Shown one piece after another: positions 1-64,000 of a stretch of DNA of 64,000 nucleotides. How positions within the stretch are numbered: the first letter of the stretch is position 1; the number at the start of each line of letters is the position of its first letter. The stretch lies in NCBI GenBank assembly GCA_011835815.1, contig GCA_011835815.1_3615.1; one strand, given 5' to 3'. The DNA is from a phage. The notes beneath the pieces were generated by a model that was not told the DNA's origin, searched no databases, and saw only the letters and a program-made list of their open reading frames with translations. A program made the translations under genes and the position numbers.

Positions 1-13
1 AGGAGAAAATATC

Positions 14-637
14 ATGACCACCGTTAACATTACCACAGGTTACAATTTATCTTTCGACGTGCTGACCGACGAACAAAAAGAAAAAGCCATTGAAATGGTA
101 CGCGAAAGAGAAGAACACAGCGGGGATAACTTTTTTGCAGAAAGTGTAATTGAGTACTATAAAGAATATGTTTTTCCAGAGTATGGCCTTGAAGATACCG
201 AAGTACATTGGTCCGGCTTTTGGTGTCAAGGCGACGGCGCATCAATTAGCGCTGAAAATGTAAACTTAGAAAAATTCTTGCGTAAGGTTAAAGCGCTTAC
301 AAAATTCCGCTTAATTAGACACTTGTTCGGCACAATGCATGATGGCGAACTGTCAGCCAGCGTTGAGCGTATCCCGTTTAGCCATTATCATCACGAAAAC
401 ACAATAGGCGGGTGCATCGATACCAATTGGCTAGACCTGACCACCAAGCAAGAGGATAAAGTTGAAGAGCTGGAAGAGCTGATCACCGAGACGGTACGGG
501 AGTTATCCCGCAAGGTTTACGTAGACCTGGAGCAAGCCTATCTTGAACAATTCACCACCGAAAACCTGATCGGCCTTATCGAAGCCAATGATTGGCGGTT
601 TGATGTGGATGAATATGGCGAGATGACTTTTTCATAA
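14..637 (+). CDS. hypothetical early protein
   Basis: 207-aa ORF; ATG with AGGAG SD upstream; no domain recognised. Confidence 0.6.
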   Translation: MTTVNITTGYNLSFDVLTDEQKEKAIEMVREREEHSGDNFFAESVIEYYKEYVFPEYGLEDTEVHWSGFWCQGDGASISAENVNLEKFLRKVKALTKFRLIRHLFGTMHDGELSASVERIPFSHYHHENTIGGCIDTNWLDLTTKQEDKVEELEELITETVRELSRKVYVDLEQAYLEQFTTENLIGLIEANDWRFDVDEYGEMTFS

Positions 638-726
638 ATAAAGTGTTGCAATAACCTAAAAACCTGCTATATTAAAACTCAAGGGGGCAAGACGTTTGCC
701 CCACACAAAACAAAGAGGAAAACATC

Positions 727-1107
727 ATGAAAAACACTACTAAAGCTATTGACACCGTTATGTTTAACCTGGTTACATTCCGTGAAGATATGAAAGATCT
801 TCCACGTGAAACAGTGTGCGACCATATCGAAAACTATCGCAAACTAATCAAAGAGTTGCCTTTAAAACGTGACCAGTATGCGGCTAACGCTATGCTCAAC
901 GCCATGATCAAAAAGATGATCCAGTGTGATTTAACTCTGGCCTACGATTATGCAGGTGGTCGTTTTGCAGTATACAATCAGCCCGTGCCTGGTATGGGCA
1001 CCACCGAAGAATTGCACGCGCTCAATCTAAAACAAGACGTGTGGGATAGTATGCCCCGCGTGGTGGTATGGGCAGAAAGCGGAAAGATTTACGGCGATAA
1101 TTTTTAA
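727..1107 (+). CDS. hypothetical early protein
   Basis: 126-aa ORF with AGAGGA SD; followed by hairpin terminator. Confidence 0.6.
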   Translation: MKNTTKAIDTVMFNLVTFREDMKDLPRETVCDHIENYRKLIKELPLKRDQYAANAMLNAMIKKMIQCDLTLAYDYAGGRFAVYNQPVPGMGTTEELHALNLKQDVWDSMPRVVVWAESGKIYGDNF

Positions 1108-1118
1108 TCAGGTAACAG

Positions 1119-1144
1119 GCGGCATATTTGCCGCCTTATTGTTA
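1119..1144 (+). terminator. rho-independent terminator
   Basis: GGCGGCA-TATTT-GCCGCC hairpin followed by T-rich run. Confidence 0.6.
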
Positions 1145-1171
1145 AACAGAACTGCAAAAGAGGTACATAGA

Positions 1172-1543
1172 ATGGAATTTATTATTTTGGCTGTATTGGT
1201 TTCCTTGTTTAACGCCTGGATCGCTGGCAAGATTGGCAGATCCGCCTTTTTATGGTTTATTATATCTATTTTCCTGGGGGTGGTTGCAACTATTGTATTG
1301 GTTATCCTTGCAATTGTTGACAAGGGGAATAATAGAAAGGGTAAAGTATTTTCAGACCTGTACGACGCTCAAACGTTTGTCAACGCCTATTATAGTGATC
1401 TTCCAGTCTCCCTACGCTGCAGCCTGGCACAACAGGTTTTTGATGAGGCTAAAACCAGAGATCAAGCCCATGAGATATGTTTAACTGAGGCGGATCGCCT
1501 ATTTGAGAGGAATAGAAAATATGTGGGCCAACCGTTTAAATAA
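1172..1543 (+). CDS. small membrane protein
   Basis: In-frame ATG at 1172 with AAGAGG SD (track ORF starts 1139); two hydrophobic segments. Confidence 0.55.
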   Translation: MEFIILAVLVSLFNAWIAGKIGRSAFLWFIISIFLGVVATIVLVILAIVDKGNNRKGKVFSDLYDAQTFVNAYYSDLPVSLRCSLAQQVFDEAKTRDQAHEICLTEADRLFERNRKYVGQPFK

Positions 1544-1926
1544 TGCCACGTTAATTAATCCCTTTAGTGAAGATTTGAAGCCAGCCGCCTGGCGTGACGG
1601 ATTCAATAACGAACGCTTTATTTTCAGGCCTGATCTTGAGGAATTTTATAACAATGGATCGAACAACAGCGGAGATAATTTTTCTTGTGGTGTGTGTCGT
1701 GATAGGACTCCTGGGGGCCATTGTAGATCGCGTCACTACTACCCGGAGGAAAGGGGGAGACGATGACAACCAAGGATAAGCCATGCGCTGATAAGGTGCG
1801 CCGTGTTATGGTATGGCTTGAGATTATCGCCCTTGAAATATTGTTAGGCGTAGGGATGTACTTTATCGCTGTAAGTAACTAAGAGCGGCCCCCGATCATG
1901 GGGGCCTATCTTTTAAAAAATTTTTC

Positions 1927-1955
1927 TTCCGGGGTGTTGCAATCCGGTCCGGAAT
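1927..1955 (+). promoter_or_regulatory. sigma70-like promoter
   Basis: TTGCAA-N17-ATAATA. Confidence 0.5.
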
Positions 1956-2021
1956 GTGGATAATAACAATCAACGGGGAGCTAATCCCCACCACCACAAA
2001 AAACCAGAAAGGAGAAACAAA

Positions 2022-2222
2022 ATGAGCAACAATATCCGCGTTATTAACTTCAAAAAAGAAGAAAAAATTGCCGTGCTGATTGACGGTCAAGAAATCTTCA
2101 AGGGCGACTATGAAGATCATCAAACGGCGATTAGTATCACTCGCGTGATTGGTTATCATAATTTCTACCCCCAAGGCGCTGAGGCAGCAGTTAAACGAAT
2201 CAAAGAGATTGTAGGCCTGTAA
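2022..2222 (+). CDS. hypothetical early protein
   Basis: ATG at 2022 with AGGAG SD, downstream of TTGCAA-N17-ATAATA promoter; 66 aa. Confidence 0.55.
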   Translation: MSNNIRVINFKKEEKIAVLIDGQEIFKGDYEDHQTAISITRVIGYHNFYPQGAEAAVKRIKEIVGL

Positions 2223-2316
2223 AATTTATTTTTTAGATGGCCTTGACTTCAGGGCCATCGATAAAGTAAATTTAAACCCTGTTAAAATACCACGCAGTTA
2301 ACAAGGAGTGATAGAC

Positions 2317-2616
2317 ATGTTTATCCAGGCTAATAATCTTTATTTCTTTGATGGTCAGATCGTAGATGGTGTGGAAGTGGAGATCACCGGGTGCCCTGGC
2401 GGTCAGGCTATGACTTTTCGGAATAATGCCTTTGATGATTCTCATATCGTTATGAGAATGGAAGTTACGAAGCTGGACGACAAGAAAACACTTATTGACT
2501 ATTCTGTGAAAGATCATCCAGACTACCGCATGATCCATGGTGATTTGTGCATTGTTGACCGTGACAAGGTGGGCGGCATTGTGATCGCTATTGTGAACGA
2601 TGTTTTCTCAAACTAA
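2317..2616 (+). CDS. hypothetical early protein
   Basis: ATG at 2317 with AAGGAG SD (track ORF starts at GTG 2308). Confidence 0.55.
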   Translation: MFIQANNLYFFDGQIVDGVEVEITGCPGGQAMTFRNNAFDDSHIVMRMEVTKLDDKKTLIDYSVKDHPDYRMIHGDLCIVDRDKVGGIVIAIVNDVFSN

Positions 2617-2633
2617 TTTCAGCAGGCGATTTT

Positions 2634-2984
2634 ATGAAAGTCAAACTATATTACCTTAATGAGCTTAACCCCCTTGCCCAGGTCCGCGCCCTAGCTAATA
2701 CCTTGATTTGTGAGAAATCTGTATATTGTGTTGAGCTTAACGCCATGCGTGAACGTCTCAAAGGTGGTTACTTTGACATCCATGCTGCAATCAACGGCCT
2801 GAATATGGAATTTATACGCTTACGTAACAGCCGCCGGAATCTGGCAAGAATGGAACAAGATCCGGCCCACCTTCGTAAGCTGGTTATTGAAAATCATCTG
2901 ATGTTTAATGCCGAGGGTGATTATTACCATTTTCACCGCAAACGCTGGTACCGTGGCGGCAATACAGGTAAGAATGCAAAATAA
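2634..2984 (+). CDS. hypothetical early protein
   Basis: 116-aa ORF followed by strong hairpin terminator. Confidence 0.5.
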   Translation: MKVKLYYLNELNPLAQVRALANTLICEKSVYCVELNAMRERLKGGYFDIHAAINGLNMEFIRLRNSRRNLARMEQDPAHLRKLVIENHLMFNAEGDYYHFHRKRWYRGGNTGKNAK

Positions 2985-3020
2985 GGCCCCTAGCAGGGCC
3001 TGCAGCAATATAATCACATA

Positions 3021-3055
3021 AAGGCCATGCAACCGCATGGCCTTTATTATTTTGG
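3021..3055 (+). terminator. rho-independent terminator
   Basis: AAGGCCATGC-AACC-GCATGGCCTT hairpin then TTATTATTTT. Confidence 0.65.
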
Positions 3056-3101
3056 CGTTACAACGGCATACGGGGCGCTTAAAAAATTTTTAAAGAAGTA
3101 C

Positions 3102-3130
3102 TTGCATCATTCCCGACAATATGGATAATA
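3102..3130 (+). promoter_or_regulatory. sigma70-like promoter
   Basis: TTGCAT-N17-ATAATA. Confidence 0.5.
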
Positions 3131-3186
3131 AGAGTTGTCGAGGGGGAGGCCCCCAATCGTTGACCAGATAGATAGGAGTTAAAATC

Positions 3187-3471
3187 ATGGCTATTGTTAC
3201 CGCTGGCGATGTAGTAGAAATGGAAGCAAAATACTTAAAAGCGGGTATGCACATCCTACGGAATGATCAAGAGTTATTATTAACGATGGTTGACTATAAT
3301 CACGGCCAGGATTATCCAAGCATCGACTACTTTTTTGAGTATGTTGATGAAGAGTTGAAAGAGGATGAGGCCTATTGCGGTGAGTTCTGCAACTTCTTTT
3401 GTCCTGATGAGGTTGTAAAGGTTATTTATCAACCTGGCGTAGCTTTCCCGCTGCACGCTATCAATAAATAA
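3187..3471 (+). CDS. hypothetical early protein
   Basis: 94-aa acidic ORF with AGGAG SD, promoter upstream, hairpin downstream. Confidence 0.55.
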   Translation: MAIVTAGDVVEMEAKYLKAGMHILRNDQELLLTMVDYNHGQDYPSIDYFFEYVDEELKEDEAYCGEFCNFFCPDEVVKVIYQPGVAFPLHAINK

Positions 3472-3526
3472 ACCTGGCGGGGCCGAAAAGGCCCCCAATT
3501 ATGAAAATAAAGAGAGGCAAATCATC

Positions 3527-3760
3527 ATGATGGAACAAATTAAACGCGCCGAGGCTATTAATGGCAACGTGATCTATTTTGTCAGCAAAAACGAAAAAGG
3601 CGTACCATATGCGGCAGTAATAGTACAACCTGACGGCGATTATTGGTTTACTGTGTACGGCGCTTATTCTTTTGGGCGTCCAGTGCATGATAAAATTTTG
3701 AAAGTAGCGAACCCTACCGGGAAGAATATCACAGCAGAAAAATTTTTTGAAAATAGTTGA
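3527..3760 (+). CDS. hypothetical early protein
   Basis: 77-aa ORF with AGAGAGG SD. Confidence 0.5.
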   Translation: MMEQIKRAEAINGNVIYFVSKNEKGVPYAAVIVQPDGDYWFTVYGAYSFGRPVHDKILKVANPTGKNITAEKFFENS

Positions 3761-3788
3761 CATGACCATATAAGACTGTAATATATAA
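3757..3788 (+). promoter_or_regulatory. sigma70-like promoter
   Basis: TTGACA-N17 then AT-rich -10 (AATATATAA). Confidence 0.5.
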
Positions 3789-3835
3789 ATCAAAGGGGGC
3801 AACGAACCCCACCAACTACAAAGAGGATAAAAATC

Positions 3836-4015
3836 ATGGCTATTATTGCAAAGACTGAGATCGTAGGCTTAGATTCTATTCTCCTCGCATATGAGGAAGC
3901 TATAGAAATGTATGTGGTTTCCTATGGTGAGTATATCCGTGAATATAAATCTATTGATCTGGCTTTTGAATGTTATATCCGCCAGGTTAATAAAGCGTAC
4001 GATGATTATCGTTAA
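3836..4015 (+). CDS. hypothetical small protein (59 aa, below ORF-track cutoff)
   Basis: ATG with AGAGGA SD downstream of a TTGACA promoter; translated by hand, in-frame stop at 4013. Confidence 0.45.
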   Translation: MAIIAKTEIVGLDSILLAYEEAIEMYVVSYGEYIREYKSIDLAFECYIRQVNKAYDDYR

Positions 4016-4021
4016 AATAGT

Positions 4022-4050
4022 TTGACAACAGCCATCTTACAAAGCATAAT
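4022..4050 (+). promoter_or_regulatory. sigma70-like promoter
   Basis: TTGACA-N17-CATAAT. Confidence 0.45.
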
Positions 4051-4102
4051 ACATAAGGCGGTGGAATGGTCCGCCACCTGGAACAAAGAAGAGGTAAACA
4101 CC

Positions 4103-4348
4103 ATGAAAAGCAATAAAGGTTATAACGGTTACAAAAACAAAACTCATTGGAATGTAAGCCTTTGGATTAATAACGATGAGTCATTGTACCGGTTGGCCCA
4201 AGGCTTTATTAACGCCAATGCTAATCGTAATGATGCGGCGCGGGATATGATGCTTTTTCTGGAGCTAACCGGACAAGATAAGACCCCGGACGGCTTCAAG
4301 TACAGCACTACGGCGATCCGTGCCGCGATGGTTGGAATGAAACACTAA
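4103..4348 (+). CDS. hypothetical early protein
   Basis: ATG at 4103 with GAGGT SD (track ORF starts at TTG 4022). Confidence 0.5.
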   Translation: MKSNKGYNGYKNKTHWNVSLWINNDESLYRLAQGFINANANRNDAARDMMLFLELTGQDKTPDGFKYSTTAIRAAMVGMKH

Positions 4349-4425
4349 AAGCACATAGCTGCCTTACCCTGGGGCTGTGGTAGCGGCCCCATGAATAAGG
4401 TTACTAACAGAAGAGAATAAACACC

Positions 4426-4530
4426 ATGAAACAGAAATTAATCGATGCAGTGATCTTGGTTATTGCCCTGGGTATTGGCCTGATTGCAACCATGTCTAAT
4501 ATGATCTTGTCTTCCAACGGTATCGGGTGA
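4426..4530 (+). CDS. small hydrophobic peptide (34 aa)
   Basis: ATG with GAGAA SD; single predicted TM helix; hand-translated. Confidence 0.35.
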   Translation: MKQKLIDAVILVIALGIGLIATMSNMILSSNGIG

Positions 4531-4539
4531 GGTTGGCAA

Positions 4540-4755
4540 ATGATCACTAACAAAACAGGCAAAACGGAATTTTTACGCAACTTACAGATCGGCAAGCCTG
4601 AGATCTGGTACTGCACTAAAACACCGCGTGACGAAATGAAAGACTTCACCGCCACGCTGCAACGGGTAAAGATATCTATCACGCAGAAAAAGGCCTTACT
4701 AGTGGTGGAAGGGGAGATCCCCCAAACCGTTGTTATAGTTGAGCGTACAGCATAG
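4540..4755 (+). CDS. hypothetical early protein
   Basis: 71-aa ORF directly after the small peptide. Confidence 0.4.
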   Translation: MITNKTGKTEFLRNLQIGKPEIWYCTKTPRDEMKDFTATLQRVKISITQKKALLVVEGEIPQTVVIVERTA

Positions 4756-4846
4756 TTTAATTTATACAGATACCTGAAAATTAACCAACAAAGCATAAAC
4801 AGGCGGTTACCGCCGCCTTAAACGTAGCAGAAAGAGGATAGACACA

Positions 4847-5131
4847 ATGAAAAAGATGATCGCAGTGGTTACCCTGGTTGTTGGACTTAATGCGCCTGTA
4901 ATGGCTAAAGAGCTGGCAAAAGAGGTTAATCTAACGGATATTCATGCCGTCAATCAAATCGGGGGTACTTATCGCTTATGCCTTGCCGCTAAAACTTTTA
5001 AGGACGGCACAACAGAGTACTACGGATTCGAGGGTATCCGGTGCGGTGAGCTTGCTCGCGACCTTAAGGAAGATCCAGACCTGGAGGATCTGCCCATAAC
5101 CGTGAACGGGAAAACTTACGTGAACCGTTAA
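4847..5131 (+). CDS. secreted small protein (signal peptide)
   Basis: N-terminal MKKMIAVVTLVVGLNAPVMA is signal-peptide-like; AGAGGA SD. Confidence 0.55.
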   Translation: MKKMIAVVTLVVGLNAPVMAKELAKEVNLTDIHAVNQIGGTYRLCLAAKTFKDGTTEYYGFEGIRCGELARDLKEDPDLEDLPITVNGKTYVNR

Positions 5132-5133
5132 CC

Positions 5134-5268
5134 ATGAGAAAGATAATTATTACCATGGGGATCGTGGCGGCAATGTTGGCGATCTTTCCCTTTATGGTTA
5201 GGTATGTGCTGATTAATGTTGTCCTGGTAGTCAGCGATCTGGTGTTATATATTAACTCATTGTTTTAG
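5134..5268 (+). CDS. small hydrophobic peptide (44 aa)
   Basis: ATG 2 nt after preceding stop; hydrophobic throughout; hand-translated. Confidence 0.3.
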   Translation: MRKIIITMGIVAAMLAIFPFMVRYVLINVVLVVSDLVLYINSLF

Positions 5269-5276
5269 GCGCGATA

Positions 5277-5468
5277 ATGACAGCGGAAGAAGTTAAAAAA
5301 GTACTGGCGGTACTGCGTTATCATAATCATTGCAAGGTGAAGAATGATCCTGATTATCTTGATTCATCCCTTGAAGAGGATACACTACAAGCCATAAGCA
5401 ACATGCAAGAATTGCTTAAGCGTATGACAGAGAAAAACCGACCGGACTACATAGGGGGTAAAATATGA
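5277..5468 (+). CDS. hypothetical early protein
   Basis: 63-aa ORF; stop overlaps next start (ATGA). Confidence 0.45.
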   Translation: MTAEEVKKVLAVLRYHNHCKVKNDPDYLDSSLEEDTLQAISNMQELLKRMTEKNRPDYIGGKI

Positions 5469-5776
5469 TCGCTATTACGCCAACCGTTTTAGATTGGTAT
5501 CGGCAACGCATAGCGCCTCCGCTGGCTATCTTCAAAGATGCGGAAGCAAAACAACGCCGGATCTCAATACATGAGATCATCAACCTTAACGCTGGAGGCA
5601 CACCATACCGCCCAGGACCTGGCCGTGAGATGGACAATACATTGGCGATCCTGAAGATACGCCGTAAACGGTCCTCCCTTACGCTGGATTCATTACACAC
5701 AATGCAGTCTCCGTTCCAGGTGACTGGGAAACGGATCGCCAGGTCCTGGACAAAGGCCAATGACCGGACCGTATAA
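5465..5776 (+). CDS. hypothetical early protein
   Basis: 103-aa basic ORF, translationally coupled to upstream ORF. Confidence 0.45.
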   Translation: MIAITPTVLDWYRQRIAPPLAIFKDAEAKQRRISIHEIINLNAGGTPYRPGPGREMDNTLAILKIRRKRSSLTLDSLHTMQSPFQVTGKRIARSWTKANDRTV

Positions 5777-5911
5777 ATAAAAAGTGTTTTGGTACTGATT
5801 TTGGGGTTGACTTGTTCGGCCCCTTTTGCTATTCTTATTAAACGGGCGGCACTTGGGAACAGGGGGAGACAATCACCAGGCCTGCCTGTCATATAAGAAC
5901 TATAAAAACCG

Positions 5912-5940
5912 TTGACATCTGCCGGGGGGTGGGGTAACAT
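5912..5940 (+). promoter_or_regulatory. sigma70-like promoter
   Basis: TTGACA-N17-TAACAT. Confidence 0.5.
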
Positions 5941-5994
5941 TTATCTTGAAGGGGCAAAGGTGCCCACACAACAACCAGAAGAGAGGAAAACACT

Positions 5995-6267
5995 ATGTCA
6001 GGCTGGATTAATCAAGAAGTCGAATCACGTTTTAATGCTATTTGGGATCTCATCGAAAAAGAAGACGGCACATCAAGCCCCTACCTCAACAATTTGGAAT
6101 TCCATTTTGTGGAAGCGATGAACGCAGAACATGATCACGAAGGTGGTGCGGACGAGTTCGCTAAAGGGTATGGCTTCAACAATGCCAACGAAATGATCGA
6201 GGCGGTTGTACTCCAGGCTGAGGAAGATTATCAATTAAAAACGCTTGAATTCTGCCGCCGTAAGTAA
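5995..6267 (+). CDS. hypothetical early protein
   Basis: 90-aa acidic ORF; AGAGAGGA SD; TTGACA-N17-TAACAT promoter upstream. Confidence 0.55.
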   Translation: MSGWINQEVESRFNAIWDLIEKEDGTSSPYLNNLEFHFVEAMNAEHDHEGGADEFAKGYGFNNANEMIEAVVLQAEEDYQLKTLEFCRRK

Positions 6268-6327
6268 TAAGATAATGACACGGGCCGGGAGGCCCACTAA
6301 TCAGAACCACACAAAGAGGTAAACATC

Positions 6328-6591
6328 ATGAAACGTCTTGATCAGCTTAAACTAGTTCAGTACATGGCCTACAAAGTTCTTGAAGTCCAAAAAGGTAGCA
6401 AAAAAGAGGTTTGCGAGAAAGCATATAAGATCTTTACCCGTAAAAAAGATGATTGGATGTTACGCCAGACCAAAAAAGCCGATATCCTGGGATATCTGGA
6501 AGAAGAGATCCGACTTGAAGAACAAGAAGAGATCCGCCGTAGTGAGGCAGATTATCAGGCAGCTTGGGAAAACTGGATGAGCAACAAATAA
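6328..6591 (+). CDS. hypothetical early protein
   Basis: 87-aa charged ORF with AGAGG SD. Confidence 0.55.
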   Translation: MKRLDQLKLVQYMAYKVLEVQKGSKKEVCEKAYKIFTRKKDDWMLRQTKKADILGYLEEEIRLEEQEEIRRSEADYQAAWENWMSNK

Positions 6592-6657
6592 TACAACAAG
6601 TTACATGGTCAGGGGCAATAAAGCCCCTTGATCGCATAAAAATTATGCTATCCTTGG

Positions 6658-6686
6658 TTGACAAGGATCGGCAGTTTTGCTATATT
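6658..6686 (+). promoter_or_regulatory. sigma70-like promoter
   Basis: TTGACA-N17-TATATT. Confidence 0.55.
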
Positions 6687-6734
6687 CTTTTTGAAGGGAA
6701 GTTGTAAGAAAATTAACTAAGAGGTAAAAACACC

Positions 6735-7154
6735 ATGAACATTAAATCTAATAATCCGGCATATAGCTTTGATAACGCTTTTTGTCACGGTCCGGCGGCG
6801 AAAGGTTTTGAAATTGATGGTAAACTAATTATTGTCAATGTTGACGGGGAAGAGGTTGCAGTATATCCGGTGGCAGACGTAAAAAGCCGTTTGCAATGCC
6901 GCATGGATGTTACCGCCTATCAGCTTGATCCGGTCCGCATAGTTGCCCTGGTCCTGGAAGAAGAAATTAAAGCCATGCACCATAGCAACAGGTTTATTGG
7001 TGACGCACAGGATAATATGAAGGTATGCCGCCATAAAGTTAATGAAGTGCTTAAAGAATATGGCTTTAAAGATCTGATGATCAAACGTGAGGAAAAATTC
7101 CGCTACCGTAACGACCTGGCAAATCGAATCTATGAAATATACGAATCATTATAA
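6735..7154 (+). CDS. hypothetical early protein
   Basis: 139-aa ORF with AGAGG SD; promoter upstream, terminator downstream; last + strand gene before the gene desert. Confidence 0.55.
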   Translation: MNIKSNNPAYSFDNAFCHGPAAKGFEIDGKLIIVNVDGEEVAVYPVADVKSRLQCRMDVTAYQLDPVRIVALVLEEEIKAMHHSNRFIGDAQDNMKVCRHKVNEVLKEYGFKDLMIKREEKFRYRNDLANRIYEIYESL

Positions 7155-7172
7155 TTTCTTAACTAAACTATC

Positions 7173-7202
7173 AGGGGCTTTAAAAGGCCCCTTTCTTTTT
7201 GT
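7173..7202 (+). terminator. rho-independent terminator
   Basis: AGGGGCTTT-AA-AAGGCCCCT hairpin then T-run. Confidence 0.65.
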
Positions 7203-7810
7203 CTGTATTTCTCCTACCACAAACGGCCCAGCCTGGCAAGTGGAATAATTGACTAGCCATCAATCCCACACACTGTACAAACATACATGTAAAATAACTA
7301 TTGCATAATTTTTCATTGTGTGGTAGCAGGTCCATTTTTACCCGTTTTCTCTCTCAAAATTGCACGTAATGCCGCTATTGCACAAAATTTAACCTGATGC
7401 ACATCTTCAATATCTTGTCAACAACTAAAAATCTTTATAAGTCATACACTTACACACTCACAAAAGCGTGTTCTACGTGAAAAATCGAGTATAACTATAG
7501 CCGCCAGATCTCAGAATTTACGTACGCTCACCATTCTATAGTCTGCTAAGTATTTATTCCAACCATGGAATAACGGAATAGTCAATACCTGCATAAAATA
7601 ATTATTCGTGTAAACTGCATAACATAAATCAGCTTATGTGTCAACATTCTTGGTAAACAGTCCGAAATTGTAACGGTAAGTTATAATAAACAGAGAAATC
7701 TTTAGTCGTCTAATGTTTACTGTACATAACTATACTGACTGGAATCATTAGATGACTAAGAGAAAGATAAGAAATAATTAACAATACAATTATTTTATCT
7801 GTAACAATAA

Positions 7811-7984
7811 GGCAACTATGCAAACGAATGGCATGGCGCGACGGAGTCGCGACATAATATAAAAGCAGTAACCATCACCCCCGTGATAGTTTGTCTGCAA
7901 TCTATTAATCAGATCATAGTTGCCTTGTATTCAGTTAATCATGACATAATAAGCAAGGCAACTATAGATCTGCTAATAGTTGCC
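7811..7984. repeat. four copies of GGCAACTAT in alternating orientation, including a perfect 12-bp inverted repeat
   Basis: Copies near 7811(+), 7916(-), 7957(+), 7976(-); ATAGTTGCCTTG...CAAGGCAACTAT arms; also a 19-bp direct repeat TGCAAACGAATG(G/T)CATGGC at about 7819 and 8047. Confidence 0.6.
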
Positions 7985-8075
7985 CTGCTTTTATATTATG
8001 TCATATATTATTAACTTGTTAATTGTTAACTTGCTAATTGTTTTCATGCAAACGAATGTCATGGCTTATCCTATC

Positions 8076-8147
8076 TGTGTAAACAGTTAAGGTGTAAACT
8101 ATCCAGGCGTAAACAGTCTATGCGGGAACAATCTATACGTGAACAGT
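8076..8147. repeat. three copies of GT(A/G)AACAGT at roughly 31-bp spacing
   Basis: GTAAACAGT near 8076 and 8108, GTGAACAGT near 8139; a related GTAAACTA between. Confidence 0.45.
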
Positions 8148-8759
8148 GAAACATGAAATAATAACAGTCGTTATTGTGTCGAAAGTGTATAAGGTGTCAG
8201 ACAAGTTTTTCTCCTCTTTGTCAAGTGCTGCATGAAAAATTTACAATCTGGTATGGTAGCATTTTTGCGGCCCGGTTTACATTCAGTTGTGTATGTATAA
8301 CCCTTGTTGTGTGGGCGTTTAGACGTCTGGACGGTCAGAAGTCCGCAGGTTAATATCTAATCTATTGGCTGCTAACTATATCCCACACAAATAGTAAGAA
8401 ATATAATTGTTATGTGCGTAAACGGTAACTCATGTTATCAATCCCTGTATGTATCGCCAGTGGTGCGCATAATAGGTATTATGTTAAATTGCCAGTAATG
8501 ATAACTATTCTCACAATGATAGGTATTCTCATTCACTCCCACAAGATAGGTTGCAAATGTTGTGCCACTGTGTGAACGGCCTCACCTATTAATTTGCCTC
8601 ACTGCCTCGATATTTGAGAATTGTTATAAGAATGAGAAGTATTCCCATTTCGTCCGCCTGGCAGCACTCCAGTCGCTACCGGCTCCTGACAGGGAGGCAC
8701 TCCTGTTGGTCAGGTCAAAATCGGGGTAGAACTGGGCCTGTTCAGATATTTCTGGCTGA

Positions 8760-9947
8760 CTCTTCAGGTCTGTGTGGGAAAAGCCAACCTCTCCGGCGGC
8801 GGGGAGGGGGTCAATTAAAAAATTTACGGGGTATATGAAGCGCTCTTCAGGTAAGGCATGTACTATGGGATGAGACCCTCTTCAGGCAATGATATTTGTG
8901 GGTGTGATATTTGCTGGAAAGCCAGATATGACGGGACTCCCGGCGGGGCAGGGGTAGTACAGACAGGGAAAATATGGGGATGTAGTTGGGTGAATTGATC
9001 GGGCAGGTAGAGTATGGAATATGTTACAAGTATGTTAAATATGGAGGGTGAATATCTGCAGGATTTGTGTGTAAAATCAAAGACTTAAGTAGTGTTGTGG
9101 TATTTTCTATAAATAATTCAAGTTTAATAGGTAATATTTGTCTCTATCCACTTTGTGTGGTAAACAAATTCAAATGAGATTGGTTTACAAGTGTATACAT
9201 AATATACAAATTAAAGATACAAGAAACCCCCCTCCCCCTTCGGCTACCATTCACCTTTTCCTCTGACTGGTACTTAAACACTTATTCAGACTCTTCAGGT
9301 TATCACCCATATACCATATGGCAGTGACTGGTGTCCTCCGGCCCCTCTTTCGTCACCCGTCCGCTTCGCCATGCTAATGCCATAGCTAATGGTTCGGTTG
9401 TTCACCCTGTTCACTCAGGTGTATCTCTATACCCCTTCAAACCGAAGAGAACAGAAAACCCGAATTACTCGGTAAAAGAAAAGAGAAGAACTTAATTTTA
9501 TCAGGATAGGCAAGAATGTCAAGGCATGACTGCTCACTAAACAAGCAAACAGTCATGTGTGGGAGGTAAGTGATTGTGGTGGTAGGAAATTTAGTTGAAA
9601 GATGTGTTATAGGTGCTTCCAGCACTTTAGCCTGGCAGCTAATTGTGTGTCAGTCCAGCGGTTCATCCTCTACTTCACTGAAATCAATGTTCATGGTCTC
9701 TTCCCAACCATCGATCTCAGCACAAGAGTGGAGTTCTTTAGGGTTTACTCCCAAAGCCTCAGCAACAGAGTCTATATTTAACACCCCTGGCAGGTATGAT
9801 TCATCGAATTCAAGGTAAATCAGGCCACGAGTGTTGTCAGCTCCACCAAATATCTCTATCTTCATAAAATCTCCTCTGGGAATGAAAGTGTGAACAGGGT
9901 TTTATACGTTCTAATGCACAGGAATTATACACGTTTGCCTCTTCAGG
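8760..9947. repeat. dispersed 9-mer CTCTTCAGG (5 copies)
   Basis: Exact copies near 8760, 8843, 8877, 9291 and 9939, all same orientation, all in non-coding DNA. Confidence 0.5.
9650..9865 (-). CDS. small highly acidic protein
   Basis: 71 aa, rich in D/E; most promoter-distal gene of the - strand block. Confidence 0.5.
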   Translation of the reverse strand: MKIEIFGGADNTRGLIYLEFDESYLPGVLNIDSVAEALGVNPKELHSCAEIDGWEETMNIDFSEVEDEPLD

Positions 9948-9986
9948 CCATGCTTTAGCATGAGGAACCTGTGTGGGCTCGGTGCT

Positions 9987-10199
9987 TCATAGTCTACCAC
10001 CTCTGAACTCTTCGTGCTCAGGCATAATAGAGAACCAGATATCTACGATGTCCTCCCACGTCAGGTCATCAGCCTCAGGATCTGTCTGGGACGAAGATGA
10101 AGAGTCCTCAGAATCTAAGTTTTCCTCTTTAACTGGCTCATCCAAGGGACATATGGCCACTCCTTCGGATGTCTCTTCAGATGCATGTGTGTTGATCAT
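9987..10199 (-). CDS. small highly acidic, Ser-rich protein
   Basis: 70 aa, D/E/S-rich; stop of upstream small ORF overlaps its start. Confidence 0.5.
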   Translation of the reverse strand: MINTHASEETSEGVAICPLDEPVKEENLDSEDSSSSSQTDPEADDLTWEDIVDIWFSIMPEHEEFRGGRL

Positions 10200-10297
10200 G
10201 TTCCACCCGTGAGTATTCCGGCAACAGCCGCTATGGAAGTAATGATCATCAGGATCACCACTAAAACTTCAGACAATGTTCTCATTGTGTATTCCAT
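10196..10297 (-). CDS. small hydrophobic peptide (33 aa)
   Basis: Hand-translated MEYTMRTLSEVLVVILMIITSIAAVAGILTGGT; GGAGA SD; ATGA overlap with downstream gene. Confidence 0.35.
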   Translation of the reverse strand: MEYTMRTLSEVLVVILMIITSIAAVAGILTGGT

Positions 10298-10559
10298 ATT
10301 CTCCAAACTGTGTGTGGATACTATCACGGTAGCGGTAATGTGTCAACAGCAACGCCGCGAGGGTTTGGTTAAAATCCGAGCGTATGGTGATTTGGGTCAA
10401 AACGGACGTGCGTTCTCGCTACGCTCGAAAAAGAGAGTTGTTTGTAGGAAGCTCTTAAACGCTCTGTAAGGAGATTATCTGTCCAAGGTATGCAATCGTG
10501 CACCAGATAAAGAAAAGGACGCCACAGAGCGTCCTAGGTGTCTTAAATTTGATATTTTG

Positions 10560-10871
10560 CTATACCCATGATGGCTTATCAAGGTTGGAGTAGCTGAAAG
10601 GTGTCAAAAGGTGACTGTCAAAATCTCTCAAACTATCCAGATCTTTTTCCTCGTCCTGACACCATCTGTGCCTGCATTTATTGTTGTAGTGCATAGAATG
10701 CATGGCGTTCTGCAACTTAACAGGCACAAGTGATTCCGGAGTAGATAGTATTGTTGGGTATGCCAGAACCACCTCAAACAGTGGAAACACATCGAAACTA
10801 AAATCTACCTCTGCAGAGGTTGATGGCATGTAGGAGTATTTAGCCGTCTTTGTAGACATAATCCACCTCAC
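10560..10871 (-). CDS. hypothetical protein
   Basis: 103-aa ORF, translationally coupled to upstream gene. Confidence 0.5.
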   Translation of the reverse strand: MRWIMSTKTAKYSYMPSTSAEVDFSFDVFPLFEVVLAYPTILSTPESLVPVKLQNAMHSMHYNNKCRHRWCQDEEKDLDSLRDFDSHLLTPFSYSNLDKPSWV

Positions 10872-11194
10872 ACAGGTTTGATAATACCTTCACCGAATAA
10901 CTCTTCATATCTAATCTTATCCGGATCCCACTCCTGGATAATTTCGAAGACAATATCCAACCCTGGGATAATCACTTCTCCAGTGTCAAGTTTGGCAAGA
11001 ACAAAACCAGAAGGCTGAATGGTTTCCCAGTTGCGCCGATTGGAATAGAAGACCTCGAAAATATCGCCGACCTTTATCTGTTGATCAAGATGTTCAAGAT
11101 TCTCTTTCATATAGACGCAGCGGATTTTTCGTGCAGGCCATAGACCACCTGCATCACGTTCATTTAGCTCTTTTACAGTAATCGGTATACCCAT
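10868..11194 (-). CDS. hypothetical protein
   Basis: 108-aa ORF. Confidence 0.5.
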   Translation of the reverse strand: MGIPITVKELNERDAGGLWPARKIRCVYMKENLEHLDQQIKVGDIFEVFYSNRRNWETIQPSGFVLAKLDTGEVIIPGLDIVFEIIQEWDPDKIRYEELFGEGIIKPV

Positions 11195-11212
11195 CTCAAA
11201 TCTCCTTCATAG

Positions 11213-11244
11213 ATAGTAAAAAGAGGGGCCCAAGCCCCCCTCTT
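11213..11244 (-). terminator. rho-independent terminator (- strand)
   Basis: AAAGAGGGGCC-CAAG-CCCCCCTCTTT hairpin just downstream of the 11250-11555 gene. Confidence 0.55.
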
Positions 11245-11249
11245 TGTCA

Positions 11250-11555
11250 TTATTCTACAGAGCGTTTGAACAGAATGTCTGCCTCGGACATGTGCTCAAC
11301 CTCTTCTTCGATTTTAGCTCGACGTTTTTCAGCCTCATATCGAATATCGAACTCGGTAGCCACCAGAGATTTGATGAATTTAGGAGAATACAGATGATCC
11401 TGCTTCTCAACAAGAATGATATCCTTGATGGCATCTTTCAGATCTTTAATCTGAAGTTGGAGTTCCACCAGTTCTTCGATTGTTTTGCGAAGGCGATCAC
11501 GCTCTGCAGTGTCAGAAGGAAGAGAGGTGAACAGTTCAACTTTAGATTTAGCCAT
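11250..11555 (-). CDS. hypothetical coiled-coil protein
   Basis: 101 aa, charged heptad-like sequence. Confidence 0.5.
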   Translation of the reverse strand: MAKSKVELFTSLPSDTAERDRLRKTIEELVELQLQIKDLKDAIKDIILVEKQDHLYSPKFIKSLVATEFDIRYEAEKRRAKIEEEVEHMSEADILFKRSVE

Positions 11556-11583
11556 AGTAAGAGTCTCCTTATGTTGTTTTAAA

Positions 11584-11835
11584 TTAACGTTCTACAAAAA
11601 TACCGTTCAGTTCAATAACCAGGAATTTCTGGTCTTCACTATCGTCTCGTGCCAGCACCTCACAGACGTATCGGTCATCCCCATCATCATCGCAGTCAAA
11701 TACAAGACTGAGGACTTTATCATGATAAACCTTCGCCACTACCGCCTCGTAAATATTGCCGATTGTGAATCCAAGATAATCTCCGATGCATTTGACAACA
11801 ACATGGTCGCCAGCATTCAAGTCAATCTTCGTCAT
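11584..11835 (-). CDS. hypothetical protein
   Basis: Start moved to in-frame ATG at 11835 with AAGGAG SD (track start 11901); acidic DDDGDD stretch. Confidence 0.5.
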   Translation of the reverse strand: MTKIDLNAGDHVVVKCIGDYLGFTIGNIYEAVVAKVYHDKVLSLVFDCDDDGDDRYVCEVLARDDSEDQKFLVIELNGIFVER

Positions 11836-11990
11836 TACTGCGCTCCTTGGGTAATAATACTGTATGTAAAACTTTAACCAGAGATGTGAATAACGCCCCA
11901 AAACACACCGATAGCGCTAAAACAGACAAGGCCATCATTAAAGCTTCAGTAAAATCTGTCATTCCTCACCTCTTGTTAGTCACTATACTA

Positions 11991-12254
11991 TCATTTATCC
12001 TTACCGTCAAGAACTTTTTTAAATCTTTCAGGGATATCTCCCGTTCTTAGATAGTTCATGACCTCACAAGGTTCCCACTTGAATTTCTTACAAAGCAGGG
12101 CGGCTGATATTGTCTCATTGCGAAAAGAAAGGATATTAATATCCCATTCTGAGAACCCCAACTTCCGAAGGGTAGCTACAGAAATCCTCACCGCAACCCA
12201 GCAGCAAAAACATGCAACAAACGCCACTGCTATAACCCACATCAGGATGTTCAT
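11991..12254 (-). CDS. small membrane-anchored protein
   Basis: 87 aa with N-terminal hydrophobic helix. Confidence 0.45.
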   Translation of the reverse strand: MNILMWVIAVAFVACFCCWVAVRISVATLRKLGFSEWDINILSFRNETISAALLCKKFKWEPCEVMNYLRTGDIPERFKKVLDGKDK

Positions 12255-12343
12255 ACAAGCACCTCACTGAAATACAAGACACAGTGTTAAGGTTACTGAC
12301 CAGCAAATAATTAACAGTGCCGTTGCAACCTTGGCAAGATTTA

Positions 12344-12631
12344 TCATAGTGCCTCTAAGATTTCATATCCTTCGGGTCGGAATACAAGCCACTCCGTGGC
12401 TCCGTTTGGTCGATACGCTTTATACAGAACAACCTGATCTCGGCACATGCACATAGCTACATAGTTTTCATCCACACCTGCAGCCTGCATTGCAGCTTCT
12501 TCTCCGGCAACTGCTTTGCTTACAACCTCCTTGGTAGGCAGGTGTGCGATCAGCTCGTCACCATCATTAATTCCAAAATGGCTGAGCTCTCCATTGGTAT
12601 CTTTAATCTTAATCTTAACCAGATCTTTCAT
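12344..12631 (-). CDS. hypothetical protein (paralog array)
   Basis: 95-aa ORF; stop/start overlap with neighbour. Confidence 0.5.
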   Translation of the reverse strand: MKDLVKIKIKDTNGELSHFGINDGDELIAHLPTKEVVSKAVAGEEAAMQAAGVDENYVAMCMCRDQVVLYKAYRPNGATEWLVFRPEGYEILEAL

Positions 12632-12960
12632 TAGTCTTCCTCCAGGTTCAAAGGCCCTAAGATTTCATATGCCAGATTAGAAGTTACCAGAGGGTCTTCT
12701 GCATCTTTAGTATTATACCACCCGTGAATAACCAGAGTCCCACTCTGTTTCATATCTAACTGGAACTGTTCTGCAGTTTCCTCATCCATCTCTAAGATCT
12801 CCATAAGGTACTTGATGTTAGGAAGGTATGCAGCTGTTACAGTTCCCTCTACCAGACCTTCGGGCCAACCTACATCCGGATGACAAGTAGGAACCAGGTT
12901 GGTCAGCTTAATGGTGTACGCTTTTTCTGCACGAGCCTTCAGTAACGGGTCAATCTTCAT
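12631..12960 (-). CDS. hypothetical protein (paralog array)
   Basis: 109-aa acidic ORF, coupled. Confidence 0.5.
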   Translation of the reverse strand: MKIDPLLKARAEKAYTIKLTNLVPTCHPDVGWPEGLVEGTVTAAYLPNIKYLMEILEMDEETAEQFQLDMKQSGTLVIHGWYNTKDAEDPLVTSNLAYEILGPLNLEED

Positions 12961-13310
12961 TATTCGTCCTCCTCTTCGGTGCCTGCTTCCAGTAATAAGT
13001 TAAGAATATCTTCTGCACAAGGCTCATAGAACTCTTGGCCTTCATTATCGATGATTTTGTAGTCATCTCCACGAATAATCAGAGGATCACTCTCAAAATT
13101 ATCGAGACCTTTAACAACGACAACACGATCGATTGCCATCATTGTAAGAACTTTATCGACATCTTCCTCTGCTACACCATACTGCAGCAGAATGTCTTTG
13201 GTAGGAGGAACAGCATCCACCACAACGCCGTTACCAAAACCTTCTGGAAGTTTAGCTAAAATATCTTCCGGAACCACATTCACATCAAAACCGGTAATTT
13301 CTACTTTCAT
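12960..13310 (-). CDS. hypothetical protein (paralog array, VVVVKGLD motif)
   Basis: 116 aa; starts MKVEITG like other array members; acidic C-terminus. Confidence 0.5.
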   Translation of the reverse strand: MKVEITGFDVNVVPEDILAKLPEGFGNGVVVDAVPPTKDILLQYGVAEEDVDKVLTMMAIDRVVVVKGLDNFESDPLIIRGDDYKIIDNEGQEFYEPCAEDILNLLLEAGTEEEDE

Positions 13311-13571
13311 TTACAGCACCTCTTCGTCAACTACTTCATAAAAATGGCCTGGGATTGCAATAGCGTTCTCACCTTCACCTACAAACACAGTTCCGTCAAG
13401 AATCAACATCATAAGAATTTCTGTAATATCCTCTTCCGGAACGTTGCCAAAACCTTTAATCAGCTCGTAGGTTGGAATATTTACCTCTAAGATGTCACCA
13501 TCTTTAGAACGGAAATCAACACCGTCCTGAATCTCTGCCGTTTCAAGGTTTTTCAATTTAATCTTCATCAA
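13311..13571 (-). CDS. hypothetical protein (paralog array)
   Basis: 86 aa; MKIKL start as in 14735-15004. Confidence 0.5.
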   Translation of the reverse strand: MMKIKLKNLETAEIQDGVDFRSKDGDILEVNIPTYELIKGFGNVPEEDITEILMMLILDGTVFVGEGENAIAIPGHFYEVVDEEVL

Positions 13572-13647
13572 TCGGTCCCCTGTCTTATTAAGATGAAGGT
13601 ATTATTTCACACAGGGTTGGCGTTGTCAACACCTGTGTGCAAGAAAA

Positions 13648-14043
13648 TTACTGAAACAGTGCGGATAAATTACCTTCTGGTGGGAACTTATCTGCCAAAA
13701 ACGGTGTTAGCACAGTAGCCTTCTGAAGATCTGGGGTCCACTCGTTGTTCAGAACATCCCAGTAGTACGCAATGTTGCTGTGTGGGTGCCGCATTACGAA
13801 CTTTTTCCCTTCGTAGTCATCTGAAACCTCTACAGAAGAAATAACAACAGAATCTTCAAGGGTTTCTTCATAGAAAGATCCACCTTCAAATTTCCAACGA
13901 GATGCAAGAGCCCCTGCCTTGAACGCTGCAGATAACGGACTGTCGGCAAGAACATACATTTCTTGCACTCTGTCGCTGCGATCTTTGCTTCTTACGTTGT
14001 ATACAGTATCTGAGCTATACTCAACACGGTATAGGCTTACCAT
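13648..14043 (-). CDS. hypothetical protein, paralog family B
   Basis: 131 aa; shares HPxS..YW.....WTP....T.L block with 15855-16253. Confidence 0.55.
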   Translation of the reverse strand: MVSLYRVEYSSDTVYNVRSKDRSDRVQEMYVLADSPLSAAFKAGALASRWKFEGGSFYEETLEDSVVISSVEVSDDYEGKKFVMRHPHSNIAYYWDVLNNEWTPDLQKATVLTPFLADKFPPEGNLSALFQ

Positions 14044-14402
14044 TACCGCACCTCCTCAATAACTTCCACATCTGAACCTACCACAAATGCAAAAGGACAG
14101 GTTTCATGAAAGATATCCGGATCGCCGCCAAGCTTGCTAACAATTTCTCCACCACTAATAAACACAAGCTCACCGATATTCATCAGATTGCTGAAATAGT
14201 ACCCATAATGATTAAAGAATGCAGCAGGGTCAGGTAGACTAGTAGCCTCAAGCACTACATCGGTTGAGGTTACTTTCTTATCATAACCTCTCGCCTTTTG
14301 AGATGCAAGATCTGCAGAATCCTCAGGCGACCGGAGATGCACAGGAATTGTTTCACCAATAAAGCGTACTTTCATATTATCACCCAACAACCATAGCTTC
14401 AA
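14043..14402 (-). CDS. hypothetical protein (paralog array)
   Basis: 119 aa; hydrophobic strand plus glycine motif LVFISGGEIV. Confidence 0.5.
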   Translation of the reverse strand: MKLWLLGDNMKVRFIGETIPVHLRSPEDSADLASQKARGYDKKVTSTDVVLEATSLPDPAAFFNHYGYYFSNLMNIGELVFISGGEIVSKLGGDPDIFHETCPFAFVVGSDVEVIEEVR

Positions 14403-14643
14403 AAGGAGTCATGAACGAATAAACGGCATCATCATCTGCTTCAGGGAATGCTCCCAAAGACTTCATATCTGAGCCCTTGACAAATACAAGGTTTTGATCA
14501 AAGGCTTCTTGGGGGTCAATCCGATACATATTTCGTAAAATATCGCTTACCTCCTCATCAAGAGGTGAGTATGCTGTGCACGTTTTTCCGATCAAGCTTT
14601 GAGAATCAGGGTATCCACCTGAAGTTTTAAAATAAACAATCAT
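14380..14643 (-). CDS. hypothetical protein, paralog family A
   Basis: 87 aa; NLVFVKGSDMKSLGA motif shared with 16266, 16510 and 20064 genes. Confidence 0.5.
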   Translation of the reverse strand: MIVYFKTSGGYPDSQSLIGKTCTAYSPLDEEVSDILRNMYRIDPQEAFDQNLVFVKGSDMKSLGAFPEADDDAVYSFMTPFEAMVVG

Positions 14644-14734
14644 ATAGTATCACCTCTGGTAAGAGATTGGGACTCCTTTCCCACAAATAATTACAAATCT
14701 TCCTTAGCGAGGAAGTATGCTAATCCAAGCAGGA

Positions 14735-15004
14735 TTATTCCTCTACAATCTCATACACATCAGGAGTTACAATCAACTCTTCTCCGTTACCCGGTGCAAC
14801 AAACACCACCAAACCTTCAGGTGTGTGCTTTTTAGCCATCTCGATAACATCTTCTCGCAGAGCTGGCTCCATCAGATCAAAACCTTCACCTAGGGCATCA
14901 CGAACCACCTTCATATAGTCCACTGGTTGTGCTTCAACAATCATGCCTTCAACCAGTCCACAATTTTTGTCTGCCAGCTCAGTTTGGAATAATTTAATTT
15001 TCAT
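14735..15004 (-). CDS. hypothetical protein (paralog array)
   Basis: 89 aa; MKIKLFQTELAD start similar to 13311-13571. Confidence 0.5.
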   Translation of the reverse strand: MKIKLFQTELADKNCGLVEGMIVEAQPVDYMKVVRDALGEGFDLMEPALREDVIEMAKKHTPEGLVVFVAPGNGEELIVTPDVYEIVEE

Positions 15005-15141
15005 TTAGAGGTCTCCTCAATTATTTGATATTAATAGCCGTAACCTAACACATTAACTACAACTGCGATTGCAAACATAATTTCAAAGCATGCAATCTCT
15101 ACATTTGGGACTAATTTCTTAATCACACCCATTGTAGCGCC

Positions 15142-15462
15142 TCATTCTCCAAAGTCAATCTTTACTTTGCCTTTCCCCTTACCTTTCTTTCCACCACATT
15201 TAGCCAGCTGACGTGCTGCAACATCTACCATACGGTCAGTTGCCTCGTAAGCATCACTGCCTTTAGCCTTGGCAATAACTTCTTTTCCAGAATTGTCAAA
15301 AATGAACGCCATAACTTCCTGGTGATCATTTTCAACTTTTACACTCACACGTGCATAGTTAACAGAGGGATGTAAACGCTCCAGCTTGGACATTTTGCGG
15401 GAAATAAAAGATACCATACCTTCTGTGATTTCTACATTGTTGCCAGTGATTTCAATTTGCAT
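15142..15462 (-). CDS. hpf: ribosome hibernation promoting factor (HPF/RaiA family) homolog
   Basis: 106 aa; MQIEITGNNVEITEGM...RVSVKVE...AKAKGSDAYEATDRMVDVAARQL lines up along its length with E. coli HPF as I recall it (MQLNITGNNVEITEALREF...YVVLKVEK...AEGQDMYAAIDGLIDKLARQL); extra Gly/Lys-rich C-terminal tail. Confidence 0.8.
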   Translation of the reverse strand: MQIEITGNNVEITEGMVSFISRKMSKLERLHPSVNYARVSVKVENDHQEVMAFIFDNSGKEVIAKAKGSDAYEATDRMVDVAARQLAKCGGKKGKGKGKVKIDFGE

Positions 15463-15546
15463 AACGTGTTCCTTTTAAGGAAGAGGGAATAACTATCTCT
15501 CTTTGAAAACAATGATACTAAATCTGAAGCGTTGTGTCAACAGTTT

Positions 15547-15837
15547 TTACAGCTTGTTGTCGATAGTTTTTAAAATATCCACAGCAAGATCTGCCATTTT
15601 TCGAACATACTCTGCAAACTCAACAGGATCCTTGATCAAAGAATTCACAGGGTCGTACCCTAGAGCGTTTAAAATGGCTGCAGCATCTACAACCTTCTCA
15701 TCATTTGCGAAGATCTCTCCGTCAAACTTGTAGGTCCATTTTGAGTCAACCTTAGCAGAGCAGGGTTTGTCCATGCTTGTTACACCATCGTCTTTAAACT
15801 CTCCTGCGTTATCAATATTTAGAATTAAATCCATCAT
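15547..15837 (-). CDS. hypothetical protein
   Basis: 96-aa acidic ORF. Confidence 0.5.
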   Translation of the reverse strand: MMDLILNIDNAGEFKDDGVTSMDKPCSAKVDSKWTYKFDGEIFANDEKVVDAAAILNALGYDPVNSLIKDPVEFAEYVRKMADLAVDILKTIDNKL

Positions 15838-15854
15838 GGTGACACCTCACTGTT

Positions 15855-16253
15855 TCAGTTTAGCTTTTCTTCAACAACCCCATAACTTGGGGCAGAGTCA
15901 AGAGCTTTCTGGTTTAAAAGTGGCGTAGCAGAATCTGCAAACGGTGTCCAAGTTTTTGTTCTGGCATTCCAGTAATGCTTCACTCTGGAATCTGGATGCA
16001 CTATAACAAAAACTTTTTCACTTGTCAACACATTAATTTCTTCTACACCCTTGCTGATAATTTCTCCGTCATAGCCCCCAGTCTGGTATCCTTCGTACCA
16101 GGTTCTTGCATAGGCATAGCCAGCCTGCCAGCATGCAGCCTCCTCCGAGGTGGAGACTACGTAGAAGTCTTTCTCAAATTCTGGAATACGCCCTTGCTTT
16201 ACGCTCCAAGCCCCGCGAATTTTCATTGTAACTTTAAACAGTTTATTTTTCAC
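15855..16253 (-). CDS. hypothetical protein, paralog family B
   Basis: 132 aa; paralog of 13648-14043. Confidence 0.55.
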   Translation of the reverse strand: MKNKLFKVTMKIRGAWSVKQGRIPEFEKDFYVVSTSEEAACWQAGYAYARTWYEGYQTGGYDGEIISKGVEEINVLTSEKVFVIVHPDSRVKHYWNARTKTWTPFADSATPLLNQKALDSAPSYGVVEEKLN

Positions 16254-16265
16254 AACGGTTACCCA

Positions 16266-16520
16266 TCACAGCTCTACAATATCTGCATCTGACCCTACCC
16301 CAAAGGCATAGTAGGACTCTTCCCCGAAATAATATTCAGGTGCACCAGCGGTGATCAGGTCTGATCCCAAGATAAACACCACGTTGTGGCCTACATAACT
16401 GTGATGTTGCCGCACAGGATCATCCCACGGCAACCCTTCAAAGTATACCGCAGGAACGACCTTTCCATTCAGGAAGGATTGTCCCAAGTAGACGTTAGAA
16501 TCAAGAATTTTAACCTTCAT
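16266..16520 (-). CDS. hypothetical protein, paralog family A
   Basis: 84 aa; MKVKILDS start and VVFILGSDLITAGA motif. Confidence 0.55.
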   Translation of the reverse strand: MKVKILDSNVYLGQSFLNGKVVPAVYFEGLPWDDPVRQHHSYVGHNVVFILGSDLITAGAPEYYFGEESYYAFGVGSDADIVEL

Positions 16521-16737
16521 GATCGTCCTCCACTACCTCTACATCCTCACCTAGGGCAAAGTTATAGGTCCACTGACTGTCAAAGCATTCCTGAGATGCA
16601 CCAGCGGCAATAAGATCTGCTCCTTTTATTTTTAAAAGGTCAGGGTAATCTTCGTTAGGGACAGCAGTAAACACTTTTCCTACTAAAGGCTCCTGACCAA
16701 TATAGAAGCTTGAATCTAAAACTTTAACTTTCATCAA
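16510..16737 (-). CDS. hypothetical protein, paralog family A
   Basis: 75 aa; MKVKVLDS start and KIKGADLIAAGA motif; tandem with 16266-16520. Confidence 0.55.
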   Translation of the reverse strand: MMKVKVLDSSFYIGQEPLVGKVFTAVPNEDYPDLLKIKGADLIAAGASQECFDSQWTYNFALGEDVEVVEDDHEG

Positions 16738-17021
16738 CGGTCTCCATCAGGTGGTTGTGGGACGTAAACACTGTTACGAATATCGTCAGCAGTGTAGTAA
16801 TAAGTGGTTCCAACCCTGTCTCGGGCTGCAATGTACTCTGCTATACCAATAAGTGCCATTGATTTGGTGGCGTATCTTCCCAACTCGTTAGCTCCCCAGT
16901 AGAATTTAGACCAGTAGGGAATAAGACCGAACAAATATACCTTTTGACGAACTTCCCAGTAAGTGCCTTTTCCGACAAGTTTAAACTCTACTTCACTACT
17001 GTTAATCTTTTTCATTATCAA
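16734..17021 (-). CDS. hypothetical protein
   Basis: 95-aa ORF, coupled. Confidence 0.5.
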   Translation of the reverse strand: MIMKKINSSEVEFKLVGKGTYWEVRQKVYLFGLIPYWSKFYWGANELGRYATKSMALIGIAEYIAARDRVGTTYYYTADDIRNSVYVPQPPDGDR

Positions 17022-17314
17022 TCTCCCTCTACCGTGGTCGGATTGTCAGTAAGAAATTGAGCATTGGCTGGAGGCACGCCTGACATTTTCCACACAACCA
17101 TAAGTTTGTAACCAGGCACTCTATTAAGTGCAGATCGAGTAGAGTTTGTGCACGTATACTTTCGCTTTCCAAACCCGTTCTCCATCATAATCCAGTACCC
17201 AGTATCTTTGTCACCAGGTATCGGTAGACCACCTTCATCAACCCACTGAATGGACCACGGCACGATGGCTACAGCTTTATATTTAAACTTTTTAAACCAC
17301 TCAAAAAGTTTCAT
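17018..17314 (-). CDS. hypothetical protein
   Basis: 98-aa ORF, coupled. Confidence 0.5.
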   Translation of the reverse strand: MKLFEWFKKFKYKAVAIVPWSIQWVDEGGLPIPGDKDTGYWIMMENGFGKRKYTCTNSTRSALNRVPGYKLMVVWKMSGVPPANAQFLTDNPTTVEGD

Positions 17315-17499
17315 AATTCAGCCTCGCTTGGCAACTCTTCTACCTTAACATGCCGAAAAGTGTTACCGTAATGGTTGATCCATGACATCAGCTCGCTTTC
17401 TTGCTCTTCCTCTGGGATGAACTCTCGAATGCTGACAAGTTTTAAGAAAACCCAATCACAATCTGCACCCATTCTACCAGACAGGCAATAGTGCTTCAT
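17311..17499 (-). CDS. hypothetical protein
   Basis: 62-aa ORF, coupled. Confidence 0.45.
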   Translation of the reverse strand: MKHYCLSGRMGADCDWVFLKLVSIREFIPEEEQESELMSWINHYGNTFRHVKVEELPSEAEL

Positions 17500-17517
17500 A
17501 AAACCCTCCTGCCTGGT

Positions 17518-17712
17518 TTAGAATATTGCTTCTTCCATTGCGCCTGAGAGCAACAAAGAGGTGATCTGGCTAACATTCATCTCAGACTCTACTTCCTCCC
17601 CTTTGAAAGGTTCGCGGCAGAATAGGACTGTTTCAGGACTTTTACTTCGAACAATATAATACAAATCATTCAATGTGTTGTAGTAATAAGTGTTAAAACG
17701 TAAGTTTTTCAT
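17518..17712 (-). CDS. hypothetical protein
   Basis: 64-aa ORF. Confidence 0.45.
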   Translation of the reverse strand: MKNLRFNTYYYNTLNDLYYIVRSKSPETVLFCREPFKGEEVESEMNVSQITSLLLSGAMEEAIF

Positions 17713-17996
17713 TTTCTAGTCCTCTTCTTAGATTTTTGGGGAGAAACGCTTTCTGCAATACGAGACAGACGTTCTTCTGAAGCCTTACCTACTCCAGGTT
17801 TTTTGAGTGGATTATCTTTATGACCACAATCCAACTGGATATTGGATACCTCTCCAACTTTGTAAGTCAATTCTAGCAAAAGGTTGTCGTCCTTGTCAAA
17901 TGTTTTTACGATAAATTTTTTATCGTTCTCCTGAACTTCATATCTGGTACCTGCAGTATACAGCATGGTGCCATCAGCATAGGATATCCAGATCAT
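17709..17996 (-). CDS. hypothetical protein
   Basis: 95-aa ORF with basic C-terminus. Confidence 0.5.
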   Translation of the reverse strand: MIWISYADGTMLYTAGTRYEVQENDKKFIVKTFDKDDNLLLELTYKVGEVSNIQLDCGHKDNPLKKPGVGKASEERLSRIAESVSPQKSKKRTRK

Positions 17997-18340
17997 TGAG
18001 CCTCCTTTTGCTGCAACAGCATTAACTCTTTGTTAGAGATCTTTACTGCTGTTTTTATTGTTCCATCTTCACGAAACCACGACCAGAACTCTACAGTGTC
18101 ACCACTATCAAGTAAAGCATGCCCATGGTAAAAATCTTTGTCCTTAGACAGTTTCTCATCTATATCTGCATCAACACATTCGTGATCCATAGCATTTTGC
18201 CTGAACGCATCGGTTATGCCAATGCACGCCTTGCTCTCAAGACTGGTATATCCGATATCTTTTAATTCAGTTTCCCAAGTCCAGTACCCTATAAAAGCTA
18301 AAACAGCTACCCACAGTAATAACGTTTTAATCTTTGGCAT
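17993..18340 (-). CDS. membrane-anchored or secreted protein
   Basis: 115 aa; N-terminal hydrophobic segment LLLWVAVLAFIGYWTW. Confidence 0.5.
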   Translation of the reverse strand: MPKIKTLLLWVAVLAFIGYWTWETELKDIGYTSLESKACIGITDAFRQNAMDHECVDADIDEKLSKDKDFYHGHALLDSGDTVEFWSWFREDGTIKTAVKISNKELMLLQQKEAQ

Positions 18341-18402
18341 TCTCTCTACCTCTTTCTTAGTTTATTTCACTATGGCACATCCTTTGTGCCATATCTCAAC
18401 TA

Positions 18403-18873
18403 CTACTTAAATAGTAGTTCAAAATAGTGCAAAATTAACAGAAGTTGAACTACACCTAGTGCAACGGCGAGTATGTTAATCTTAGAATCGAAAAACTTCT
18501 TAACTTTTACTCTAAAAGGTTCCTTAATGTCCTTTACGATCCTATCTATAGATGACCTCATATCTCTGATTACCATCCTGAACATTAAAGACGGATGCTC
18601 CCCCATCTCTGTAACGGAATCGAAAACATACTCTCTTCGGTCATAAGGGCCGCCAGCTCTGCGTATTAACCTCTCCACAGAGACCTCGAACGTCACACCT
18701 GTAACGTAATCATCTATAACAAGTCGTGACGGGTCTTTACCTTTACTATCAAGAGGTATCAAAGTTATCTTTCCAGATTTTGTTAAAATTTCCCCTTTTT
18801 CAAGCAAGGTGTACCAATGCTCTCTGCCAAGACTGTTGAGGCACGTTTTTACATATTTAACAAACATCGTCAC
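18403..18873 (-). CDS. hypothetical protein
   Basis: 156 aa; C-terminal hydrophobic segment. Confidence 0.5.
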   Translation of the reverse strand: MTMFVKYVKTCLNSLGREHWYTLLEKGEILTKSGKITLIPLDSKGKDPSRLVIDDYVTGVTFEVSVERLIRRAGGPYDRREYVFDSVTEMGEHPSLMFRMVIRDMRSSIDRIVKDIKEPFRVKVKKFFDSKINILAVALGVVQLLLILHYFELLFK

Positions 18874-19055
18874 CCCTCATCGCACGTCTGATATAACCAC
18901 TCTATAAAATCTTGATACCATTCGCCCTCTGAGCGCTCCGTAGGCCAATAATCTTCACCCTCTCGTGCATTAAAATCTGAGTATTCAACTTTCCACTCCT
19001 TTACCAGCTCGTGGAGAAGGTTTTCAGCCTGCTCTAAAGATTTATTTTTTACCAT
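18870..19055 (-). CDS. hypothetical small acidic protein
   Basis: Start moved to ATG at 19055 with AAGGAG SD (track uses TTG at 19073); Trp/Glu-rich. Confidence 0.45.
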   Translation of the reverse strand: MVKNKSLEQAENLLHELVKEWKVEYSDFNAREGEDYWPTERSEGEWYQDFIEWLYQTCDEG

Positions 19056-19274
19056 TGCTGTCTCCTTTTTCAAGATAGTTATACATCAGAACTGCACCAC
19101 CTAAGATGGCTACCAGTAACAATATCCCAGATAGCATCTCAATAAACATGGCTTGAAACACTGGAAGGTCTCCCTAAATTAACGCACCATTTTAAATACA
19201 TGCTCTTTTCCCATAAAGGTGCCTGGCTAAGATCTGCGTAGAACGCAATCTCTTTAAGAACAGTATAGATAGTT

Positions 19275-19502
19275 TTAGGTGCGGTCTCCATCCCTACTCT
19301 CCTTCCTGATATTCTTGTAGTAATCAACTAGGCACATTATTACGATGAAGATAACAACAGGCCAAAAAGGTGCAGCAGTGATGATGGTGATAAAATCATC
19401 AAACTTCACCCTTCGTCTGGACACGATGCATACACCTGTCAAGAATACCGCTGTTATAACGGACATTACCAGGTAACCTATTAGCACAACATTTATACTC
19501 AT
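19275..19502 (-). CDS. small membrane protein
   Basis: Start moved to in-frame ATG at 19502 with AAGGGGAGG SD; two hydrophobic helices. Confidence 0.45.
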   Translation of the reverse strand: MSINVVLIGYLVMSVITAVFLTGVCIVSRRRVKFDDFITIITAAPFWPVVIFIVIMCLVDYYKNIRKESRDGDRT

Positions 19503-19533
19503 TGGTCCTCCCCTTTGTAGGTTAAATTGTATA

Positions 19534-20067
19534 CTACAAATGGTCGCTGAGGGTGTCAAGAAAATTATCCCGTTCTTTCTCAGAGTTTTCATGTGTGTAG
19601 CTGAAAAACATATCGAGAATAACCTTATTGATATATTCCAGCTCCTCTGTGTTCAGATGCTTAGCAGGATCTACAATGACATCCCAAATATCATACAGAC
19701 CACACTCATGATACCCATAACGCCACTCAATTGTCAAGCTGAGCGGCAAATCTTTACCTTCACAAACAACCTTCCATCTACATATGTTGGTATCTGGTCG
19801 TACCTGTGCACGGTACACCTGCACAAAATCCAATTTGAATTTGAGGTACTCGTCATACAATTTAAGCACAAAGCTCTCGATTTGTGGAGACACTTTTGCA
19901 GCAAACTGTGCGTATTTGTACTTGCACTGGATGATCTTTCTGCGTTTTGCAGTTAAATTTTTTGCCGCCAGTTGTTCTTCAGTGTATCTCCACCTACGAT
20001 CAACAAACGCAACAGGGTCTTTGTCCCCATAGAGGTCTTCCCAGTTAATCAGAAGCATACCTGTCAC
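19534..20067 (-). CDS. hypothetical protein
   Basis: 177 aa; GTG start; Trp/Tyr-rich. Confidence 0.5.
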   Translation of the reverse strand: MTGMLLINWEDLYGDKDPVAFVDRRWRYTEEQLAAKNLTAKRRKIIQCKYKYAQFAAKVSPQIESFVLKLYDEYLKFKLDFVQVYRAQVRPDTNICRWKVVCEGKDLPLSLTIEWRYGYHECGLYDIWDVIVDPAKHLNTEELEYINKVILDMFFSYTHENSEKERDNFLDTLSDHL

Positions 20068-20297
20068 TCCTCCACAACTCCAAGGCCTTTACCGCCTCGC
20101 TCTGGCAGATTACTTAAAGATAGGTAATACATATAATCAGGAGAGATCCTGCCAGACTCTGCACCTGCAGCTAGTAAATCCTTCCCTTTAACCAGGACAA
20201 CATTCTCGTTTGCAGATAGCCGTTTTGCTTCCACAATTTTACCAACACAGTCAACCAAGGAAGGGTACCCTAAATCTGTAAGAAATTTAACTTTCAT
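20064..20297 (-). CDS. hypothetical protein, paralog family A
   Basis: 77 aa; MKVKFLTD start and VVLVKGKDLLAAGA motif. Confidence 0.55.
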   Translation of the reverse strand: MKVKFLTDLGYPSLVDCVGKIVEAKRLSANENVVLVKGKDLLAAGAESGRISPDYMYYLSLSNLPERGGKGLGVVEE

Positions 20298-20334
20298 GCT
20301 ACCTCCTACCTACCGTCCCTGGTAAGATAAATTA

Positions 20335-20733
20335 TTACTGAACAGAGCGCGGTGCTGGGAAGGATAACTCTTCTAAAGAGAAGATTTCATTTCCTACCAC
20401 CCAAGTTGCTGGGTCATCTGGATCAACAGGTTGGATAATCATTACTTCATCCGCCTCGCACACACGTTTCCCACCCATAGTAGCGTCAGCCACTAACATA
20501 CGCGGCTCTTCAGAAATGCACAGGTAGCCACCTCGGCCCACTGTTCCTTCCACGGGATCCTGCCCTTTGACCACAATGAATACCTTCTCTCCTGTGGAGA
20601 TATTACTTTTCACACTAACAGTTTGACCAACTTTAGATGTACCGATCTTGGTGGCTTCAAACATTAAATCCCGAATTACTGTTGCATAGTTGCCGGACAC
20701 TTTCTTACCTTCTTTAGTAATCTCAATCTTCAT
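20335..20733 (-). CDS. hypothetical protein (paralog array, KVFIVVKGQD motif)
   Basis: 132 aa; MKIEITK start. Confidence 0.5.
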   Translation of the reverse strand: MKIEITKEGKKVSGNYATVIRDLMFEATKIGTSKVGQTVSVKSNISTGEKVFIVVKGQDPVEGTVGRGGYLCISEEPRMLVADATMGGKRVCEADEVMIIQPVDPDDPATWVVGNEIFSLEELSFPAPRSVQ

Positions 20734-21005
20734 AATCTAGGCTCCTTAAATGAATCTATGTAATCAATTAAATCCCAAGCATCGCGATGGGCTGTCAGAG
20801 GGTATACTTCTCCGAGAGGGATCATAGCAATAAGTCTATCAAAAACCCAGTCTGGACGCAACATTTTATGGTGATATTCCCACTCACCTTCCACAGATTT
20901 TTTCTGAGTGATCAGGATCTCTGTGTAGTGTTTCGCCTGTCTTGAGTAGATTGAAAATGACTTGTACATAAATGACCCCCTCTTGTTGAAAACAACAATA
21001 CACAA
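20730..21005 (-). CDS. hypothetical protein
   Basis: 91-aa ORF, coupled. Confidence 0.5.
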   Translation of the reverse strand: MCIVVFNKRGSFMYKSFSIYSRQAKHYTEILITQKKSVEGEWEYHHKMLRPDWVFDRLIAMIPLGEVYPLTAHRDAWDLIDYIDSFKEPRL

Positions 21006-21320
21006 CTACCAGGTTACTGTCAAGTAGGCAACCGTATTATTTTTCTCTGGGGAGATGCCAACAACATCTACCTGCAGACCTCCTGCCCTTAAATCTCCAA
21101 CAATGTGCGGGAAGTAATCTGAGAGATGCGAGGGTAGATTTATCGAAAATCCGCACCCCAGAAAGCCTGCTAACGCTTTATTTTGTATCTCCCCTACAAT
21201 CGCATCATAAATGGAGTTAAGCTCGTCAGGGAGCGTTACAGGGCGTTTTAGCGCTAGCTGGTGTAATTTGTCCTTAGCACTCATTTTCATTTCAGGTCTA
21301 CCTCTGGGGGTGCCAACCAC
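21006..21320 (-). CDS. hypothetical protein
   Basis: 104-aa ORF. Confidence 0.5.
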   Translation of the reverse strand: MVGTPRGRPEMKMSAKDKLHQLALKRPVTLPDELNSIYDAIVGEIQNKALAGFLGCGFSINLPSHLSDYFPHIVGDLRAGGLQVDVVGISPEKNNTVAYLTVTW

Positions 21321-21820
21321 ATAAACGGCGGCAAGTCTAAACGGTTTTTCTTATCCCACACAAAATATGCATATGCTTGCCCGTCAGTTCTGCCGTTTGA
21401 TTGAAATGATGGACGCTTAGATATTGTGATCACAGTAGTAGGTGCATTATCAAGCCACCATTCAAATCTGGCTTTGCTTTCCAGAAAATTAAGACGCAAA
21501 AGCATAATAACTACGTCAGCATCTTTCAACGCCTTGTCTACAAACTCACGAGCCAGGCTGTATGGTGGGTTGGTGATAATACAGTCAACATGGTTGTATT
21601 CTGTATTCAGATAGTCAACACCTTCTTGTATTTCTCCCCATGCAGATCCTAACGGCATACGGGAGTAGAACACACCTGAGGCACTATTCCTGCAAGGCTC
21701 TAAGTAGGTCCAGTCTTCTGGGAACGGAATAAGGTCATACAGCCCTTCTGCACACCACTCCGGTGTCACATACTCATCGTAGGCGTTACGTTGTTCATCA
21801 GGTTTTCTAGCACAAGTCAT
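21287..21820 (-). CDS. DNA N6-adenine methyltransferase (small phage Dam-like type)
   Basis: 177 aa with DCIITNPPYS, the (D/N)PPY catalytic motif of amino-methyltransferases. Confidence 0.65.
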   Translation of the reverse strand: MTCARKPDEQRNAYDEYVTPEWCAEGLYDLIPFPEDWTYLEPCRNSASGVFYSRMPLGSAWGEIQEGVDYLNTEYNHVDCIITNPPYSLAREFVDKALKDADVVIMLLRLNFLESKARFEWWLDNAPTTVITISKRPSFQSNGRTDGQAYAYFVWDKKNRLDLPPFMWLAPPEVDLK

Positions 21821-21832
21821 GCAAATCTCCAG

Positions 21833-21859
21833 ATCATAAAAGCCCTCCGAAGAGGGCTT
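21833..21859 (-). terminator. rho-independent terminator (- strand)
   Basis: AGCCCTC-CGAA-GAGGGCT hairpin with U-run on the - strand transcript, just downstream of the ClpP-like gene. Confidence 0.6.
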
Positions 21860-21871
21860 TAGAATTAATGT

Positions 21872-22921
21872 TTAAGCTTCTTCGACAATTCCTGCACCCA
21901 GGATTTTTTCATTGAGCTCTTTTGCTGTTTTAATAATATTGTCCACCAGACGCTTGCGAGTCTTATCTTTCACCTTAACCTCTTCACCGCCGTTCAGAGT
22001 AGTCTTCAATTGAGACAGAATATCCTGAAGTTCAACGACAGAGAATCTCTGCAGATCTTCTGAAGTAATCTCACTCAGGGCAATTCTGACGGTCTCGCCA
22101 CTTTCCATCTGCAGATTCAGGAACACAGTGTGAACATCACCTTTCGAACCACCAGCTTTTGCAGATTCAACAGCATGAACTAACTCATCTAAAGATGTGC
22201 ACTGGTGAATCTCCGGAAGACCTGCTTCACCTAACACGCCTTCTTCATCACCTTTTGCCAGAAGCTTTTTCGGTTTTTGTCCGTTCTGGATGCGTTGTAT
22301 GTTGCCTTCATCCAGAATAATAGCTCCAGTGCGTGCTGCCAGCTCTTCTCCGTCCAACCACACTTCGCCACCAGCTGTGATGGATGCGATCTCATCTTCT
22401 GTCAGCACCCCACCGTAGTATTTTTCGATCAGGCGTTCAAAACGTTTTTTCCAGTAGCTGACCTGAGTATTCATGTTCACACCGTTACCATAAGTGCCAC
22501 CTTGATAGTAGTGGAACATAAACTCTGTGTCCGGAGCCACAGTACGTTCTTTACAACCAAGCCATAAGATTGTTCCAGCAGAGCAGCACATCCCTTCAGC
22601 ATGTGCAACAACGCTTGCCTGAGACTCTCGGAATGCCTGCAGATAAGCCATTGCAATGTGCACGCAACCCCCAGGGCTATTGATGATCACCCGAATGCTT
22701 TCTTCCGGCTGAGCCATACGGATCGTCTGCAGACGAGACATATGATCTTGTAAGTCTTCCAAATCGTCGATATAAAGAACGTGGTCAACAACAGGTGTTG
22801 GGTAGCTGTATGTTTCCATGATACCGCCTGGCATACCAAACATTTTATTACTCATAGGTTCGAAACCGTTCTGTTTTTCTTTCATGCCGTGTACCATGGT
22901 GCTGCGAGGTGTTAAATTCAT
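21872..22921 (-). CDS. ClpP-family (S14) serine peptidase with C-terminal extension
   Basis: 349 aa; IRVIINSPGGCVHIAMAYL and GMCCSAGTIL match the ClpP INSPGG and active-site Ser regions; His in MFHYYQGG; about 170 aa extra charged C-terminus. Confidence 0.75.
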   Translation of the reverse strand: MNLTPRSTMVHGMKEKQNGFEPMSNKMFGMPGGIMETYSYPTPVVDHVLYIDDLEDLQDHMSRLQTIRMAQPEESIRVIINSPGGCVHIAMAYLQAFRESQASVVAHAEGMCCSAGTILWLGCKERTVAPDTEFMFHYYQGGTYGNGVNMNTQVSYWKKRFERLIEKYYGGVLTEDEIASITAGGEVWLDGEELAARTGAIILDEGNIQRIQNGQKPKKLLAKGDEEGVLGEAGLPEIHQCTSLDELVHAVESAKAGGSKGDVHTVFLNLQMESGETVRIALSEITSEDLQRFSVVELQDILSQLKTTLNGGEEVKVKDKTRKRLVDNIIKTAKELNEKILGAGIVEEA

Positions 22922-22981
22922 GAGAAATCCTTAATATTGGAAGTTGAAAGCTATTTATTTAAACCTGATTCACATTTACCT

Positions 22982-23293
22982 TTATTTAGCAATCACTATG
23001 GAATACTTACGATTGTCAGAAGCATCACAGCTCAATGATTGCCAGTCTACCACATACCACGTATCATTGTCAACAATTACTTTATCGCCTGTTCTGTAGC
23101 AGGTGCTGCTTTCAATAATCCGAGACTCGATAAAGAATCTGTGTCGGCGCTCACGTAGCAACGCTAAGTTGATTATATTACCACCACTGTCCTTGATCCA
23201 CACATTCTTGGATCCTTTATTTGCCAAAATTGTCTCGCCGTTATAGACAAACAGGCAGTATATTTTATTCAGTCTCTCTTGTATTGTAGCCAT
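22982..23293 (-). CDS. hypothetical protein
   Basis: 103-aa ORF; TTGACA-N17-TATTAT promoter on - strand just upstream. Confidence 0.5.
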   Translation of the reverse strand: MATIQERLNKIYCLFVYNGETILANKGSKNVWIKDSGGNIINLALLRERRHRFFIESRIIESSTCYRTGDKVIVDNDTWYVVDWQSLSCDASDNRKYSIVIAK

Positions 23294-23323
23294 ACTATCT
23301 CCTTCTCCTTGTCTTGTCCGATA

Positions 23324-23352
23324 ATAATATCTAAAGCTTACCTGTTTGTCAA
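23324..23352 (-). promoter_or_regulatory. sigma70-like promoter (- strand)
   Basis: Reverse complement reads TTGACA-N17-TATTAT, upstream of 22982-23293. Confidence 0.45.
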
Positions 23353-23396
23353 CAACTGTTTTAGATATTTAAGGGTGGAATAACCACCCTTCTGTA

Positions 23397-24185
23397 TTAC
23401 TCGGAAACAGGGGTCCAAATATGATTTGCACGATCCTCAATAAGATTGAGTGCAATCTGACGACCCAACCCGGAACGAACAACATCGTCTGGACTATCAA
23501 AGCTGATCATTCCAACCTCAGGGTCTGGATGACGAGTAAAGAAATCCGTCACCCATGCAAGGCCAGATTTACCAGGGATGTCACGTTGGCTATTATCGCC
23601 CATAATTACAAGGGTGGCCTGATCAGAGATCCTTGTGATAATTGACAACATTTCTTCAGGGTTAGTTTGCTGTGCCTCGTCAATCAGGACAAAGCATCGC
23701 TCATCGAAACTACGACCACGAATGCTTTCAACCTCACAAATCTCGATACGGCTGTTCTGACCGTCTCCCAGCATTGCGGCAAAAGCACCTTTGCCAACAC
23801 GACGACAAATCGTGTCCATCATGCTTCGAAGATAGGGCCACAGTTTCTGCATTGCATTTCCAGGTTTAAATCCTGAAGTCTTTCCTGTCTGAACGTAAGG
23901 ACGTGCAACAATGATCTTATCAATCTCGTTCTTACGCAGAAGATCACCTGCATATGCAGATGCCATGAATGTCTTACCGGATCCAAACACACCGTTTACA
24001 ATGATAATCTTACGTGACCCTAGATAATCAAGATACTTTTGCTGCTTCTTATTCATTGGTCGGAGAGCTGGAGCGGTGTGCTCTCTTTCGTCAGCAAATT
24101 TCTCAGCAGCCTTGCGCAGGCGATCAGATTTGCGAGCCTCTCTAGCTTCATCACGCATGCGTTTTGTTTCTTTAGCTCGACCCAT
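23397..24185 (-). CDS. phoH: PhoH-like ATPase
   Basis: 262 aa; Walker A GVFGSGKTF and Walker B VLIDEAQ in PhoH-typical context. Confidence 0.8.
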   Translation of the reverse strand: MGRAKETKRMRDEAREARKSDRLRKAAEKFADEREHTAPALRPMNKKQQKYLDYLGSRKIIIVNGVFGSGKTFMASAYAGDLLRKNEIDKIIVARPYVQTGKTSGFKPGNAMQKLWPYLRSMMDTICRRVGKGAFAAMLGDGQNSRIEICEVESIRGRSFDERCFVLIDEAQQTNPEEMLSIITRISDQATLVIMGDNSQRDIPGKSGLAWVTDFFTRHPDPEVGMISFDSPDDVVRSGLGRQIALNLIEDRANHIWTPVSE

Positions 24186-24223
24186 GTTGGGACTCCTTTC
24201 AGATTGAGATGTGCCAAGTACTT

Positions 24224-24574
24224 TTACTGCAACAGTTTTTCAATAGCCGCTTCCATGCTGCTTGCAACAGCCTGAACTCGGATATTCATCTCTTCTTGGT
24301 GGATCAGCTCCTTAAGCTCTTTAATGGTAAATTCTTTAGAGAAACCTTCCACCATAATCTTGTGTAAGGCTTCTTGCGTATCTACTTGCAAGAACTTTTC
24401 CAGTTTGTTGGCAGAGGCTTCTAAATCAGCCCGAATGCGAGGGTCATCTGTGCGATTCAGCATTAGGCGTAAGCCATCAAGATTAGTAGAAATAGCGTCT
24501 GCATGTTGAGTAACTAACCGTGGCAAAATGAGATCTACAAACTTATTAGCCAAATCGATACGTTCTTGTGTCAC
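24224..24574 (-). CDS. hypothetical protein
   Basis: 116-aa ORF; GTG start overlapped by upstream small ORF stop. Confidence 0.5.
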   Translation of the reverse strand: MTQERIDLANKFVDLILPRLVTQHADAISTNLDGLRLMLNRTDDPRIRADLEASANKLEKFLQVDTQEALHKIMVEGFSKEFTIKELKELIHQEEMNIRVQAVASSMEAAIEKLLQ

Positions 24575-24684
24575 TGTTGCACCCCCTCTTCATCCTCATG
24601 ATGTTTCTTTTCACGCTTGTGTTTTTTCTTGAGCTCAAGCGCAATTTCTTTTTTGTACGCCTTCTTCAAGGCTTTTTTAGCCAT
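24571..24684 (-). CDS. small lysine-rich basic peptide (37 aa)
   Basis: Hand-translated MAKKALKKAYKKEIALELKKKHKREKKHHEDEEGVQQ; GGAGGTG SD; stop overlaps next start. Confidence 0.35.
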   Translation of the reverse strand: MAKKALKKAYKKEIALELKKKHKREKKHHEDEEGVQQ

Positions 24685-24748
24685 TTGGCACCTCCTCTGC
24701 TTTCATTTTACGATAATTATACCTATCTAAACAAAGCTTTGTCAACAG

Positions 24749-25222
24749 CTAGTCTACCTGAACCCAACCGCCTGATACTTTTTTAAACATTCTTTGGTTA
24801 TCACTGCCTCGGAACGGTTTCTTGGTTGGTAAATCTTTTACATACTTACCGTCAATGATGATATCAGCCAGTTTAAGAACATCACTAGAGATATGGTCAA
24901 ATGTGAACCCAGTATATACAAGAATAGTTTTCTTGTCACCAAATTTTTCCTTAATTTTCTCCATCAGGCTAATAATATCTGGCTCATTATAGTATGCTAA
25001 GGGTTCTCCACCCAGCAGAGAGATACCGCACACAGACGGGTTATCTAAATCTGACAAGATTTTTTGCAAGTCTTCTTCAGTAAACTCTCTCCCCTTATCT
25101 TTTGACCAAAATGCCTGATTAAAGCAACCAGGGCAAGCGTGTGGGCACCCAGATACCCATAAGGCAGTTCTAATACCTGGCCCTTCGGTGTAAGATATTT
25201 CTGTGTATCCGGCAATATTCAT
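24749..25222 (-). CDS. nrdG: anaerobic ribonucleotide reductase activating protein (radical SAM)
   Basis: 157 aa; GCPHACPGCFN radical-SAM cysteine motif; adjacent to nrdD. Confidence 0.8.
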   Translation of the reverse strand: MNIAGYTEISYTEGPGIRTALWVSGCPHACPGCFNQAFWSKDKGREFTEEDLQKILSDLDNPSVCGISLLGGEPLAYYNEPDIISLMEKIKEKFGDKKTILVYTGFTFDHISSDVLKLADIIIDGKYVKDLPTKKPFRGSDNQRMFKKVSGGWVQVD

Positions 25223-25335
25223 AGATACTCCGCATCACATTTAGGGCAATGCCAAATAAAATCGTCCAGTGCCTTGCACCAACGAAGATTGCAACGACAA
25301 CCACACTTGCAAATTTTATAAATACCTGTAGACAT
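25219..25335 (-). CDS. small Cys-rich peptide (38 aa, 7 Cys), putative zinc-binding
   Basis: Hand-translated MSTGIYKICKCGCRCNLRWCKALDDFIWHCPKCDAEYL; perfect AGGAGG SD; stop overlaps nrdG start (ATGA); lies between nrdD and nrdG. Confidence 0.5.
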   Translation of the reverse strand: MSTGIYKICKCGCRCNLRWCKALDDFIWHCPKCDAEYL

Positions 25336-25398
25336 ACTGTACCTCCTAGCTCACTGTGTGTCAATAATATGCCACATCCTTGTGGCTTTTGTCAAGTA

Positions 25399-27522
25399 TC
25401 AGCAACCACAACTTCCGTAGTGCTTAACCCGTTCTATAACTTCCGCTTGCTTACCTTTATTGTAAGGACGGGAGTTTGGACTAGACAGGTACCCGGATAC
25501 ACGTCTGATCACACTGATCGTTCCCTCTTCATGGTTTCCACACTCTGGGCATACAAAGCCTTTAGCTGTTGCACTAAACTCACCAGAGAAACCACACTTG
25601 AGACATTTATCCACAGGTTGGTTAATACCAAAATACATAATGTGTTTATACCCGAAGTCAACAAGAGCCTCTAAAGCATCCAGGTTGTTTTTCAGATTTG
25701 GTGTCTCTACGTATCCGATGTTGCCACCAGAGGAGATCATAGCAAAACCTTCTTCATACTTCCACTTATCAAAAGGAGAGCTATTGATCCATACTGGCTG
25801 ATGGAAACTGTTGGTGAGATATTCATGCTCGTGCTTCAACACTTCAGGATATTCACGATCCAGACAGGTTGCAGCTTTATAGCATAGGCTCTCAGAAGGG
25901 GTGCCGTACAAGCTAAATGCTAGTCTACTTTCCTTCTTGTATCGCTCACAAGCATCTCTCATGTGCTGAAGGATTCCAAGAGCTAAAGCCTTGTCACCCT
26001 CTCTGCCCAAAATCTGACAGGTTTCATACACACCAATATACCCAATACTGATGGAAGCGTACCCGTCATAGAAGAGTTTATCAATACTCTCTTCAGGATC
26101 CAGGCGAGCAAGAGCGCCTTCACACCACATGATAGGGTTCTGCCCTGCCTTGGTGCCTTTCAGACGGTTAACCCTTACAAGGTGAGCCTCGTATGCAAGA
26201 TCCAGATACTCGTCAAGAACGGCAAAGAAATCAACACCTTCCGTCTTAGCTTTTGCCGCAATCATTGGCAGGTTAAGACTAACAACACCCAAGTTGAATC
26301 TGCCTAGGTATTTCTCCTCGCCTGTTTCCAAGTCATTGTATTTGCTAAGAAAACTCCGGCAACCCATGCTCGTTACTTTACCATCTGTCGAGCCTGTCAC
26401 TTTACGATTTAGTGGAACAGAAACAAAGTCAGGATAAATCCGCTCTGCAGAGCATTCCAGAGCTAATCGTTTCAAATCATAGTTAGGATCTCCAGGGTTC
26501 ATGTTGACACCCTCTTCTAGGAAGAACAGCACTTTAGGGAACACAGGTGTGATACGTTCTTCACCAAGACCCATTTTGTGGACTTTCAAGTAATTTTTGG
26601 TAATCATTCTACCAAAGACCGAGGTATCCAGTCCTAAACTTAATGTGATGAATGGAGTTTGCCCGTTGACAGAAGTTAACGTATTGATTTGATAGAGCAA
26701 AGTCTGCATGCTGTCAAATACGTCTTTATCTGTCATTTGCATTGCAACAGTCTCAGCATCTGGCAACCAATGTTCCTGGCAAAATTTAAGGTTCTTCTCA
26801 TAGGTCGCTTCAGCATACTGTGCCAGATAATGATCAATATGGCTCATAGTCTGACCACCATATTGAGCACTAGCTACTGCACTAGAGATTTGGCTAAGGA
26901 TTGTTGTTGCAACCCCTATTGACTTCGGCTTACTGACATGGGCGTTACCAATGTTGAATCCGTTTTCCAACATATCTGGATAATTTACCAAACAACAGTT
27001 TGTTAACGGACTGATCAAGTAGTCAAGATCATGCACATGGATGAAGCCTCTATTGTGCTCTTCTGAGACACGGTCTGGCAGGATCTGTGTTGATGCAAGG
27101 TGTTTGCTAAGGATGCCTGCAAGCAGGTCACGATGAGTGTGTACATGATTGGTAGGCTTATTTGCGTTTTCTTTTGTAAATTCATCACAAGTGCGATCCA
27201 AGAAGCCACTAATATCTGCAAGCAGTTTTCCACCTGCCTCTCTATTATTATCTCTTGTCTGCCTATACTGGATGTATTCTCTGGCTGCACATTTTAAACC
27301 CATATCCATAAGAGCGTCTTCAACAAGGATATGGATATTTTTTACAGAGATCGTGCACTGGTCGGTTGGTAGAGTGTTAGCAACAACTTCATTAACCGCG
27401 CAGGCGATCCGGTAAGCTTCTTCTTCAGTATGTCCAGACTCAAGTAAGGCGGACTCTGCCGCCTTGATCACCTTAATTCCGTTATATACCTCTTCTCTAC
27501 CGTCCCGTTTTACAACTTTCAC
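25399..27522 (-). CDS. nrdD: anaerobic (class III) ribonucleoside-triphosphate reductase
   Basis: 707 aa; C-terminal glycyl-radical region (RRVSGYL) and C-terminal Cys-rich motif CLKCG...CPECG. Confidence 0.85.
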   Translation of the reverse strand: MKVVKRDGREEVYNGIKVIKAAESALLESGHTEEEAYRIACAVNEVVANTLPTDQCTISVKNIHILVEDALMDMGLKCAAREYIQYRQTRDNNREAGGKLLADISGFLDRTCDEFTKENANKPTNHVHTHRDLLAGILSKHLASTQILPDRVSEEHNRGFIHVHDLDYLISPLTNCCLVNYPDMLENGFNIGNAHVSKPKSIGVATTILSQISSAVASAQYGGQTMSHIDHYLAQYAEATYEKNLKFCQEHWLPDAETVAMQMTDKDVFDSMQTLLYQINTLTSVNGQTPFITLSLGLDTSVFGRMITKNYLKVHKMGLGEERITPVFPKVLFFLEEGVNMNPGDPNYDLKRLALECSAERIYPDFVSVPLNRKVTGSTDGKVTSMGCRSFLSKYNDLETGEEKYLGRFNLGVVSLNLPMIAAKAKTEGVDFFAVLDEYLDLAYEAHLVRVNRLKGTKAGQNPIMWCEGALARLDPEESIDKLFYDGYASISIGYIGVYETCQILGREGDKALALGILQHMRDACERYKKESRLAFSLYGTPSESLCYKAATCLDREYPEVLKHEHEYLTNSFHQPVWINSSPFDKWKYEEGFAMISSGGNIGYVETPNLKNNLDALEALVDFGYKHIMYFGINQPVDKCLKCGFSGEFSATAKGFVCPECGNHEEGTISVIRRVSGYLSSPNSRPYNKGKQAEVIERVKHYGSCGC

Positions 27523-27797
27523 TTTTTCTCTCCAAAACCATTCTTAACAAAAGAGATGAAATCGTCGGCACCGCCTATATGGACACTTTCAAGATTACTT
27601 TCTAAGAAGATCTGCGGCAACGTTCTGGGTACGATTGGACTGCACTTCTCAATAAGCTCTTCTTTTGTGTAACCCTCGCCAAGTGTCTTATATACAAAAG
27701 GCAGACCCTTACTGACTGCAAATTCTTTTGCTCTTACACAATGTGGGCAGTTATCTTTACCGTAAATAATAAAGAAAAAAGATTTTTCACAGCTCAT
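27519..27797 (-). CDS. glutaredoxin-like redoxin (NrdH/Grx type)
   Basis: 92 aa; active site CPHC near N-terminus; coupled to nrdD and nrdB. Confidence 0.75.
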   Translation of the reverse strand: MSCEKSFFFIIYGKDNCPHCVRAKEFAVSKGLPFVYKTLGEGYTKEELIEKCSPIVPRTLPQIFLESNLESVHIGGADDFISFVKNGFGEKK

Positions 27798-27800
27798 GTA

Positions 27801-28889
27801 TTAAAACTCCCAAATTTCTTCTTCAGCGTCGTTAACAGTTGTGTTGACGCGGTAGTCAGTGTTCGACATTTCTTGGTTCGCCGTCTGTTGCAATGAAGGT
27901 TTCATCCACACCTGCATAAACGGTAGAGGGTCCTTTGTTGGCGGCACAAAGTCTTTGTCGATGTCGTAGTAATCATAAATCGGTGAGCAGTTATAGTCAA
28001 CCCATTCTTTAAGCAACGGTGAGTTAAGACCTATAATCGCTCTTCCTTCGCTGAAAATATAGTCACTCCAACCGTACTCTTTGGTTCGTACTTCATCAAG
28101 AATCTCTTTTAACTCCCCTTTTATCTCAAGGAAGCTTTTCTCCCATGCGGGATCATTAAGCAGGATATCAATGATGGCAAAATCACCTTTCGAATGTAGC
28201 ATTTCGTCAAGCATGATTTTTTGAACAAGCTGCGCCACCTGAACAAAGATACCCTGCTCAGCTACTGCGAAAGTGCATGCAAAACTTGCAATAAACTCAA
28301 TACTTTCCAGAGCTAAAAGTGCAAAAAGCGCTCTAAGAATGCATTTCCGCACAACATCTTCTTCAACACTAGAAGGATCCAGTCGGTATTTTGCACCAAT
28401 AACCTCAAGCTCTTGCATGTATTTGACAATAACGCCGGATCTGCTCAGAACGTTTTGGTTTTCCTGAATCTCTTCTATAATCTCACGGGCATTGGGGAGG
28501 CATTGTCTAACAATCTCTGAGTAAGTTAGTGCGTGAAGAACTTCAATCTCTGACTGTTTCATCAATAGAGTGAAAAGCTCACTATTGGTGATAAATGGTG
28601 AAAACAGACAAATGATAGATCTTGCCGCAACGCTATCAGCCTCCCATTGCCACATCAAGGTCTGCACCATCACGTCATAAGTTGACTTTGAGCATGTTAC
28701 AAAATCTGAAATAGATTGCGACAAATCCACTTCATCCTCTGCCCAGTCTTGTTCTTTTTGTTTTTTGTATAGTTCAAACAGTTGTGGATATTTTTTGTTG
28801 ATAGAGTCGTACATACCCATTTGCTGTCCTAGAAACAGCGGATAGTCACCAGTTTTATGAGCGGTGTTCTCAGCATTAAATACAGCCAT
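27801..28889 (-). CDS. nrdB: ribonucleotide reductase small (beta) subunit, class I
   Basis: 362 aa; size, ferritin-like character and position directly downstream of nrdA. Confidence 0.8.
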   Translation of the reverse strand: MAVFNAENTAHKTGDYPLFLGQQMGMYDSINKKYPQLFELYKKQKEQDWAEDEVDLSQSISDFVTCSKSTYDVMVQTLMWQWEADSVAARSIICLFSPFITNSELFTLLMKQSEIEVLHALTYSEIVRQCLPNAREIIEEIQENQNVLSRSGVIVKYMQELEVIGAKYRLDPSSVEEDVVRKCILRALFALLALESIEFIASFACTFAVAEQGIFVQVAQLVQKIMLDEMLHSKGDFAIIDILLNDPAWEKSFLEIKGELKEILDEVRTKEYGWSDYIFSEGRAIIGLNSPLLKEWVDYNCSPIYDYYDIDKDFVPPTKDPLPFMQVWMKPSLQQTANQEMSNTDYRVNTTVNDAEEEIWEF

Positions 28890-28928
28890 TATTCTAACCT
28901 CTAAAATGGGGCCGAAGCCCCTTTAAAA

Positions 28929-31244
28929 TTATAGTGCACAACTTTCGCAATACTGATCTTCAACTGAACTATCTGCATTCAAAGGATAGTTCTTTCTGGT
29001 TTCATCTTCAGCCTGTTTCTTGGCATGAAGTTCCTCTGCCAAGGAGTCGCCAGCACCAACCCTAGAGTTTAAATAATACCATGTCTTCATTCCGAATTTA
29101 GTGGCACGGATAAGGTACCCTAGCTGCTCCTTCATTGAAATTTTACCATCTTTCAACTTGGTGTAGTCTATGTATAAATCCGCGCTGATTGCCTGACCTG
29201 TGAATTTTTGAATCACGGCATACATATCGATCATGTCGTTAGTATCAACGTCCCAAGCCGAGGTGTAATACTCTTTCAACTCATCATAGTCAGGAACGAT
29301 AAACAGCACCTGCCCTTGTGGCGACTTTTTAAAGATAATGTGCTCACGGACAGGATAAACCCCGTTAGTGGTGTTTGTTGCCAGCGAAGAGCTTTCATTA
29401 GGCATATATGCTTCAAGAACGCTATTACGTAGCCCACCATTCTCAATGATTTCTTTACGTAACCCTTCCCAATCCTGTTTAAGAGAAGGATCTTTCACCA
29501 CGCTATCGACCTCTTTGTTATAGGTGTCGATTGGTAACCAACCTTCTGGATATTTTGTTTTATGCATCCACTCGCAGACACCACGCTCTTTTGCCAACCG
29601 TAAACTTGCCTTATGCAAGCTGTAGCTATGAAGTTCTGCAAGATCGTGAACGAGCTGTTTACTTTCAGGAGACCCGTAAGTAACCTTGTGGCTGGCAATA
29701 AAATGTGCAACATTGGTAAGGCCAACCCCGATGGATCTGCGTTTTTTAACTGTGCTTTCCATATTTTCATACGGATATGTCATGATTTCCATAACATTGT
29801 CAATCATAAGCACCGTATAGTATGCAACATCCTCATACTCCTCTGGAGTAACCCTCCCAGCTACAAGAGATGACAGGAAGCACAATGCAACCTCTCCATC
29901 ATCAGCATCGTACTTGAAGATATTACGCATATCTGAATAGCCTTTTGTCGGGAGGGCTATTTCTGCACACAGGTTGCTTGAATAGATCACATCTTTAAAA
30001 GGTGTATGTCTATTCATCTCATCTGTCCAGTATACGTACAGCCTTCCCACCTCAGTGCGCTGCGTGATCAGTTCAACAGCAAGATCTCTAGCTCGGATCC
30101 ATGTTTTAGGAATACTGTCATCTTTAGCAATACGATCAACCTCTGCATCAAACTCCTCCATAGACATGGTGAAGATACCCTCATGCAGTTGAGGCGCGTG
30201 CTTATAAGAAACAAGCATCCAATCTAAATTCTTAGCCACACGGTTGATAAACGACCTATTAATACCGATGGAGTAGTCCATGGTGTTGATTCTTTTTGAA
30301 GCAACAGTCATAGGGTTTCTCAAACGGATTAGCTCATCAATCTGCGGGTCCAGTGCAAGGAATGATACTGTTGCAGAACCACCACGTGATTGTTGTCTGT
30401 TCTCCTTAACCCCAGCATCAATACCTCGATAATATGGAATCTTACCCATATGTTTAATAGTGTTACCACGAACACCATCGCCTGCAGATCTTGAGGATAA
30501 GTAGTAGCCGATACCTGCTTGGTTAACCGTCATTGTGTACGCAACTTCACGTGCCACACCAATAGATTTTGCTGTATCGTCAGCTTTTATTACACAACAA
30601 GATGCATACCCTGTCTTACCTGTGCGCAGCCCGTTTAAGTACGGTGTTGGGGCATTGATCTTTAAGTCGGACAGATAAGTGTATAATTTTACAACATCGT
30701 TGATACGACGTTCTTTCGGCATATTCTTCATGACAGCCATTGCTATCCCCATAAACATCATCTGGGGAGATTCAAACAAGGTGTCTTTAAGAGTATCCTT
30801 GATCCCGTATTTGTCGCGAAACTGTTTAAGGACTGCATAGCCATAACCGAGATCTTTACTGTGGTCAATAACAGCGTCTAAAGTGTTTAGCTCGGTAAAG
30901 CTATAACCCATATCCTCCCAATAACCTTTCTCAACCATGTCATTGTAAAATGATGGTAAGGAAGGGATCTTTGTAAACCCTCCAAAAGCCTCTTTATAGA
31001 TCTGACCAATAAGAACACGACCAGCCATACGGGAATGTGCTTCGTCTTTACGGCTAACACAAGAGTCTATAATAGCTTGGTTAACTTCTTTGGTTGTACA
31101 TCCATCATACAACCGCTTGTAGGCATCCAGTGCAATATGTGACCAATTGCCGTTACCATCGTCACCGAAAATAGCTGCCTTATTTAAACGTTCTGGATCG
31201 AATGCCACTTCACATCCGTTGCTTTTAATTACCTTGGTGATCAA
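28929..31244 (-). CDS. nrdA: ribonucleotide reductase large (alpha) subunit, class I
   Basis: 771 aa; NLCAEIALP active-site region; C-terminal CxxC tail (YCESCAL). Confidence 0.85.
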   Translation of the reverse strand: MITKVIKSNGCEVAFDPERLNKAAIFGDDGNGNWSHIALDAYKRLYDGCTTKEVNQAIIDSCVSRKDEAHSRMAGRVLIGQIYKEAFGGFTKIPSLPSFYNDMVEKGYWEDMGYSFTELNTLDAVIDHSKDLGYGYAVLKQFRDKYGIKDTLKDTLFESPQMMFMGIAMAVMKNMPKERRINDVVKLYTYLSDLKINAPTPYLNGLRTGKTGYASCCVIKADDTAKSIGVAREVAYTMTVNQAGIGYYLSSRSAGDGVRGNTIKHMGKIPYYRGIDAGVKENRQQSRGGSATVSFLALDPQIDELIRLRNPMTVASKRINTMDYSIGINRSFINRVAKNLDWMLVSYKHAPQLHEGIFTMSMEEFDAEVDRIAKDDSIPKTWIRARDLAVELITQRTEVGRLYVYWTDEMNRHTPFKDVIYSSNLCAEIALPTKGYSDMRNIFKYDADDGEVALCFLSSLVAGRVTPEEYEDVAYYTVLMIDNVMEIMTYPYENMESTVKKRRSIGVGLTNVAHFIASHKVTYGSPESKQLVHDLAELHSYSLHKASLRLAKERGVCEWMHKTKYPEGWLPIDTYNKEVDSVVKDPSLKQDWEGLRKEIIENGGLRNSVLEAYMPNESSSLATNTTNGVYPVREHIIFKKSPQGQVLFIVPDYDELKEYYTSAWDVDTNDMIDMYAVIQKFTGQAISADLYIDYTKLKDGKISMKEQLGYLIRATKFGMKTWYYLNSRVGAGDSLAEELHAKKQAEDETRKNYPLNADSSVEDQYCESCAL

Positions 31245-31471
31245 TTTGCTTCCTCCACTTCACTAACGTATTTATCAAGGCAGGTATCAGTATCTTGCTG
31301 GATAAAAGTATCCTCTTCTACAGAGATATTTATAATTTTACCTGTATACTCGTCATAATAGACATCATCATACATTTTAATATCGTTTGTCAGGCCATTG
31401 AACCAAAGCCAACCAACATACTCTGCCCGACTTGCAAAACCAAGATCCTTCCACTTGGAGTTATGACTCAT
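31241..31471 (-). CDS. hypothetical protein
   Basis: Start moved to in-frame ATG at 31471 with AAGGTGG SD; 76 aa. Confidence 0.45.
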   Translation of the reverse strand: MSHNSKWKDLGFASRAEYVGWLWFNGLTNDIKMYDDVYYDEYTGKIINISVEEDTFIQQDTDTCLDKYVSEVEEAN

Positions 31472-31481
31472 CTTCACCACC

Positions 31482-31982
31482 TTAGCTTTCAATACCGAAT
31501 AATTTTTCCAGGCGATGCAGATCTTCAAAATTGAAAGGTTCATCAACAATATGAATATCTTCAGCCTTTTCAGATTGTTTTGTATACTTTCTTACATTAA
31601 CACGATCCTCTACAGGGATATCATACGGGAGATCTTGAACAAGCATTGCCTCACCAGGTGCTTTATCTACATCTAAAATATCTACACCGTTATACATTTG
31701 TGGGTATCTAAAGTCTGCACGCATGACACCAGCAAATACATCTGCCTTTCGATAATGTGTTGGCTTATTTTTGCATCGAACGTTTTTTCCACGAAGAACA
31801 TCAATACTTTTTAAATCAAACCCTACGGCAAAGAGTGCAGCTCGGAGACCGTTTCGTGTGCGAACGTTAAACCCGGGGACGGTAGATAGAAAATCTAAAG
31901 TAACTGAAATAAATGTCTTTTTAGGAATCATAACATTACTCATATCTGTCTCCATTTCTGGCTCACCAACAAAGTGAGCCAT
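31482..31982 (-). CDS. hypothetical protein
   Basis: 166-aa ORF. Confidence 0.5.
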   Translation of the reverse strand: MAHFVGEPEMETDMSNVMIPKKTFISVTLDFLSTVPGFNVRTRNGLRAALFAVGFDLKSIDVLRGKNVRCKNKPTHYRKADVFAGVMRADFRYPQMYNGVDILDVDKAPGEAMLVQDLPYDIPVEDRVNVRKYTKQSEKAEDIHIVDEPFNFEDLHRLEKLFGIES

Positions 31983-32041
31983 TATTATAGATTATCTAAT
32001 ACTATTAGTCAACACAAAAGTTACCTATCGCTGTGATAGGA

Positions 32042-33025
32042 TTAACCTTTCACGAAGTGGTTATTAAGCAGTTGTCTGTGCTGAACCCACCCACAAAAGT
32101 TGGCAGACCAGAATTTACCATCACGGTCTTGATGGGTTACACCTTCCTGCCAAGTACTGATGTCTTGTGTGATTTCACATGAAGACAGGTAGTAGTTTAA
32201 ACGTTCCATTGCGTTATCGTGATCCATAGGTGTTGCCTGGTGCTCGTAAGGGCTTGCATGAATACGATCCCCACCAATCAATTTTTTAGCCACACTATCT
32301 GCCTTTTCAAACGTGCTGTCAATATTTCGATAAGATACTTGTGCACAGCAACTAGCACTGATAGACAGAGCTTCTTTAGTATCGAGAATGCAGAGCTTTC
32401 CTTCTGTGTCACGTACAGCGTAGTTAAACTCTCCGTCCAAATAAACGTGCTCTACATATGGGGTGTGCCATTGACCCGGTTTAAGGATTTCAGGAGTGCT
32501 ATTCTCAAGAGCCTCCCACATACAATTAGCTAACATCTGAATCGTAGGATCCGCATCGTGCCAGCAACGGAGGTGGAAAAAATTATTCCACTCGGTGCTT
32601 GTTACAACTGTTTTCATGCGCTGGAACGGCTCCACTAAGCGGTTACATACTTGCTTATGGTAACCAGCAAGGGCGAACTTCTCTGCATGCCAAGCGGCGT
32701 TTTTTGCAGCTTCTTTCCAAAACTCTTCAGGAGTTAGCTCCATGTCAGTGTACTCTACACGGATCTTTTGATCGTGTTCCCCACCATCTTCCATTCCTCG
32801 CTTATTTACACCGAAGCGAACTGGCATTGCCGGATTCTCCACAATCTGTTGCAGCATCTTGCCGACAGGTACTGCACGGGAAGACATGGCGTTTCGGCTG
32901 AACACTCGGTGCGTCATAAGCTCTGAGTGAATAATTCGAGGATACTCTAGTTCAAAAGTGGTGATACGCTTACCTTTCTCGGAAATGCTGTCAGCAATAA
33001 TCTTTGCAGTGCACAGTTTTAGCAT
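32042..33025 (-). CDS. thyX: putative flavin-dependent thymidylate synthase (ThyX-like)
   Basis: 327 aa; THRVFSRNAMSS resembles the ThyX RHR-x7-S signature with T in place of the first R; sits in the nucleotide-metabolism module. Confidence 0.5.
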   Translation of the reverse strand: MLKLCTAKIIADSISEKGKRITTFELEYPRIIHSELMTHRVFSRNAMSSRAVPVGKMLQQIVENPAMPVRFGVNKRGMEDGGEHDQKIRVEYTDMELTPEEFWKEAAKNAAWHAEKFALAGYHKQVCNRLVEPFQRMKTVVTSTEWNNFFHLRCWHDADPTIQMLANCMWEALENSTPEILKPGQWHTPYVEHVYLDGEFNYAVRDTEGKLCILDTKEALSISASCCAQVSYRNIDSTFEKADSVAKKLIGGDRIHASPYEHQATPMDHDNAMERLNYYLSSCEITQDISTWQEGVTHQDRDGKFWSANFCGWVQHRQLLNNHFVKG

Positions 33026-33225
33026 TATTTAGCTCTCCTTGTTTTAATTTTGGAAATTTCGTCTGGGTTTATGTTGGCCTTAAATGCAAGGTATCTGTTG
33101 AACATGTCAGAGCACATATCTTGGGTGATCCTAGAGGCATACACTAGCTTACCTCCTAGATCATACACCTCTAGCCAGTCACCGTATCTGACTACAGGAT
33201 CGCCACCTTTAGAACATCTGCCCAT
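33025..33225 (-). CDS. hypothetical protein
   Basis: 66-aa ORF, coupled. Confidence 0.45.
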   Translation of the reverse strand: MGRCSKGGDPVVRYGDWLEVYDLGGKLVYASRITQDMCSDMFNRYLAFKANINPDEISKIKTRRAK

Positions 33226-33226
33226 T

Positions 33227-33820
33227 TCAAATACCTTCTAAAAATTTTCCTATTTTATACCAGCTATTAGCGGTATAGTCAACACTGACCTTTAACTCCT
33301 CGAATTGCTCATAAGGTGTATCTTTTAGGATTTTAATAACTTCAGGTCGTGAAGCGAATTGGTTCAGGTATTCATGCCTGTCGTCAATTATAACATCTAC
33401 AGCCACATTCCCTTTGAAATGTGTGGCGTAGAAGCCGTGGCCCTGGGTGTGATCGTCCAGATCCATAAAATCACTGGTCCAACGCTTTAAGAACCTTGAT
33501 TTAGATGCAAGGTGACCTTTCTTGCATACCGAGATAAATGCAAGCTTGTGACCACGAGCCACCAAATCTTTCATAACCTCAATAGCCCCCTCTTCAGGCT
33601 TAAGGAAGTCGTAGAGGAACGGATCACTCCAGAAATCAAAAGGTCCTATGATGTTTTCTTTGGGACGATCAGGCCAATACTTTGACAGATCGTAATACAT
33701 TAGCCCATTAGAAGGTTTAGCTACTGTCTTACTGGCTGGACCATACAAACGCTCCAACCACTCCCACCATGCTGTTCCTGAATCTACCAGTGTCAGATCT
33801 ACATCAATTCCGATTAACAT
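33227..33820 (-). CDS. HAD-superfamily hydrolase, possible 5'-deoxynucleotidase
   Basis: 197 aa; N-terminal IGIDVDLTLVDSG matches the HAD DxDxT motif. Confidence 0.55.
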   Translation of the reverse strand: MLIGIDVDLTLVDSGTAWWEWLERLYGPASKTVAKPSNGLMYYDLSKYWPDRPKENIIGPFDFWSDPFLYDFLKPEEGAIEVMKDLVARGHKLAFISVCKKGHLASKSRFLKRWTSDFMDLDDHTQGHGFYATHFKGNVAVDVIIDDRHEYLNQFASRPEVIKILKDTPYEQFEELKVSVDYTANSWYKIGKFLEGI

Positions 33821-34428
33821 TCTTCTTGGGCCTCTTTAGCATCAATATACTTGCACACAATCTCCGATGCACACTCCCAAGGTGCACCTTCAGGGTTTAC
33901 AACATCAAACTCAACCCCTTTTATTCCGTTCTTTTCCAGACTTAGATAGGTTCTGGAATCATTTCCCCAGTCATATCCTACACGGTGAATACGGAACAAC
34001 AACAGATCTCCACCTGTGCTGTATGCGTACTCGCTAAGGCATGCCAGCTCCTCTTTGAATCCCCCATCGGAGTAAACAATAACCCCTTTACCTTCAGGGA
34101 AATCTTTCTTCAAAGATGCGACTGCGGCTTTACCGAAAGCATCTTCACCAAAGATAGGTTTAATCAGATTTTCACTACAATGGATCATCCATTCTCGCGG
34201 AGAAACATGCTTGCCGTCTATCATTAAGAAAGGGCAAGGCTCTTCTTTGTAGTGGCGGTCATAAAGTGCATTCCAGAGTTGAGGAGTTACACCAGCTGCC
34301 TTAATTGCCACACTGAAGAGCATTTCCTTAACCTCACGGTGGTGTGAGTTAGGAATAGCTTCCAACAAGAGATCTGCAATGTGATCCTTACCACTGCTGG
34401 GTGGGGCGTTAAGAACAATAATATCCAT
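33814..34428 (-). CDS. deoxynucleoside monophosphate kinase-like P-loop kinase
   Basis: 204 aa; N-terminal IIVLNAPPSSGKDHIADLL P-loop resembles T4 gene 1 dNMP kinase. Confidence 0.55.
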   Translation of the reverse strand: MDIIVLNAPPSSGKDHIADLLLEAIPNSHHREVKEMLFSVAIKAAGVTPQLWNALYDRHYKEEPCPFLMIDGKHVSPREWMIHCSENLIKPIFGEDAFGKAAVASLKKDFPEGKGVIVYSDGGFKEELACLSEYAYSTGGDLLLFRIHRVGYDWGNDSRTYLSLEKNGIKGVEFDVVNPEGAPWECASEIVCKYIDAKEAQEEC

Positions 34429-34631
34429 TAAAAACCTCCGTGGTATTCTTCAACTGCATCAATAATACTTTTACACTTATCTACCAGCTCGTTAGCCACT
34501 ACAGCATCGTCTTCCCAAACAGCCTCCTCAATCTGATCAAGCAATGATCGCATCTTACTCATCATTTCTGGGATAAAGTTTTCTGAAAAGCTGTCTGGAA
34601 TTGTTAACTCTAGTGTCATTTCGGTCTCCAA
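34428..34631 (-). CDS. hypothetical small acidic protein
   Basis: 67-aa ORF, coupled. Confidence 0.45.
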   Translation of the reverse strand: METEMTLELTIPDSFSENFIPEMMSKMRSLLDQIEEAVWEDDAVVANELVDKCKSIIDAVEEYHGGF

Positions 34632-34646
34632 TCATACTATGCGTTA

Positions 34647-35105
34647 TTAGAAGTTTGTTTTTACACGTCCCTTCTCATCAACCTCGTTGTTAGCTAAAAG
34701 CGTTACAAAGTCTGTGAAACGAACATGAAGAACCCTTTTCTTATCAAGGTATCCTAAAGCCACCCCTGAGAAATTTAGCATCAAAGGGGCTAAAGAAGCT
34801 CTGGCACTGAAATGCTGTTGTTCTACCCTTCCAACACCCTTAGTGTAGGATGGGTTAAGATTGTAAGTTCTGAATCCCAGTTTTGTTGGAGCTTTAGAAT
34901 TAAAAACGACTTTATAGCGTTTCTTACTCAACTTATGCTCCAGGATAAGCATTCCCTTATCACCTTTGATAAGTTGAAAATCTGTAAAGTGCTCTTTTAA
35001 GACGAAAGGTAGTGCCAGTCCCATCGCCTGTCCTCTTTGTACCGCTGTCTCACCAAAAGCTTTTGCATCAGTAAGTTCTTTGGTCAAGTCTATGCTTTTG
35101 ATCAT
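34647..35105 (-). CDS. hypothetical protein
   Basis: 152-aa ORF. Confidence 0.5.
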   Translation of the reverse strand: MIKSIDLTKELTDAKAFGETAVQRGQAMGLALPFVLKEHFTDFQLIKGDKGMLILEHKLSKKRYKVVFNSKAPTKLGFRTYNLNPSYTKGVGRVEQQHFSARASLAPLMLNFSGVALGYLDKKRVLHVRFTDFVTLLANNEVDEKGRVKTNF

Positions 35106-35916
35106 ACCTGGTCTCCAAAATGTATTGTAGTTCTTTCTTACCTATACTCTTCATTCCAGCAGTCTTACCTGCTTCTTCTTGAAAAGAAGAATAGCATTCA
35201 GCAAACACTCTGTCAACACCGTTAACTAAAGATTTTATGAAATATGTTGATTCTTCAGATTTTGGGTCATCATCCCCCAATACTTTTCCAGCATTATACC
35301 CAACACGTCTTACACAGAAGTCGTAGTCATCTGGTGTGCTAAAAGAAAATAACTTATTCTCTCCAATCTCTACAGGATCCCTATTGCACGCCTTTTTCTC
35401 CCAAATTTGGAAAACACATGGCACGTCATAAGGTTTGCCATTAAGTAAAAACGAATTCTTAGGGCACCTTTCGCTGTAGACAAGGTGCATCGACATGTCC
35501 AGTTTGTTTGCAAAAAATATTTTTTCAAATGTCCGTGGCAAGATGAAGGCTATAGCCCCTCCAAGCTCTAGCAATGATGCACAATGGTTAAAGAATTTGC
35601 AAGCTAAGGATGAATTCTTGCCAAATGGTGGGTTACCTATGAAGACATCTGCCTTGGGATGCACCTCCAAGAAGTTTGCCTGAATGCACGGTGTTGGTCC
35701 TTCAAATTCAGGATCTGGTACTAAATCGTACGACAGTATCTCTGAAAATAGTTTTGAAAAAGAACCCCTTCCAGCAGAAGGCTCAACGTATGCACAATTC
35801 CCATACTTATCTTTTACTTTACCAACAAGATATTCTGCATACTCAGGGTTTGTGTAGTATTTGTCGTTGGACTCTTTCTTGCTCAAAGTGCCTCCAAAAG
35901 GAAAAGGGAGGCGCAA
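35068..35916 (-). CDS. DNA N6-adenine methyltransferase
   Basis: 282 aa; SAM-binding-like VEPSAGRGSF followed by catalytic FIGNPPFG. Confidence 0.7.
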   Translation of the reverse strand: MRLPFPFGGTLSKKESNDKYYTNPEYAEYLVGKVKDKYGNCAYVEPSAGRGSFSKLFSEILSYDLVPDPEFEGPTPCIQANFLEVHPKADVFIGNPPFGKNSSLACKFFNHCASLLELGGAIAFILPRTFEKIFFANKLDMSMHLVYSERCPKNSFLLNGKPYDVPCVFQIWEKKACNRDPVEIGENKLFSFSTPDDYDFCVRRVGYNAGKVLGDDDPKSEESTYFIKSLVNGVDRVFAECYSSFQEEAGKTAGMKSIGKKELQYILETRYDQKHRLDQRTY

Positions 35917-35923
35917 GCCTCCC
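35893..35923 (-). terminator. rho-independent terminator (- strand)
   Basis: GGGAGGC-GCAA-GCCTCCC hairpin with U-run on - strand, downstream of 35932-36915. Confidence 0.55.
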
Positions 35924-35931
35924 TATAATTG

Positions 35932-36915
35932 TTAGATTATCTGAATCAGGGTATTTTTCATTTCTTCTCTGGTGCGGATGTTGTTACGGTCACGAACAAC
36001 AGATCCACAACCTTCGCAGCGGTATGTTTTAAATGCACTCAGTTGAGTATACGCCAAAGCTTCTTCCTCGTGAAGGTGTTCTCCACCACAGCGTGGGCAA
36101 CGAACTTTTGGCTCCTCATCCTGGTAGTACAATGACATGTTGGGGTGCTGCTTAGCAAACGGGCGAGCCAGCAAATACAGGCCTTCCAGAGATAGGATAT
36201 CGCCAACATTGTACTCCCGCATCTGTTTAAACGCCTCAAGATCACCGTGAACACACTTGATCCACATTTCAAATGTGTGGTCAATCAGTTTCTGTCGGGC
36301 AAGTTGGAAGTATTTGCATGCATACTCCAAAGTGTTTGCATTCAAACGGAATGCCTTCTTGATCATTTTAAGGGTGTCAACCTCTTTGTAGGGGCTTGTT
36401 GGAGGCAATCCGTGAAATGCAAATCGTTGGTTGGCCCACCCACAGTCAAAACCTGAATTGTGGGCTACTGCGACATCACATTTATCCAGATAATACCACA
36501 AATCCTGAATCAATTCGAGATCATTGTGAATATCCTCATCCCACATTTTGTAATCAGGAAGAGCGCAGTCAACCACACTAGGACTGTCTAACCACTTACC
36601 TGCGAAAGTTAGCATGTAGGGCATAATTTCAATACCGCAGGTTTGAATGTTGGTCTTATAGTGCCCAAAGAACCAGCCGTTTGTTGGGGATGTCTCTGTA
36701 TCATACACCCAAACTTTAGCACCTTTGTGCTCTTCAAGGAAGCGCTCCGTTGCTTCTCCTACAATCTCTGACATATTCTCTTGTGCACGTTTAAGCTGTA
36801 GTCGGATCCAGCTCTCACGTGACTCACGGCCTAAAAATTCACGAGCAATTTGTCTATTAGTGTATCCTTGTTGCTTTAGTGTTAAAATTTGCTCAAGAGT
36901 TAACTTTGTCATCAT
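35932..36915 (-). CDS. DnaQ-like (DEDD) 3'-5' exonuclease with N-terminal HTH and C-terminal zinc ribbon
   Basis: 327 aa; VYDTETS (Exo I-like), AVAHNSGFDCGW (Exo II-like), C-terminal CPRCG...CEGCG. Confidence 0.5.
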   Translation of the reverse strand: MMTKLTLEQILTLKQQGYTNRQIAREFLGRESRESWIRLQLKRAQENMSEIVGEATERFLEEHKGAKVWVYDTETSPTNGWFFGHYKTNIQTCGIEIMPYMLTFAGKWLDSPSVVDCALPDYKMWDEDIHNDLELIQDLWYYLDKCDVAVAHNSGFDCGWANQRFAFHGLPPTSPYKEVDTLKMIKKAFRLNANTLEYACKYFQLARQKLIDHTFEMWIKCVHGDLEAFKQMREYNVGDILSLEGLYLLARPFAKQHPNMSLYYQDEEPKVRCPRCGGEHLHEEEALAYTQLSAFKTYRCEGCGSVVRDRNNIRTREEMKNTLIQII

Positions 36916-36927
36916 CGTTAAGATTCC

Positions 36928-37149
36928 TTAGTAAAACTGAAGAATGTCTTTTAAAGCGAAGTCACGATATTCGCCCTTGTCTACATCGAAGGCACGCATC
37001 AACCACTGCTCTTCTTTATGATACTCTGTAGAGCCAAACCATAAATTAGGCTCAGTAACGCAGCGATCTGCAACAACACCTTTCCAGTTACGGTATTTCA
37101 TCCTGATCAGGACTGAGTCGCAAGGATTGAATACCTTTTTCATCCCCAT
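36928..37149 (-). CDS. hypothetical protein
   Basis: 73-aa ORF. Confidence 0.45.
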   Translation of the reverse strand: MGMKKVFNPCDSVLIRMKYRNWKGVVADRCVTEPNLWFGSTEYHKEEQWLMRAFDVDKGEYRDFALKDILQFY

Positions 37150-37693
37150 AGAAATCTCTCTCCTCAGTTTTCTTTATAAACTCCTGCATGTAGAGCTCAA
37201 TAGCCTCATGCTTGGTGCACTCTGGATTAATGACAAGATTGAGATCTGATTCTGCTCGTGCAATAATCGTAGCTTTAGAGCATCTCCTCAAGAACTTTGT
37301 CATATCATCTCTGTAGTTTTTGTGGAGCGGGAAGTCGCTGTAGTCTTTCTCCAAATAGTCAGCCATCCGGCGCAACGCCTCTGATAAACTGCAATCTGTA
37401 TACTCGTTACAGTATTTCATCCAGTATTTAAGCACATACCCCTCAAAGGTATTAGTGCATTGAGACAAAACACCCCTGCAACGACCAGTCAGATGATCAT
37501 GATCTAAACAAGGCTTACGAAGTGGCTCGCACAAGATCGGATCAAGACCATCCTGCTCCTCTGACAATTCTTTTCGAAAGTTGGCTATGTCCTTAGAATC
37601 TTTTAACCACCCGTTATGAACTGGGGCTTTGACAGCTTTCTTTCTTATTTTACGCTTTGCGATAATCCCTCCAGATGAGCCCTGCCTATCCAA
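37088..37693 (-). CDS. recombination endonuclease VII (T4 gp49-like)
   Basis: 201 aa; CLDHDHLTGRCRGVLSQCTN matches the endo VII LDHDH...RGLLC..CN zinc/catalytic motif. Confidence 0.75.
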   Translation of the reverse strand: MDRQGSSGGIIAKRKIRKKAVKAPVHNGWLKDSKDIANFRKELSEEQDGLDPILCEPLRKPCLDHDHLTGRCRGVLSQCTNTFEGYVLKYWMKYCNEYTDCSLSEALRRMADYLEKDYSDFPLHKNYRDDMTKFLRRCSKATIIARAESDLNLVINPECTKHEAIELYMQEFIKKTEERDFYGDEKGIQSLRLSPDQDEIP

Positions 37694-38274
37694 TAAGCAT
37701 CTGCGAGATCGGCCTTACCTTGTACCAAATTGATCCCGTCTAGGAACCCAGGTTCAGATACTTCGCAGGCCTTAACCATCAACTTTTTATCCATTGTAAC
37801 AGGTTTCTTCACAGTATGCTCTTTACCTGTCTTTTTGTCAAGCTTTTTCTTCTCCTCAAAAGCAAGTTCTTCAGGAAGATGACTACGAGCAAACTTTTTG
37901 GCAGTTGTTGGTGTCACTGTGTGGACCTTAAACAGGCCGTCATTTTCACAATCAGCTAAGGCATCCCAAAGCATAATTTCAAGACCGTAAAACAACCCAG
38001 CCAGTTCACGTGTGGCATCCCCGCGTGATCCAAAGGAAAGCCCTTCCATAACCACGGTGTCAACGTGATGCGTGTGGATATGATATCTGACCTGTTTGCA
38101 GATCCAGTCAATACGCTCAGCAGCTGTTGCAAAAGAAACCGTCCCTGGTTTCTTCTCTTTTGCAGATGAGCTTTGAGTTCGTAACACAACCTTATGAACA
38201 GGCTTTCCATCGTCCCATACAACGCAAGCTGTGTGTGTCAACGACTGGTCTATGGATAATAGACGCTCTCTCAT
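37645..38274 (-). CDS. RuvC-like Holliday junction resolvase (putative)
   Basis: 209 aa; SIDQSLTHTACVV, VVMEG and GKADLADAYWIGRAHL lie where RuvC has its conserved acidic residues. Confidence 0.5.
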   Translation of the reverse strand: MRERLLSIDQSLTHTACVVWDDGKPVHKVVLRTQSSSAKEKKPGTVSFATAAERIDWICKQVRYHIHTHHVDTVVMEGLSFGSRGDATRELAGLFYGLEIMLWDALADCENDGLFKVHTVTPTTAKKFARSHLPEELAFEEKKKLDKKTGKEHTVKKPVTMDKKLMVKACEVSEPGFLDGINLVQGKADLADAYWIGRAHLEGLSQSVK

Positions 38275-38606
38275 GCTTCCTCATCCTCCTCTCCTTCATC
38301 AGGAGCATAAGCCTTATCTTTGAACAAGACGAGAGAGCAAAGCTTAACATCTGTTTCCACACTGGTGAACATGCATAACCGCTCGCCCTCAATCAACTCA
38401 CAATCCTCTTTTAAAACAGCAGACCATACACGGTCATCTGCGTAATCATCTGTGTACAGGATGTATGAAATAGTGTCATCTTCATACAACCGCCACATAC
38501 CTGTGGCAACAACGAATGTATTTTTTGTTTTAAGTGTCCCTGTTGTGTGATCATCCTCAAAAACAGCTTCCATAATTGCGTTATCTACAGAATTTTTAGT
38601 CATCAA
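38271..38606 (-). CDS. hypothetical protein
   Basis: 111-aa acidic ORF, coupled. Confidence 0.5.
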   Translation of the reverse strand: MMTKNSVDNAIMEAVFEDDHTTGTLKTKNTFVVATGMWRLYEDDTISYILYTDDYADDRVWSAVLKEDCELIEGERLCMFTSVETDVKLCSLVLFKDKAYAPDEGEEDEEA

Positions 38607-39742
38607 ATTGCTCCAACATTTCTAAGAACGTTAACAAGTTTTGTTTGATCATTGAATGTTCGCTTCATATACAAACAGTCAAAAATTATACTCATCCATT
38701 GACCTACGGAGATTCTACGATCAATACCATTGAAGTCAGTATACTTAACAACACCTTTCGGGAACCACTTCTTGTACTGATCAATAATAGCCACCCACAT
38801 CTCCTTTGGAGTGCTGCACTGAGACAGTAGGTAGAATGCTGAGGCATCTCCGAACTTACCCTTACCGATAAGTCCTTGATACGGCTTGATGTTGTCAGCA
38901 GAGTCACCACACAGCATTTGGTATCCGAAGAACAGCATTCCGTAACCACCAACCTCTCCATTAGGCTTCATGAAGATGTTCCCCATACCGTTATCGATCA
39001 GCATAGGGGTTTCCCTTACAAAATCTCCCTTATCGTTTCGCATGGGATCGAACACAAGCCCCGGTAGTGTTCTTTGGTCCTTATCAATAGAGATAATAAA
39101 CTTGTTGAACTTACCTGTTTTTTGGTAGTGGTTCCAACCTTCAAATTGCTGGATAGCTAACCAGTCATCAGCCTCGATACCGTTGATCACTTGAGCATTA
39201 TACTGCTTTTGGAGATACTGTCTTGCATCTCCAAGCAGCAGTGGTCGAAGAGTATTGTTACGGTTGGCTTTATATCTTTCCGGCATGGGAAGATCTAGTC
39301 TGAAATTACCTGTGCCTCCAAGTACCCCCACGCACCGATCTTCCGGAATACCGAGGTAATTAAGGACTGCATTAGCTTTACACTTAATTGTGTGCAAGCA
39401 ATTCTCTACAGGATCAGGGGTTTGGATATCCAAGACATCGAAATCTTCTCGTGTCCACGGAATAAACTCCTTGCCAGCCTTTTTACATGCAGCTTCACGG
39501 TTGGTATTCTCAGCTTTTAACCAACCACCAACGGTGTTCTTCTGCCGCCCCCAGAACTCTGTTCGTGTTTTAAACATCTTCTTACGTCCGGAGGCTTTGT
39601 GTGTTACCTCAATTGTCCTTTTTTCACAACTTGCTGCAGCTTGATATGCAACCTGATCGAAGTCATAATAAACTATAGCGTCAGGTTCAAGAAGATCAGC
39701 CAGACAATCTATGGACTCAATAAGTGGATATTCTCTACTCAA
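38603..39742 (-). CDS. FEN-family 5'-3' exonuclease (flap endonuclease / RNase H-like)
   Basis: 379 aa; INGIEADDWLA, IISIDKDQ and LCGDSADNIKP match FEN motifs; roughly 190-aa N-terminal extension. Confidence 0.65.
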   Translation of the reverse strand: MSREYPLIESIDCLADLLEPDAIVYYDFDQVAYQAAASCEKRTIEVTHKASGRKKMFKTRTEFWGRQKNTVGGWLKAENTNREAACKKAGKEFIPWTREDFDVLDIQTPDPVENCLHTIKCKANAVLNYLGIPEDRCVGVLGGTGNFRLDLPMPERYKANRNNTLRPLLLGDARQYLQKQYNAQVINGIEADDWLAIQQFEGWNHYQKTGKFNKFIISIDKDQRTLPGLVFDPMRNDKGDFVRETPMLIDNGMGNIFMKPNGEVGGYGMLFFGYQMLCGDSADNIKPYQGLIGKGKFGDASAFYLLSQCSTPKEMWVAIIDQYKKWFPKGVVKYTDFNGIDRRISVGQWMSIIFDCLYMKRTFNDQTKLVNVLRNVGAI

Positions 39743-40043
39743 AGACCCTCCTGTTAGTTATTCTGCAAGATGGTTGGATGCTGTAATGGAATGCATCATC
39801 ACTCTCTGCAATAAGTGACTCAACATCCCAATACTTTTCAAAAAGGAACGGATTAGACCCCCAGTGGTGGGTTATTTTCATCAAGGAGTCTGGTATCATA
39901 TAACCACAGATCTTAATTACATCGCCAGGTTGAATTGTGTTTTCATGAAGGTTACTTGCCTTCTTCAGAATCATACCTTTATGATTCTCGTTTGCATACA
40001 ACTGGACAATATCTTTATCTTCAATAATAAAAATTTTAAGCAT
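39735..40043 (-). CDS. hypothetical protein
   Basis: 102-aa ORF. Confidence 0.5.
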   Translation of the reverse strand: MLKIFIIEDKDIVQLYANENHKGMILKKASNLHENTIQPGDVIKICGYMIPDSLMKITHHWGSNPFLFEKYWDVESLIAESDDAFHYSIQPSCRITNRRVFE

Positions 40044-40102
40044 ATCTGGTTCTCCTAGTTTATAGATATCTGACCGATAATATCAGATTAATAACACTTT
40101 TG

Positions 40103-40396
40103 TCAAGACTTTTTAGTCTTTCTTGGAGAGCTTTTTGTTGATCTTTTCCTTTTGTGGTAGATTCCAAGTGCAGCGTTTTCTTGGGCGCACGTTTTAACAG
40201 TTCTCAGACAAGAACTTTCAGCTTTAGGCAGGTTTAACTCCCACCAACCAAGCCAGTAAAGTTCTGATTCAGACAACTGCTCAGATTCAGCCTTCCGATA
40301 CAAGGCTTGCATACCTCTGATGATATCGTCCAGAGGTGTATCGAATACAAAAGCTGTCTTATCGAATTTCTCTTTTACAGGTCTCTTAGCCATCAA
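40103..40396 (-). CDS. hypothetical protein
   Basis: 97-aa ORF with basic C-terminus. Confidence 0.5.
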   Translation of the reverse strand: MMAKRPVKEKFDKTAFVFDTPLDDIIRGMQALYRKAESEQLSESELYWLGWWELNLPKAESSCLRTVKTCAQENAALGIYHKRKRSTKSSPRKTKKS

Positions 40397-40850
40397 GGTA
40401 ACCCTCTATCCACGAAAAGTCAGTCTTCCATTCTGGAACTTTACTAAGCTCACGCCACTCTGCAAAGCAGTCTCGGTAATACGCCTCTGCCATACCTTTG
40501 GTGATCTTATTCACCTTAGCCAACTGATTAACTGCCTGAGCATACTTTCCACGGATATTTGCTAACCCAGGGTGCACCGATGTGTGACAATCTGGGCACA
40601 ACGCTATCAGTCCGACAAGCCGGATCACTCCCTCTTCGAAAGTGTAAAGTTCATGACACTCCACTGGGTGTTTGCTGCCTTTACCGCCGCACACCTCACA
40701 GGTGTAGTTGGCTTCTCTATAGCACTTCTTGCGGATCTTATCCCACTCACTCTTCTTTACAGCGTTTCGGAGGTTATTATACCAAGCTGTTTCTGGGATC
40801 AGTTGCACAATAAGCCTGCGTTCAGACTTCATTAAACGTCCGTCTTCCAC
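40386..40850 (-). CDS. HNH-family endonuclease-like protein
   Basis: 154 aa; CEVCGGKGS...HPVECHELY...CPDCHTSVH fits a zinc-bound HNH motif. Confidence 0.55.
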   Translation of the reverse strand: MEDGRLMKSERRLIVQLIPETAWYNNLRNAVKKSEWDKIRKKCYREANYTCEVCGGKGSKHPVECHELYTFEEGVIRLVGLIALCPDCHTSVHPGLANIRGKYAQAVNQLAKVNKITKGMAEAYYRDCFAEWRELSKVPEWKTDFSWIEGYLDG

Positions 40851-40859
40851 GTATTCTCC

Positions 40860-41066
40860 TCATTCAAAGAAATGGGTGCGAGGGCAGGAACCTGCCTCTC
40901 CTTGTTTCACAAGTTCGTAGAGCTCACCTTGGCTTGTCTCATAAAGGCAAATACGTTTACCATTGTCCCGATATACATCGACAAGATACGCTGTTTCACC
41001 TGCAGACACGACACCACAGGCCAGACATGCCGCCATGAACAAAATTGCCAACAGAAAATCTTTCAT
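40860..41066 (-). CDS. small secreted protein or lipoprotein
   Basis: 68 aa; N-terminal MKDFLLAILFMAACLACGVVSAG is signal/lipobox-like; directly downstream of endolysin. Confidence 0.5.
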   Translation of the reverse strand: MKDFLLAILFMAACLACGVVSAGETAYLVDVYRDNGKRICLYETSQGELYELVKQGEAGSCPRTHFFE

Positions 41067-41129
41067 GGTTAAACCCTCTCAAACATTTTATGAGGTGACA
41101 ATACCACGTCCGTGTGGTTATGTCAATGA

Positions 41130-41600
41130 TCAATCCAGGACAACACCGCCTGCCTTTTTAAACACCTCGATCAACTTCTCGATCTTCTGTTCATGCTGAC
41201 CATATCCAGCGCCGGGTAACGAAGCCCAGCGGGAACGGCATTTGCGGATAGCTTCGTGGATACGCCCTTCGTCAATGTCGGCGAGAGCCTTGCACTCACG
41301 GATCAGTTGCAACGCAATCTTGTCCTGACTGGCAGGGCCAAAATCTGGTAATCCTAACTGTTTCATGTAGTGTTTAGCAAACTTCTCCAAAACCTGGTAA
41401 CGCCCAGCAGCGGAGGAGGTAAGTTTAGCATTTAGCTTAACGTAAACACCTGGATGCTTGCTGTAATCGCTGAACAGCTTGCCGCCGACTATGACATCGT
41501 ACCCCCGATCCTTGGTAGGTTGTCTACCATTATCTGTTCCTTCCGAATATGCGATCATATCCAAGAAAGCTTTTCGTTGAACATTTTTATCAAGTTTCAT
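41130..41600 (-). CDS. endolysin, lambda R-type lytic transglycosylase
   Basis: 156 aa; QRKAFLDMIAYSEGTDNGRQ...GYDVIVGG...AGRYQ...WASLPGAGYGQHE matches lambda R closely, including the catalytic Glu in YSEGT. Confidence 0.85.
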   Translation of the reverse strand: MKLDKNVQRKAFLDMIAYSEGTDNGRQPTKDRGYDVIVGGKLFSDYSKHPGVYVKLNAKLTSSAAGRYQVLEKFAKHYMKQLGLPDFGPASQDKIALQLIRECKALADIDEGRIHEAIRKCRSRWASLPGAGYGQHEQKIEKLIEVFKKAGGVVLD

Positions 41601-41724
41601 TTTTCATACTCTCCAGTTTACTCATAACTAACCCGATCAACAACACTGCATAGTGTGGTTATGTAGGTGCCAATTGAAAAACCATCATTCAATTGGCTAC
41701 CGTTACCTACTAAACCATCCTACA

Positions 41725-43008
41725 TCATTCCAGAACCTCCCAAGTGTCTGGGTTAACATTTCGGACGCAGATACCGACAGGGAATTGGTAGTTGTTGTCT
41801 TCTGTCCTTGCTTGATATTTGAAGGTGACAAACTTGCCGATCATTTCCTGCATCCTGTCATAGCTACGCTCCTCGTGCGTGCCTTTCATCTTCATTTTAA
41901 CAACAACACCTTCCTTGTCAACACAGATAAGAACACCTTCATCATTCTTATCTTTCTCAACGTCAATAACTTTCACCTCTGCGTCGTTGAACTTTTTCCA
42001 TTTCAATGCTTCAGATGTTCGCTGACCATACTCATATTTACCACAGAAGTTACGCATAATGGTACCTTCATATCCCTCAGACATAAATATACCAACAGAC
42101 TCTTCGCACCGATCAACTGTGTATGCAATCTCTGCATCAACAACCTTAATATGATCAAGCATCAAAGAAGCAATAGCACCATTTGCCTCCATAAGATCCT
42201 TACAGCGTCCAGACTCTGTTTCAGGATCCCACCACACCTTATCGCTAGGAATATCGAAAATATGATACTCTAAGTCGTAGCTGCAGTACCCTCCGTAACG
42301 CAAATCATCACGAACAGGCTCAACATCAACAGGAATGTCCATCTTGTTGAAGTTTTTGTATGTTGCTAAACCTGCTTTAATCGCAGCCTGACGGCGTTTT
42401 TTATCTGCCTTGTAGTCTTTATCGATCTCGGCCTGAATTTCTTCCTGTGTGCGCCACCGTTTAGCAAGAGACACTATTTTCTGCAGAGGCAGACCATGAA
42501 TATAGAGCTCTCCGTCGAGCTGTTTAATCCCGGTGGTTAGGTGGAAAGAGCGAAGTTGCTCCAGAAGCTTCCCTTGAATAGGGTAGGACTTATTACCACG
42601 GGAAATAAATTTAGGCTCACCATTCTGGAAAACAACAAGTAGACGAAGGCCATCTAACTTACGCAAGATCCAGCAAGGTAATTTAAGTGCCTTGCCACGC
42701 TTCAGGTAGTCATGCACCAACATGGGTAAAAGATCAACACCTTGCTCACAATCTTCCATACTCTCCACGTACCCGAGTCGGACCTGTTTTTCCCACTTAC
42801 TGATCGCTTCCAGCTCGGCCTGTTGCTCAGCTGTAGTTTCATTAGCGCGACCCACGTTCTTAGGTGTGCAGATCGTCTCTTTGTATTGCAGTTTACCATC
42901 AAGCTTGCCAAACTCTACGATAACCTTATCACCATCCGTGAATACTTTCCACTGTTGGTGGCTGCCATCTTTGTTCAGTGCGTACAGTGTTGTTTTGATC
43001 TGATGCAT
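41725..43008 (-). CDS. DNA ligase (nucleotidyltransferase superfamily)
   Basis: 427 aa; KxDG motif I (RKLDGLR), motif III (LDGELYIHG), motif IV (YEGTIMRN); cofactor not determined. Confidence 0.7.
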   Translation of the reverse strand: MHQIKTTLYALNKDGSHQQWKVFTDGDKVIVEFGKLDGKLQYKETICTPKNVGRANETTAEQQAELEAISKWEKQVRLGYVESMEDCEQGVDLLPMLVHDYLKRGKALKLPCWILRKLDGLRLLVVFQNGEPKFISRGNKSYPIQGKLLEQLRSFHLTTGIKQLDGELYIHGLPLQKIVSLAKRWRTQEEIQAEIDKDYKADKKRRQAAIKAGLATYKNFNKMDIPVDVEPVRDDLRYGGYCSYDLEYHIFDIPSDKVWWDPETESGRCKDLMEANGAIASLMLDHIKVVDAEIAYTVDRCEESVGIFMSEGYEGTIMRNFCGKYEYGQRTSEALKWKKFNDAEVKVIDVEKDKNDEGVLICVDKEGVVVKMKMKGTHEERSYDRMQEMIGKFVTFKYQARTEDNNYQFPVGICVRNVNPDTWEVLE

Positions 43009-43277
43009 TACTCGGCCTCTTCCTTAAAAATGTTAAACATCTCTTCTTTACTCATTACCAGCCAGTCCCCCATAAAATCAACAAGCCAGTCACCCTGGTA
43101 CAAGACTAGGTTACCAAACGGCTCTACAAGCTCACACATGCGACGAAGATCTCTGGTCCGAACAGGTGACGATGTAAACACACCTGTATCAATCCACCGT
43201 TGCAGATCAGATACTGATGAAGAGCTTCCGTCAAACTGGTGTGCTTCTACAGGTTTAGCAAGATTAAATAATGGCAT
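43008..43277 (-). CDS. hypothetical protein
   Basis: 89-aa ORF, coupled. Confidence 0.5.
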   Translation of the reverse strand: MPLFNLAKPVEAHQFDGSSSSVSDLQRWIDTGVFTSSPVRTRDLRRMCELVEPFGNLVLYQGDWLVDFMGDWLVMSKEEMFNIFKEEAE

Positions 43278-43572
43278 TGCAGTCCTCCTTATCTAATAGG
43301 TCTTTTATCGGGTAAACAAGCAGATGTGGATCGTAATAATTTATAGTTTTATTCTGCCACACTATGAACTTAATTACAACTAAATTTACCACATCTTTAT
43401 CTCCATGTAGTCCAACACACAGATTTGTCCATATTTTGTGGTTGAATACTTTGCTGTCGATGTAGATTTTAGTGTCAAACTTATCCTCTATCCTGCCTAT
43501 GAGTTTAACCAACTCTTTCATCTGATCCCCAAACACAGCATCGTTTTCAAGATCTCTAGAGTGCTTGTACAT
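43264..43572 (-). CDS. hypothetical protein
   Basis: 102-aa ORF. Confidence 0.5.
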   Translation of the reverse strand: MYKHSRDLENDAVFGDQMKELVKLIGRIEDKFDTKIYIDSKVFNHKIWTNLCVGLHGDKDVVNLVVIKFIVWQNKTINYYDPHLLVYPIKDLLDKEDCNAII

Positions 43573-43599
43573 AACTAACTACCTCACTGCATACTTTCC

Positions 43600-43628
43600 A
43601 TAATAAGTAAAGCCGGGTAATCCCGGCT
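43600..43628 (-). terminator. rho-independent terminator (- strand)
   Basis: AGCCGGG-TAAT-CCCGGCT hairpin downstream of 43635-44348. Confidence 0.5.
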
Positions 43629-43634
43629 ATGTTG

Positions 43635-44348
43635 TTAAATATACTCTGTTACATCCTTGAAGCTCGAAGGCTTCATGATCTTACCTTTACTGTCAAGGAA
43701 TATAATAACTTTATTGCCGTTGTAGAACTCCTCTTTAGCAACGAAACCTTCGTAGCGACCACCAAAACGACGCTCAAGATCTTTAATCTCCAACTCGATG
43801 AGTTGTTCAGCAGGCATATCTGCACTGGCACCGTGTGAATGCCGTAGATGGTTGATCCGTGCAAACTTACTGTCATTAGATTTTAGAACCTTCCGCATCA
43901 TCCCACACACATCCCCGCTAAGCTGGAACAGCAAAGCTGTTGATAACTCCGCTAGTCGGTAAGCTGACGCTCTTTGCTTGGATGTGTTTTTCGCAGCGAT
44001 CAGTGTATCATAGAACTCACCGATCTTGAACTTAAGACCTCGCGGATTATCAAACAGGTTTGACCACTTTTCGTGGTTATCATTAACAAGATAAGCTGCA
44101 TAACTTGTGACAACGTGAAGATCGCAGGCCTCTTTTAGCAGGTGATCTCCACCATCACCTTTCTCCAGCTCTTCCAAAACCTCATTGAACTCTTCCTCAA
44201 TGAAGCTAAGCTGTAATTCGAATGGTGTGTATGATTTTTTCACTTTAGCTGCCACACGGTTCCAGTTTTCCACCCAGTTGGCAGACCAAAGGTAGTTTTC
44301 AGGCTGGGACAGTTTTTCCAGGTTGTCGATCAGTTTAGTATTCAGCAT
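43635..44348 (-). CDS. hypothetical protein, possibly MazG-like NTP pyrophosphohydrolase
   Basis: 237 aa; acidic cluster FIEEEFNEVLEELEKGD is reminiscent of MazG; weak. Confidence 0.3.
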   Translation of the reverse strand: MLNTKLIDNLEKLSQPENYLWSANWVENWNRVAAKVKKSYTPFELQLSFIEEEFNEVLEELEKGDGGDHLLKEACDLHVVTSYAAYLVNDNHEKWSNLFDNPRGLKFKIGEFYDTLIAAKNTSKQRASAYRLAELSTALLFQLSGDVCGMMRKVLKSNDSKFARINHLRHSHGASADMPAEQLIELEIKDLERRFGGRYEGFVAKEEFYNGNKVIIFLDSKGKIMKPSSFKDVTEYI

Positions 44349-44361
44349 TAAAGGTCTCCTT

Positions 44362-45123
44362 TTAAAGTTCCATAAAGTTTTCTACAGTTTCAATAAATGC
44401 TTTATCAGAGAAAGCGTCAACAGCACCGTTAAACCATACAGGGATCCCGCGATCCTCATATTGATAAAGGTCGCTACGTGGAATGCCACTTCCATCTGCA
44501 CTCTGCGAATCATACTTGTTTACAATCAGCAGTTTTGTGCCTTTACAAGTAGCAGGAAACAATTCCCAGTTAAAATTAATAACTGTGTTAGAACAACCTA
44601 CCAGGATCACCATATCATTGCTTGTGAGAGATGTCAACAGGTCATACATGTCTGTATACTTAGGAGCAACCTCACCGAAGAACACTACATTGGGCTTAAC
44701 CCAGGTATACTTGCCTGTATCTACCTCCGTGTATCCGATATTTTTAATTACATCATTACCTTCAGCATCTTCGTAGGTGATTTCAGGCAAATACCCGTGG
44801 ACATGTAAAATATCTTCATGTTTTACACCAGCACGCTCCAGCAAATCATCTACATTGGTAGTAAGGTTGATCACACGACCAGACCAGCGGGAATACCACT
44901 CAGAGATCCGAAGATGTGCAAGGTTAGGATCAACACTGCCCAGAGCTACACGACGTGCATTGTAAAAGTCATGCACCTTATAGTAGTTCTTGGCAAAGGT
45001 GTGGATGTTGCACACCTCATCGATGCTGAAATTCTCCCACATTGCAGTGCTACCAGATCGGAAAGTGGGAATACCAGATTCAGCGCTCAAACCAGCACCG
45101 GAGATAATAATCAGTCGTCGCAT
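44362..45123 (-). CDS. Sir2-family (sirtuin-like) NAD-dependent protein
   Basis: 253 aa; N-terminal IIISGAGLSAESGIPTFRS matches the Sir2 GAG(I/V)S...GIP.FR NAD-binding signature. Confidence 0.75.
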   Translation of the reverse strand: MRRLIIISGAGLSAESGIPTFRSGSTAMWENFSIDEVCNIHTFAKNYYKVHDFYNARRVALGSVDPNLAHLRISEWYSRWSGRVINLTTNVDDLLERAGVKHEDILHVHGYLPEITYEDAEGNDVIKNIGYTEVDTGKYTWVKPNVVFFGEVAPKYTDMYDLLTSLTSNDMVILVGCSNTVINFNWELFPATCKGTKLLIVNKYDSQSADGSGIPRSDLYQYEDRGIPVWFNGAVDAFSDKAFIETVENFMEL

Positions 45124-45131
45124 AAGTGTCC

Positions 45132-45512
45132 TCAGTAGATGTTTTGTTTAATCTCTATTCCAAACTTCTTGAATGAGTCAGCAGCAAGCATAAATTTACG
45201 AGCTGCCGATGGATTAGAAGTATGCACGAAAATAATCACGTTGTCAATAAGTGGTGGCTTTCCGAATACAAGTTTCTCCTCTAGCGCAGAGAAGCAGTCG
45301 TACCCTTCAAGCACTTCACCTAGATCATTGTCAAAATGCCACTCAGAAACGCGCCTGTAGAGCTTTCTATTATCGTTAATAAAATCCATGAACTCAGAAG
45401 AGTTCTTCAGCCAAAGAGCATCTTGGATTCCGTAATTTGACGGATCTCTCAAGTCATCTAGCCACACAATCAACTTCTTCATTGCATATAGTCCTCGTTG
45501 TGAAAATAGCAA
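45132..45512 (-). CDS. hypothetical protein
   Basis: 126-aa ORF directly upstream of the Sir2-like gene. Confidence 0.5.
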   Translation of the reverse strand: MLFSQRGLYAMKKLIVWLDDLRDPSNYGIQDALWLKNSSEFMDFINDNRKLYRRVSEWHFDNDLGEVLEGYDCFSALEEKLVFGKPPLIDNVIIFVHTSNPSAARKFMLAADSFKKFGIEIKQNIY

Positions 45513-46414
45513 TCAAGTATCTCACGGCGTTCCTGCTCCAGGAGGCAGTTCCACACATCTTCTGTGTAATTGCTACGAATGAAGTTTACCATGCCATAAA
45601 ACTCTTCGTCAATACGTTTAAAGATATCATCATCCCAAATCTTCCAAGCTTTACCCCTCATTACGGCCTTCCGTGCCAAATAGTATGGAGACTTGATCTT
45701 CAGCTGCAGGTCATAAGGGTAGTAAGGCTTACGGATCATATACCCTTCGCCCCTTGTTTCTGCAGCTAATTCTTTTGCATAGCTGAACGGGATTTCACGC
45801 ACAGTGTGAGGACGTTTTGCACCAAGGTATTTGGCAATCCCATCTAAAGCTGCTTCTGGTAGCATTATTCCAGAATCATTATATCTGCAACCTATCAAAT
45901 ATGCGCCATGGTCTTCTTGAACAATATGCGGATCTGAAGGGTGACAAATTTCAAACATGAATGTCATGTTTTCATTGCCCATAACCTTCTTGATAAGATC
46001 TAAATTACCACATTGCTCTTGGATGGTTTCCTTTGCAAGGTTACAATATGGAGAATCAAGAGACCCGGTTGTTGAGAACAATAGGTCACCTTTATGAGAT
46101 GATACCACACCAAGGAATCCGTTCTTTTTCTCTACCGCAGTCACAAGCTTATTGTCAGGCAGGTTGGTGGAGTTTTCTCCCAAGTTAAACACTTTTGTGA
46201 AGGGCCATGCCACAACATTTCCTTCATTACCTACAACAATGCCTCGGCACTCCAGTAAACGAGGGGACAAATGCCATAAATTGTTGTAAAATACTTTTCT
46301 AGCATATTTATAGATCTTTAACCCGAGATCTGGGTAATACCTACTGGTTACAAGACCTTTGTCAACTAGGTCGTCTGCATTAAAATACTTCATCATACGT
46401 TCCTCATTTGTCAT
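45479..46414 (-). CDS. RNA ligase, T4 Rnl1 (RnlA) family
   Basis: 311 aa; LECRGIVVGN, KVFNLGEN, AVEKKNGFLGVVS (KxxG lysine motif), FMFEICHPSDPHIV and GYMIRKP...LKIKSPYY are collinear with T4 RnlA blocks as I recall them. Confidence 0.8.
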   Translation of the reverse strand: MTNEERMMKYFNADDLVDKGLVTSRYYPDLGLKIYKYARKVFYNNLWHLSPRLLECRGIVVGNEGNVVAWPFTKVFNLGENSTNLPDNKLVTAVEKKNGFLGVVSSHKGDLLFSTTGSLDSPYCNLAKETIQEQCGNLDLIKKVMGNENMTFMFEICHPSDPHIVQEDHGAYLIGCRYNDSGIMLPEAALDGIAKYLGAKRPHTVREIPFSYAKELAAETRGEGYMIRKPYYPYDLQLKIKSPYYLARKAVMRGKAWKIWDDDIFKRIDEEFYGMVNFIRSNYTEDVWNCLLEQERREILDCYFHNEDYMQ

Positions 46415-46514
46415 TTTGTCAGTCTATCCTGCCACACAAATAACCTAGTGTCAACACTTGAAATTAACAAAACAGTTAGATATACTATCGTTGAAATTAA
46501 AACGGAGGGTCACT

Positions 46515-46925
46515 ATGTCTAAAATGCTATATATCGTGCGTGGTCTACCAGGGTCTGGCAAATCAACACTGGCAAATGCGCTATCTTTAGAGGGTCTGTA
46601 TCCACATTTTGAGAACGACATGTTCTGGTATGACGATGACGGCAATTACAACTGGGATGCAAGTAAAGTAACACTCGCAGCGAAATGGTGCAAAGATAAC
46701 GTAGAAGATATGATGCGTATGGGATACGACCGTATCGTGGTAAGTAATACGTTTACAAAAGAAAAACATGTGCAGGAATATGTTGACATGGCAATCAGTC
46801 ATGGGTATAGTTATACCGTGATCGTGGTTGAAAACCGCCACGGTAATAAAAGCATTCATGATGTTCCAGACAGGGTTGTGGATCGTATGGAACGCCAGCT
46901 TAAAAACTGCATTAAACTTAAATGA
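46515..46925 (+). CDS. P-loop kinase, candidate polynucleotide 5'-kinase
   Basis: ATG at 46515 with GGAGGG SD (track ORF starts 46458); MLYIVRGLPGSGKSTLA Walker A; divergent from the RNA ligase. Confidence 0.6.
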   Translation: MSKMLYIVRGLPGSGKSTLANALSLEGLYPHFENDMFWYDDDGNYNWDASKVTLAAKWCKDNVEDMMRMGYDRIVVSNTFTKEKHVQEYVDMAISHGYSYTVIVVENRHGNKSIHDVPDRVVDRMERQLKNCIKLK

Positions 46926-46932
46926 GGAATGT

Positions 46933-47487
46933 ATGAAATACTTTGTAACAAGCGACACACACTTTCTCCACCAGCGGGTCATGGAGTTCGATTCATGTCA
47001 AAAACACAGATCTCAGTATGATCACAATCTTGACAGTATGAATGCGGGAATCATCACCAAGTGGAACTCTGTTGTGTCACCTGCAGACACTGTGTTTCAC
47101 TTGGGAGATATTGCGTGCACTAATGATAAGAATATCAACAAATTGCTCCCAGATATTCTAAATATGTTGAACGGACATATTATTCTTGTTCGTGGTAACC
47201 ATGACACAAGGACGACTGTCAGAATTATGAAAGAGTTCGGTCATGAGGTTGTAGATTATTACGAGCTTCGCCACAACAAGAATTTGATCTGTATGAGCCA
47301 TTACCAGTTTGCAAAGTGGAACAGAAAGCCTCACGGATCAGTCCAACTGTTCGGTCATGCTCACGGAACCACACAGCAGTTGTTTGGCAGGCAGTTTGAT
47401 GTCGGTTGGGATGTGTGGGGGAGACTCTTACCATTAGAAGAGGCATACCGTATTGCAATGAGTCTTGCTATTGACAGCGGGGAGTAA
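46933..47487 (+). CDS. calcineurin-like metallophosphoesterase, candidate 2',3'-phosphatase
   Basis: ATG at 46933 with GAGGA SD; VTSDTHF, GDIACTN and VRGNHD metallophosphatase motifs. Confidence 0.65.
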   Translation: MKYFVTSDTHFLHQRVMEFDSCQKHRSQYDHNLDSMNAGIITKWNSVVSPADTVFHLGDIACTNDKNINKLLPDILNMLNGHIILVRGNHDTRTTVRIMKEFGHEVVDYYELRHNKNLICMSHYQFAKWNRKPHGSVQLFGHAHGTTQQLFGRQFDVGWDVWGRLLPLEEAYRIAMSLAIDSGE

Positions 47488-47534
47488 TCCCTGCTATTTT
47501 AAAGAAAATTGCCACACAAGGAGAATCAGGAGAT

Positions 47535-47885
47535 ATGAAAGATGGGGATAAGCTGCTATATCTTAAAGTCCCCCTTGAAATACTGTCTATGTCAAAAGTT
47601 TTGAATGACACAACTGGGGAGGTTGTTGTTCTTGACTTATATGACAAGATCGTATACTGCTACCTGCACAACTGGTATAAGCTTGGAGGAAATTCACGCT
47701 TCACACCCAGCACAAGGAAAATTGCAGCAGATGTTGGGATAAAGAAAACAAAAGCAGCAGCGTGCGTTAAAACTTTAGAATGTGCAGGAGTGGTTGAAAT
47801 ATCCACACAAGGGAGAGGTAAAAGATGTACATTTTCCAAAGTTTTGCCACCAGAAGAGGTTATTCGAATGTCAACAACTGGTTAG
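47535..47885 (+). CDS. putative winged-helix DNA-binding protein
   Basis: 116 aa; TRKIAADVGIKKTKAAACVKTLECAGVV is HTH-like; directly upstream of the iteron array. Confidence 0.45.
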   Translation: MKDGDKLLYLKVPLEILSMSKVLNDTTGEVVVLDLYDKIVYCYLHNWYKLGGNSRFTPSTRKIAADVGIKKTKAAACVKTLECAGVVEISTQGRGKRCTFSKVLPPEEVIRMSTTG

Positions 47886-47959
47886 ACCAGTAAAAACTTA
47901 AATATCTGTACTATAAGGATTCGTATGTTTTATGTTCGCTCTGGAACAGAGGTCAGTAA

Positions 47960-48042
47960 CTGTCCGTGATACGGACACTACTGTCCGTCACGCGGACACA
48001 TCTGCCCGTAATACGGACACTAACTGTCCGTGATACGGACAC
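47960..48042. repeat. four 19-bp palindromic iterons CTGTCCGTGATACGGACAC at 21-22 bp spacing
   Basis: Copies near 47960, 47981, 48002, 48024 (two exact, two with 1-3 changes); each holds GTCCG-N5-CGGAC; AT-rich tract with ATAACTAAA x2 and GTAC-rich palindromes follows. Confidence 0.7.
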
Positions 48043-48180
48043 ATAAAGAATATAACTAAAATAACTAAATAATAAAAAATAAAAGATCTAGTACTTATGG
48101 TACTAAGTACATATACTTAACTTATGTAGAATATACTAGATCCTAAGTACCATGTTTTAAAATTATTACTTACTATAGGT

Positions 48181-48430
48181 AGTGTCGGCCCTTCATTGGC
48201 ACTCGCCTACGAGGGGCGAGATGCCGGGCCTCCTTGGTGCACACAATAACAGAAGTGCATACATGCAGGTCTGTTAACATGTGTGGGAGCGAAGCGATAG
48301 CGCAGGCCAAAGGCCGAGCACTGATGTGGACCACCGACGAAAGCTTGCCAGCGCCGTAAGGAGTCGGTTGAGAGTCTCCCGCGCGAGCTTGGATGAAGTT
48401 TATGTGTGGAAACTGACAAGAAGGCCCCTA
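48181..48430. other. GC-rich structured island, candidate ncRNA
   Basis: About 250 bp with much higher GC than surroundings, no + strand ORF, nested hairpins such as CTCGCC-UACGAGG-GGCGAG and GGCC-AAA-GGCC. Confidence 0.35.
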
Positions 48431-48545
48431 AATCGCTCCACAGCTATATAAACTATACCAGGTAATGCAATCGCACCAGTTTGATAGAAAAGCTCGTTAC
48501 AAAGTGATACAGTGAGTTTTTCTATAACTTGAAGAGGAGGCAGCT

Positions 48546-49124
48546 ATGGGTTCACGCAAAGATGACCGTGAAAAGATTGCAAAACGTTATCAGAATGAAG
48601 AACAGATGGAGAAAACTTTCAAGTGGAAGCCAGGTTTCCAGCGTAATCATTCTAACGCTCGTGATCGTAAGCATCCGGATAAGTGGTTAACACCGCCAAA
48701 TGATGGCATGCAGGTTGGTGATGAGAAGGAGCTGTCACCTGGAAAAGATGGCAACTACATTCGCACTAAGGAAGCAGGTCCAAAGGATGACAGCTATCTT
48801 GTAGATAAGGTTCTTGATGGTATTGATGTAGATGTTGACACTGCACGAAACCTTTTTCTTGGTTGGTATCGTACAGGGTTTTTCGACATCAAGGCTATTC
48901 GTCGTGTTTGTGATATTAAAAAGTCTGCCTATGATGATGACTCTCTACATCGCACTCTGAGACAATACTCAGAGAGATACGGTCATCCAGTTATCACTCT
49001 TGACGATATTAACGAAGTGATGTATCATGCAGAGGTTGTTGCAGGTAGATTCGGTGATGCATATCTCGGTATTCTTTCTGCAAAAGATGAGGTAATGTTA
49101 AATAAAATTTACTATGAACGCTGA
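48546..49124 (+). CDS. hypothetical protein
   Basis: 192-aa ORF with GAGGAGG SD. Confidence 0.6.
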   Translation: MGSRKDDREKIAKRYQNEEQMEKTFKWKPGFQRNHSNARDRKHPDKWLTPPNDGMQVGDEKELSPGKDGNYIRTKEAGPKDDSYLVDKVLDGIDVDVDTARNLFLGWYRTGFFDIKAIRRVCDIKKSAYDDDSLHRTLRQYSERYGHPVITLDDINEVMYHAEVVAGRFGDAYLGILSAKDEVMLNKIYYER

Positions 49125-49323
49125 GGAGCGCTTAATGAACAACCCGGTAGCAAAGAACTGTAATAAGTTCAACAAGTCTGCAATTCACACTGACAGGAAA
49201 AAGAGCTGGTCTCCTGACATTGACGAGGAGCTTGAGAGTTACTTTGAAGACCTGGTCACTAATGCAGATGAGGTTGCGATTAAAGAATACGCAGACAGGA
49301 AGGATAAGGCCGGAATCTGTTGA
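49114..49323 (+). CDS. hypothetical protein
   Basis: 69-aa ORF overlapping preceding stop. Confidence 0.45.
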   Translation: MNAEERLMNNPVAKNCNKFNKSAIHTDRKKSWSPDIDEELESYFEDLVTNADEVAIKEYADRKDKAGIC

Positions 49324-49399
49324 CAAAAATAGTGTTACCTGATAAGATCTGCAATATGATGTGATGCAATTTTAACTTACGAGGTCTACAGGTAATGCT

Positions 49400-49642
49400 A
49401 TGTTTAAGGTTAAGCTCGTTTTTCGTTCCATGAATGAGGATTATTTAGAAGATGAAGGTGAATTTCGTGCACTGGATGATGCAATAGATTTTGCCAACGA
49501 CTTAGCTTGTATGAATACAGGTTATGGGCTATGTTGTTGGGATGGTGGTGTTCAGATCGGTGATAGCAAGATCTTCTACTTCTACCCTGAGCCTGATAAC
49601 AAACAAATTAAGTATGTTTTATTTATTTGTGCTTTACAATGA
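49400..49642 (+). CDS. hypothetical protein
   Basis: 80-aa ORF. Confidence 0.45.
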   Translation: MFKVKLVFRSMNEDYLEDEGEFRALDDAIDFANDLACMNTGYGLCCWDGGVQIGDSKIFYFYPEPDNKQIKYVLFICALQ

Positions 49643-49699
49643 GGTTGTTTTCGTGTATCATGATGAATATCCAATTTAAAGATGAATTTGATGGCTTTA

Positions 49700-49930
49700 T
49701 CTCTGGATGCTTTGAAACAGGGTTCGGAGAAGGCTGAGTTCCCTTAGAGGGCTTGATAGTGCACCACACTTAAAATGGTAGGGGCAGCCAGCACATGACG
49801 ATGTGACCCCAGCCAACCTGTAATAAGGTCGAGCCTGAGCGCGGTAATGGGTATAGCTGGAAAACCCACTTGTTGGGTCTTGCTGGTCCAGGACGCTGGA
49901 CAAGTCGCAGGGAATACCACCCTGCGGCGA
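49700..49930. other. second GC-rich structured island, candidate ncRNA
   Basis: About 230 bp GC-rich, no + strand ORF; all three - strand frames stay open (few stops), as expected for GC-rich non-coding sequence. Confidence 0.3.
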
Positions 49931-49932
49931 AC

Positions 49933-49961
49933 TTGACAATCAGTATTTGCTGTGATAAAAT
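49933..49961 (+). promoter_or_regulatory. sigma70-like promoter
   Basis: TTGACA-N17-TAAAAT upstream of the 49990 gene. Confidence 0.55.
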
Positions 49962-49989
49962 CCACCTATCACGTGATAATGGAGGAAAC

Positions 49990-50328
49990 ATGGCGGATAC
50001 AACTAAAAAGCGTCGCCGTAGAGGCAGACCTCTGAAAGAGGAGTCCAACGCCATTCAGCTAGAGAAGAACATCCTTGATATGAAGGAATCTTTTATAGCG
50101 ATGGTTCCAGAAGCTCATAAAGTTTTAAGAGAGCTGATGTTGGACCCGAAAACCAAACAAAATATTCGTCAAAGCATTGCAGAGTATGTTCTTGATAAGG
50201 CAGACCGAATGCAGGAAGAATATGATGAGATGTTTGGTGAAGAGGAAGAGGTGGTAGTAGAAGAGGCTGAAAAACCAGCACCTTTTATGCCGTTTACCAC
50301 AGAAATACAGCCTGTTAGCAATAGCTAA
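49990..50328 (+). CDS. hypothetical protein with basic N-terminus and acidic C-terminus
   Basis: ATG at 49990 with GGAGGA SD (track ORF starts 49870); MADTTKKRRRRGRPLKEE. Confidence 0.55.
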   Translation: MADTTKKRRRRGRPLKEESNAIQLEKNILDMKESFIAMVPEAHKVLRELMLDPKTKQNIRQSIAEYVLDKADRMQEEYDEMFGEEEEVVVEEAEKPAPFMPFTTEIQPVSNS

Positions 50329-50337
50329 AATATTTTC

Positions 50338-50366
50338 TTGACAAACTTTGCTTAACAGTGTAATAT
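50338..50366 (+). promoter_or_regulatory. sigma70-like promoter for the tRNA cluster
   Basis: TTGACA-N17-TAATAT about 60 bp upstream of the first tRNA. Confidence 0.55.
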
Positions 50367-50424
50367 TGTAAACATGGTCTCCCACCTTTTCTGGCGGCTA
50401 AGGTGTAAAAGAAAGCCACCCAGT

Positions 50425-50499
50425 GCCCTGTTAGCTTAGTGGATAAAGCAGCGGCCTTCTAAGCCGTTGACACTGGTTCGAGTCCAGTACGGGGTGCCA
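50425..50499 (+). tRNA. tRNA-Arg (anticodon UCU)
   Basis: Hand-folded cloverleaf: acceptor GCCCTGT/ACGGGGT, anticodon loop CTTCTAA, T-loop GGTTCGAGTCC, encoded CCA. Confidence 0.75.
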
Positions 50500-50629
50500 A
50501 GTTCTTTTTAATGTAGCTTACTTTAGCAGAGTAAATCTTCGGCAAGTGGCGGTAACCACTTTACCGATACCTCATAGTTAGTGGTGAGAACACTAGCTAT
50601 TTTAAAAAGAATTTAAATATTAGTATTTA

Positions 50630-50717
50630 GGTGAGTTAATTCCGTAGGGGTAGCGGGGCAGACTGTAAATCTGTTATCATTGCGATTCGGGTGGTTCGAC
50701 TCCATCACTCACCACCA
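50630..50717 (+). tRNA. tRNA-Tyr (anticodon GUA), class II
   Basis: Acceptor GGTGAGT/ACTCACC, anticodon arm GCAGA-CTGTAAA-TCTGT, long variable arm, T-loop GGTTCGACTCC, CCA; D-arm register uncertain. Confidence 0.65.
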
Positions 50718-50821
50718 AATTTATATTTTTAAATGCATAAATCATACAGATAATGGCATTGATATTTATCGTCGTTTATACTAGTCACTAACTGCTCGAA
50801 AATCAGTGTCATTATCAGTAT

Positions 50822-50912
50822 AATTTATAAAGGAGGGTAGGGAGCAATGGTGCTCAAGCGGTCTTGAAAACCGCCCCGTTGAGGATGACTCGATGATGGT
50901 TCGATTCCATTA
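50822..50912 (+). tRNA. tRNA-Ser (anticodon UGA), class II
   Basis: Acceptor GGAGGGT/ACTCTCC, anticodon arm GCGGT-CTTGAAA-ACCGC, long variable arm, T-loop GGTTCGATTCC, CCA. Confidence 0.65.
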
Positions 50913-51020
50913 CTCTCCGCCACATTGTTGACCTTGTAATTAAGCGAAAGCCGGAAGCAGAACCGGATTATCAAATGTTACAGTCGTCATCGCCGACTAG
51001 CAACATGGTCAACATACTGA

Positions 51021-51119
51021 GCTAGGTAAGCCCTTTGGCAAGGGCGAGGATTTTTAATCCTGAAAATAGACGAGGTAGTCGTTGAATACATAGGTGGTTC
51101 GATTCCATCGCCTAGCACC
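51021..51119 (+). tRNA. atypical tRNA-like gene (about 97 nt), anticodon possibly UUU (Lys)
   Basis: Perfect acceptor GCTAGGT/GCCTAGC, D-arm GCCC-TTTGGCAA-GGGC, anticodon-like hairpin GAGGA-TTTTTAA-TCCTG, canonical T-arm; but about 30 nt inserted between anticodon stem and T-stem. Confidence 0.4.
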
Positions 51120-51124
51120 TTTTT

Positions 51125-51200
51125 GCTGATGTAGCACAATCGGTAGTGCAATTGATTTGTAATCAATAGGTTGTAGGTTCAAGTCCTGCCATCAGCACCA
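51125..51200 (+). tRNA. tRNA-Thr (anticodon UGU)
   Basis: Acceptor GCTGATG/CATCAGC, D-stem GCAC/GTGC, anticodon arm ATTGA-TTTGTAA-TCAAT, T-loop GGTTCAAGTCC, CCA. Confidence 0.75.
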
Positions 51201-51201
51201 A

Positions 51202-51276
51202 GGCCCTGTAGCTGGAAGGTTCAAGCAAGCGACTCATAATCGCCAGACGGTGGTTCAATTCCACCCAGGGCCACCA
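51202..51276 (+). tRNA. tRNA-Met or Ile2 (anticodon CAU)
   Basis: Acceptor GGCCCTG/CAGGGCC, anticodon loop CTCATAA, T-loop GGTTCAATTCC, CCA; not initiator-like. Confidence 0.7.
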
Positions 51277-51287
51277 AATAGTAAATA

Positions 51288-51364
51288 CTCCGCGTAGCTC
51301 AGCTTGGTAGAGCGCCTGATTTGGGATCAGGAGGTCGAGTGTTCGAATCACTCCGTGGAGACCA
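51288..51364 (+). tRNA. tRNA-Pro (anticodon UGG)
   Basis: Acceptor CTCCGCG/CGTGGAG, D-stem GCTC/GAGC, anticodon arm CCTGA-TTTGGGA-TCAGG, T-loop GTTCGAATC, CCA. Confidence 0.75.
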
Positions 51365-51410
51365 CTTTCAGTTATACTTTAAACATATACAAACAAAAGG
51401 AACCTTTAAA

Positions 51411-51680
51411 ATGTATACACTTAAAATTGTAGAGCGTGTAAATCCAACCCATACCGTAGATTTTCGTGACGATTTCAATCCTCTGGCTGTAAATCTTCGA
51501 GAGTCATATCATGAACTCAGCTGCGATGCAGTGGTGGTCTTTTTTGAAGACAACTCTGAAGGGGCAGTAGCTTGTGTTGTTGATAGTGAGCAGAAGTTTT
51601 ATATTTACAGAGATGTAGATGCATACTTGATGAATGAAAATGCAGTTACTGTTAGAATCATCCACCGAGTGCCTCGATAA
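51411..51680 (+). CDS. hypothetical protein
   Basis: ATG at 51411 (track ORF starts at TTG inside tRNA-Pro); 89 aa; terminator follows. Confidence 0.5.
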   Translation: MYTLKIVERVNPTHTVDFRDDFNPLAVNLRESYHELSCDAVVVFFEDNSEGAVACVVDSEQKFYIYRDVDAYLMNENAVTVRIIHRVPR

Positions 51681-51732
51681 GTATTAGTCTCCTTTTAGTT
51701 AGTTTCGATCTATTTAGGTTACTCAATTTTAA

Positions 51733-51768
51733 CCCGCCCCGTTAGCTGCATAGCTGCGGGGTTTTTTC
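51733..51768 (+). terminator. rho-independent terminator
   Basis: GC-rich hairpin ending CGGGG followed by TTTTTT. Confidence 0.55.
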
Positions 51769-51785
51769 GTTTCTGGAGCCTTAAA

Positions 51786-52184
51786 ATGATTTCAGTTTTA
51801 ACATGGCTGAGTAGGTATAAAGGGATCATAAAAGGTTTAGTTTTTGCAGCTGCGATAGGTACAGCTTATCTTGGGGCCGTGTATTGGTTTAACTCTAAGC
51901 TTAATGATGCCTACCAGGAGGGTGTGTCAGCAACAGAGTTAAAGTGGGAACGGATCCTTGATCAGCAACAAAAGCAGGCCGACAAGATTAAAATGGGCCA
52001 CGCAGAGGAGGTTAAAAACCTTGAAAAATCTCTTTCTGATCTGCAGGATAAATTAAATATAGCTGAGAGGGCAGGTAGAGAAAAGCAGATTATCTACCTC
52101 CAATCACCTGAAGGTAAGAAGTCAACACTCCCTGATCAGCTTATAGATATTTATAATGAGAGTATCAATCAGGAGGATCGATGA
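51786..52184 (+). CDS. i-spanin (Rz-like inner membrane spanin subunit)
   Basis: 132 aa; N-terminal TM helix then charged coiled-coil-like periplasmic domain; followed by overlapping lipoprotein gene. Confidence 0.6.
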   Translation: MISVLTWLSRYKGIIKGLVFAAAIGTAYLGAVYWFNSKLNDAYQEGVSATELKWERILDQQQKQADKIKMGHAEEVKNLEKSLSDLQDKLNIAERAGREKQIIYLQSPEGKKSTLPDQLIDIYNESINQEDR

Positions 52185-52468
52185 GAGTTGCTGCACTGTT
52201 TATTGTGTGCTTTTTATTATGTGGGTGTGCAACCAGCGTTGAGAGAGAATACAAGATTGACCCTCCAGATGTAGGAAGGTTGATTGTTAAACCCCCGGAA
52301 GGTGCCATGAAACCACCTGCTAAAGCTATACCTTTGAAGAAAGGTGCTCCAGATGCAGTAAATTCTGGCATTATGAGGGATAATAATTTGTCTTGTAGCA
52401 ATGATAGAGCTAAATTGATCATTTTGCAAGACTATATTAGAACACTGTTTCCAAAGGAGAGAGGTTAA
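52181..52468 (+). CDS. o-spanin (Rz1-like outer membrane lipoprotein)
   Basis: 95 aa; signal peptide with lipobox-like LLCGC, Pro-rich mature region; start overlaps i-spanin stop (ATGA). Confidence 0.6.
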   Translation: MRVAALFIVCFLLCGCATSVEREYKIDPPDVGRLIVKPPEGAMKPPAKAIPLKKGAPDAVNSGIMRDNNLSCSNDRAKLIILQDYIRTLFPKERG

Positions 52469-52893
52469 TGTCTAAGATTTACGGACCGTGTTCTGAAAAG
52501 CAGAAGATGATCCTCGAAAACGATGCAGATATTTTGGTAATCGGCGGTGCCGCAGGGTCTGGCAAGTCGTTCCTCTTGCAGTTGATGCCGCTTAAAATTA
52601 TTGATGACCCCCACAGCTCTGTGGTTATGTTCCGAAGAACAACCCCACAGTTGGAAGGTGAGGGTGGGCTATGGCCTAAAGCAGTAGCTATTTATAGTGA
52701 TCTGCCTGAAAACATTAAGCCAAAGTTCAGAGAGAAGGATCATAAGTTCATTTTCCCACGGTTTGATCCGAGCACTGGCAAGTGGGATAGAAGCAAAAAG
52801 GGAGCTGTTGTAAAATACTGCCACATGGAGTATGTCCAAGATAAGCTTAACCATCAAGGTCTTGAGTACACCATGGTTTGCTTCGATGAGGGT
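52468..52893 (+). CDS. terL: terminase large subunit, exon 1 (ATPase N-terminus)
   Basis: Walker A VIGGAAGSGKS and Walker B-like MVCFDEG; reading frame is broken by a stop just after FDEG where the intron begins. Confidence 0.8.
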
Positions 52894-53213
52894 TAATTTG
52901 TAGCTCTCGTAAAACCTCCCTAATTGCGGGGAAATCTTTACTATTAATACCACCAACCTGTCATGGTAACATGATAGAGGCTTCGAAGAGAGATCGAAGG
53001 TATGGTAACAGTGTGTTAATTTAGATAATCCGCAGCGAAGCATCCGAGAGGATGAACGTTCAACGACTAGTCGAAAGACGTAGAATCAAGCGATTCGAAA
53101 CGGGAGGGTAAGCGGTTGTTGTCGCTTATAAGATATAGTCTGGTCTGCATGGAGACATGCAGCTGCCTGAAAAATGGCGGGGCAAGACTAGCGACCTTGC
53201 CCGAACATAGACG
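52894..53213 (+). other. group I self-splicing intron (no ORF) within terL
   Basis: Conserved core elements in order: P AATTGCGGGGAAA, Q AATCCGCAGC, R GTTCAACGACTA, S AAGATATAGTC; exon ends in U that can pair with internal guide GCTCTC; intron ends in G; P9-like hairpins; boundaries +/- 3 nt. Confidence 0.8.
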
Positions 53214-54335
53214 ACACAATTCGAATGGGAGCAGATAGACTATCTGATGTCTCGTCTGCGATCTCAGTCAAAGTATCCATCAAGAATGGTTATCAGCTGT
53301 AACCCCGATTCAGAACACATGCTTGCCAAACTGGTTAGATGGTGGTTGGACGATGAAGGGTATCCAGATCCGGAGAAATGCGGTAAGAAAAGATATTTTA
53401 TCCGACGCGACGGTGAATTTATATGGGGAGATTCTAAAGAAGAGTTGATAGAGAAATACACCACGGTTAACGGACTGGGTGTGGAGATCAAGCCAAGACC
53501 GTTGTCATTCTCGTTTATAGGCGCAACAATATTCGATAATCCTGTTTGCTTAAGAGACAACCCAGAATATCTTGCTTTCCTTGAAGGTCTGCCGGAACTG
53601 GAAAAAGCTCAGCTTCTTCATGGTAACTGGTTTGCAAAGCCTGAGGGTGCAAACTATTTTCAAAGATCTTTCCTTCGTGATGCCGATAGAGTACCCCTTG
53701 GATCAGTATCTTGCAGGGCATGGGATAAGGCAGGAACCGAGAGAACTTCCGGTAATAAATTTCCTGACTTTACCGCCAGTATTAAGGTAAGTAAAGATAG
53801 CGACGGCTTTTATTACCTGTCCGGTGATTATTGTCCTGAGAACGTGGATGACGGGAGGTATTCCACAGGTCTGGAAGGCAAGTTCTGTAAAAAGGCTGGT
53901 GAACGAGATGTGATCATCAGGAAACAGGCGCAGTTTGATGGTGATGATTGCATAATCGTATTCTCTGTGGACCCTGGTCAGGCAGGTAAGAGTGAGTTCT
54001 TAACCTCATCCAGATCCTTGCTCGCCGAAGGGTTCAGGGTTGAAGAAGACCCAATGCCTTCCAACAAATCTAAACTGACAAGGTTCTCACCTTTTGCCAA
54101 TCTTGCACAACAAGGAATGGTGAGGATTGTAAAATCCAGTTTCCATCCTGATACTCTGGAAGCATTTCTGACTGAACTTGAAAAATTCAACGGGGAAAGA
54201 TCAACATTTAACAGAAAAGACGACTGGGCAGACTGTGTAGCTTCTGCGATTAATTTCCTGGAGAAAGAGGAGGTAGCACTTCCTTGTGTGATTCCATCAA
54301 TCTCATCACCTTCTATGTTCAAGCGTTTTATCTAA
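53214..54335 (+). CDS. terL: terminase large subunit, exon 2 (remainder incl. nuclease domain)
   Basis: In-frame continuation TQFEWEQIDYLMSRLRS... after the intron; track ORF starts at internal Met 53247. Confidence 0.75.
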   Translation, partial: TQFEWEQIDYLMSRLRSQSKYPSRMVISCNPDSEHMLAKLVRWWLDDEGYPDPEKCGKKRYFIRRDGEFIWGDSKEELIEKYTTVNGLGVEIKPRPLSFSFIGATIFDNPVCLRDNPEYLAFLEGLPELEKAQLLHGNWFAKPEGANYFQRSFLRDADRVPLGSVSCRAWDKAGTERTSGNKFPDFTASIKVSKDSDGFYYLSGDYCPENVDDGRYSTGLEGKFCKKAGERDVIIRKQAQFDGDDCIIVFSVDPGQAGKSEFLTSSRSLLAEGFRVEEDPMPSNKSKLTRFSPFANLAQQGMVRIVKSSFHPDTLEAFLTELEKFNGERSTFNRKDDWADCVASAINFLEKEEVALPCVIPSISSPSMFKRFI

Positions 54336-54437
54336 GTGTTGCCAATCTTAATTAGATGTGGTAGAATAGAGTAATCGGAGATACTAGCCCTCTAACACGA
54401 GGGCTATTTTGTTATACTGTTTTGAGGGGTAAAGCTT

Positions 54438-55994
54438 GTGTCCAAAAAGAACCGCAGGAAACACAACGCCACAGCCAAAACTGTGAATAAATCTGGGAAC
54501 GCAGGCGCACCAACTCATAATGTTCGTATGAGTGAGATCGGTTCTGGCGCACTTTCCCAAATTATGGCAGAATCGCAATCTATGATGGTTGAGGAATTGC
54601 GTTGGCCTCAGCTGATTGCCACAGTGGAGACTATGAAATGTGATTCCACAGTTGCTACTGCCTTAGATACAAAATATGTTTTCATCACGAAAGCATTCAA
54701 TGATTTTAAGATCCTTTATAATGTTAAAAGTGAAGACTCTAAGAAAGCTGCCGAGCTTATAGAGTATTCTTTGCGTAATTTGGCAAACCAACAAACTCTT
54801 CGAGATATTGCAAGAAGCGCAGCTACCTTTAACGAGTATGGTTTTTCACTGTTTGAGAAAGTATACCGCAGAGAAAAAGAAGGTAAATATGCCGGGATGC
54901 TCCTTATCGATAAAATTGCATTCCGACCTCAGGCCAGCCTGTCCAGATCAGAGCCGTTTGTTTTTGATAAGAATAGCAGAACACTGACAGGTATTTATCA
55001 GTCACCTAATGCATTTCTAAACACTCAGAATGCACGCTGGGCTGGACCTCTTGCTGCAATGCCTTCAAAAGGCTTTAATGAGCCTGAAATTTTCATCCCT
55101 GCTAAAAAGCTTATGCTCATGACCCTGTCAGGAACAGAATCTAACCCTGCAGGTGTGTCACCTATGATAGGTTGCTACAGATCTTTCCGTGAGAAAGTTC
55201 TGATTGAAAACCTTGAGGTTGTTGGCTGTTCCAAAGACCTTGGTGGCGTGCTTGAGCTGAAAATTCCTTCCAATATTTTGAACAAGGCCAGCATTGACCC
55301 GAATTCAATGGAAGGGAGAATGGTTGCAGACCTTATGCTTGACGCAGCAAACGCCCATAGTGGTGAGCAAAGTTTCTTTATACTTCCGTCTGATAGAGAT
55401 AAGTCTGGTAAAGAGCTTTACTCCATGACCCTGAAGGGGGTTGACGGTATGGGTAAGCAGTATTCCACTAAAGATTTGATTGATGCCCGTAAGAAGGCGA
55501 TTCTTGACCGTTTCGGTGCTGGCTTTATTAACCTCGGTAACGATAACGTTGGATCCTTCTCTCTGTCTGAGTCAAAACAGTCTATCCATGGTCATTTTGT
55601 TCAGCGTGATATAGATATTATCACTGAGGCCTTCAATAAAGATCTTATTCCACAGCTTCTGGCATTGAATGGTATCATCCTTGAAGATGATGATATGCCT
55701 AAACTGAAACCTGGTCTGATTGAAGAAGTGGACATGGAGAGCTTCTCCAAGTTTGTCCAGAGGATCGGTGCTGTAGGTTACTTGCCAAAAACTCCTGCAG
55801 TAATTAATAAGATTCTTGAAGTAGGCGGGTTTGATGAAAGATTTGACGAGGACATGGATCAGGAAGAGCTGATGAAGCTCTTGGGCCAGGACATCAGTAG
55901 GGCTGGTGATGGAATGGCTGCAGGATCCACTGGTAACGGCACTTCTAAGATGTCATCAACCAGAGATAATTCCATATCCAACATGGAAAATTAA
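54438..55994 (+). CDS. portal protein (putative)
   Basis: 518 aa; GTG start with GAGGGG SD; directly downstream of terL; size and position typical of portal. Confidence 0.6.
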   Translation: MSKKNRRKHNATAKTVNKSGNAGAPTHNVRMSEIGSGALSQIMAESQSMMVEELRWPQLIATVETMKCDSTVATALDTKYVFITKAFNDFKILYNVKSEDSKKAAELIEYSLRNLANQQTLRDIARSAATFNEYGFSLFEKVYRREKEGKYAGMLLIDKIAFRPQASLSRSEPFVFDKNSRTLTGIYQSPNAFLNTQNARWAGPLAAMPSKGFNEPEIFIPAKKLMLMTLSGTESNPAGVSPMIGCYRSFREKVLIENLEVVGCSKDLGGVLELKIPSNILNKASIDPNSMEGRMVADLMLDAANAHSGEQSFFILPSDRDKSGKELYSMTLKGVDGMGKQYSTKDLIDARKKAILDRFGAGFINLGNDNVGSFSLSESKQSIHGHFVQRDIDIITEAFNKDLIPQLLALNGIILEDDDMPKLKPGLIEEVDMESFSKFVQRIGAVGYLPKTPAVINKILEVGGFDERFDEDMDQEELMKLLGQDISRAGDGMAAGSTGNGTSKMSSTRDNSISNMEN

Positions 55995-56061
55995 AAATTA
56001 TCAACACAGGGGGTTGCAAAACCTCCTTTGGCGTGATAAAATAATCCACATGGGGAATAAT

Positions 56062-56481
56062 ATGCCACAGGAAGAAATGATTTCCTACGAAATCATCTAC
56101 GAGCCTGACACTAAAGATGCTCACGGTGAGTGGATGAGTAAAGACACCATCAAAAAGGCTAAAGATAACTGGGACGCAGCATACGCCGCAGGCCTAGTTT
56201 CTGAGAACCTTTTCCACTTGACCTCTACAGATGCTTTCACCATTGAAAAAACGTGGATTCAAGAAGAGTTTGATGTTGTAGTAATTGGCACTGAGCAGGT
56301 CATCAAGGCTGGCTCTTGGGTTGCTAAAGTTAAATACAATAATCCTGAACTATGGGAAGCTAAGAAGGCTGGCATTGTTGGTGGCCTAAGCATTCAGGCA
56401 ACAGGTAATGTTGATGAAGAAACTGGTGAAATTACCAACGTAAACTTCGGGATCAGTGTTGTAGAAGAGGGCAATGAATAA
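56062..56481 (+). CDS. head morphogenesis protein (function unknown)
   Basis: ATG at 56062 with GGGGA SD; 139 aa; between portal and scaffold. Confidence 0.45.
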   Translation: MPQEEMISYEIIYEPDTKDAHGEWMSKDTIKKAKDNWDAAYAAGLVSENLFHLTSTDAFTIEKTWIQEEFDVVVIGTEQVIKAGSWVAKVKYNNPELWEAKKAGIVGGLSIQATGNVDEETGEITNVNFGISVVEEGNE

Positions 56482-57458
56482 TGTCTGAAAAAACGATTAC
56501 TATTAAAGAGAAGGGGATTGCCCTGTGCCACAAGGCGCAAGGCTATAGCGCTAACAATAGACCTGTATCTCTTTTGATGAAGAGTGATCTTAAGCCTGAG
56601 CAGTTAACAGACGATATTGTTAAGGCACTTCGCCAAGTTACTGTGGAGCTTAGTTTTGAAGAATACCTGCGTCGTTTCTTCGATATGTGGTATGATGATG
56701 CTAAAGCACTTGCACACATGCTTGGTTTTGAGATTGAAGAGGAGGCTTGGGCTAAAGAGCATCCTGATTGGGAATGGGCGCAAGCTGACGCAGAGTCTTG
56801 TATTGCATGGCTGGAAGAGCGTTGTGATAACGTGACCATTCATAAGGCTGCAAAAGAAGGCAAGCAGCTTAGTGTGGTAGATCAGTACAGCCTGTTAAAA
56901 ACACAACAGATTTTTGAACAAGTAACCGCTGATCTCTTCGATAAAGAAGGGAACCTGATCAAGGCGGTACAGGAACCTGCTGAGGTGGATAAAACTACCG
57001 AGGTGGATGATGTTGCAAAATCCGCAAATACCGAGGAGAATCCGGTGGACGTAACCAAAACTAAAGAGTATCTGGATCTGCTGAAGCAAGTAGAAGAGCT
57101 GAAAGCAACCCAGAGTAAAGCTGAAGAAATCATCAAGGCCCAGGTTGAAGTTGAAAAAGCTAAAATGCTGACTAAGGCTCAAGCTTTAAGCTTTGTTGGT
57201 GAAGAAGATCACGCAACCCTGGTTGACTTCATGCTGGAAAAAGCTAACGAACCTATCGTAGCTATGCTGGAGAAAGCTCAAGCAAAAATTGAAGAGCTGG
57301 AAGCAGAGGTGCATAAAACTAAAGAAGAGTTTGCCACCACTGAACATGGTAATGATGGCGAACCTGTTGTGGATGATATTGCAAAATCCGCAGAAGAAAT
57401 TCTTGCTGAAAACGTTGCAAAAGCACTTGCTCGTGCACGTGCAGAATCTAACAAATAA
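56481..57458 (+). CDS. scaffolding protein (putative)
   Basis: 325 aa; acidic, long coiled-coil-like C-terminal half with repeated DD(V/I)AKSA; lies between portal and capsid genes. Confidence 0.55.
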   Translation: MSEKTITIKEKGIALCHKAQGYSANNRPVSLLMKSDLKPEQLTDDIVKALRQVTVELSFEEYLRRFFDMWYDDAKALAHMLGFEIEEEAWAKEHPDWEWAQADAESCIAWLEERCDNVTIHKAAKEGKQLSVVDQYSLLKTQQIFEQVTADLFDKEGNLIKAVQEPAEVDKTTEVDDVAKSANTEENPVDVTKTKEYLDLLKQVEELKATQSKAEEIIKAQVEVEKAKMLTKAQALSFVGEEDHATLVDFMLEKANEPIVAMLEKAQAKIEELEAEVHKTKEEFATTEHGNDGEPVVDDIAKSAEEILAENVAKALARARAESNK

Positions 57459-57478
57459 GACATTAACGGGGGAAATAA

Positions 57479-57868
57479 ATGATTACCGCTCAATATTCTG
57501 ATATCGTGCTCGGCAAAGTTGATTCTAGCGATGCTGGCTACAATTTTAAAGAGATGGAAATTACACTGACAGAGCACCATCATGCTGGTACTGTTGTAAC
57601 AAAAACTGGCACTATCGCTAACGATGATGGCTCAGACGTTTATGGCGTTCTCGTAGACCGAGCTCTGGTAAAAGATGCAGGAAAAGTTCATCTCGCTGAG
57701 CCTCTGCAAACAGGTCAGAAATATAAACTGGTTGTTGCAGTTCATGGTGTTACCTTTGCAAAAGATAAGCTGCTGGGGTCTAACGGTGAAGCAGCTAAGC
57801 AGGCTGTTCTTGAAAAGCTGGAAGCTCTGGGTAACAAAGTTCACGTCCAGACTCTTGGTGAAGAGTAA
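57479..57868 (+). CDS. head decoration protein (putative)
   Basis: 129 aa; sits immediately upstream of the capsid gene, as lambda gpD does upstream of gpE; by position only. Confidence 0.35.
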   Translation: MITAQYSDIVLGKVDSSDAGYNFKEMEITLTEHHHAGTVVTKTGTIANDDGSDVYGVLVDRALVKDAGKVHLAEPLQTGQKYKLVVAVHGVTFAKDKLLGSNGEAAKQAVLEKLEALGNKVHVQTLGEE

Positions 57869-57916
57869 GTCCTAAATTGTTCGGGAAAATATTTAAGTTT
57901 TACTTTGGAGAAATAA

Positions 57917-58927
57917 ATGATTACTCGTAAAGATGAATTTGGCATTGTTGATTTAGGTGCTACTCTGGACCTTGTTCCGCGTCAATTCCGCCTGATTACT
58001 GGTATGGATCTGTTCGAAACTCGTCTCGGCACCTCAACAATTGCTCAGATCGAGCGTGTTGATGAAGTTGTAACAGACATTCCGGCACGCCGTCGTGGTG
58101 GTGAGCGTAACTACGTTGGTAATGAACGTGCTCAGGTTAAAAACCTGAACATCCCGTTCTTCCCTCTGGATAAAGGCATCACTGCTGCAGATGTTCAGAA
58201 CTTCCGTCGTTACTTCACTCCTGATGCTCCGAAAACTGTTCAGGACGTAGTAACCCGCGTTGTTCGCCGTATCCGTGTTTCCCATGAAGCACTGCGTGAG
58301 AAAGCGCTGTTCCAGGCTATTCTGGGTAAATCCTATGCACCTGGTGACGCTACCTGCCAGTATGACTACTACACTCTGTGGGGTGTGGATCAGAAGTCTG
58401 TTGAGATTGACCCTGCAAAAGCAGATCAGGACCCCATGGAGGTTCTGGAAGAAGCTCGTCTGCACATCGCACTGCAAGCTGGTGATAACGCAGCTGGCTA
58501 TCGCATCGTAGCCCTGTGCTCACCGGAGTTCTTCAGTGCTGTTACCCATCACCCGCTGGTAGAACTGGCATACACCTATTACGGCTCTGCTCAGGAACCT
58601 CTGCGTCGCCGTCTGGGTGCGGGTGGTCAAGACAGCGTATACCGTGTGTTTGAGCATAAAGGTATCACCTTTATCGAAGATATCTCTGGCAATATTCCTA
58701 AGAAAGAGGCTCGCATCCTGCCGATGGGTATTGATCAGATGTTCCAGCTGCACTTTGCTCCGGCAGACGATGTTAACGAAGCAAACACTCCAGCACAGGA
58801 ACTGTATATGTGGTATAAACACTCTGCATACCTGCGTGAAGAGAAGATTGAATCTGAAACTTCCATGCTGGCAGTTAACACCCGTCCAGAGCTGGTTGTT
58901 AAAGCAACTCTGAAAGGTGGTGAATAA
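57917..58927 (+). CDS. major capsid protein (putative)
   Basis: 336 aa; strong SD; followed by a very strong hairpin terminator typical of highly expressed capsid genes. Confidence 0.6.
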   Translation: MITRKDEFGIVDLGATLDLVPRQFRLITGMDLFETRLGTSTIAQIERVDEVVTDIPARRRGGERNYVGNERAQVKNLNIPFFPLDKGITAADVQNFRRYFTPDAPKTVQDVVTRVVRRIRVSHEALREKALFQAILGKSYAPGDATCQYDYYTLWGVDQKSVEIDPAKADQDPMEVLEEARLHIALQAGDNAAGYRIVALCSPEFFSAVTHHPLVELAYTYYGSAQEPLRRRLGAGGQDSVYRVFEHKGITFIEDISGNIPKKEARILPMGIDQMFQLHFAPADDVNEANTPAQELYMWYKHSAYLREEKIESETSMLAVNTRPELVVKATLKGGE

Positions 58928-58951
58928 TCACTGAGGTGATTCATCCCATAT

Positions 58952-58983
58952 GGGGAGGGGGTTCTCCCCCTCCCCTTTTTATT
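58952..58983 (+). terminator. rho-independent terminator
   Basis: GGGGAGGGGG-TTCT-CCCCCTCCCC hairpin followed by TTTTTATTT. Confidence 0.75.
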
Positions 58984-59008
58984 TATTAGGGTTTAACAGG
59001 AGTGTCCC

Positions 59009-59836
59009 GTGAAGCGAACCGTCTACCCAGTCGAGTATGATCCTCTATTAAGAGTTTTCAACAATCAGTTAAGTTTTTATCAATTTTTAGCACAATATAA
59101 CCCAGAAATCAATGTTGGTTTATCAGCCCTGCTGCCACCAACAGAATTCGTTATTGGCAGTGTTCACTATCCGTGCAGAACGATTGTAGACTTCTTCGAG
59201 AAGATTGCAAAACATACAGGCCTGCCAATTGATACTGGTATTTCAACTATCCGTATGGGTGTTATTCTTCTGTTCTTCACAGAGAACCTTGATGAAAGCA
59301 CTTTAACACTGCAAAGCGGGGATGTCAATATCACACTCACTCCGTCAGTGTTTAAAGAGGTAGATGCTGCTTTCAAGGTTTCCGTGGCAGAAGGTCATCT
59401 GTGGGATCCTGCAGGGATGCCTAAAAAAGTGACCATAAACGATGAGCAATGCAACATTGTTTATGAAGAAGATACCCAAACTTTCACCATTGAGTGGCCT
59501 AAGAAACGTTCTCAGGTTGTAAATCTTGGACTGGTCTCTACGATAGCTCCACCGCCTGAACCAGAGCCGGAGCCGCCTGTAGGTCCTACTGAACCTGGTG
59601 GTGACGGTGAAGTTACTGTAGCAGATCCGCAAGATGTGACTGTATTCTCTTCCTCATTTGTAGCCATTGAGAATAAGGATGAAATCCTTAAACAGGCCGC
59701 AGCTCTTAACAACGAAGATGACAAAAGTGGTTCAAAAGATGCACTCCAAACCTTCGCTAAAGAGTACGGTGTTACCTTAAGTAAGGCAAAAACTTTCCAA
59801 AATATGATGAAAGATTTTGAGGCTGCACTGGCATAA
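59009..59836 (+). CDS. structural protein with Pro/Glu-rich linker
   Basis: 275 aa; PPPEPEPEPPVGPTEPGG linker between two domains; terminator follows. Confidence 0.5.
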   Translation: MKRTVYPVEYDPLLRVFNNQLSFYQFLAQYNPEINVGLSALLPPTEFVIGSVHYPCRTIVDFFEKIAKHTGLPIDTGISTIRMGVILLFFTENLDESTLTLQSGDVNITLTPSVFKEVDAAFKVSVAEGHLWDPAGMPKKVTINDEQCNIVYEEDTQTFTIEWPKKRSQVVNLGLVSTIAPPPEPEPEPPVGPTEPGGDGEVTVADPQDVTVFSSSFVAIENKDEILKQAAALNNEDDKSGSKDALQTFAKEYGVTLSKAKTFQNMMKDFEAALA

Positions 59837-59895
59837 TTTTGTTAAGGCCCCTTCCAAATCAGGAATGGGGCTTTATTTTTACGAGGTATTTTCAA

Positions 59896-60516
59896 ATGGC
59901 ATGGTATGAAGATGAAGAGATTATCCCGTCACCGCCTAACCATGATGGTGTGGTCGATACCCCAGAAGAACCACCAAAAGAAGATCCTGTACTTCCGGAA
60001 CCTGATCCAGACCAACCTCTTATTAATATTATGAGGTTGTTGCTCGGCAATGTTGATGAGGAAACTCTCCCTGATGAGGTAATTAAAACATTCCTTGACA
60101 TGGAGAAGTTGAAACTAAATTATCCGGCAGACCCTGATAAGCTACCTCTGCTTAAGTACAATGTGCTTGTGCAGCTTGTGCGGTGGCTAATGATGCAGGA
60201 AGTGTCCAGCGGTAATGCAAGTATAACTTCCCGTCTGGAAAAAATAGGTGATGAGACTATAGAGATTCGTGGTGGATCTTCCTACGCTCAATGGAAAGAT
60301 TTCCTTGATTGGCTGCTGGCACACCCCGACTATGTAGATTCTGAGCTAGATGCTTACAGTAGAATGATTATCATTGGTGGTGTTCGTGTAGATGAAGGAA
60401 TTCGGGTTAAATTTAATGAAAACAGCAACGGGCCGTTCGATGTCCAGGGTATTACACCTATCAGTGGTCTAAATAACCAACCTCCTCGCCACCCAAGACG
60501 CAAACGCAGTTTTTAA
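59896..60516 (+). CDS. head-tail joining / neck protein (putative)
   Basis: ATG at 59896 with GAGG SD (track ORF starts 59839); 206 aa. Confidence 0.45.
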   Translation: MAWYEDEEIIPSPPNHDGVVDTPEEPPKEDPVLPEPDPDQPLINIMRLLLGNVDEETLPDEVIKTFLDMEKLKLNYPADPDKLPLLKYNVLVQLVRWLMMQEVSSGNASITSRLEKIGDETIEIRGGSSYAQWKDFLDWLLAHPDYVDSELDAYSRMIIIGGVRVDEGIRVKFNENSNGPFDVQGITPISGLNNQPPRHPRRKRSF

Positions 60517-60569
60517 AAATTGTTGCTTTTGATGTATCTTTGTGGTAAAATACATTAGTGAGGGATATA

Positions 60570-61028
60570 ATGCTAAAGGTTAAATGTCAAACAAGGTTCA
60601 ACCTAAAGCGTTTAGATCGCTTCTACAAAGAACTTGTGAGACTTGAAAGTAAAACAATAACCTACGGCTTTTATGACGAACCTCACCCGTCAGGCTTAAA
60701 TATGGCAACATTGGCAGCCATTCACAACTTCGGTTGGAACGGGCTGCCTGTTCGCAATTTCATGGAGACAGCTTTTGCATTTCACAGCACTCAACTACAG
60801 ACCTTGACAGAAAAATTGTTGAGAGCTATGGCTAGGGGATCAAGTGCAGAGGCTATTCTTAAGCAGATGGGGGACACAGGGGCCAAAGCTATCCAGTTTG
60901 TTATTGAGGCTGGGCAGTTTAGTAATCCTACTGTTAGCGAGCAGTGGGCACAAGAGAAAGGCTTCAACGAGGCTATGCGGCATTACGATGTGCTGCTTGA
61001 ATCTGCAACCTTTAAAATCGGACAGTAA
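60570..61028 (+). CDS. head-tail joining / neck protein (putative)
   Basis: ATG at 60570 with GAGGGA SD; 152 aa. Confidence 0.45.
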   Translation: MLKVKCQTRFNLKRLDRFYKELVRLESKTITYGFYDEPHPSGLNMATLAAIHNFGWNGLPVRNFMETAFAFHSTQLQTLTEKLLRAMARGSSAEAILKQMGDTGAKAIQFVIEAGQFSNPTVSEQWAQEKGFNEAMRHYDVLLESATFKIGQ

Positions 61029-61043
61029 AAATAAGGGGGTTGA

Positions 61044-61469
61044 GTGGCAGCAGGTTATAAGCTGATAGGAAAGAACAGACTAATACCTCGTAAAACATTC
61101 AAAGGTCGCCACAGAGTGTATAACAAAACAGTTGGTGGCCCTTTTGCCAACGAGGGGTTAGAACTTGAGTATGAAGAGTTTGATGTCTTAGATTGTGTTG
61201 TGCAGCCGTTGACAGGAAGGGCAGCTAAAGATTACTCCTCTCAAATAAACCCTGAAGGTGACAGACAGTACGAGGCTTTTACAGTTTACTCCTCAACCAA
61301 GTTGTATAGTCCGGACGAAGGAACATATGCAATGGCTGACCAAATTCAGCTGCCTGACATCCGTGGTGACTTGAAATGGTTTACTGTTTTAAAATGCGAT
61401 GCATATGTTACCTCTGGTGGTGGGAGATATAGATTTTTTGTGGTAGAAGAGCCTGAAGGAGAAAACTGA
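61044..61469 (+). CDS. tail completion / neck protein (putative)
   Basis: 141 aa; GTG start with AAGGGGG SD. Confidence 0.45.
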   Translation: MAAGYKLIGKNRLIPRKTFKGRHRVYNKTVGGPFANEGLELEYEEFDVLDCVVQPLTGRAAKDYSSQINPEGDRQYEAFTVYSSTKLYSPDEGTYAMADQIQLPDIRGDLKWFTVLKCDAYVTSGGGRYRFFVVEEPEGEN

Positions 61470-62020
61470 TGGAAGATTTCGAAAAAGTTTTTTCTGATCT
61501 TGAAACAACCATTGCTAAGCTCGTCAAGGTTGCCACAGGAAGAACTGTAGTTCTGGCAGAAAGCTCTACCATACCGAAGCCGGAAGGTGAGTTTGTACTT
61601 TTACAAACCTTGGCGATCAATCCCACCACTTGGGAAGATAATGAGTTTCAAGATGCGGAGGGTAATGCTTACGTCACCCACAGTTACACTGTTACTTATC
61701 TGTTAACAGCTTATCGTGGCAGGGCATATGCTGCACTTAGCAGAGTATTGCAAGCAATAAACCTTCCAATGTTTTATGACAAGTATTTCCCTCTGGGATC
61801 GTGCTTTGCCTACTCTAACAATTCAACAATCTCACCTCAAAGAGTGCCGTTGAATAAGCAGACGTATGAAAATAGAGCCACTGTGATGCTGACATTTAAC
61901 GTAAGGTTTGTTGAAACAGACATTGGGGCTTTTGAGGATCTTGAGGGAATTAAGGCTGAAATAACCACACACTTCCCTTCACCCAATTCTGGTAAAGCGG
62001 TTACAGACAGTGGTCAGTAA
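61469..62020 (+). CDS. tail completion / neck protein (putative)
   Basis: 183 aa; start overlaps preceding stop. Confidence 0.45.
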   Translation: MEDFEKVFSDLETTIAKLVKVATGRTVVLAESSTIPKPEGEFVLLQTLAINPTTWEDNEFQDAEGNAYVTHSYTVTYLLTAYRGRAYAALSRVLQAINLPMFYDKYFPLGSCFAYSNNSTISPQRVPLNKQTYENRATVMLTFNVRFVETDIGAFEDLEGIKAEITTHFPSPNSGKAVTDSGQ

Positions 62021-62092
62021 TCGTTATAATTGTGTAGTGTAATGATTACACTGCGTGTTTGATATCCGTGCACAGATATTAAGAGGAAACAA

Positions 62093-63469
62093 ATGCCATA
62101 TTTAGATAAAGTGGTAGATGTTACAGTTAACCTCGGAACCCAGCCTATTGACACTGTAGGTTTCGAAACTCCCCTGTTCATCGCTATCCACAACAACTTT
62201 ACTGAGCGAGCTCGCGTATATGCAGAGCTGGATCAGATGGTGGAAGATGGTTTCGCACAAGGCTCTGCAGCGTATGAGTTTGCAGCAAAAGCTTTTGGTG
62301 GTGTATTCCCTCCACAATACGTTATGATCGGCAGACAGGCCAAAGAAAAGACAACTGTAGATTTTAAAGGTATTGCTGCCGCAGCTGATACCGATGTCGT
62401 AATGACTATTGCAAAAGGTAGCTACAATACTTCTTTGATAGTACCTATCTCTGGTGGAACAGGTGCAACTCAGATTGCAGAGTCAATGAAGACTAAGATC
62501 GAAGCAGATGATAACTTGGACGATATCACTGTAGAGGCTGCCGATGGTGTTATCACCATCACTGGTGACTGCACTGTTGGTTATCATACTGGTAACTATA
62601 CAATCAAAAATATCGCCAATGCTGAAAAACCTTCTACAGTAGTTGATAAGATCAATGCTGAGCGTGACAATTGGTACTTCCTGTGCCATGAAGACCACAC
62701 CGACATTGAAGCATGTGCGAAGTGGGCTCAGGCTAACTACAAGCTGCATGTCTACTCTACTGCAGAAGATGTGACTGGTAAAGATAATAACATCGCCACC
62801 AAACTGATGGCTGCACAATATGACAGTGTTGGCATGTACGATCCTCGTGCTGATAAAGATTTTCCAGAGGGTGGTATCGTAGGCGCTATGGCATCCAACG
62901 ATCCGTCTTACGGTGACAGCTTGCATTTAAAACAGATGCCTGGTGTGATTGCACCATCTATGACTTTAACTCAGCGTATGGCGATTTGGGAAAACCACGT
63001 TAACTTCTACAGAATGATTAACGGTGTTGGCGCTTTCTGGGAAGGCAAGTGTGCTTCAGGTCAGTATGCAGACGCTATTCGTTTTGCGCACTGGATCAAG
63101 TTCAGATCTGAAGAATCCATGTTTGGGTACATGCATCGTCGCTCTAATATGGGTTTAAGCATGAAGATGTCTGATGATGATCTTCCGGTTATCAAGTCTG
63201 TTCTGATGAACAACCCGATCAATACTGGCATTAAGAATGGCGCGATCCTGACAGGTTTTGACGAAGACAACAATGTGTTCTACGACCCGATCATCACAGT
63301 TCCTAAACGTGCAGAGATCCCAACCAATCAGTTGGCTGCTCGTGTTCTGGAAGGTGTGAAAGTAGAACTGGTGTATAATAACGCCCTGCACTTCGTTCGT
63401 ATCCGGATCAACGTCCTTCTGGACAAAGTTGGTTCTAAATCCACCAATGCTGTTGCAATGACTGAATAA
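62093..63469 (+). CDS. tail sheath protein (putative)
   Basis: 458 aa; large structural ORF immediately followed by a tube-sized ORF; by size and order only. Confidence 0.5.
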   Translation: MPYLDKVVDVTVNLGTQPIDTVGFETPLFIAIHNNFTERARVYAELDQMVEDGFAQGSAAYEFAAKAFGGVFPPQYVMIGRQAKEKTTVDFKGIAAAADTDVVMTIAKGSYNTSLIVPISGGTGATQIAESMKTKIEADDNLDDITVEAADGVITITGDCTVGYHTGNYTIKNIANAEKPSTVVDKINAERDNWYFLCHEDHTDIEACAKWAQANYKLHVYSTAEDVTGKDNNIATKLMAAQYDSVGMYDPRADKDFPEGGIVGAMASNDPSYGDSLHLKQMPGVIAPSMTLTQRMAIWENHVNFYRMINGVGAFWEGKCASGQYADAIRFAHWIKFRSEESMFGYMHRRSNMGLSMKMSDDDLPVIKSVLMNNPINTGIKNGAILTGFDEDNNVFYDPIITVPKRAEIPTNQLAARVLEGVKVELVYNNALHFVRIRINVLLDKVGSKSTNAVAMTE

Positions 63470-63479
63470 GGAAGACTAG

Positions 63480-63953
63480 ATGGAAACTCAAATTTTAACT
63501 CCTTATGCGTATGACCCTAAAAAGGTCAAACTGTACCTGATGCAGCAGCGTGTCACTGGCTTCGCTGCTGACACCAAGATCGTTGTTTCAAGAAACGAAG
63601 ACAACATCTACCCTCACGTTGGTGTGGATGGCGAAATGTCTGCGGCCCTGTCTCGTAACCAATCTGGTGTTATGACTGTATCTTTGCAGAACACTTCTGT
63701 ATGGAACGCTTACCTTTCTGACTGGCAGAAACAGGCATCGATTACTGGTCTGGTATTCTTCCCAGTTCTGCTGGAAGGTAGCCAGGGTCCTGGTATTTCC
63801 ACAATCGGTTGGATCCAGAAACAGCCTGACCTGACTTACGGAACCGAAGTAGGTCAACTGGACTGGGATATCGGTATTCTGGATGCATGGCTCAACCGTG
63901 ATAACATCACTGGTGCTCTTACTGGCCTCGCAGGTCTTGCAGGTATTATCTAA
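63480..63953 (+). CDS. tail tube protein (putative)
   Basis: 157 aa; directly downstream of the sheath candidate; terminator follows. Confidence 0.5.
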   Translation: METQILTPYAYDPKKVKLYLMQQRVTGFAADTKIVVSRNEDNIYPHVGVDGEMSAALSRNQSGVMTVSLQNTSVWNAYLSDWQKQASITGLVFFPVLLEGSQGPGISTIGWIQKQPDLTYGTEVGQLDWDIGILDAWLNRDNITGALTGLAGLAGII

Positions 63954-63971
63954 GGGCGCACTTTAGCATAA

Positions 63972-63997
63972 GCCTCACCTTCGGGTGGGGCTTTTTG
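63972..63997 (+). terminator. rho-independent terminator
   Basis: GCCTCACC-TTCG-GGTGGGGC hairpin followed by TTTTT. Confidence 0.7.
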
Positions 63998-64000
63998 CTT

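What the first reader, a model, noticed from the sequence alone, without database searches (positions are those of the whole stretch)
44362..45512. Sir2-like NAD-dependent protein with a tightly linked upstream partner gene
The N-terminus carries the sirtuin NAD-binding signature (GAGLSAESGIPTFR). Sir2 domains act as protein deacylases, ADP-ribosyltransferases or NADases, and bacterial Sir2 NADases are defense effectors. A phage-encoded Sir2 may modify host proteins or manipulate NAD metabolism. The adjacent 126-aa ORF is only 8 nt upstream and may be a functional partner.
Basis: partly seen in the sequence, partly recalled or inferred. Interest (0 to 1): 0.5.

Follow-up and report, generated by a model that had tools for sequence, protein, structure and literature searches.

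The report
Phage sirtuin inside an RNA-repair operon
This is a real, intact sirtuin gene of an rV5-like E. coli phage, sitting in a four-gene operon with RNA-repair enzymes; the gene and its neighbourhood were already described in 2022, but its biochemical activity has never been tested.

Summary
Window 44362-45123 (-) encodes a 253-aa SIR2-family protein (Pfam 8.8e-28) with the GAGLSAESGIPTFR motif and a catalytic His109. The gene 8 nt upstream is real, but it most likely starts at ATG 45482 (116 aa, not 126). It is a cREC "cyclic-phosphate processing receiver" protein.

The window is a Vequintavirus, 99.8% identical to phage AlexBoehm, where the gene is already annotated as a sirtuin. Sir2 lies in a compact operon: Rnl1-like RNA ligase, cREC, Sir2, MazG-like protein, then a hairpin. 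A polynucleotide-kinase-like gene and a metallophosphoesterase are transcribed divergently next to it.

Iyer et al. 2022 (PMC9503650) described exactly this neighbourhood for phages V5 and Mydo. They proposed that the sirtuin removes RNA 2'-phosphates, as KptA/Tpt1 does.

New here:
- The clade derives from class III (CobB/SIRT5-like) sirtuins and keeps the Tyr/Arg pair.
- It has lost the zinc-binding cysteines and always has Thr for the Gln of TQNID.
- Distant members sit next to other RNA-repair or ADP-ribose-processing genes (Rnl2-type ligase, RlaP, PTH2, NADAR).
- It does not resemble defence-type Sir2 NADases.

No experiment exists. An RNA-repair role is the best-supported reading (about 0.4), and a plain protein deacylase is the main rival. 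Ordinary in novelty, moderate in interest.

The parts
44362..45123 (-). Sir2 (sirtuin) gene, 253 aa. Key residues: GAGLSAESGIPTFR at 9-22; Tyr54/Arg57 (the class III pair); TTNVDD at 88-93; catalytic His109; FFGE at 148-151; GCSNTVINF at 176-184; Asn202. There are no zinc-binding cysteines between His109 and Pro144.
45129..45133 (-). GAGGA Shine-Dalgarno-like motif for Sir2. It overlaps the cREC stop codon and lies 5 nt before the Sir2 ATG.
   Evidence: read directly from the sequence
45132..45482 (-). Partner gene: a cREC (cyclic-phosphate processing receiver) domain protein, 116 aa from ATG 45482. Conserved residues: D9, D10, R12, P14, D51, D53, H87, T88, S89, N90, P91, K96.
45479..46414 (-). 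Rnl1-family (T4 RnlA-like) RNA ligase and first gene of the operon. Motif I KKNG starts at residue 96. The start codon is ambiguous (46414, 46396 or 46393). Its stop overlaps the cREC ATG (ATGA).
43635..44348 (-). MazG-like nucleotide pyrophosphohydrolase candidate, 237 aa, with an EFNEVLEE acidic motif at residue 53. It starts 13 nt downstream of Sir2 and is the last gene of the operon.
   Evidence: PHROG 671 at 1.9e-21. No Pfam or PDB sequence hit. Called MazG superfamily in PMC9503650.
43611..43628 (-). Terminator-like hairpin (7-bp stem, 6 G-C pairs, followed by a T-rich tail) immediately after the MazG-like stop codon.
   Evidence: a consensus scan only
46515..46925 (+). Divergently transcribed P-loop kinase, 136 aa, Walker A motif GLPGSGKS. 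Annotated as polynucleotide kinase in phage AlexBoehm.
46933..47487 (+). Calcineurin-like metallophosphoesterase, 184 aa, with the DxH, GD, GNHD and GHxH motifs present.
41725..43008 (-). ATP-dependent DNA ligase, downstream on the same strand. In Mydovirus-like phages its start overlaps the Sir2 stop.
50425..51364 (+). Phage tRNA gene cluster about 3 kb beyond the kinase/phosphoesterase genes. Context only.

Best explanation
The gene encodes an active NAD+-consuming sirtuin that evolved from class III (CobB/SIRT5-type) enzymes. It works as one component of a phage RNA-break (probably tRNA) repair module.

Shown:
- Operon anatomy: Rnl1-like ligase, cREC, Sir2, MazG-like, then a hairpin, with a kinase and a metallophosphoesterase transcribed divergently.
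- An intact sirtuin catalytic set.
- Remodelling on the substrate side that is specific to the clade.
- Recurrent linkage to RNA-repair genes.

Inferred mechanism:
1. [quoted passage not shown]
2. The kinase phosphorylates the 5' end.
3. cREC and/or the metallophosphoesterase opens the cyclic phosphate.
4. The ligase seals the break.
5. The sirtuin uses NAD+ to take off a residual 2'-phosphate. The phosphate oxygen attacks C1'' of NAD+ and nicotinamide leaves. His109 then activates the ribose 2''-OH, releasing ADP-ribose 1'',2''-cyclic phosphate. This parallels KptA/Tpt1 and also the sirtuin's own deacylation chemistry.
6. cREC (cyclic phosphodiesterase) and the MazG-like pyrophosphatase clear that by-product.

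The general RNA-repair role is more likely than the specific 2'-phosphotransferase step.
For: - Catalytic residues are invariant in 120 homologues: G9-A-G11, S16, F21, R22, N90, D92, H109, FFGE, N202. dN/dS is 0.107.
- The operon is compact. Gaps are -4, 8 and 13 nt, with a hairpin after the last gene.
- Every partner keeps its catalytic motifs.
- The same gene set is found in Vequintavirus and Mydovirus-like phages with a different gene order.
- Independent lineages pair the same Zn-less sirtuin clade with other RNA-repair genes:
  - HAD_SAK_2 'Swiss-army-knife RNA repair' phosphatase in about 28 T5-like loci.
  - Metallophos, DNA ligase, a faint AAA_33 kinase hit, and an Rnl2-type ligase (PF09414, a weak hit) in place of Rnl1.
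  - RlaP.
  - PTH2 peptidyl-tRNA hydrolase, overlapping the Sir2 stop.
- Other members sit near ADP-ribose or NAD genes: NADAR, an ADP-ribosylglycohydrolase and NAMPT.
- phi92-like phages keep Sir2 and the cREC/MPE/ligase/MazG cluster in the same genome although they lie about 32 kb apart.
- KptA homologues occur in 98 phage records, none named as an Escherichia or Salmonella phage. Sir2 occurs in 976 records, 660 of them from those two hosts.
- The substrate side of the enzyme is remodelled across the clade: no Zn cysteines, Q to T in TQNID, and GTSxxVYPA replaced by GCSNxVINF.
- Iyer et al. 2022 reached the same reading from neighbourhoods.
Against: - There is no biochemical or genetic evidence anywhere in the searched literature.
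- The T4-type kinase plus phosphoesterase plus Rnl1 route needs no 2'-phosphate removal.
- The E. coli host already has kptA.
- The clade is uniformly acidic (pI 4.6-6.1, median 5.1) and shows no new invariant basic patch. That is not what one expects of an RNA-binding enzyme.
- It retains the Tyr/Arg pair, which in SIRT5/CobB binds succinyl or malonyl carboxylates. This fits a protein deacylase equally well.
- Many clade members have no recognisable RNA-repair neighbour: phi92-like, KVP40-like, several jumbo and bacterial chromosomal loci.
- Vequintavirus, Mydovirus and phi92-like phages are related, so their shared neighbourhood is partly inherited synteny within an early 'nucleic-acid metabolism' region.
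- The metallophosphoesterases next to distant members are not the same subfamily as the window's.
Confidence: 0.4

Rival explanations
1. It is an ordinary protein lysine deacylase (a CobB/SIRT5-like deacetylase or desuccinylase) acting on host or phage proteins during infection. One example would be reactivating enzymes whose lysines are acylated, including lysine-dependent ligases. In this reading the position next to RNA-repair genes reflects only a shared early-gene region.
For: - The closest sequence and structure relatives are E. coli CobB, Sir2Af1 and SIRT5.
- The full deacylase catalytic set is present.
- The class III Tyr54/Arg57 pair is invariant.
- The acidic pI is like CobB's.
- Many clade members lack RNA-repair neighbours.
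- In Mydovirus-like phages the gene overlaps a DNA ligase gene.
Against: - Scores against all NCBIfam CobB/deacylase models are far below their cut-offs (best 120.5 bits against 243).
- The zinc module that forms half of the peptide cleft has lost its cysteines.
- The VYPA loop and the Gln of TQNID are replaced throughout the clade.
- RNA-repair and ADP-ribose-processing neighbours recur in unrelated lineages.
Confidence: 0.3
2. It is an ADP-ribosyltransferase, or a producer of a small ADP-ribose derivative. The target would be a protein, an RNA end or a small molecule other than an RNA 2'-phosphate. cREC, MazG or the metallophosphoesterase would act as eraser or clean-up enzymes, in the manner of the sirtuin-macrodomain pairs.
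For: - The gene is tightly coupled to cREC, which is predicted to process cyclic phosphates of ADP-ribose derivatives.
- NADAR, ADP-ribosylglycohydrolase and superfamily-level Metallophos neighbours occur in distant members.
- The literature reports Nudix-cREC fusions next to this sirtuin clade in jumbo phages.
Against: - There is no macrodomain partner.
- The protein is not similar to class M ADP-ribosylating sirtuins but to class III.
- No target can be named.
Confidence: 0.12
3. It is an NAD+ glycohydrolase that manipulates the host NAD+ pool, or interferes with NAD+-dependent host defence. This is the defence-effector analogy raised by the first reader.
For: Sir2 domains can be NADases. 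The catalytic Asn and His are present.
Against: - There is no match to any PADLOC defence Sir2 model.
- There is no sensor or partner domain typical of those systems.
- The phage would be depleting a cofactor it needs, and no NAD+ salvage genes are annotated in this part of the genome.
- The nearest relatives are transferases/deacylases.
Confidence: 0.06

Closest known systems
The 'RNA-repair' phage sirtuin clade, neighbourhood type 2 (Escherichia phage V5 / Proteus phage Mydo), of Iyer, Burroughs, Anantharaman & Aravind 2022 (Viruses 14:1977, PMC9503650)
   Same: The gene content is identical: sirtuin, T4-like RNA ligase, cREC, nucleotide kinase, MazG-superfamily pyrophosphatase and calcineurin-like phosphoesterase. 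The window is a Vequintavirus, the genus of phage V5.
   Different: Nothing differs in kind. Added here: the operon boundaries, the corrected start of the partner gene, the sequence signature of the clade (Zn-less, Q to T, retained Tyr/Arg), bacterial chromosomal members, and further neighbours (Rnl2-type ligase, RlaP, PTH2, NADAR).
E. coli CobB / human SIRT5 (class III sirtuin protein deacylases)
   Same: They are the best sequence and fold matches (1s5p at 8.6e-21; Foldseek E 1e-19, TM 0.75-0.85). They share the NAD-binding motifs, the catalytic His and the Tyr/Arg acyl-carboxylate pair.
   Different: Identity is only about 25%. Scores fall below every NCBIfam CobB cut-off. The four zinc cysteines are absent. 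Thr replaces the Gln of TQNID. GCSNxVINF replaces GTSxxVYPA. There is an extra, poorly predicted insert at residues 205-211.
KptA/Tpt1 RNA 2'-phosphotransferase
   Same: This is a proposed functional analogy only. Both are NAD+-dependent, both begin with attack on C1'' and loss of nicotinamide, and both are linked to RNA ligase, kinase and cyclic-phosphodiesterase genes. Among named phages their distributions appear complementary.
   Different: The folds are unrelated (ADP-ribosyltransferase versus Rossmann sirtuin). No activity has been shown for the sirtuin.
Defence-associated Sir2 NADases (ThsA, DSR1/2, Sir2-HerA, Sir2-pAgo)
   Same: They share the Sir2 domain and the catalytic Asn and His.
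   Different: There is no PADLOC hit, no sensor or partner domains, and the gene is carried by a virulent phage. Its nearest relatives are class III deacylases.
Clostridium thermocellum Pnkp/Hen1 and T4 Pnkp/Rnl1 RNA healing-and-sealing systems
   Same: All combine a kinase, a 3'-end phosphoesterase and an RNA ligase. The metallophosphoesterase type is that of CthPnkp, whose H189D mutant yields only 2'-NMP from 2',3'-cyclic nucleotides.
   Different: Here the activities are on separate small proteins, and the module also carries cREC, Sir2 and MazG, which those systems lack.

Membership tests
SIR2/sirtuin superfamily (Pfam PF02146) | Profile match above the curated threshold | tested here: met
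   97.9 bits against a cut-off of 24, E 8.8e-28, covering profile positions 1-178 of 180
SIR2/sirtuin superfamily (Pfam PF02146) | Rossmann NAD-binding motif GAGxS...SGIPxFR, Asn and Asp of the (T)QNxD motif, and the catalytic His | tested here: met
   G9-A10-G11, S16, F21, R22, N90, D92 and H109 are invariant or nearly so in 120 homologues
SIR2/sirtuin superfamily (Pfam PF02146) | Sirtuin fold | tested here: met
   AF2 model with pLDDT 88.8. Foldseek finds CobB, Sir2Af1 and SIRT5 at E 1e-19 to 1e-15, TM 0.7-0.85
SIR2/sirtuin superfamily (Pfam PF02146) | Four-cysteine zinc ribbon in the small domain | tested here: not met
   The query has 0 Cys between His109 and Pro144. Among 120 homologues, 70 have 0, 48 have 1 and 2 have 2, against 4-5 in CobB, SIRT5 and Sir2Tm. 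The beta-strands are still predicted with high confidence
SIR2/sirtuin superfamily (Pfam PF02146) | Gln of the TQNxD motif | tested here: not met
   Thr89 in all 120 close homologues. Among 141 family representatives, a non-Gln residue goes with loss of the Zn cysteines (43/14 against 8/76)
Class III sirtuin deacylases (CobB/SIRT5 equivalogs) | Tyr/Arg pair that binds acidic acyl groups | tested here: met
   Y54 and R57 align with CobB Y92/R95 and SIRT5 Y102/R105 and are invariant. The residue numbering of the reference proteins is from my own knowledge.
Class III sirtuin deacylases (CobB/SIRT5 equivalogs) | Score above the NCBIfam equivalog/subfamily cut-offs | tested here: not met
   Best is NF001753 at 120.5 bits against a cut-off of 243. 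CobB NF040867 scores 102 against 320
Class III sirtuin deacylases (CobB/SIRT5 equivalogs) | NAD+-dependent lysine deacylase activity | not testable with these tools
   No experimental report was found
Phage RNA-repair sirtuin neighbourhood type 2 (Iyer et al. 2022) | Sirtuin linked to a T4-like RNA ligase, cREC, nucleotide kinase, MazG and optionally a calcineurin-like phosphoesterase | tested here: met
   All six lie within window 43635-47487. The definition is quoted.
KptA/Tpt1 RNA 2'-phosphotransferases | Homology to the Tpt1 ADP-ribosyltransferase fold | tested here: not met
   The only Pfam family found is SIR2 and the fold is sirtuin. Any relation is by analogy only.
KptA/Tpt1 RNA 2'-phosphotransferases | NAD+-dependent removal of an RNA 2'-phosphate, giving ADP-ribose 1'',2''-cyclic phosphate | not testable with these tools
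   This needs an enzyme assay or tpt1-delta complementation.
Defence-associated Sir2 NADases | Match to defence Sir2 profiles and presence of sensor or partner genes (SLOG, HerA, pAgo, DSR N-terminal domains) | tested here: not met
   No PADLOC hit at E<=0.01 for Sir2 or its three operon neighbours. The neighbours are RNA-repair enzymes.
cREC domain (Pfam PF20274), for the partner gene | Profile match above threshold, a receiver (CheY-like) fold, conserved acidic active-site residues, and no histidine kinase | tested here: met
cREC domain (Pfam PF20274), for the partner gene | Cyclic phosphodiesterase activity | not testable with these tools

The most novel reading that the evidence does not exclude
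The phage sirtuin is a nucleic-acid-directed enzyme. It would be the first sirtuin shown to act on RNA, either removing 2'-phosphates in the manner of Tpt1 or reversing another RNA-end or aminoacyl-tRNA modification. cREC would be its dedicated cyclic-phosphate clean-up partner. Together they would give about 2% of sequenced phages an NAD+-dependent branch of tRNA repair against host anticodon nucleases.
Probability: 0.3. Interest if true: 0.75.

Novelty: already known. Interest (0 to 1): 0.35.

Why it matters
This sirtuin clade is present in 976 of 50,697 phage records. Those records include the T5-like, rV5-like, Mydovirus and phi92-like phages that are widely used as models and for therapy. 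Even so, its activity has never been measured.

If the 2022 prediction is right, the sirtuin fold would gain a new catalytic activity on RNA. Phage tRNA repair would then be more elaborate than the T4 Pnkp/Rnl1 paradigm and would depend on NAD+. That would tie it to the NAD+-centred arms race between phages and bacteria.

If the protein is simply a deacylase, it would be a case of a virulent phage rewriting the host acyl-proteome.

Either result is reachable with standard assays. The phage is a BASEL-collection relative, so it is genetically tractable.

Tried and rejected
- PADLOC scan of Sir2, cREC, ligase and MazG-like: no hits. The defence-effector reading was dropped.
- PDB sequence searches for the ligase and the MazG-like protein: nothing. 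For the kinase: only noise. For the phosphoesterase: only Aquifex aq_1665 of unknown function.
- Pfam on Sir2 neighbours in phi92-like, KVP40-like and several jumbo or other loci gave nothing relevant to RNA repair: topoisomerase II, a deoxyribosyltransferase-like protein, AdoMet decarboxylase, a cupin. I could not reproduce the published jumbo-phage configuration (2H / Nudix-cREC / PIN) with the loci I fetched.
- HMMs built from the window's partners did not detect the Metallophos genes next to distant Sir2 members. The Sir2-phosphoesterase pairing therefore holds only at superfamily level.
- The promoter scan was not clearly above its shuffles (23 found against 15.6 +/- 4.0) and was not used. 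Only the hairpin after the MazG-like gene is cited, as a consensus match.
- Literature searches for experiments on phage sirtuins, cREC or Vequintavirus RNA repair found none. The NARP3 paper concerns bacterial Sir2-HerA, not this gene.
- The idea that the Zn-less clade is confined to phages was rejected. P0183 lies in a bacterial chromosomal context and a Neptunomonas protein belongs to the clade.
Full report
**What is there**

The window is part of an rV5-like E. coli myovirus (genus Vequintavirus). Window 43600-46500 is 99.8% identical to Escherichia phage AlexBoehm (Bas56) and matches 121 phage records at 90% identity or more. In AlexBoehm the gene is already annotated 'sirtuin domain NAD-dependent deacetylase' (bas56_0207), and its upstream neighbour is 'hypothetical protein' (bas56_0208).

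The ORF 44362..45123 (-) encodes 253 aa beginning MRRLIIISGAGLSAESGIPTFR. It matches:
- Pfam SIR2 at 8.8e-28.
- PHROG 2162 at 1e-107.
- E. coli CobB (1s5p) at 8.6e-21, and SIRT5, among solved structures.

A GAGGA motif overlaps its stop codon. Its real start is almost certainly ATG 45482 (116 aa). All homologues are 63-121 aa and start there. GenBank uses that start. It also forms an ATGA overlap with the preceding gene.

**The partner and the operon**

The partner is a cREC ('cyclic-phosphate processing receiver') domain protein.
- Pfam PF20274 matches at 4.3e-14.
- The AF2 model has pLDDT 93.
- The receiver-like acidic residues D9/D10 and D51/D53, plus T88 and K96, are conserved. So are the family-specific R12, H87 and N90.

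Four genes on the minus strand form a compact unit:

| Order | Gene | Coordinates | Gap to next |
|---|---|---|---|
| 1 | Rnl1-family RNA ligase | 46414..45479 | -4 nt (overlap) |
| 2 | cREC | 45482..45132 | 8 nt |
| 3 | Sir2 | 45123..44362 | 13 nt |
| 4 | MazG-like protein | 44348..43635 | G+C-rich hairpin at 43628..43611 |

A P-loop kinase (46515-46925, annotated as polynucleotide kinase) and a calcineurin-like metallophosphoesterase (46933-47487) are transcribed divergently. An ATP-dependent DNA ligase lies downstream, and a phage tRNA cluster lies about 3 kb beyond the kinase and phosphoesterase genes.

The catalytic motifs of the ligase (KKNG), the kinase (GLPGSGKS), the phosphoesterase (DxH, GD, GNHD, GHxH) and the MazG-like protein (EFNEVLEE) are present. 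Against a Vequintavirus contig whose Sir2 is 89% identical, dN/dS is 0.107 for Sir2, 0.057 for cREC, 0.065 for MazG-like and 0.039 for the ligase. All four are maintained by selection.

**What kind of sirtuin**

Among 120 close homologues, all from phage-sized contigs, these residues are invariant or nearly so: the NAD-binding residues, Asn90, Asp92, His109, FFGE and Asn202.

The Tyr/Arg pair that defines class III sirtuins is also invariant. Tyr54 and Arg57 align with CobB Y92/R95 and SIRT5 Y102/R105. The AF2 model (pLDDT 88.8) superposes best on CobB, Sir2Af1 and SIRT5.

The clade departs from canonical sirtuins in three ways:
- The four zinc cysteines are gone. The query has none, and homologues have 0-2 against 4-5 in the reference enzymes.
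- The Gln of TQNID is always Thr.
- GTSxxVYPA is replaced by GCSNxVINF.

Scores against every NCBIfam CobB/deacylase model are far below cut-off. No defence-system Sir2 model matches.

In a search of 1.8 billion cluster representatives, loss of the Gln and loss of the cysteines go together:

| | Few Cys | Many Cys |
|---|---|---|
| non-Gln | 43 | 14 |
| Gln | 8 | 76 |

The odds ratio is 29. The counts are not corrected for phylogeny. This defines a wider 'Zn-less' subfamily that also has bacterial chromosomal members. The 2022 paper does not mention these sequence features.

**Context elsewhere**

The clade occurs in 976 of 50,697 phage records: Vequintavirinae, T5-like, Mydovirus-like, phi92-like, phage 7-11, KVP40-like and jumbo phages. 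This cREC subfamily occurs in 343 records.

| Phage group or locus | Arrangement around Sir2 |
|---|---|
| Mydovirus-like | Phosphoesterase ... ligase - cREC - kinase - Sir2 - DNA ligase ... MazG |
| phi92-like | cREC / phosphoesterase / (ligase / kinase) / DNA ligase / MazG cluster lacks Sir2, which sits about 32 kb away in the same genome |
| T5-like (about 28 loci) | Sir2 followed by HAD_SAK_2 'Swiss-army-knife RNA repair' phosphatase (4e-20) |
| Distant Zn-less member | Metallophos, DNA ligase and an Rnl2-type RNA ligase (weak hit) instead of Rnl1 |
| Distant Zn-less members | RlaP |
| Distant Zn-less member | NADAR |
| Distant Zn-less member | NAMPT |
| Distant Zn-less member | ADP-ribosylglycohydrolase |
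| Distant Zn-less member | PTH2 peptidyl-tRNA hydrolase overlapping the Sir2 stop |
| Bacterial chromosome | Metallophos gene next to Sir2 |

Other members have no informative neighbours. The distant Metallophos genes are not the window's subfamily.

KptA homologues occur in 98 phage records, none named as an Escherichia or Salmonella phage.

**Prior knowledge**

Iyer, Burroughs, Anantharaman and Aravind (2022, PMC9503650, section 3.7.3) describe a distinct phage sirtuin clade in three neighbourhood types. [quoted passage not shown] It has a T4-like tRNA ligase, cREC, a nucleotide kinase, MazG and sometimes a calcineurin-like phosphoesterase, which is exactly this locus.

They propose that the sirtuin acts like KptA, removing 2'-phosphates. 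In their scheme the associated enzymes either open the cyclic phosphate or process the ADP-ribose cyclic phosphate by-product. cREC was defined in their 2021 jumbo-phage paper. I found no experimental test in the searchable literature.

**Mechanism and rivals**

The best-supported reading is an NAD+-consuming enzyme that works within phage RNA-break repair (confidence about 0.4).

The specific Tpt1-like step is chemically plausible. A phosphate oxygen could replace the acyl oxygen in the attack on C1''. His109 would then activate the 2''-OH, as it does in deacylation. This step is inference only.

Points against the RNA-repair reading:
- A kinase plus phosphoesterase plus Rnl1 route needs no 2'-phosphate removal.
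- E. coli has its own kptA.
- The clade is acidic, with median pI 5.1.
- The retained Tyr/Arg pair fits a desuccinylase-type protein deacylase just as well.
- Part of the neighbourhood conservation is inherited synteny among related phages.

Rivals:
- Plain protein deacylase, about 0.3.
- ADP-ribosyltransferase or producer of an ADP-ribose derivative, with cREC/MazG as clean-up, about 0.12.
- NADase, about 0.06. This one lacks support from profile matches and from context.

**Verdict**

The feature is already known, both as an annotation and as a published computational prediction. The increments here are:
- the operon anatomy;
- the Zn-less / Gln-to-Thr / retained Tyr-Arg signature;
- the bacterial members of the clade;
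- the additional RNA-repair and ADP-ribose-related neighbours.

Interest is moderate (0.35). The biochemical function of a sirtuin carried by about 2% of sequenced phages is still untested, and it can be resolved with simple assays.

Noticed in passing
window ~7150-9300: An ORF-poor stretch of about 2.1 kb (no ORF of 75 aa or more) between two gene blocks. It is AT-rich (GC 0.33-0.37 at 7100-8300) and has short 15-nt tandem units at 8007-8147. The matching stretch of phage AlexBoehm (90469-92994) has no annotated feature. It could be an origin or a regulatory region.
   Followed up: partly
window 50425-51364: In the tRNA cluster, ARAGORN and Rfam disagree. ARAGORN calls a 91-nt tRNA-Ser (50832-50922) and a 99-nt tRNA with a 4-base anticodon (51021-51119), and neither reaches the Rfam tRNA threshold. 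Rfam finds an extra weak tRNA at 50630-50714 (39 bits). GenBank lists Tyr, Lys and Ile tRNAs for AlexBoehm here. The window appears about 128 nt longer than AlexBoehm in this stretch.
   Followed up: no
GenBank records MG065635, MG065653, MG065644 (hits H17, H18, H26, H28): Records named 'Campylobacter phage' C12, C14 and A147 are 97-99% identical to E. coli Vequintaviruses across this locus. There are 18-25 such records in all. The host label looks doubtful.
   Followed up: no
P0176-P0324 (family representatives): Across sirtuin representatives related to the query, replacement of the Gln of TQNxD and loss of the four zinc cysteines go together (43/14 against 8/76, odds ratio 29, not corrected for phylogeny). 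This suggests a distinct Zn-less sirtuin subfamily that reaches beyond phages.
   Followed up: partly
L097-L099 (8001-9659): A Zn-less member 51% identical to the query lies in a bacterial chromosomal context (TRAP transporter, molybdopterin oxidoreductase, MotAB). A Metallophos gene follows it directly. A Neptunomonas phycophila protein (WP_421834971.1) also belongs to the clade.
   Followed up: partly
L105 6001-7100; L106 4917-7181: In one phage contig the Sir2 stop overlaps the start of a PTH2 peptidyl-tRNA hydrolase gene. In a T4-like contig the gene order is RlaP - Sir2 - NADAR. Both are further links to tRNA or to ADP-ribose processing.
   Followed up: no
L022, L025, L030, L057 (around 6777): In Mydovirus-like phages the Sir2 stop codon overlaps the start of the ATP-dependent DNA ligase gene. 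Sir2 is therefore translationally coupled to a DNA ligase there, not to MazG.
   Followed up: no
window ~25141-27308: The class III anaerobic ribonucleotide reductase gene of AlexBoehm is annotated as joined from two pieces. This suggests an intron or an inserted element in nrdD.
   Followed up: no

Follow-up and report, generated by a model that had tools for sequence, protein, structure and literature searches.

A short RNA ligase, a minimal P-loop kinase and an aq_1665-type metallophosphoesterase as a candidate conditional RNA-repair module in an rV5-like coliphage

The question raised by this locus is whether three neighbouring phage genes, for an RNA ligase, a P-loop kinase and a metallophosphoesterase (MPP), act together in the repair of cut RNA. 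The window (the whole 64,000-nucleotide stretch of contig GCA_011835815.1_3615.1 that we analysed) was 99.5% identical to AlexBoehm/Bas56, and the source phage is an rV5-like coliphage (Vequintavirus), a 135-kb myovirus. A sequence-only reading of the window had placed an RNA healing-and-sealing cassette at 45479-47487. We found the three ORFs on the strands it gave and agreed with its family assignments; in the Pfam profile searches that it had proposed, ligase, kinase and MPP all scored above the gathering cut-offs, and the PHROG matches of the trio were far stronger (phrog_562, 7e-66; phrog_2071, 9e-58; phrog_547, 2e-51). While the trio lay within those limits, two more genes of the ligase operon, cREC and Sir2, had been missed. 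The features of the region are listed here.

43611..43628, either strand: GC-rich hairpin, terminator-like on both strands (pattern scan; annotated terminator in phage Alma)
43635..44348, minus strand: MazG-like protein, 237 aa, final gene ahead of the terminator (phrog_671 nucleotide pyrophosphohydrolase, 1.9e-21)
44362..45123, minus strand: Sir2-family NAD+-dependent enzyme, 253 aa, third in the ligase operon (Pfam SIR2, 8.8e-28)
45132..45482, minus strand: cREC, receiver-like "cyclic-phosphate processing" domain protein, 116 aa (Pfam cREC_REC)
45479..46396, minus strand: Rnl1-clade ATP-dependent RNA ligase, 305 aa (Pfam RNA_lig_T4_1, phrog_562)
46397..46514: divergent intergenic region between ligase and kinase genes, 118 bp (sigma-70-like site)
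46515..46925, plus strand: predicted minimal stand-alone P-loop polynucleotide 5'-kinase, 136 aa (AAA_33, phrog_505, T4 Pnk profile match)
46933..47487, plus strand: small calcineurin-like metallophosphoesterase of aq_1665 type, 184 aa (Metallophos_2, Metallophos)

Both the labels of the trio, given in the Bas56 record as "RNA ligase", "polynucleotide kinase" and "putative phosphoesterase", and the idea of tRNA repair were public before our analysis, which as a discovery is incremental. The same idea has been published for Pakpunavirus orthologues, e.g., Adele PaAdele_025/026 (PMC12846349), and the proteins of Adele, Bas54 and Bas56 belong to the same families as those in the window, with the same proposed tRNA-repair role. 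Relative to the published orthologues, the Vequintavirus kinase-MPP pair is inverted with respect to the ligase and the ligase operon gains cREC and Sir2; the published descriptions leave MPP and cREC unconnected to the repair pathway. Our literature search joining rV5 with RNA ligase and phosphoesterase returned no papers, and in the literature searched we found no biochemical characterization of the short-ligase, minimal-kinase or aq_1665-type MPP families.

The ligase scored 55.3 bits against Pfam RNA_lig_T4_1 (gathering cut-off 28.3) and carries the motifs claimed for it, LECRGI (residues 48-53), FNLGEN (70-75), K90-K-N-G93 and KIKS (233-236). Its strand and far end were as first read; however, the gene had been started at 46414, and ATG 46396 is the likelier start given a GAGGA Shine-Dalgarno sequence, the N-termini of homologues and the start annotated in Bas56. 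A single-sequence phmmer search of the PDB with the ligase matched nothing meaningful, T4 Rnl1 being absent from its results, and the same search with the kinase also found nothing meaningful; as these searches were uninformative, family profiles were needed. The nearest sequence and structural relatives of the ligase were Rnl1 or Trl1, and not Rnl2, Rnl3, Rnl4 or Rnl5. In 32 homologues K90-x-N-G93, F148-E149, E217-G218 and K233-x-K235 were invariant, and in the profile alignment these motifs fell on T4 K99/G102, E159, E227/G228 and K240/K242. Mutagenesis by the Shuman laboratory reportedly identified Arg54, Lys75, Phe77 and Lys119 as essential T4 Rnl1 residues outside the shared motifs; R51, K68 and F70 of the phage ligase, also invariant, align with the first three of these, and opposite Lys119 is an invariant Thr110. 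The shared motifs and the nearest relatives of the ligase support membership of the Rnl1 clade.

The match to T4 Rnl1, described as running block by block, held for the nucleotidyltransferase domain (T4 residues 51-249) and not for the remainder. The profile alignment stops at T4 residue 249, and about 65 residues of the ligase follow motif V, where four helices were modelled (residues 237-299). No counterpart to the T4-type all-helical C-terminal tRNA-specificity domain (~120 aa, T4 residues 255-374) was found in the alignment. Against NCBIfam TIGR02308, the T4 RnlA equivalog, the ligase scored 38.8 bits over model positions 32-251 of 373, with a cut-off of 242.25, and by this profile measure it is not a T4 RnlA equivalog. 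Since it is neither an equivalog nor equipped with the T4 tRNA-specificity domain, that tRNA is its substrate is something we infer. A 422-aa homologue, P0042, was considered as a ligase-cREC fusion and dropped, its extra residues being N-terminal.

The kinase scored 42.8 bits against Pfam AAA_33 (8.5e-11; gathering cut-off 27) and also matched phrog_505, "polynucleotide kinase" (5.9e-10), and the GLPGSGKST motif was found as described, at residues 10-18. The top PDB matches of its family profile were all RNA or polynucleotide kinases, the best being T4 Pnk (1ltq; 9.8e-13, residues 1-147), followed by Pnkp1, PSTK and the CthPnkp kinase. K16, S17 and D35 align with T4 K15, S16 and D35, and R108 lies in an ENRHG lid region; the position of the substrate-binding T4 Pnk Arg38 is occupied by Trp38 and varies across the family. 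The alignment covers the T4 kinase domain only, and a fused C-terminal HAD (DxDxT) 3'-phosphatase is absent from the 136-aa protein. The proposal that end healing is divided between proteins was thus upheld, the kinase being a bare domain.

The MPP also exceeded its Pfam cut-offs (Metallophos_2, 29.0 bits against 27; Metallophos, 27.9 against 21.5) and has the SDTHF (7-11), GDIA (58-61) and GNHD (88-91) motifs ascribed to it. Its metal ligands D8, H10, G58-D59, G88-N89-H90, H123, G141-H142 and H144 were invariant in 36 sequences, which supports a catalytically intact enzyme; its gene is a conserved neighbour of the kinase gene. We presume that it is an end-healing enzyme for 2',3'-cyclic-phosphate or 3'-phosphate ends; among characterized proteins its closest structural relatives, LpxH together with MJ0936, YfcE and MPE (diesterases or nucleases), are not RNA 3'-phosphatases. 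A resemblance to the bacterial Pnkp arrangement had also been suggested, and here our results differ: the MPP is of aq_1665 type rather than of bacterial Pnkp type, and the predicted activities reside in three separate proteins. All 90 MPP matches searched for domain fusions as Rosetta-stone evidence were stand-alone proteins of 149-239 aa.

The two genes following the ligase introduce a possible second phosphoesterase and an NAD+ enzyme. The first encodes cREC (PF20274, cREC_REC; 53 bits with a cut-off of 27, 5.7e-14). Its ATG and the ligase TGA share an ATGA, which makes translational coupling of the two genes probable. The receiver-type catalytic set of cREC is intact, with D9/D10, D51/D53, T88/S89 and K96 conserved in 19 homologues, and its operonic partners are an RNA ligase and Sir2 and not histidine kinases, making it a candidate second phosphoesterase. 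In annotated Vequintavirinae records from several hosts the cREC gene adjoins a gene annotated as RNA ligase, and in six further loci, tentatively other Vequintavirinae, it is placed between ligase and kinase; all 55 matches examined for fusions to other domains were stand-alone. A phosphoesterase role of this kind for cREC, in RNA-ligase/NAD+ neighbourhoods, was predicted by Iyer, Anantharaman, Krishnan, Burroughs and Aravind in 2021 (Viruses 13:63, PMC7824862), and the context seen here, cREC operonically joined to an RNA ligase and an NAD+-using Sir2, is the same; their neighbourhoods are from jumbo phages whereas ours is from a 135-kb myovirus.

The Sir2 gene starts 8 nt past the cREC stop with a GAGGA sequence ahead of it, and its product shows the motifs GAGLS, GIPTFR, TTNVD and HVHG. 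Of 80 viral loci (see below), 11 had Sir2 linked to the cluster; its part in a repair module is uncertain. Membership of the MazG-like protein (EEEF...EELE...EACD) is doubtful; in 12 of those loci a MazG-related gene was no more than 6 kb from the ligase. In a PADLOC scan for likeness to defence types, Sir2, cREC, MPP and ligase gave no matches, and weak P-loop matches were obtained for the kinase only. The hairpin at 43611..43628 is likely the end of the leftward ligase-cREC-Sir2-MazG-like operon. The divergence of ligase and kinase had been read correctly, with a gap of about 100 bp that becomes 118 bp once the ligase starts at 46396. Within this gap we noted a rightward sigma-70-like site (TTGAAA-17-TATACT at 46458-46486) and, upstream of the kinase ATG, a GGAGGG Shine-Dalgarno sequence; a leftward consensus sigma-70 promoter for the ligase operon was not found there.

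Evidence that the three enzymes belong together came from 80 distant viral loci from IMG/VR, in which the ligase was 37-90% identical to ours. Ligase, kinase and MPP occurred together in 55 of these, with a median span of 2263 nt and in at least six gene orders, and in another 12 the kinase and ligase formed a single protein with the kinase domain N-terminal to the ligase, a fusion that ties the two activities together and gives indirect support for kinase action on 5'-OH RNA or DNA. Beside two of the fusion genes (L064 and L048) we looked for an alternative phosphoesterase and found upstream proteins of ~230 aa that had no Pfam or PHROG match. The same trio was present in annotated phages of five further groups (Phapecoctavirus, Otagovirus, Pakpunavirus, Saclayvirus and an unclassified Vibrio phage). 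Elsewhere the cluster is co-directional, and from these gene orders its divergent form is a rearrangement specific to Vequintavirus. The synteny may come partly from the shared ancestry of these myoviruses rather than from selection.

We consider conditional RNA repair as a counter-defence to be the best reading of the module, and on balance a probable one. The trio and its partners would most likely serve as an accessory healing-and-sealing module, called on after cleavage of tRNA or another RNA by a host ribotoxin has left breaks with 2',3'-cyclic-phosphate and 5'-OH ends. We infer the substrates and the order of steps as follows. The aq_1665-type MPP would strip the 2',3'-cyclic or 3'-phosphate to give a 3'-OH, and in Vequintavirinae the Asp-based cREC may share this removal; the 136-aa kinase would then phosphorylate the 5'-OH, and the ligase, adenylylated on Lys90, would join the 3'-OH and 5'-phosphate ends. 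In Bas54, a close relative, transposon mutants showed the ligase, kinase, MPP and Sir2 orthologues to be non-essential on E. coli K-12, as would be expected if the module is conditional and accessory. The phage's own tRNA cluster, 3 kb from the module, includes a tRNA-Lys(UUU), the species that PrrC cleaves. Several observations speak against the reading: the missing tRNA-specificity domain and the Thr110 of the ligase, Trp38 of the kinase, the structural relatives of the MPP, the finding that the Bas54 mutants were not depleted on two uropathogenic (UPEC) isolates, and retron Eco2, a tRNA acceptor-stem nickase that still restricts Vequintavirinae.

A close parallel is the anti-PrrC system of T4, Pnkp (pseT) with Rnl1 (rnlA). 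Each system pairs an Rnl1-clade ligase with a P-loop 5'-kinase of T4-Pnk type, each is accessory and depends on the host, and by analogy the logic proposed here, 3' healing, 5' phosphorylation and sealing, would be the same. Unlike T4 Pnkp, however, the kinase has no fused HAD 3'-phosphatase, the separate MPP and cREC being the candidate phosphoesterases, and the ligase is 305 rather than 374 aa, with Thr for Lys119 and no C-terminal tRNA-specificity domain. The bacterial systems Pnkp/Hen1 (Clostridium thermocellum) and Pnkp1/Rnl/Hen1 (Capnocytophaga) likewise bring a kinase together with a binuclear metallophosphoesterase and an ATP-dependent ligase, but bacterial Pnkp carries its kinase, lambda-phosphatase-like MPP and Rnl4-type ligase in a single polypeptide, as opposed to three proteins here. 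No Hen1 2'-O-methyltransferase was present among the genes at 43.6-47.9 kb, nor in the rest of the window as covered by the Bas56 annotation. Relative to fungal and plant Trl1 (LIG-KIN-CPD), the phage kinase-ligase fusions reverse the domain order and the module has no 2H cyclic phosphodiesterase; no Tpt1 homologue was seen, and the phage operon has a Sir2 gene instead.

Several other explanations were weighed against this one. It is unlikely, in our judgement, that these are unrelated accessory enzymes gathered in an island of dispensable genes, with MPP and cREC degrading cyclic-nucleotide or ADP-ribose-derived immune signals, the kinase acting on nucleotides, Sir2 on NAD+ or proteins, and the ligase separately. 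Calcineurin-like and cREC counter-signal phosphodiesterases have been proposed (Iyer et al. 2021, PMC7824862), genes for NAD+ reconstitution and macro-domain proteins lie alongside in Pseudomonas phages, no substrate is known for the MPP family, and the Bas54 genes are individually dispensable; against this, the tight MPP-ligase-kinase linkage outlasts at least six rearrangements, kinase-ligase fusions occur, and the nearest solved relatives of the kinase are polynucleotide kinases. An NAD+-linked pathway of four or five components in Vequintavirinae is a quite unlikely extension of the repair reading: cREC, and not the MPP by itself, would process the 2',3'-cyclic phosphate in place of the missing HAD phosphatase, and Sir2 would perform an NAD+-dependent step, either Tpt1-like removal of the junction 2'-phosphate or handling of an ADP-ribose cyclic-phosphate by-product. 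It would fit with the position of the same ligase-kinase pair in Pseudomonas phages, beside genes for NAD+ reconstitution and Poa1p-like macro genes, and, if true, would amount to a counterpart in a bacterial virus of the fungal Trl1/Tpt1 pathway, assembled from unrelated components.

We regard as very unlikely a DNA end-processing set working with the nearby ATP-dependent DNA ligase, in which kinase and MPP would clean 5'-OH/3'-phosphate DNA breaks, or the MPP would be an MPE/PdeM-like nuclease, with the RNA ligase incidental. The kinase is fused to the RNA ligase and not to a DNA ligase in the 12 fusion loci, 51 loci in which no DNA ligase was detected close by keep the trio, and the kinase profile also matches the tRNA/RNA kinases PSTK, Pnkp1 and CthPnkp. 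That the module matures the phage's own RNAs instead of repairing host damage, e.g., by cutting and re-joining tRNA-Lys(UUU) as Trl1 does in fungal tRNA splicing, appears highly improbable. This tRNA has an odd length of 97-99 nt, but ARAGORN -i found no anticodon-loop intron in it, an Rfam alignment assigned the additional 26 nt to the variable region, the surroundings showed no splicing endonuclease, and the genes are dispensable on K-12. Finally, phrog_562 and many GenBank records are annotated "RNA ligase and tail fiber protein attachment catalyst", yet a T4 gp63-like role for the ligase is barely credible: of 60 TA sites in the Bas54 orthologue 56 accept insertions, a dispensability that argues against an essential role in tail-fibre attachment, whereas the N-terminal domain of T4 rnlA is essential and intolerant of insertions; the score is below the T4 RnlA equivalog cut-off; and the neighbours of the gene are nucleic-acid enzymes and not tail genes.

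Conditional RNA repair as a counter-defence is therefore the reading we retain. Defences that cleave tRNA (such as PrrC, RloC, Cas13, PARIS and retron effectors) are by now known to occur widely, and to our knowledge the sole phage RNA-repair counter-measure dissected experimentally is that of T4. At E ≤ 0.001 our ligase search gathered 540 protein clusters, and tblastn matched 815 phage records; some of these ligases are not of the short type. The set of short Rnl1-type ligase, minimal kinase and aq_1665-type MPP is far commoner among phages than the T4 version, and it is carried by candidate phages for therapy that infect E. coli, Klebsiella, Pseudomonas, Acinetobacter and Vibrio. If the module works as proposed, it would explain host-range differences on strains carrying anticodon nucleases, provide a function for cREC and the uncharacterized aq_1665 MPP family, and possibly yield compact RNA-end-modifying enzymes as reagents.

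The sequence-only reading had proposed a divergent cassette of RNA ligase, P-loop kinase and metallophosphatase genes at 45479-47487, and we found all three ORFs on the given strands with the quoted motifs. The ligase operon also contains genes for cREC, a receiver-like "cyclic-phosphate processing" domain protein, and for Sir2, both absent from that description:

46933-47487, + strand: small calcineurin-like metallophosphoesterase (MPP; SDTHF, GDIA, GNHD)
46515-46925, + strand: P-loop kinase (GLPGSGKST)
45479-46414, - strand: RNA ligase ORF, preferred start ATG 46396 (LECRGI 48-53, FNLGEN 70-75, KKNG 90-93, KIKS 233-236)
45132-45482, - strand: cREC_REC gene, 116 residues (PF20274, 5.7e-14)
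44362-45123, - strand: Sir2 gene (intact GAGLS, GIPTFR, TTNVD, HVHG)
following Sir2 in the ligase operon, - strand: MazG-like gene (PHROG match)
43611-43628: terminator hairpin beyond the MazG-like gene

In the profile check, ligase, kinase and MPP all exceeded the curated Pfam cut-offs (RNA_lig_T4_1, 55.3 bits against 28.3; AAA_33, 42.8 against 27; Metallophos_2, 29.0 against 27), and their PHROG matches ranged from 1e-51 to 1e-66. The ligase start at 46396, from which we number its residues, was favored by a GAGGA ribosome-binding site, the fit to homolog N-termini and the GenBank annotated start; this puts the divergent gap at 118 bp, not the estimated "about 100 bp". The cREC start overlaps the ligase stop codon as ATGA, the Sir2 gene begins 8 nt past the cREC stop, and the receiver-type catalytic set of cREC (D9/D10, D51/D53, T88/S89, K96) is conserved in 19 homologs. 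Escherichia phage AlexBoehm (Bas56) shares 99.5% identity with the cassette region. High-identity matches spanning 80% or more of the region came from 118 phage records, and wherever a record gave a taxonomy it was Vequintavirus (rV5-like myoviruses). The original observation is correct, yet the annotation was already public in Bas56 ("RNA ligase", "polynucleotide kinase", "putative phosphoresterase" and "sirtuin domain NAD-dependent deacetylase").

About 18 records titled "Campylobacter phage" (MG0656xx) matched this region of an E. coli Vequintavirus at 97-98% identity; probably these host labels are wrong or the phages derived from E. coli in the samples. In vB_Eco_Alma (L002:2680-3595, a Vequintavirus record) the ligase is broken into two ORFs, with matches at 2683-3432 and 3389-3625, reflecting either a frameshift with possible pseudogenization or a sequencing error. 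Directly 3' of the MPP gene lies an HTH protein gene (47535-47885, + strand; DUF6945/HTH_36) that matches phrog_12838, "replication initiation protein", at 2.5e-80 and is called "transcriptional regulator" in Bas56; in transposon data from the relative Bas54 it was "intermediate", with few insertions, unlike its dispensable neighbors.

A search of the PDB with the single ligase sequence gave no match, while a profile of 32 family members matched T4 Rnl1 (2.2e-15, T4 residues 51-249) and reached merely 4.5e-3 for Rnl3. In this profile alignment the invariant ligase residues R51, K68, F70, K90, G93, E149, E217, G218, K233 and K235 correspond to T4 R54, K75, F77, K99, G102, E159, E227, G228, K240 and K242; T4 Lys119, however, falls where the family has an invariant Thr. 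The ligase scored 38.8 bits against the 242-bit cut-off of the NCBIfam T4-RnlA equivalog, and it has ~65 residues past motif V, whereas T4 Rnl1 has ~130, including a ~120-residue tRNA-directing domain. The match to T4 RNA ligase 1 claimed earlier thus stands over the profile-aligned interval, yet given the failed equivalog model and shorter C-terminus, the sequence comparison assigns a predicted enzyme of the Rnl1 clade and excludes T4 RnlA orthology.

The kinase is a bare P-loop domain of 136 residues in which no HAD phosphatase domain was found, bearing out the suggestion that the HAD phosphatase of T4 Pnkp is missing here. With a profile of seven family members, the best solved relative was T4 polynucleotide kinase (9.8e-13, whole kinase domain), followed by Pnkp1, the tRNA kinase PSTK and the CthPnkp kinase domain. 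K16, S17 and D35 align with T4 K15, S16 and D35, but a Trp occupies the position of T4 Arg38. The canonical metal ligands of the MPP are all invariant in 36 sequences. The proposed resemblance to the bacterial Pnkp arrangement holds at the superfamily level and not beyond it.

The three families are adjacent in annotated phages of five further groups (Phapecoctavirus, a Vibrio phage, Otagovirus, Pakpunavirus and Saclayvirus). We then scanned IMG/VR for ligases 37-90% identical to that of the window and profile-searched the ORFs of the resulting 80 loci. An MPP lay within 6 kb of the ligase at 62 of 80; a separate kinase gene was present at 55, all 55 of which also had the MPP (median span of the trio, 2263 nt). 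Gene order was MPP > ligase > kinase at 39 loci, kinase > ligase > MPP at 10, ligase > kinase > MPP at three, and ligase > MPP > kinase and kinase > MPP > ligase at one each; the divergent order (MPP < kinase <, ligase >) was restricted to L010, the locus nearest to the window (90% identical) and presumably a Vequintavirus. At 12 further loci of the 80, all from uncultivated phages (L047, L048, L052-L054, L058, L059, L061, L062, L064-L066; e.g., L064:5527-6825), kinase and ligase form one ~430-residue fusion protein, confirmed in one case by Pfam (AAA_33 plus RNA_lig_T4_1). Linkage outlasting such rearrangement, together with fusion, is good evidence that the genes are functionally coupled. 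No aq_1665-type MPP, the type found in the window, lay within 6 kb of the fusion genes (0/12); in the two such loci examined, L064 and L048, an upstream ~230-residue ORF without Pfam or PHROG match could be an unrecognized phosphoesterase. Six loci, probably from other Vequintavirinae and with 46-49% ligase identity to the window, have the co-directional order MPP > ligase > cREC > kinase > Sir2 > DNA ligase, and thus place cREC inside the core. With cREC at 10 and Sir2 at 11 of the 80 loci, both are additions particular to lineages.

A 754-residue protein of Staphylococcus phage PT94 (L009:2561-4825), annotated as a Ser/Thr phosphatase, also matched the window ligase. Its probable counterpart among the PHROGs is phrog_8238, a family whose profile matches the window kinase as well; if so, this phage would encode a putative kinase-phosphatase-ligase fusion resembling bacterial Pnkp.

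The cREC domain was defined from the same kind of neighborhood by Iyer et al. 2021 (PMC7824862), who suggested that its role beside RNA ligases and NAD+ enzymes is to open either 2',3'-cyclic phosphates or ADP-ribose cyclic phosphates. In the Pseudomonas phages phiPsa347 (L005) and C2-10_Ab02 (L006), the orthologous ligase-kinase pair directly adjoins genes annotated as ribose-phosphate pyrophosphokinase and nicotinamide phosphoribosyltransferase, orthologs of which were reinterpreted as NARP1 in the paper on Pakpunavirus Adele (PMC12846349); a "phosphatase" gene in the same place in L006 corresponds, by gene order, to Adele's Poa1p-like macro-domain gene. These NAD+-related neighbors echo the Sir2/cREC link of Vequintavirinae. 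An NAD+-linked repair pathway using cREC and Sir2, by analogy to Trl1/Tpt1, seems to us improbable.

In the Bas54 transposon-sequencing preprint (Extended Data Table 8), which covers a close relative with the window's gene order, Sir2 (48/51 TA sites hit), ligase (56/60), kinase (33/36) and MPP (26/27) were non-essential and cREC (16/21) intermediate; insertions in these genes showed no depletion on two uropathogenic isolates. These data fit a conditional accessory function. Insertions are not tolerated in the N-terminal domain of T4 rnlA, which, with the tolerance of the Bas54 ligase, argues against the inherited label "tail fiber attachment catalyst". Separately, the window has a ~2.5-kb gene-free gap (~6780-9300) at which both the direction of transcription and the sign of the GC skew change. 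Bas56 has no features in the counterpart, between bas56_0129 and bas56_0130, and the Bas54 study found zero insertions in an apparently equivalent ~2-kb intergenic region, suggesting an essential cis element, e.g., a replication origin.

On balance we favor repair of RNA cut by a host ribotoxin as the probable role of MPP (with or without cREC), kinase and ligase. The cut would leave 2',3'-cyclic-phosphate and 5'-OH ends; MPP, with or without cREC, would make the 3'-OH, the kinase would make the 5'-phosphate, and the ligase, adenylylated on Lys90, would seal the break. Substrates, step order and target defense are our inference, while family membership, intact catalytic residues, linkage, fusion and dispensability are established. 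There is some support for DNA end repair together with the adjacent DNA ligase, and likewise for unrelated enzymes that act on nucleotides or immune signals, but both account less well than RNA repair for the fusion and linkage data. The same data are a poorer fit to tail-fiber assembly and to maturation of phage tRNAs, each of which also has some support. The 2025 Adele paper had already proposed restoration of cleaved tRNA as the task of the orthologous kinase and ligase, noting that this kinase has no phosphatase domain. Retron Eco2 nicks tRNA acceptor stems, and Vequintavirinae are still restricted by it.

The tRNA-Lys(UUU) of the window (51021-51117, + strand; 97 nt, anticodon loop UUUUUAA) carries a 26-nt insertion in its variable region, an atypical feature among class I tRNAs; it scored just 29.4 bits with Rfam, was misread by ARAGORN as having a 4-base anticodon, and is annotated tRNA-Lys in Bas56. 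In the window ARAGORN missed a tRNA-Tyr(GUA) (50630-50714, + strand; Rfam 39 bits), whose variable arm is long. It directly follows tRNA-Arg in Bas56 and lies ~130 nt further from it in the window, so either an insertion or a rearrangement sets the two tRNA clusters apart.

In the phage records and literature searched we did not find it stated that the cassette's phosphoesterase is an uncharacterized aq_1665-type MPP, that the Vequintavirinae cassette has cREC and Sir2 within it, or that natural kinase-ligase fusions exist, nor did that literature contain a biochemical study of any member of these ligase, kinase, MPP or cREC families. Phage RNA healing and sealing is itself a known kind of system; public records already annotate the genes, and for orthologs this interpretation is in print. 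PrrC targets tRNA-Lys(UUU), as does PARIS according to the literature. The tRNA cluster near the cassette includes this species, which suggests, as an independent hint, that tRNA loss is a pressure on this phage.

Follow-up and report, generated by a model that had tools for sequence, protein, structure and literature searches.

A candidate lambda-type replication origin with a DNA-binding-only initiator in rV5-like coliphages

Introduction

The iteron plasmids pPS10 (RepA), RK2 (TrfA), R6K (pi), F (RepE), and P1 (RepA) combine a winged-helix initiator, iterons, and an AT-rich unwinding element that contains short repeats. Monomers bind their iterons, which are asymmetric direct repeats, and autorepression uses inverted repeats. 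In the large virulent myovirus T4, oriE with RepEA and RepEB is an iteron-containing origin with small origin-specific proteins, and T4 origins work largely via R-loops and recombination. Structured GC-rich signals acting as single strands are found just beyond the AT-rich part of origins, as in G4 oric, ColE1 pas, and RSF1010 ssiA/ssiB. From what is known of T7 gp4, helicases of the gp4 type can load themselves.

Iteron origins of the O-like kind are already known, as ori-lambda in gene O. The N-terminus of lambda O was described as HTH_36-like by HHpred (PMC5509034). According to PMC8951638, experimental studies of the replication proteins in non-lambdoid (Eru) units of Stx phages are lacking, and we found no experimental study of the HTH_36 O-like initiator class. 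Phage rV5 encodes a gp4d/DnaB-type primase-helicase, no mapped origin has been reported for it, and the changes of skew in its genome track transcription direction only (PMC3606486). Our literature search also found no description of an rV5 origin. Phages of the rV5 type have been isolated widely, and they serve as candidates for E. coli biocontrol and therapy. A defined origin with its binding protein would give a handle for engineering, replication studies, and marker-frequency work. Here we describe a locus of these phages which probably represents such an origin.

Results

The locus and its relatives

The DNA analyzed (the window) is a stretch of 64,000 nucleotides. The 1.2 kb around a repeat array in it showed 93-99.9% identity to 119 phage records, all of Vequintavirus (rV5-like E. 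coli myoviruses), and by this comparison the source of the window is identified as a Vequintavirus coliphage. The module was present in all 119 records, each at least 93% identical over the region. The records include a set named 'UNVERIFIED Campylobacter phage', which is the same virus as the rV5-like phage. As a full-length reference we used a relative of 137,167 bp, 99.9% identical to the window over the 1.2-kb region. Database annotation of the locus consisted of generic predicted names or an unexplained 'repeat_region', and nothing more. The features are as follows.

47535-47885, + strand: gene of a 116-aa winged-helix protein (HTH_36/DUF6945-type), the proposed origin-binding initiator (351-bp ORF and profiles)
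47936-47957, no strand assigned: hypervariable 22-bp patch just 5' of iteron 1 (genome alignment)
47960-48042, + strand: four 19-bp dyad-symmetric iterons, candidate sites for dimers of the 116-aa protein (sequence reading and repeat finder)
47960-47978: iteron 1, CTGTCCGTGATACGGACAC
47981-47999: iteron 2, CTGTCCGTCACGCGGACAC
48002-48020: iteron 3, CTGCCCGTAATACGGACAC
48024-48042: iteron 4, CTGTCCGTGATACGGACAC
48043-48086, + strand: A-rich tract, a proposed DNA unwinding element (composition, conservation, and layout)
48087-48150, no strand assigned: conserved AT-rich segment with GTAC-containing palindromes and two GATC sites (read directly)
48180-48480, + strand: GC-rich, ORF-free, conserved structured element (folding, covariation, and plasmid matches)
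48187-48230: 5' hairpin of the GC-rich element
about 48279-48480: multi-helix core of the GC-rich element

The gene of the 116-aa protein is preceded by an RNA ligase gene on the - strand and then by genes for a P-loop kinase and a metallophosphoesterase. It is followed by 660 bp without a credible ORF, the gene of a 192-aa protein, small ORFs, a tRNA cluster, spanin, and terminase. A divergent transcription junction (46414/46458) is found 1.1-1.5 kb to the left of the locus. The minimum of the cumulative GC skew falls at this junction both in the window and in the full-length relative, and the array is about 2 kb from the global minimum of the 137-kb relative genome. Since GC skew follows transcription direction, the minimum is not independent evidence for an origin.

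The synteny of the module was not kept in the sister genera compared (4MG, a Mydovirus, and a Justusliebigvirus). The protein 4MG_094 is a weak homologue of the 116-aa protein and adjoins an A-rich tract, which is only suggestive of a related module.

An array of dyad-symmetric iterons followed by an A-rich tract

An initial annotation of this DNA had noted four 19-bp repeats at 21-22-bp spacing, and the repeat finder returned the same four, starting at 47960, 47981, 48002, and 48024 (21, 21, and 22 bp from start to start). Iterons 1 and 4 are identical; iteron 2 differs from them by 3 bases and iteron 3 by 2. Every copy had been read as the inverted repeat GTCCG-N5-CGGAC. This was correct for copies 1, 2, and 4, which are perfect, but copy 3 has one mismatch in an arm (GCCCG). 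The AT-rich stretch with direct repeats and the GTAC-rich palindromes, which the annotation placed after the array, were likewise found. The 70 bp 3' of the array are 81% A+T, compared with 58% for the locus, with A making up 56% on the + strand, and two tandem ATAACTAAA 9-mers lie inside the A-rich tract at 48052-48069. The GTAC-containing palindromes were read directly at about 48090-48150. Across all of the 137-kb relative genome, the 100-bp stretch with the highest A+T content starts directly after the array.

When TGTCCG-N5-CGGACA was searched with up to two mismatches, 6 matches were found in the 64-kb window against 1.1 +/- 0.95 expected, a number reached in none of 100 shuffles. All four matches with zero or one mismatch fall inside the array, and in the 137,167-bp relative genome the array is the sole cluster of the motif. 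The number of iterons differs among isolates, being 4 in most, 2 in YN3, and 6 in O157 typing phage 14. These shifts occur in steps of 42 bp, as expected for iterons. The single isolate that is down to two, YN3, counts against reading the locus as an origin.

Some records annotate a small ORF that runs through the iterons. We rejected it as spurious; it stays open there only because 21 bp equal 7 codons, and its N-terminal portion falls within the hypervariable patch. A scan of the + strand from 47501 to 48700, covering the sigma-70 consensus as distinct from phage-specific promoters, detected no sigma-70-like promoter, and in the array and the AT tract there was no terminator either. No DnaA box (TTATNCACA, up to one mismatch), the mark of a DnaA-dependent origin, was present in 47808-48799.

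We aligned five relatives, including the most divergent, Aya, whose 116-aa protein is 89% identical. Only three positions of the 83-bp array varied. Two of them are inside iterons, namely 47970 (spacer of iteron 1) and 47988 (left arm of iteron 2), and the third, 47979, falls between the first two iterons. Three positions varied in the 100 bp after the array, and within 48087-48142 there were only 2 (5 genomes aligned). Thus in the relatives compared the iterons and the A-rich tract are nearly invariant with variable flanks, a pattern of purifying selection, and this near-invariance indicates strong selection at the DNA level. The patch at 47936-47957 varies at 21 of its 22 positions in 5 genomes that share about 93-99% identity elsewhere. 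Between the window and phage naam, 9 differences fall in the patch by hand count from the alignment, of roughly 14 overall as implied by 98.8% identity over 1201 bp.

The adjacent gene encodes a winged-helix protein without a C-terminal domain

The putative winged-helix gene of the initial annotation at 47535-47885 proved to be a real ORF with profile matches. Pfam scores were slightly below the cut-offs for both HTH_36 (24.5 bits, cut-off 25) and DUF6945 (27.1 bits, cut-off 28), and the protein matched PHROG 12838, 'replication initiation protein', with an E-value of 2.5e-80. Weak matches were obtained to PHROGs 8102, 428, and 270, all three common to O-like proteins. Alignment by hhalign with the N-terminal domains of iteron-bearing O-like proteins gave 91% probability and an E-value of 1e-6, over a profile alignment of 50 columns. 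These results suggest, marginally, that the 116-aa protein is a remote homologue of the O-like HTH_36 domain. Its homologue of solved structure was PDB 4RO3 (E 1.4e-6), after which CodY-type repressors ranked weakly.

Relatives of the protein are few. A search of 5.8 billion protein sequences returned relatives only at genus level (at least 86% identity), no homologue outside Vequintavirus was found at 1e-3 in 50,697 phage records, and a protein-based scan of IMG/VR gave no match. When 1.84 billion representatives were searched exhaustively with HMMER, 10 matched: the cluster of the protein itself (P0001), a fragment of it of 41 aa, and 8 weaker ones, 5 of which carried HTH_36 or DUF6945. A single-sequence AlphaFold model had a pLDDT of 42 and was therefore set aside.

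The protein ends after the winged helix and is without the C-terminal domain seen in every full-length family member. Its stop codon is at 47883-47885, iteron 1 starts 75 bp beyond, and all three frames are closed in between. A profile search of the six frames of 47886-49130 found no remnant of a C-terminal domain. A split initiator with the 192-aa neighbor as the C-terminal half was rejected (hhalign probability 0.1%), as was a pseudogenised C-terminal domain within the GC-rich region (no six-frame match). Because the protein lacks this domain and the iterons are intergenic, the locus appears to be a cut-down O-type module. The adjacent DNA-binding protein proposed in the initial annotation would thus be a remote O-like homologue, in a truncated version with the DNA-binding part only.

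The same iterons occur inside O-like initiator genes

The HTH_36 O-like group considered here consists of modules of temperate phages and prophages, and comprises IMG/VR contigs L014-L032, phi24B O, and the HTH_36-type Eru units of Stx phages. The IMG/VR contigs came from a DNA-only pattern scan for two GTCCG-N5-CGGAC sites 21 bp apart, which picked out 21 viral contigs. Their GC content ranges from 29% to 70%, and each carries 2-7 copies in tandem, for the most part at 21-bp intervals. At least 14 of the contigs have the array embedded in an ORF of 215-313 aa with an N-terminal HTH_36, 'replication initiation O-like'. HTH_36 was above the cut-off in 12 array-bearing proteins, and matches were to the O-like PHROGs 391, 678, 1032, and 270 ('replication initiation O-like', 'primosomal protein'). 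In the array-bearing ORFs, the array is placed directly after the part coding for the winged helix and before the C-terminal domain. It is translated in two frames among the contigs, giving peptides of VRQAD type and QSACRT type, and the constraint is therefore on the DNA site rather than on the peptide. In genome contigs the iteron pattern was found, among the matches listed, in high-GC genomes (Kofleriaceae, Streptomyces), and these matches were uninformative.

The 70 bp past the last iteron were AT-enriched in every family locus, with A exceeding T on the gene strand in nearly all. Most family loci also had short direct repeats there, 2-4 at a period of about 11 bp (AACCGTCAA, TAACCTA). This period is no multiple of three. 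The junction ...CGGACAC(T/A)... was common to the window and the L014-L032 contigs. Palindromic iterons of other sequence were found at the same position in phi24B O, mEp460, and Stenotrophomonas phage CUB19, spaced 17-42 bp apart and mostly 21-24 bp. Specificity therefore shifts while the architecture is kept. In phi24B, the HTH_36 O gene is followed by a gp4D-type helicase gene.

The match in iteron DNA and the match in the protein domain are thus two independent pointers to the same kind of module. From these comparisons we conclude that the protein domain and the DNA layout are homologous to those of O-like initiator/origin modules.

A structured GC-rich element is shared with satellite-like plasmids

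The region 48180-48480 is highly conserved, richer in G+C than its surroundings, and contains no credible ORF. Its RNA fold was better than that of shuffled sequences (z = -3.3). A search of Rfam 15 gave nothing at the gathering score, the best sub-threshold match reaching 22.9 bits against a gathering score of 100.

A 62-nt core of this element showed 85.5% identity to unannotated DNA of small E. coli plasmids, and the plasmid matches covered up to 21% of a 616-nt query (about 85% identity). The plasmids are small circular E. coli elements of 13.2-13.7 kb; one plasmid record of 39.6 kb is a trimer of a 13,531-bp unit. In a blastn search of 5,426 E. coli genomes, which is insensitive to short sites, the GC-rich part alone was matched. 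On the plasmids, seven repeats of the CCGGTAAATATTTCCGG type, several at a spacing of 23 bp, are followed by a triple repeat rich in A+T, and then by the GC-rich element, small ORFs, and an HTH_36 O-like Rep. The order of iterons, AT-rich region, and GC-rich element is common to the plasmids and the window, and ATATACTTAA of the 48087-48150 segment recurs in the AT-rich repeats of the plasmids.

A consensus structure of four phages and three plasmids had 37 pairs, with 96.5% of cells paired. Compensatory changes were found at 6 pairs, compared with 0-1 in slid controls, three of the six within one 6-bp helix. As in effect two lineages are compared, this covariation is support, not proof. One invariant U-G pair points to the + strand as the one that folds.

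The plasmids also encode diverged homologues of rV5-type proteins: the major capsid protein (24.5% identity), tape measure, a baseplate protein (50% identity, E 7e-61), and two others. The best matches of the plasmid capsid in the phage collection were all Vequintavirus, and no terminase is annotated on the 13.5-kb plasmids. The plasmids resemble a family of satellites or mini-phages, so far undescribed, with a link to rV5-like helpers.

Discussion

The locus as a probable replication origin

We consider it likely, although well short of certain, that this locus is the vegetative replication origin of rV5-like phages, of lambda type (O-protein design) and with a DNA-binding-only initiator. An iteron origin had been proposed from the sequence alone on the strength of the classic, plasmid-like layout. 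The comparative evidence, namely the HTH_36 O-like loci, which weigh most, the AT-richest tract of the genome, and the uniqueness of the array, favors an origin, but not the plasmid-like design. As far as sequence comparison can tell, the element is lambda/O-like, rather than plasmid-like with monomer-bound direct repeats.

As a mechanism, we propose that dimers of the 116-aa protein would bind the four dyad-symmetric iterons. Since the iterons are two helical turns apart, the dimers could sit on one face of the DNA. The nucleoprotein complex would distort the DNA and open the adjoining A-rich tract, where the gp4-type primase-helicase of the phage would load without a loader of the lambda-P/DnaB type. 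The structured GC-rich element may act in priming or in loading of the helicase, or may give rise to an origin transcript. We infer every one of these steps, from binding and unwinding to helicase loading and any role of the GC-rich element. A self-loading gp4-type helicase would explain the missing loader-recruiting C-terminal domain. It is plausible that the C-terminus of lambda O exists to recruit P-DnaB and is dispensable in a phage with its own primase-helicase.

Several observations run counter to an origin. The Pfam scores are just below their cut-offs, the iterons lie beyond the stop codon, and the C-terminal domain is absent. Large virulent phages may depend mainly on recombination-dependent replication, and an initiator reduced to its DNA-binding part could have taken on a regulatory role.

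For the GC-rich element, the candidate roles are a signal that works as a single strand in priming or helicase loading, a transcript of the origin, or a packaging signal common to helper and satellite. A wider form of the origin reading would join the iterons, the unwinding tract, and the structured single-strand element into a three-part cis module, working with a minimal O and a self-loading gp4-type primase-helicase, with the GC-rich part as a helper signal copied by the 13.5-kb plasmid satellites. The helper machinery would then recognize the GC-rich element for priming and helicase loading, or for packaging. We put this forward tentatively and regard it as doubtful.

Alternative explanations

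The main alternative is an operator array. The 116-aa protein would then be an initiator-derived regulator which, bound to the four sites, would stop read-through or repress a promoter of the AT-rich tract. What it would control in this way are the GC-rich element, the gene of the 192-aa protein, and the tRNA cluster. We think this unlikely. The protein is called 'putative transcriptional regulator' in many GenBank records, a name which, like 'replication initiation protein', is a database prediction. It has a DNA-binding domain only, its sites are palindromic as is typical for dimeric repressors, the CodY-type matches rank next after 4RO3, if weakly, and the array lies between two gene blocks of one long transcription unit. 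On the other hand, the scan showed no sigma-70-like promoter in or beside the array, which is moreover 3' of the protein's own gene and not at that gene's promoter. The homologous arrays are part of the coding sequence of initiators, an unlikely place for an operator, and four helically phased sites followed by the AT-richest tract of the genome form the layout of an origin.

It is less probable still, and in our view quite improbable, that the repeats, the GC-rich element, or both start headful packaging as a pac region, with the 116-aa protein acting like a small terminase. The phage is circularly permuted and headful-packaged, and the papers examined report no located pac site. The large terminase gene lies about 4 kb downstream of the array, and no small terminase is annotated in the stretch examined. 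The assembly MG065672 starts at window position 47957, the edge of the array, but as just one record starts there, and at a tandem repeat, this may be an artefact of assembly. At the nucleotide level, the phage and the 13.5-kb satellite-like plasmids, which have no annotated terminase, match best in the GC-rich element, and satellites usually copy the packaging signal of their helper. However, the plasmids have this element with other iterons, and therefore the argument for packaging covers at most 48180-48480. The iterons and the protein domain, for their part, are homologous to origin modules and not to terminase systems.

A role in competition or as a decoy is conceivable but the least probable of all: a captured lambdoid origin fragment with a DNA-binding-only protein would act against co-resident phages or satellites with GTCCG-type origins or, in a variant, would be a selfish remnant that does not replicate the phage itself. 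The confinement of protein and module to one genus with synteny absent in sister genera, the truncated initiator, and a hypervariable patch adjoining the array, as might suit an arms race, fit such a role, but no E. coli element with GTCCG-type iterons appeared in the blastn search of 5,426 genomes (insensitive to short sites), the satellite-like plasmids carry different iterons, and the unwinding tract, which a decoy would not need, is strictly conserved.

Comparison with known origins

The replication origin, which we favor over these alternatives, is best compared with ori-lambda. Both have four tandem iterons (18-19 bp) with internal dyad symmetry, about two helical turns apart (20/24/23 bp in lambda, 21/21/22 bp in the window), and an A-rich tract of about 40 bp on the same side of the iterons, followed by palindromic sequence. 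The iterons themselves differ, being TCCCTC-N6-GAGGGA in lambda and GTCCG-N5-CGGAC in the window, and BLASTP of the 116-aa protein against lambda O found no similarity. The lambda origin lies inside gene O between the N- and C-terminal parts, whereas the candidate origin in the window lies outside, downstream of the gene. Lambda O has a C-terminal P-binding domain and the 116-aa protein has none. Unlike lambda, the genome that carries the window's locus is that of a 137-kb virulent myovirus encoding its own primase-helicase. The truncated initiator suggests how a lambda-type origin adapts to a phage with its own helicase-primase.

The HTH_36 O-like modules of contigs L014-L032 share the identical GTCCG-N5-CGGAC consensus, the 21-bp period, and the A-rich tract. 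Their proteins are of 215-313 aa with a DnaT-like/primosomal C-terminal domain and the origin in the gene, compared with 116 aa and an intergenic array in the window. A rule for HTH_36 O-like initiators emerges, in which palindromic iterons mostly 21-24 bp apart follow the part coding for the winged-helix domain, and an A-rich tract with short repeats comes next. This rule should be usable for predicting origins in prophages, including Stx phages.

Other systems are more distant. The sites of iteron plasmids are asymmetric and direct, whereas every site in the window is palindromic, as in lambda. T4 oriE is a precedent for an iteron-containing origin in a large virulent myovirus, with no sequence relationship expected. 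The likeness of G4 oric, ColE1 pas, and RSF1010 ssi to the 48180-48480 element is one of structure and placement. What appears to be new here, as the best supported reading of the sequence comparisons, is an iteron origin of the lambda/O-like kind in a large virulent myovirus, with an initiator that would consist of the DNA-binding domain only and with the origin outside the gene.

Satellite-like plasmids sharing the GC-rich element

The conserved GC-rich structured element was common to Vequintavirus and a family of circular E. coli "plasmids" of 13.2-13.7 kb (NZ_CP020521, NZ_CP035869, CP148565, CP134895, and NZ_CP178698). NZ_CP043822 belonged to the same family and was trimeric, its unit being 13,531 bp long. 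The loci concerned were as follows, L-numbers being sequence handles for the plasmids.

Window 48180-48480, plus strand: GC-rich structured element
L039:985-1400; L040/L041, L162, and L163: plasmid loci

The capsid, tape-measure, and baseplate genes of these plasmids were diverged homologues of rV5-type genes, and an O-like Rep of the HTH_36 type was present with its own iterons; no terminase was annotated. The plasmids resemble a so far undescribed family of satellites or mini-phages with rV5-like phages as helpers.

The motif TGTGTGG(G) was repeated in the phage element (48279-48286 and 48404-48410), and several copies of it, some in each orientation, were found in the L039/L040 non-coding sequence. 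It may be a protein-binding site acting at the DNA level.

Database records of related phages

The assembly in record MG065672.1 has its first base at position 47957 of the window, on the border of the iteron array. Eighteen UNVERIFIED "Campylobacter phage" records (MG0656xx) were ordinary Vequintavirus genomes. The same element was present in CP057073.1, a 137.5-kb E. coli "plasmid" that is probably an rV5-like phage genome.

tRNA cluster and group I intron

Other features of the window were the following.

50425-51364: tRNA cluster (Arg-TCT, Ser-TGA, Thr-TGT, Met-CAT, Pro-TGG)
50630-50714: Rfam tRNA match without an ARAGORN call, within the cluster
51021-51119: ARAGORN call with a four-base anticodon loop "atcc", within the cluster
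52884-53162: group I intron (84.1 bits to Rfam RF00028), within or adjoining the large terminase gene region

In relatives, the tRNA match at 50630-50714 was annotated as tRNA-Tyr or pseudo-tRNA.

Sequences flanking the winged-helix gene and a possible counterpart in phage 4MG

The phosphoesterase gene ends in a hairpin that has a GTAA loop and is followed by ATTTT (47465-47500); in phage Murica this hairpin carries a terminator annotation. The winged-helix gene may have a promoter of its own, because a sigma-70-like promoter (TTGACA-18-TATTTT with TG) lies directly upstream, overlapping this hairpin.

Directly 5ʹ of iteron 1, 21 of the 22 positions in 47936-47957 were variable among genomes that were elsewhere 93-99% identical, with no indels in this patch among the genomes compared. 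Between the window and naam, by our own count, nine differences fell inside it, of about 14 implied over 1201 bp. The alleles tracked lineage, Murica being identical to YN3.

In phage 4MG (Seunavirus), the 105-aa HTH protein 4MG_094 showed weak homology to the window protein, with 35% identity across 48 aa. Its gene was sited at a divergent junction and adjoined by a pair of TCAAATTGA palindromes at 23-bp spacing, together with an A-rich tract and repeats of AGATCT. This locus (L008:2169-2640) may be the equivalent origin in a sister genus.
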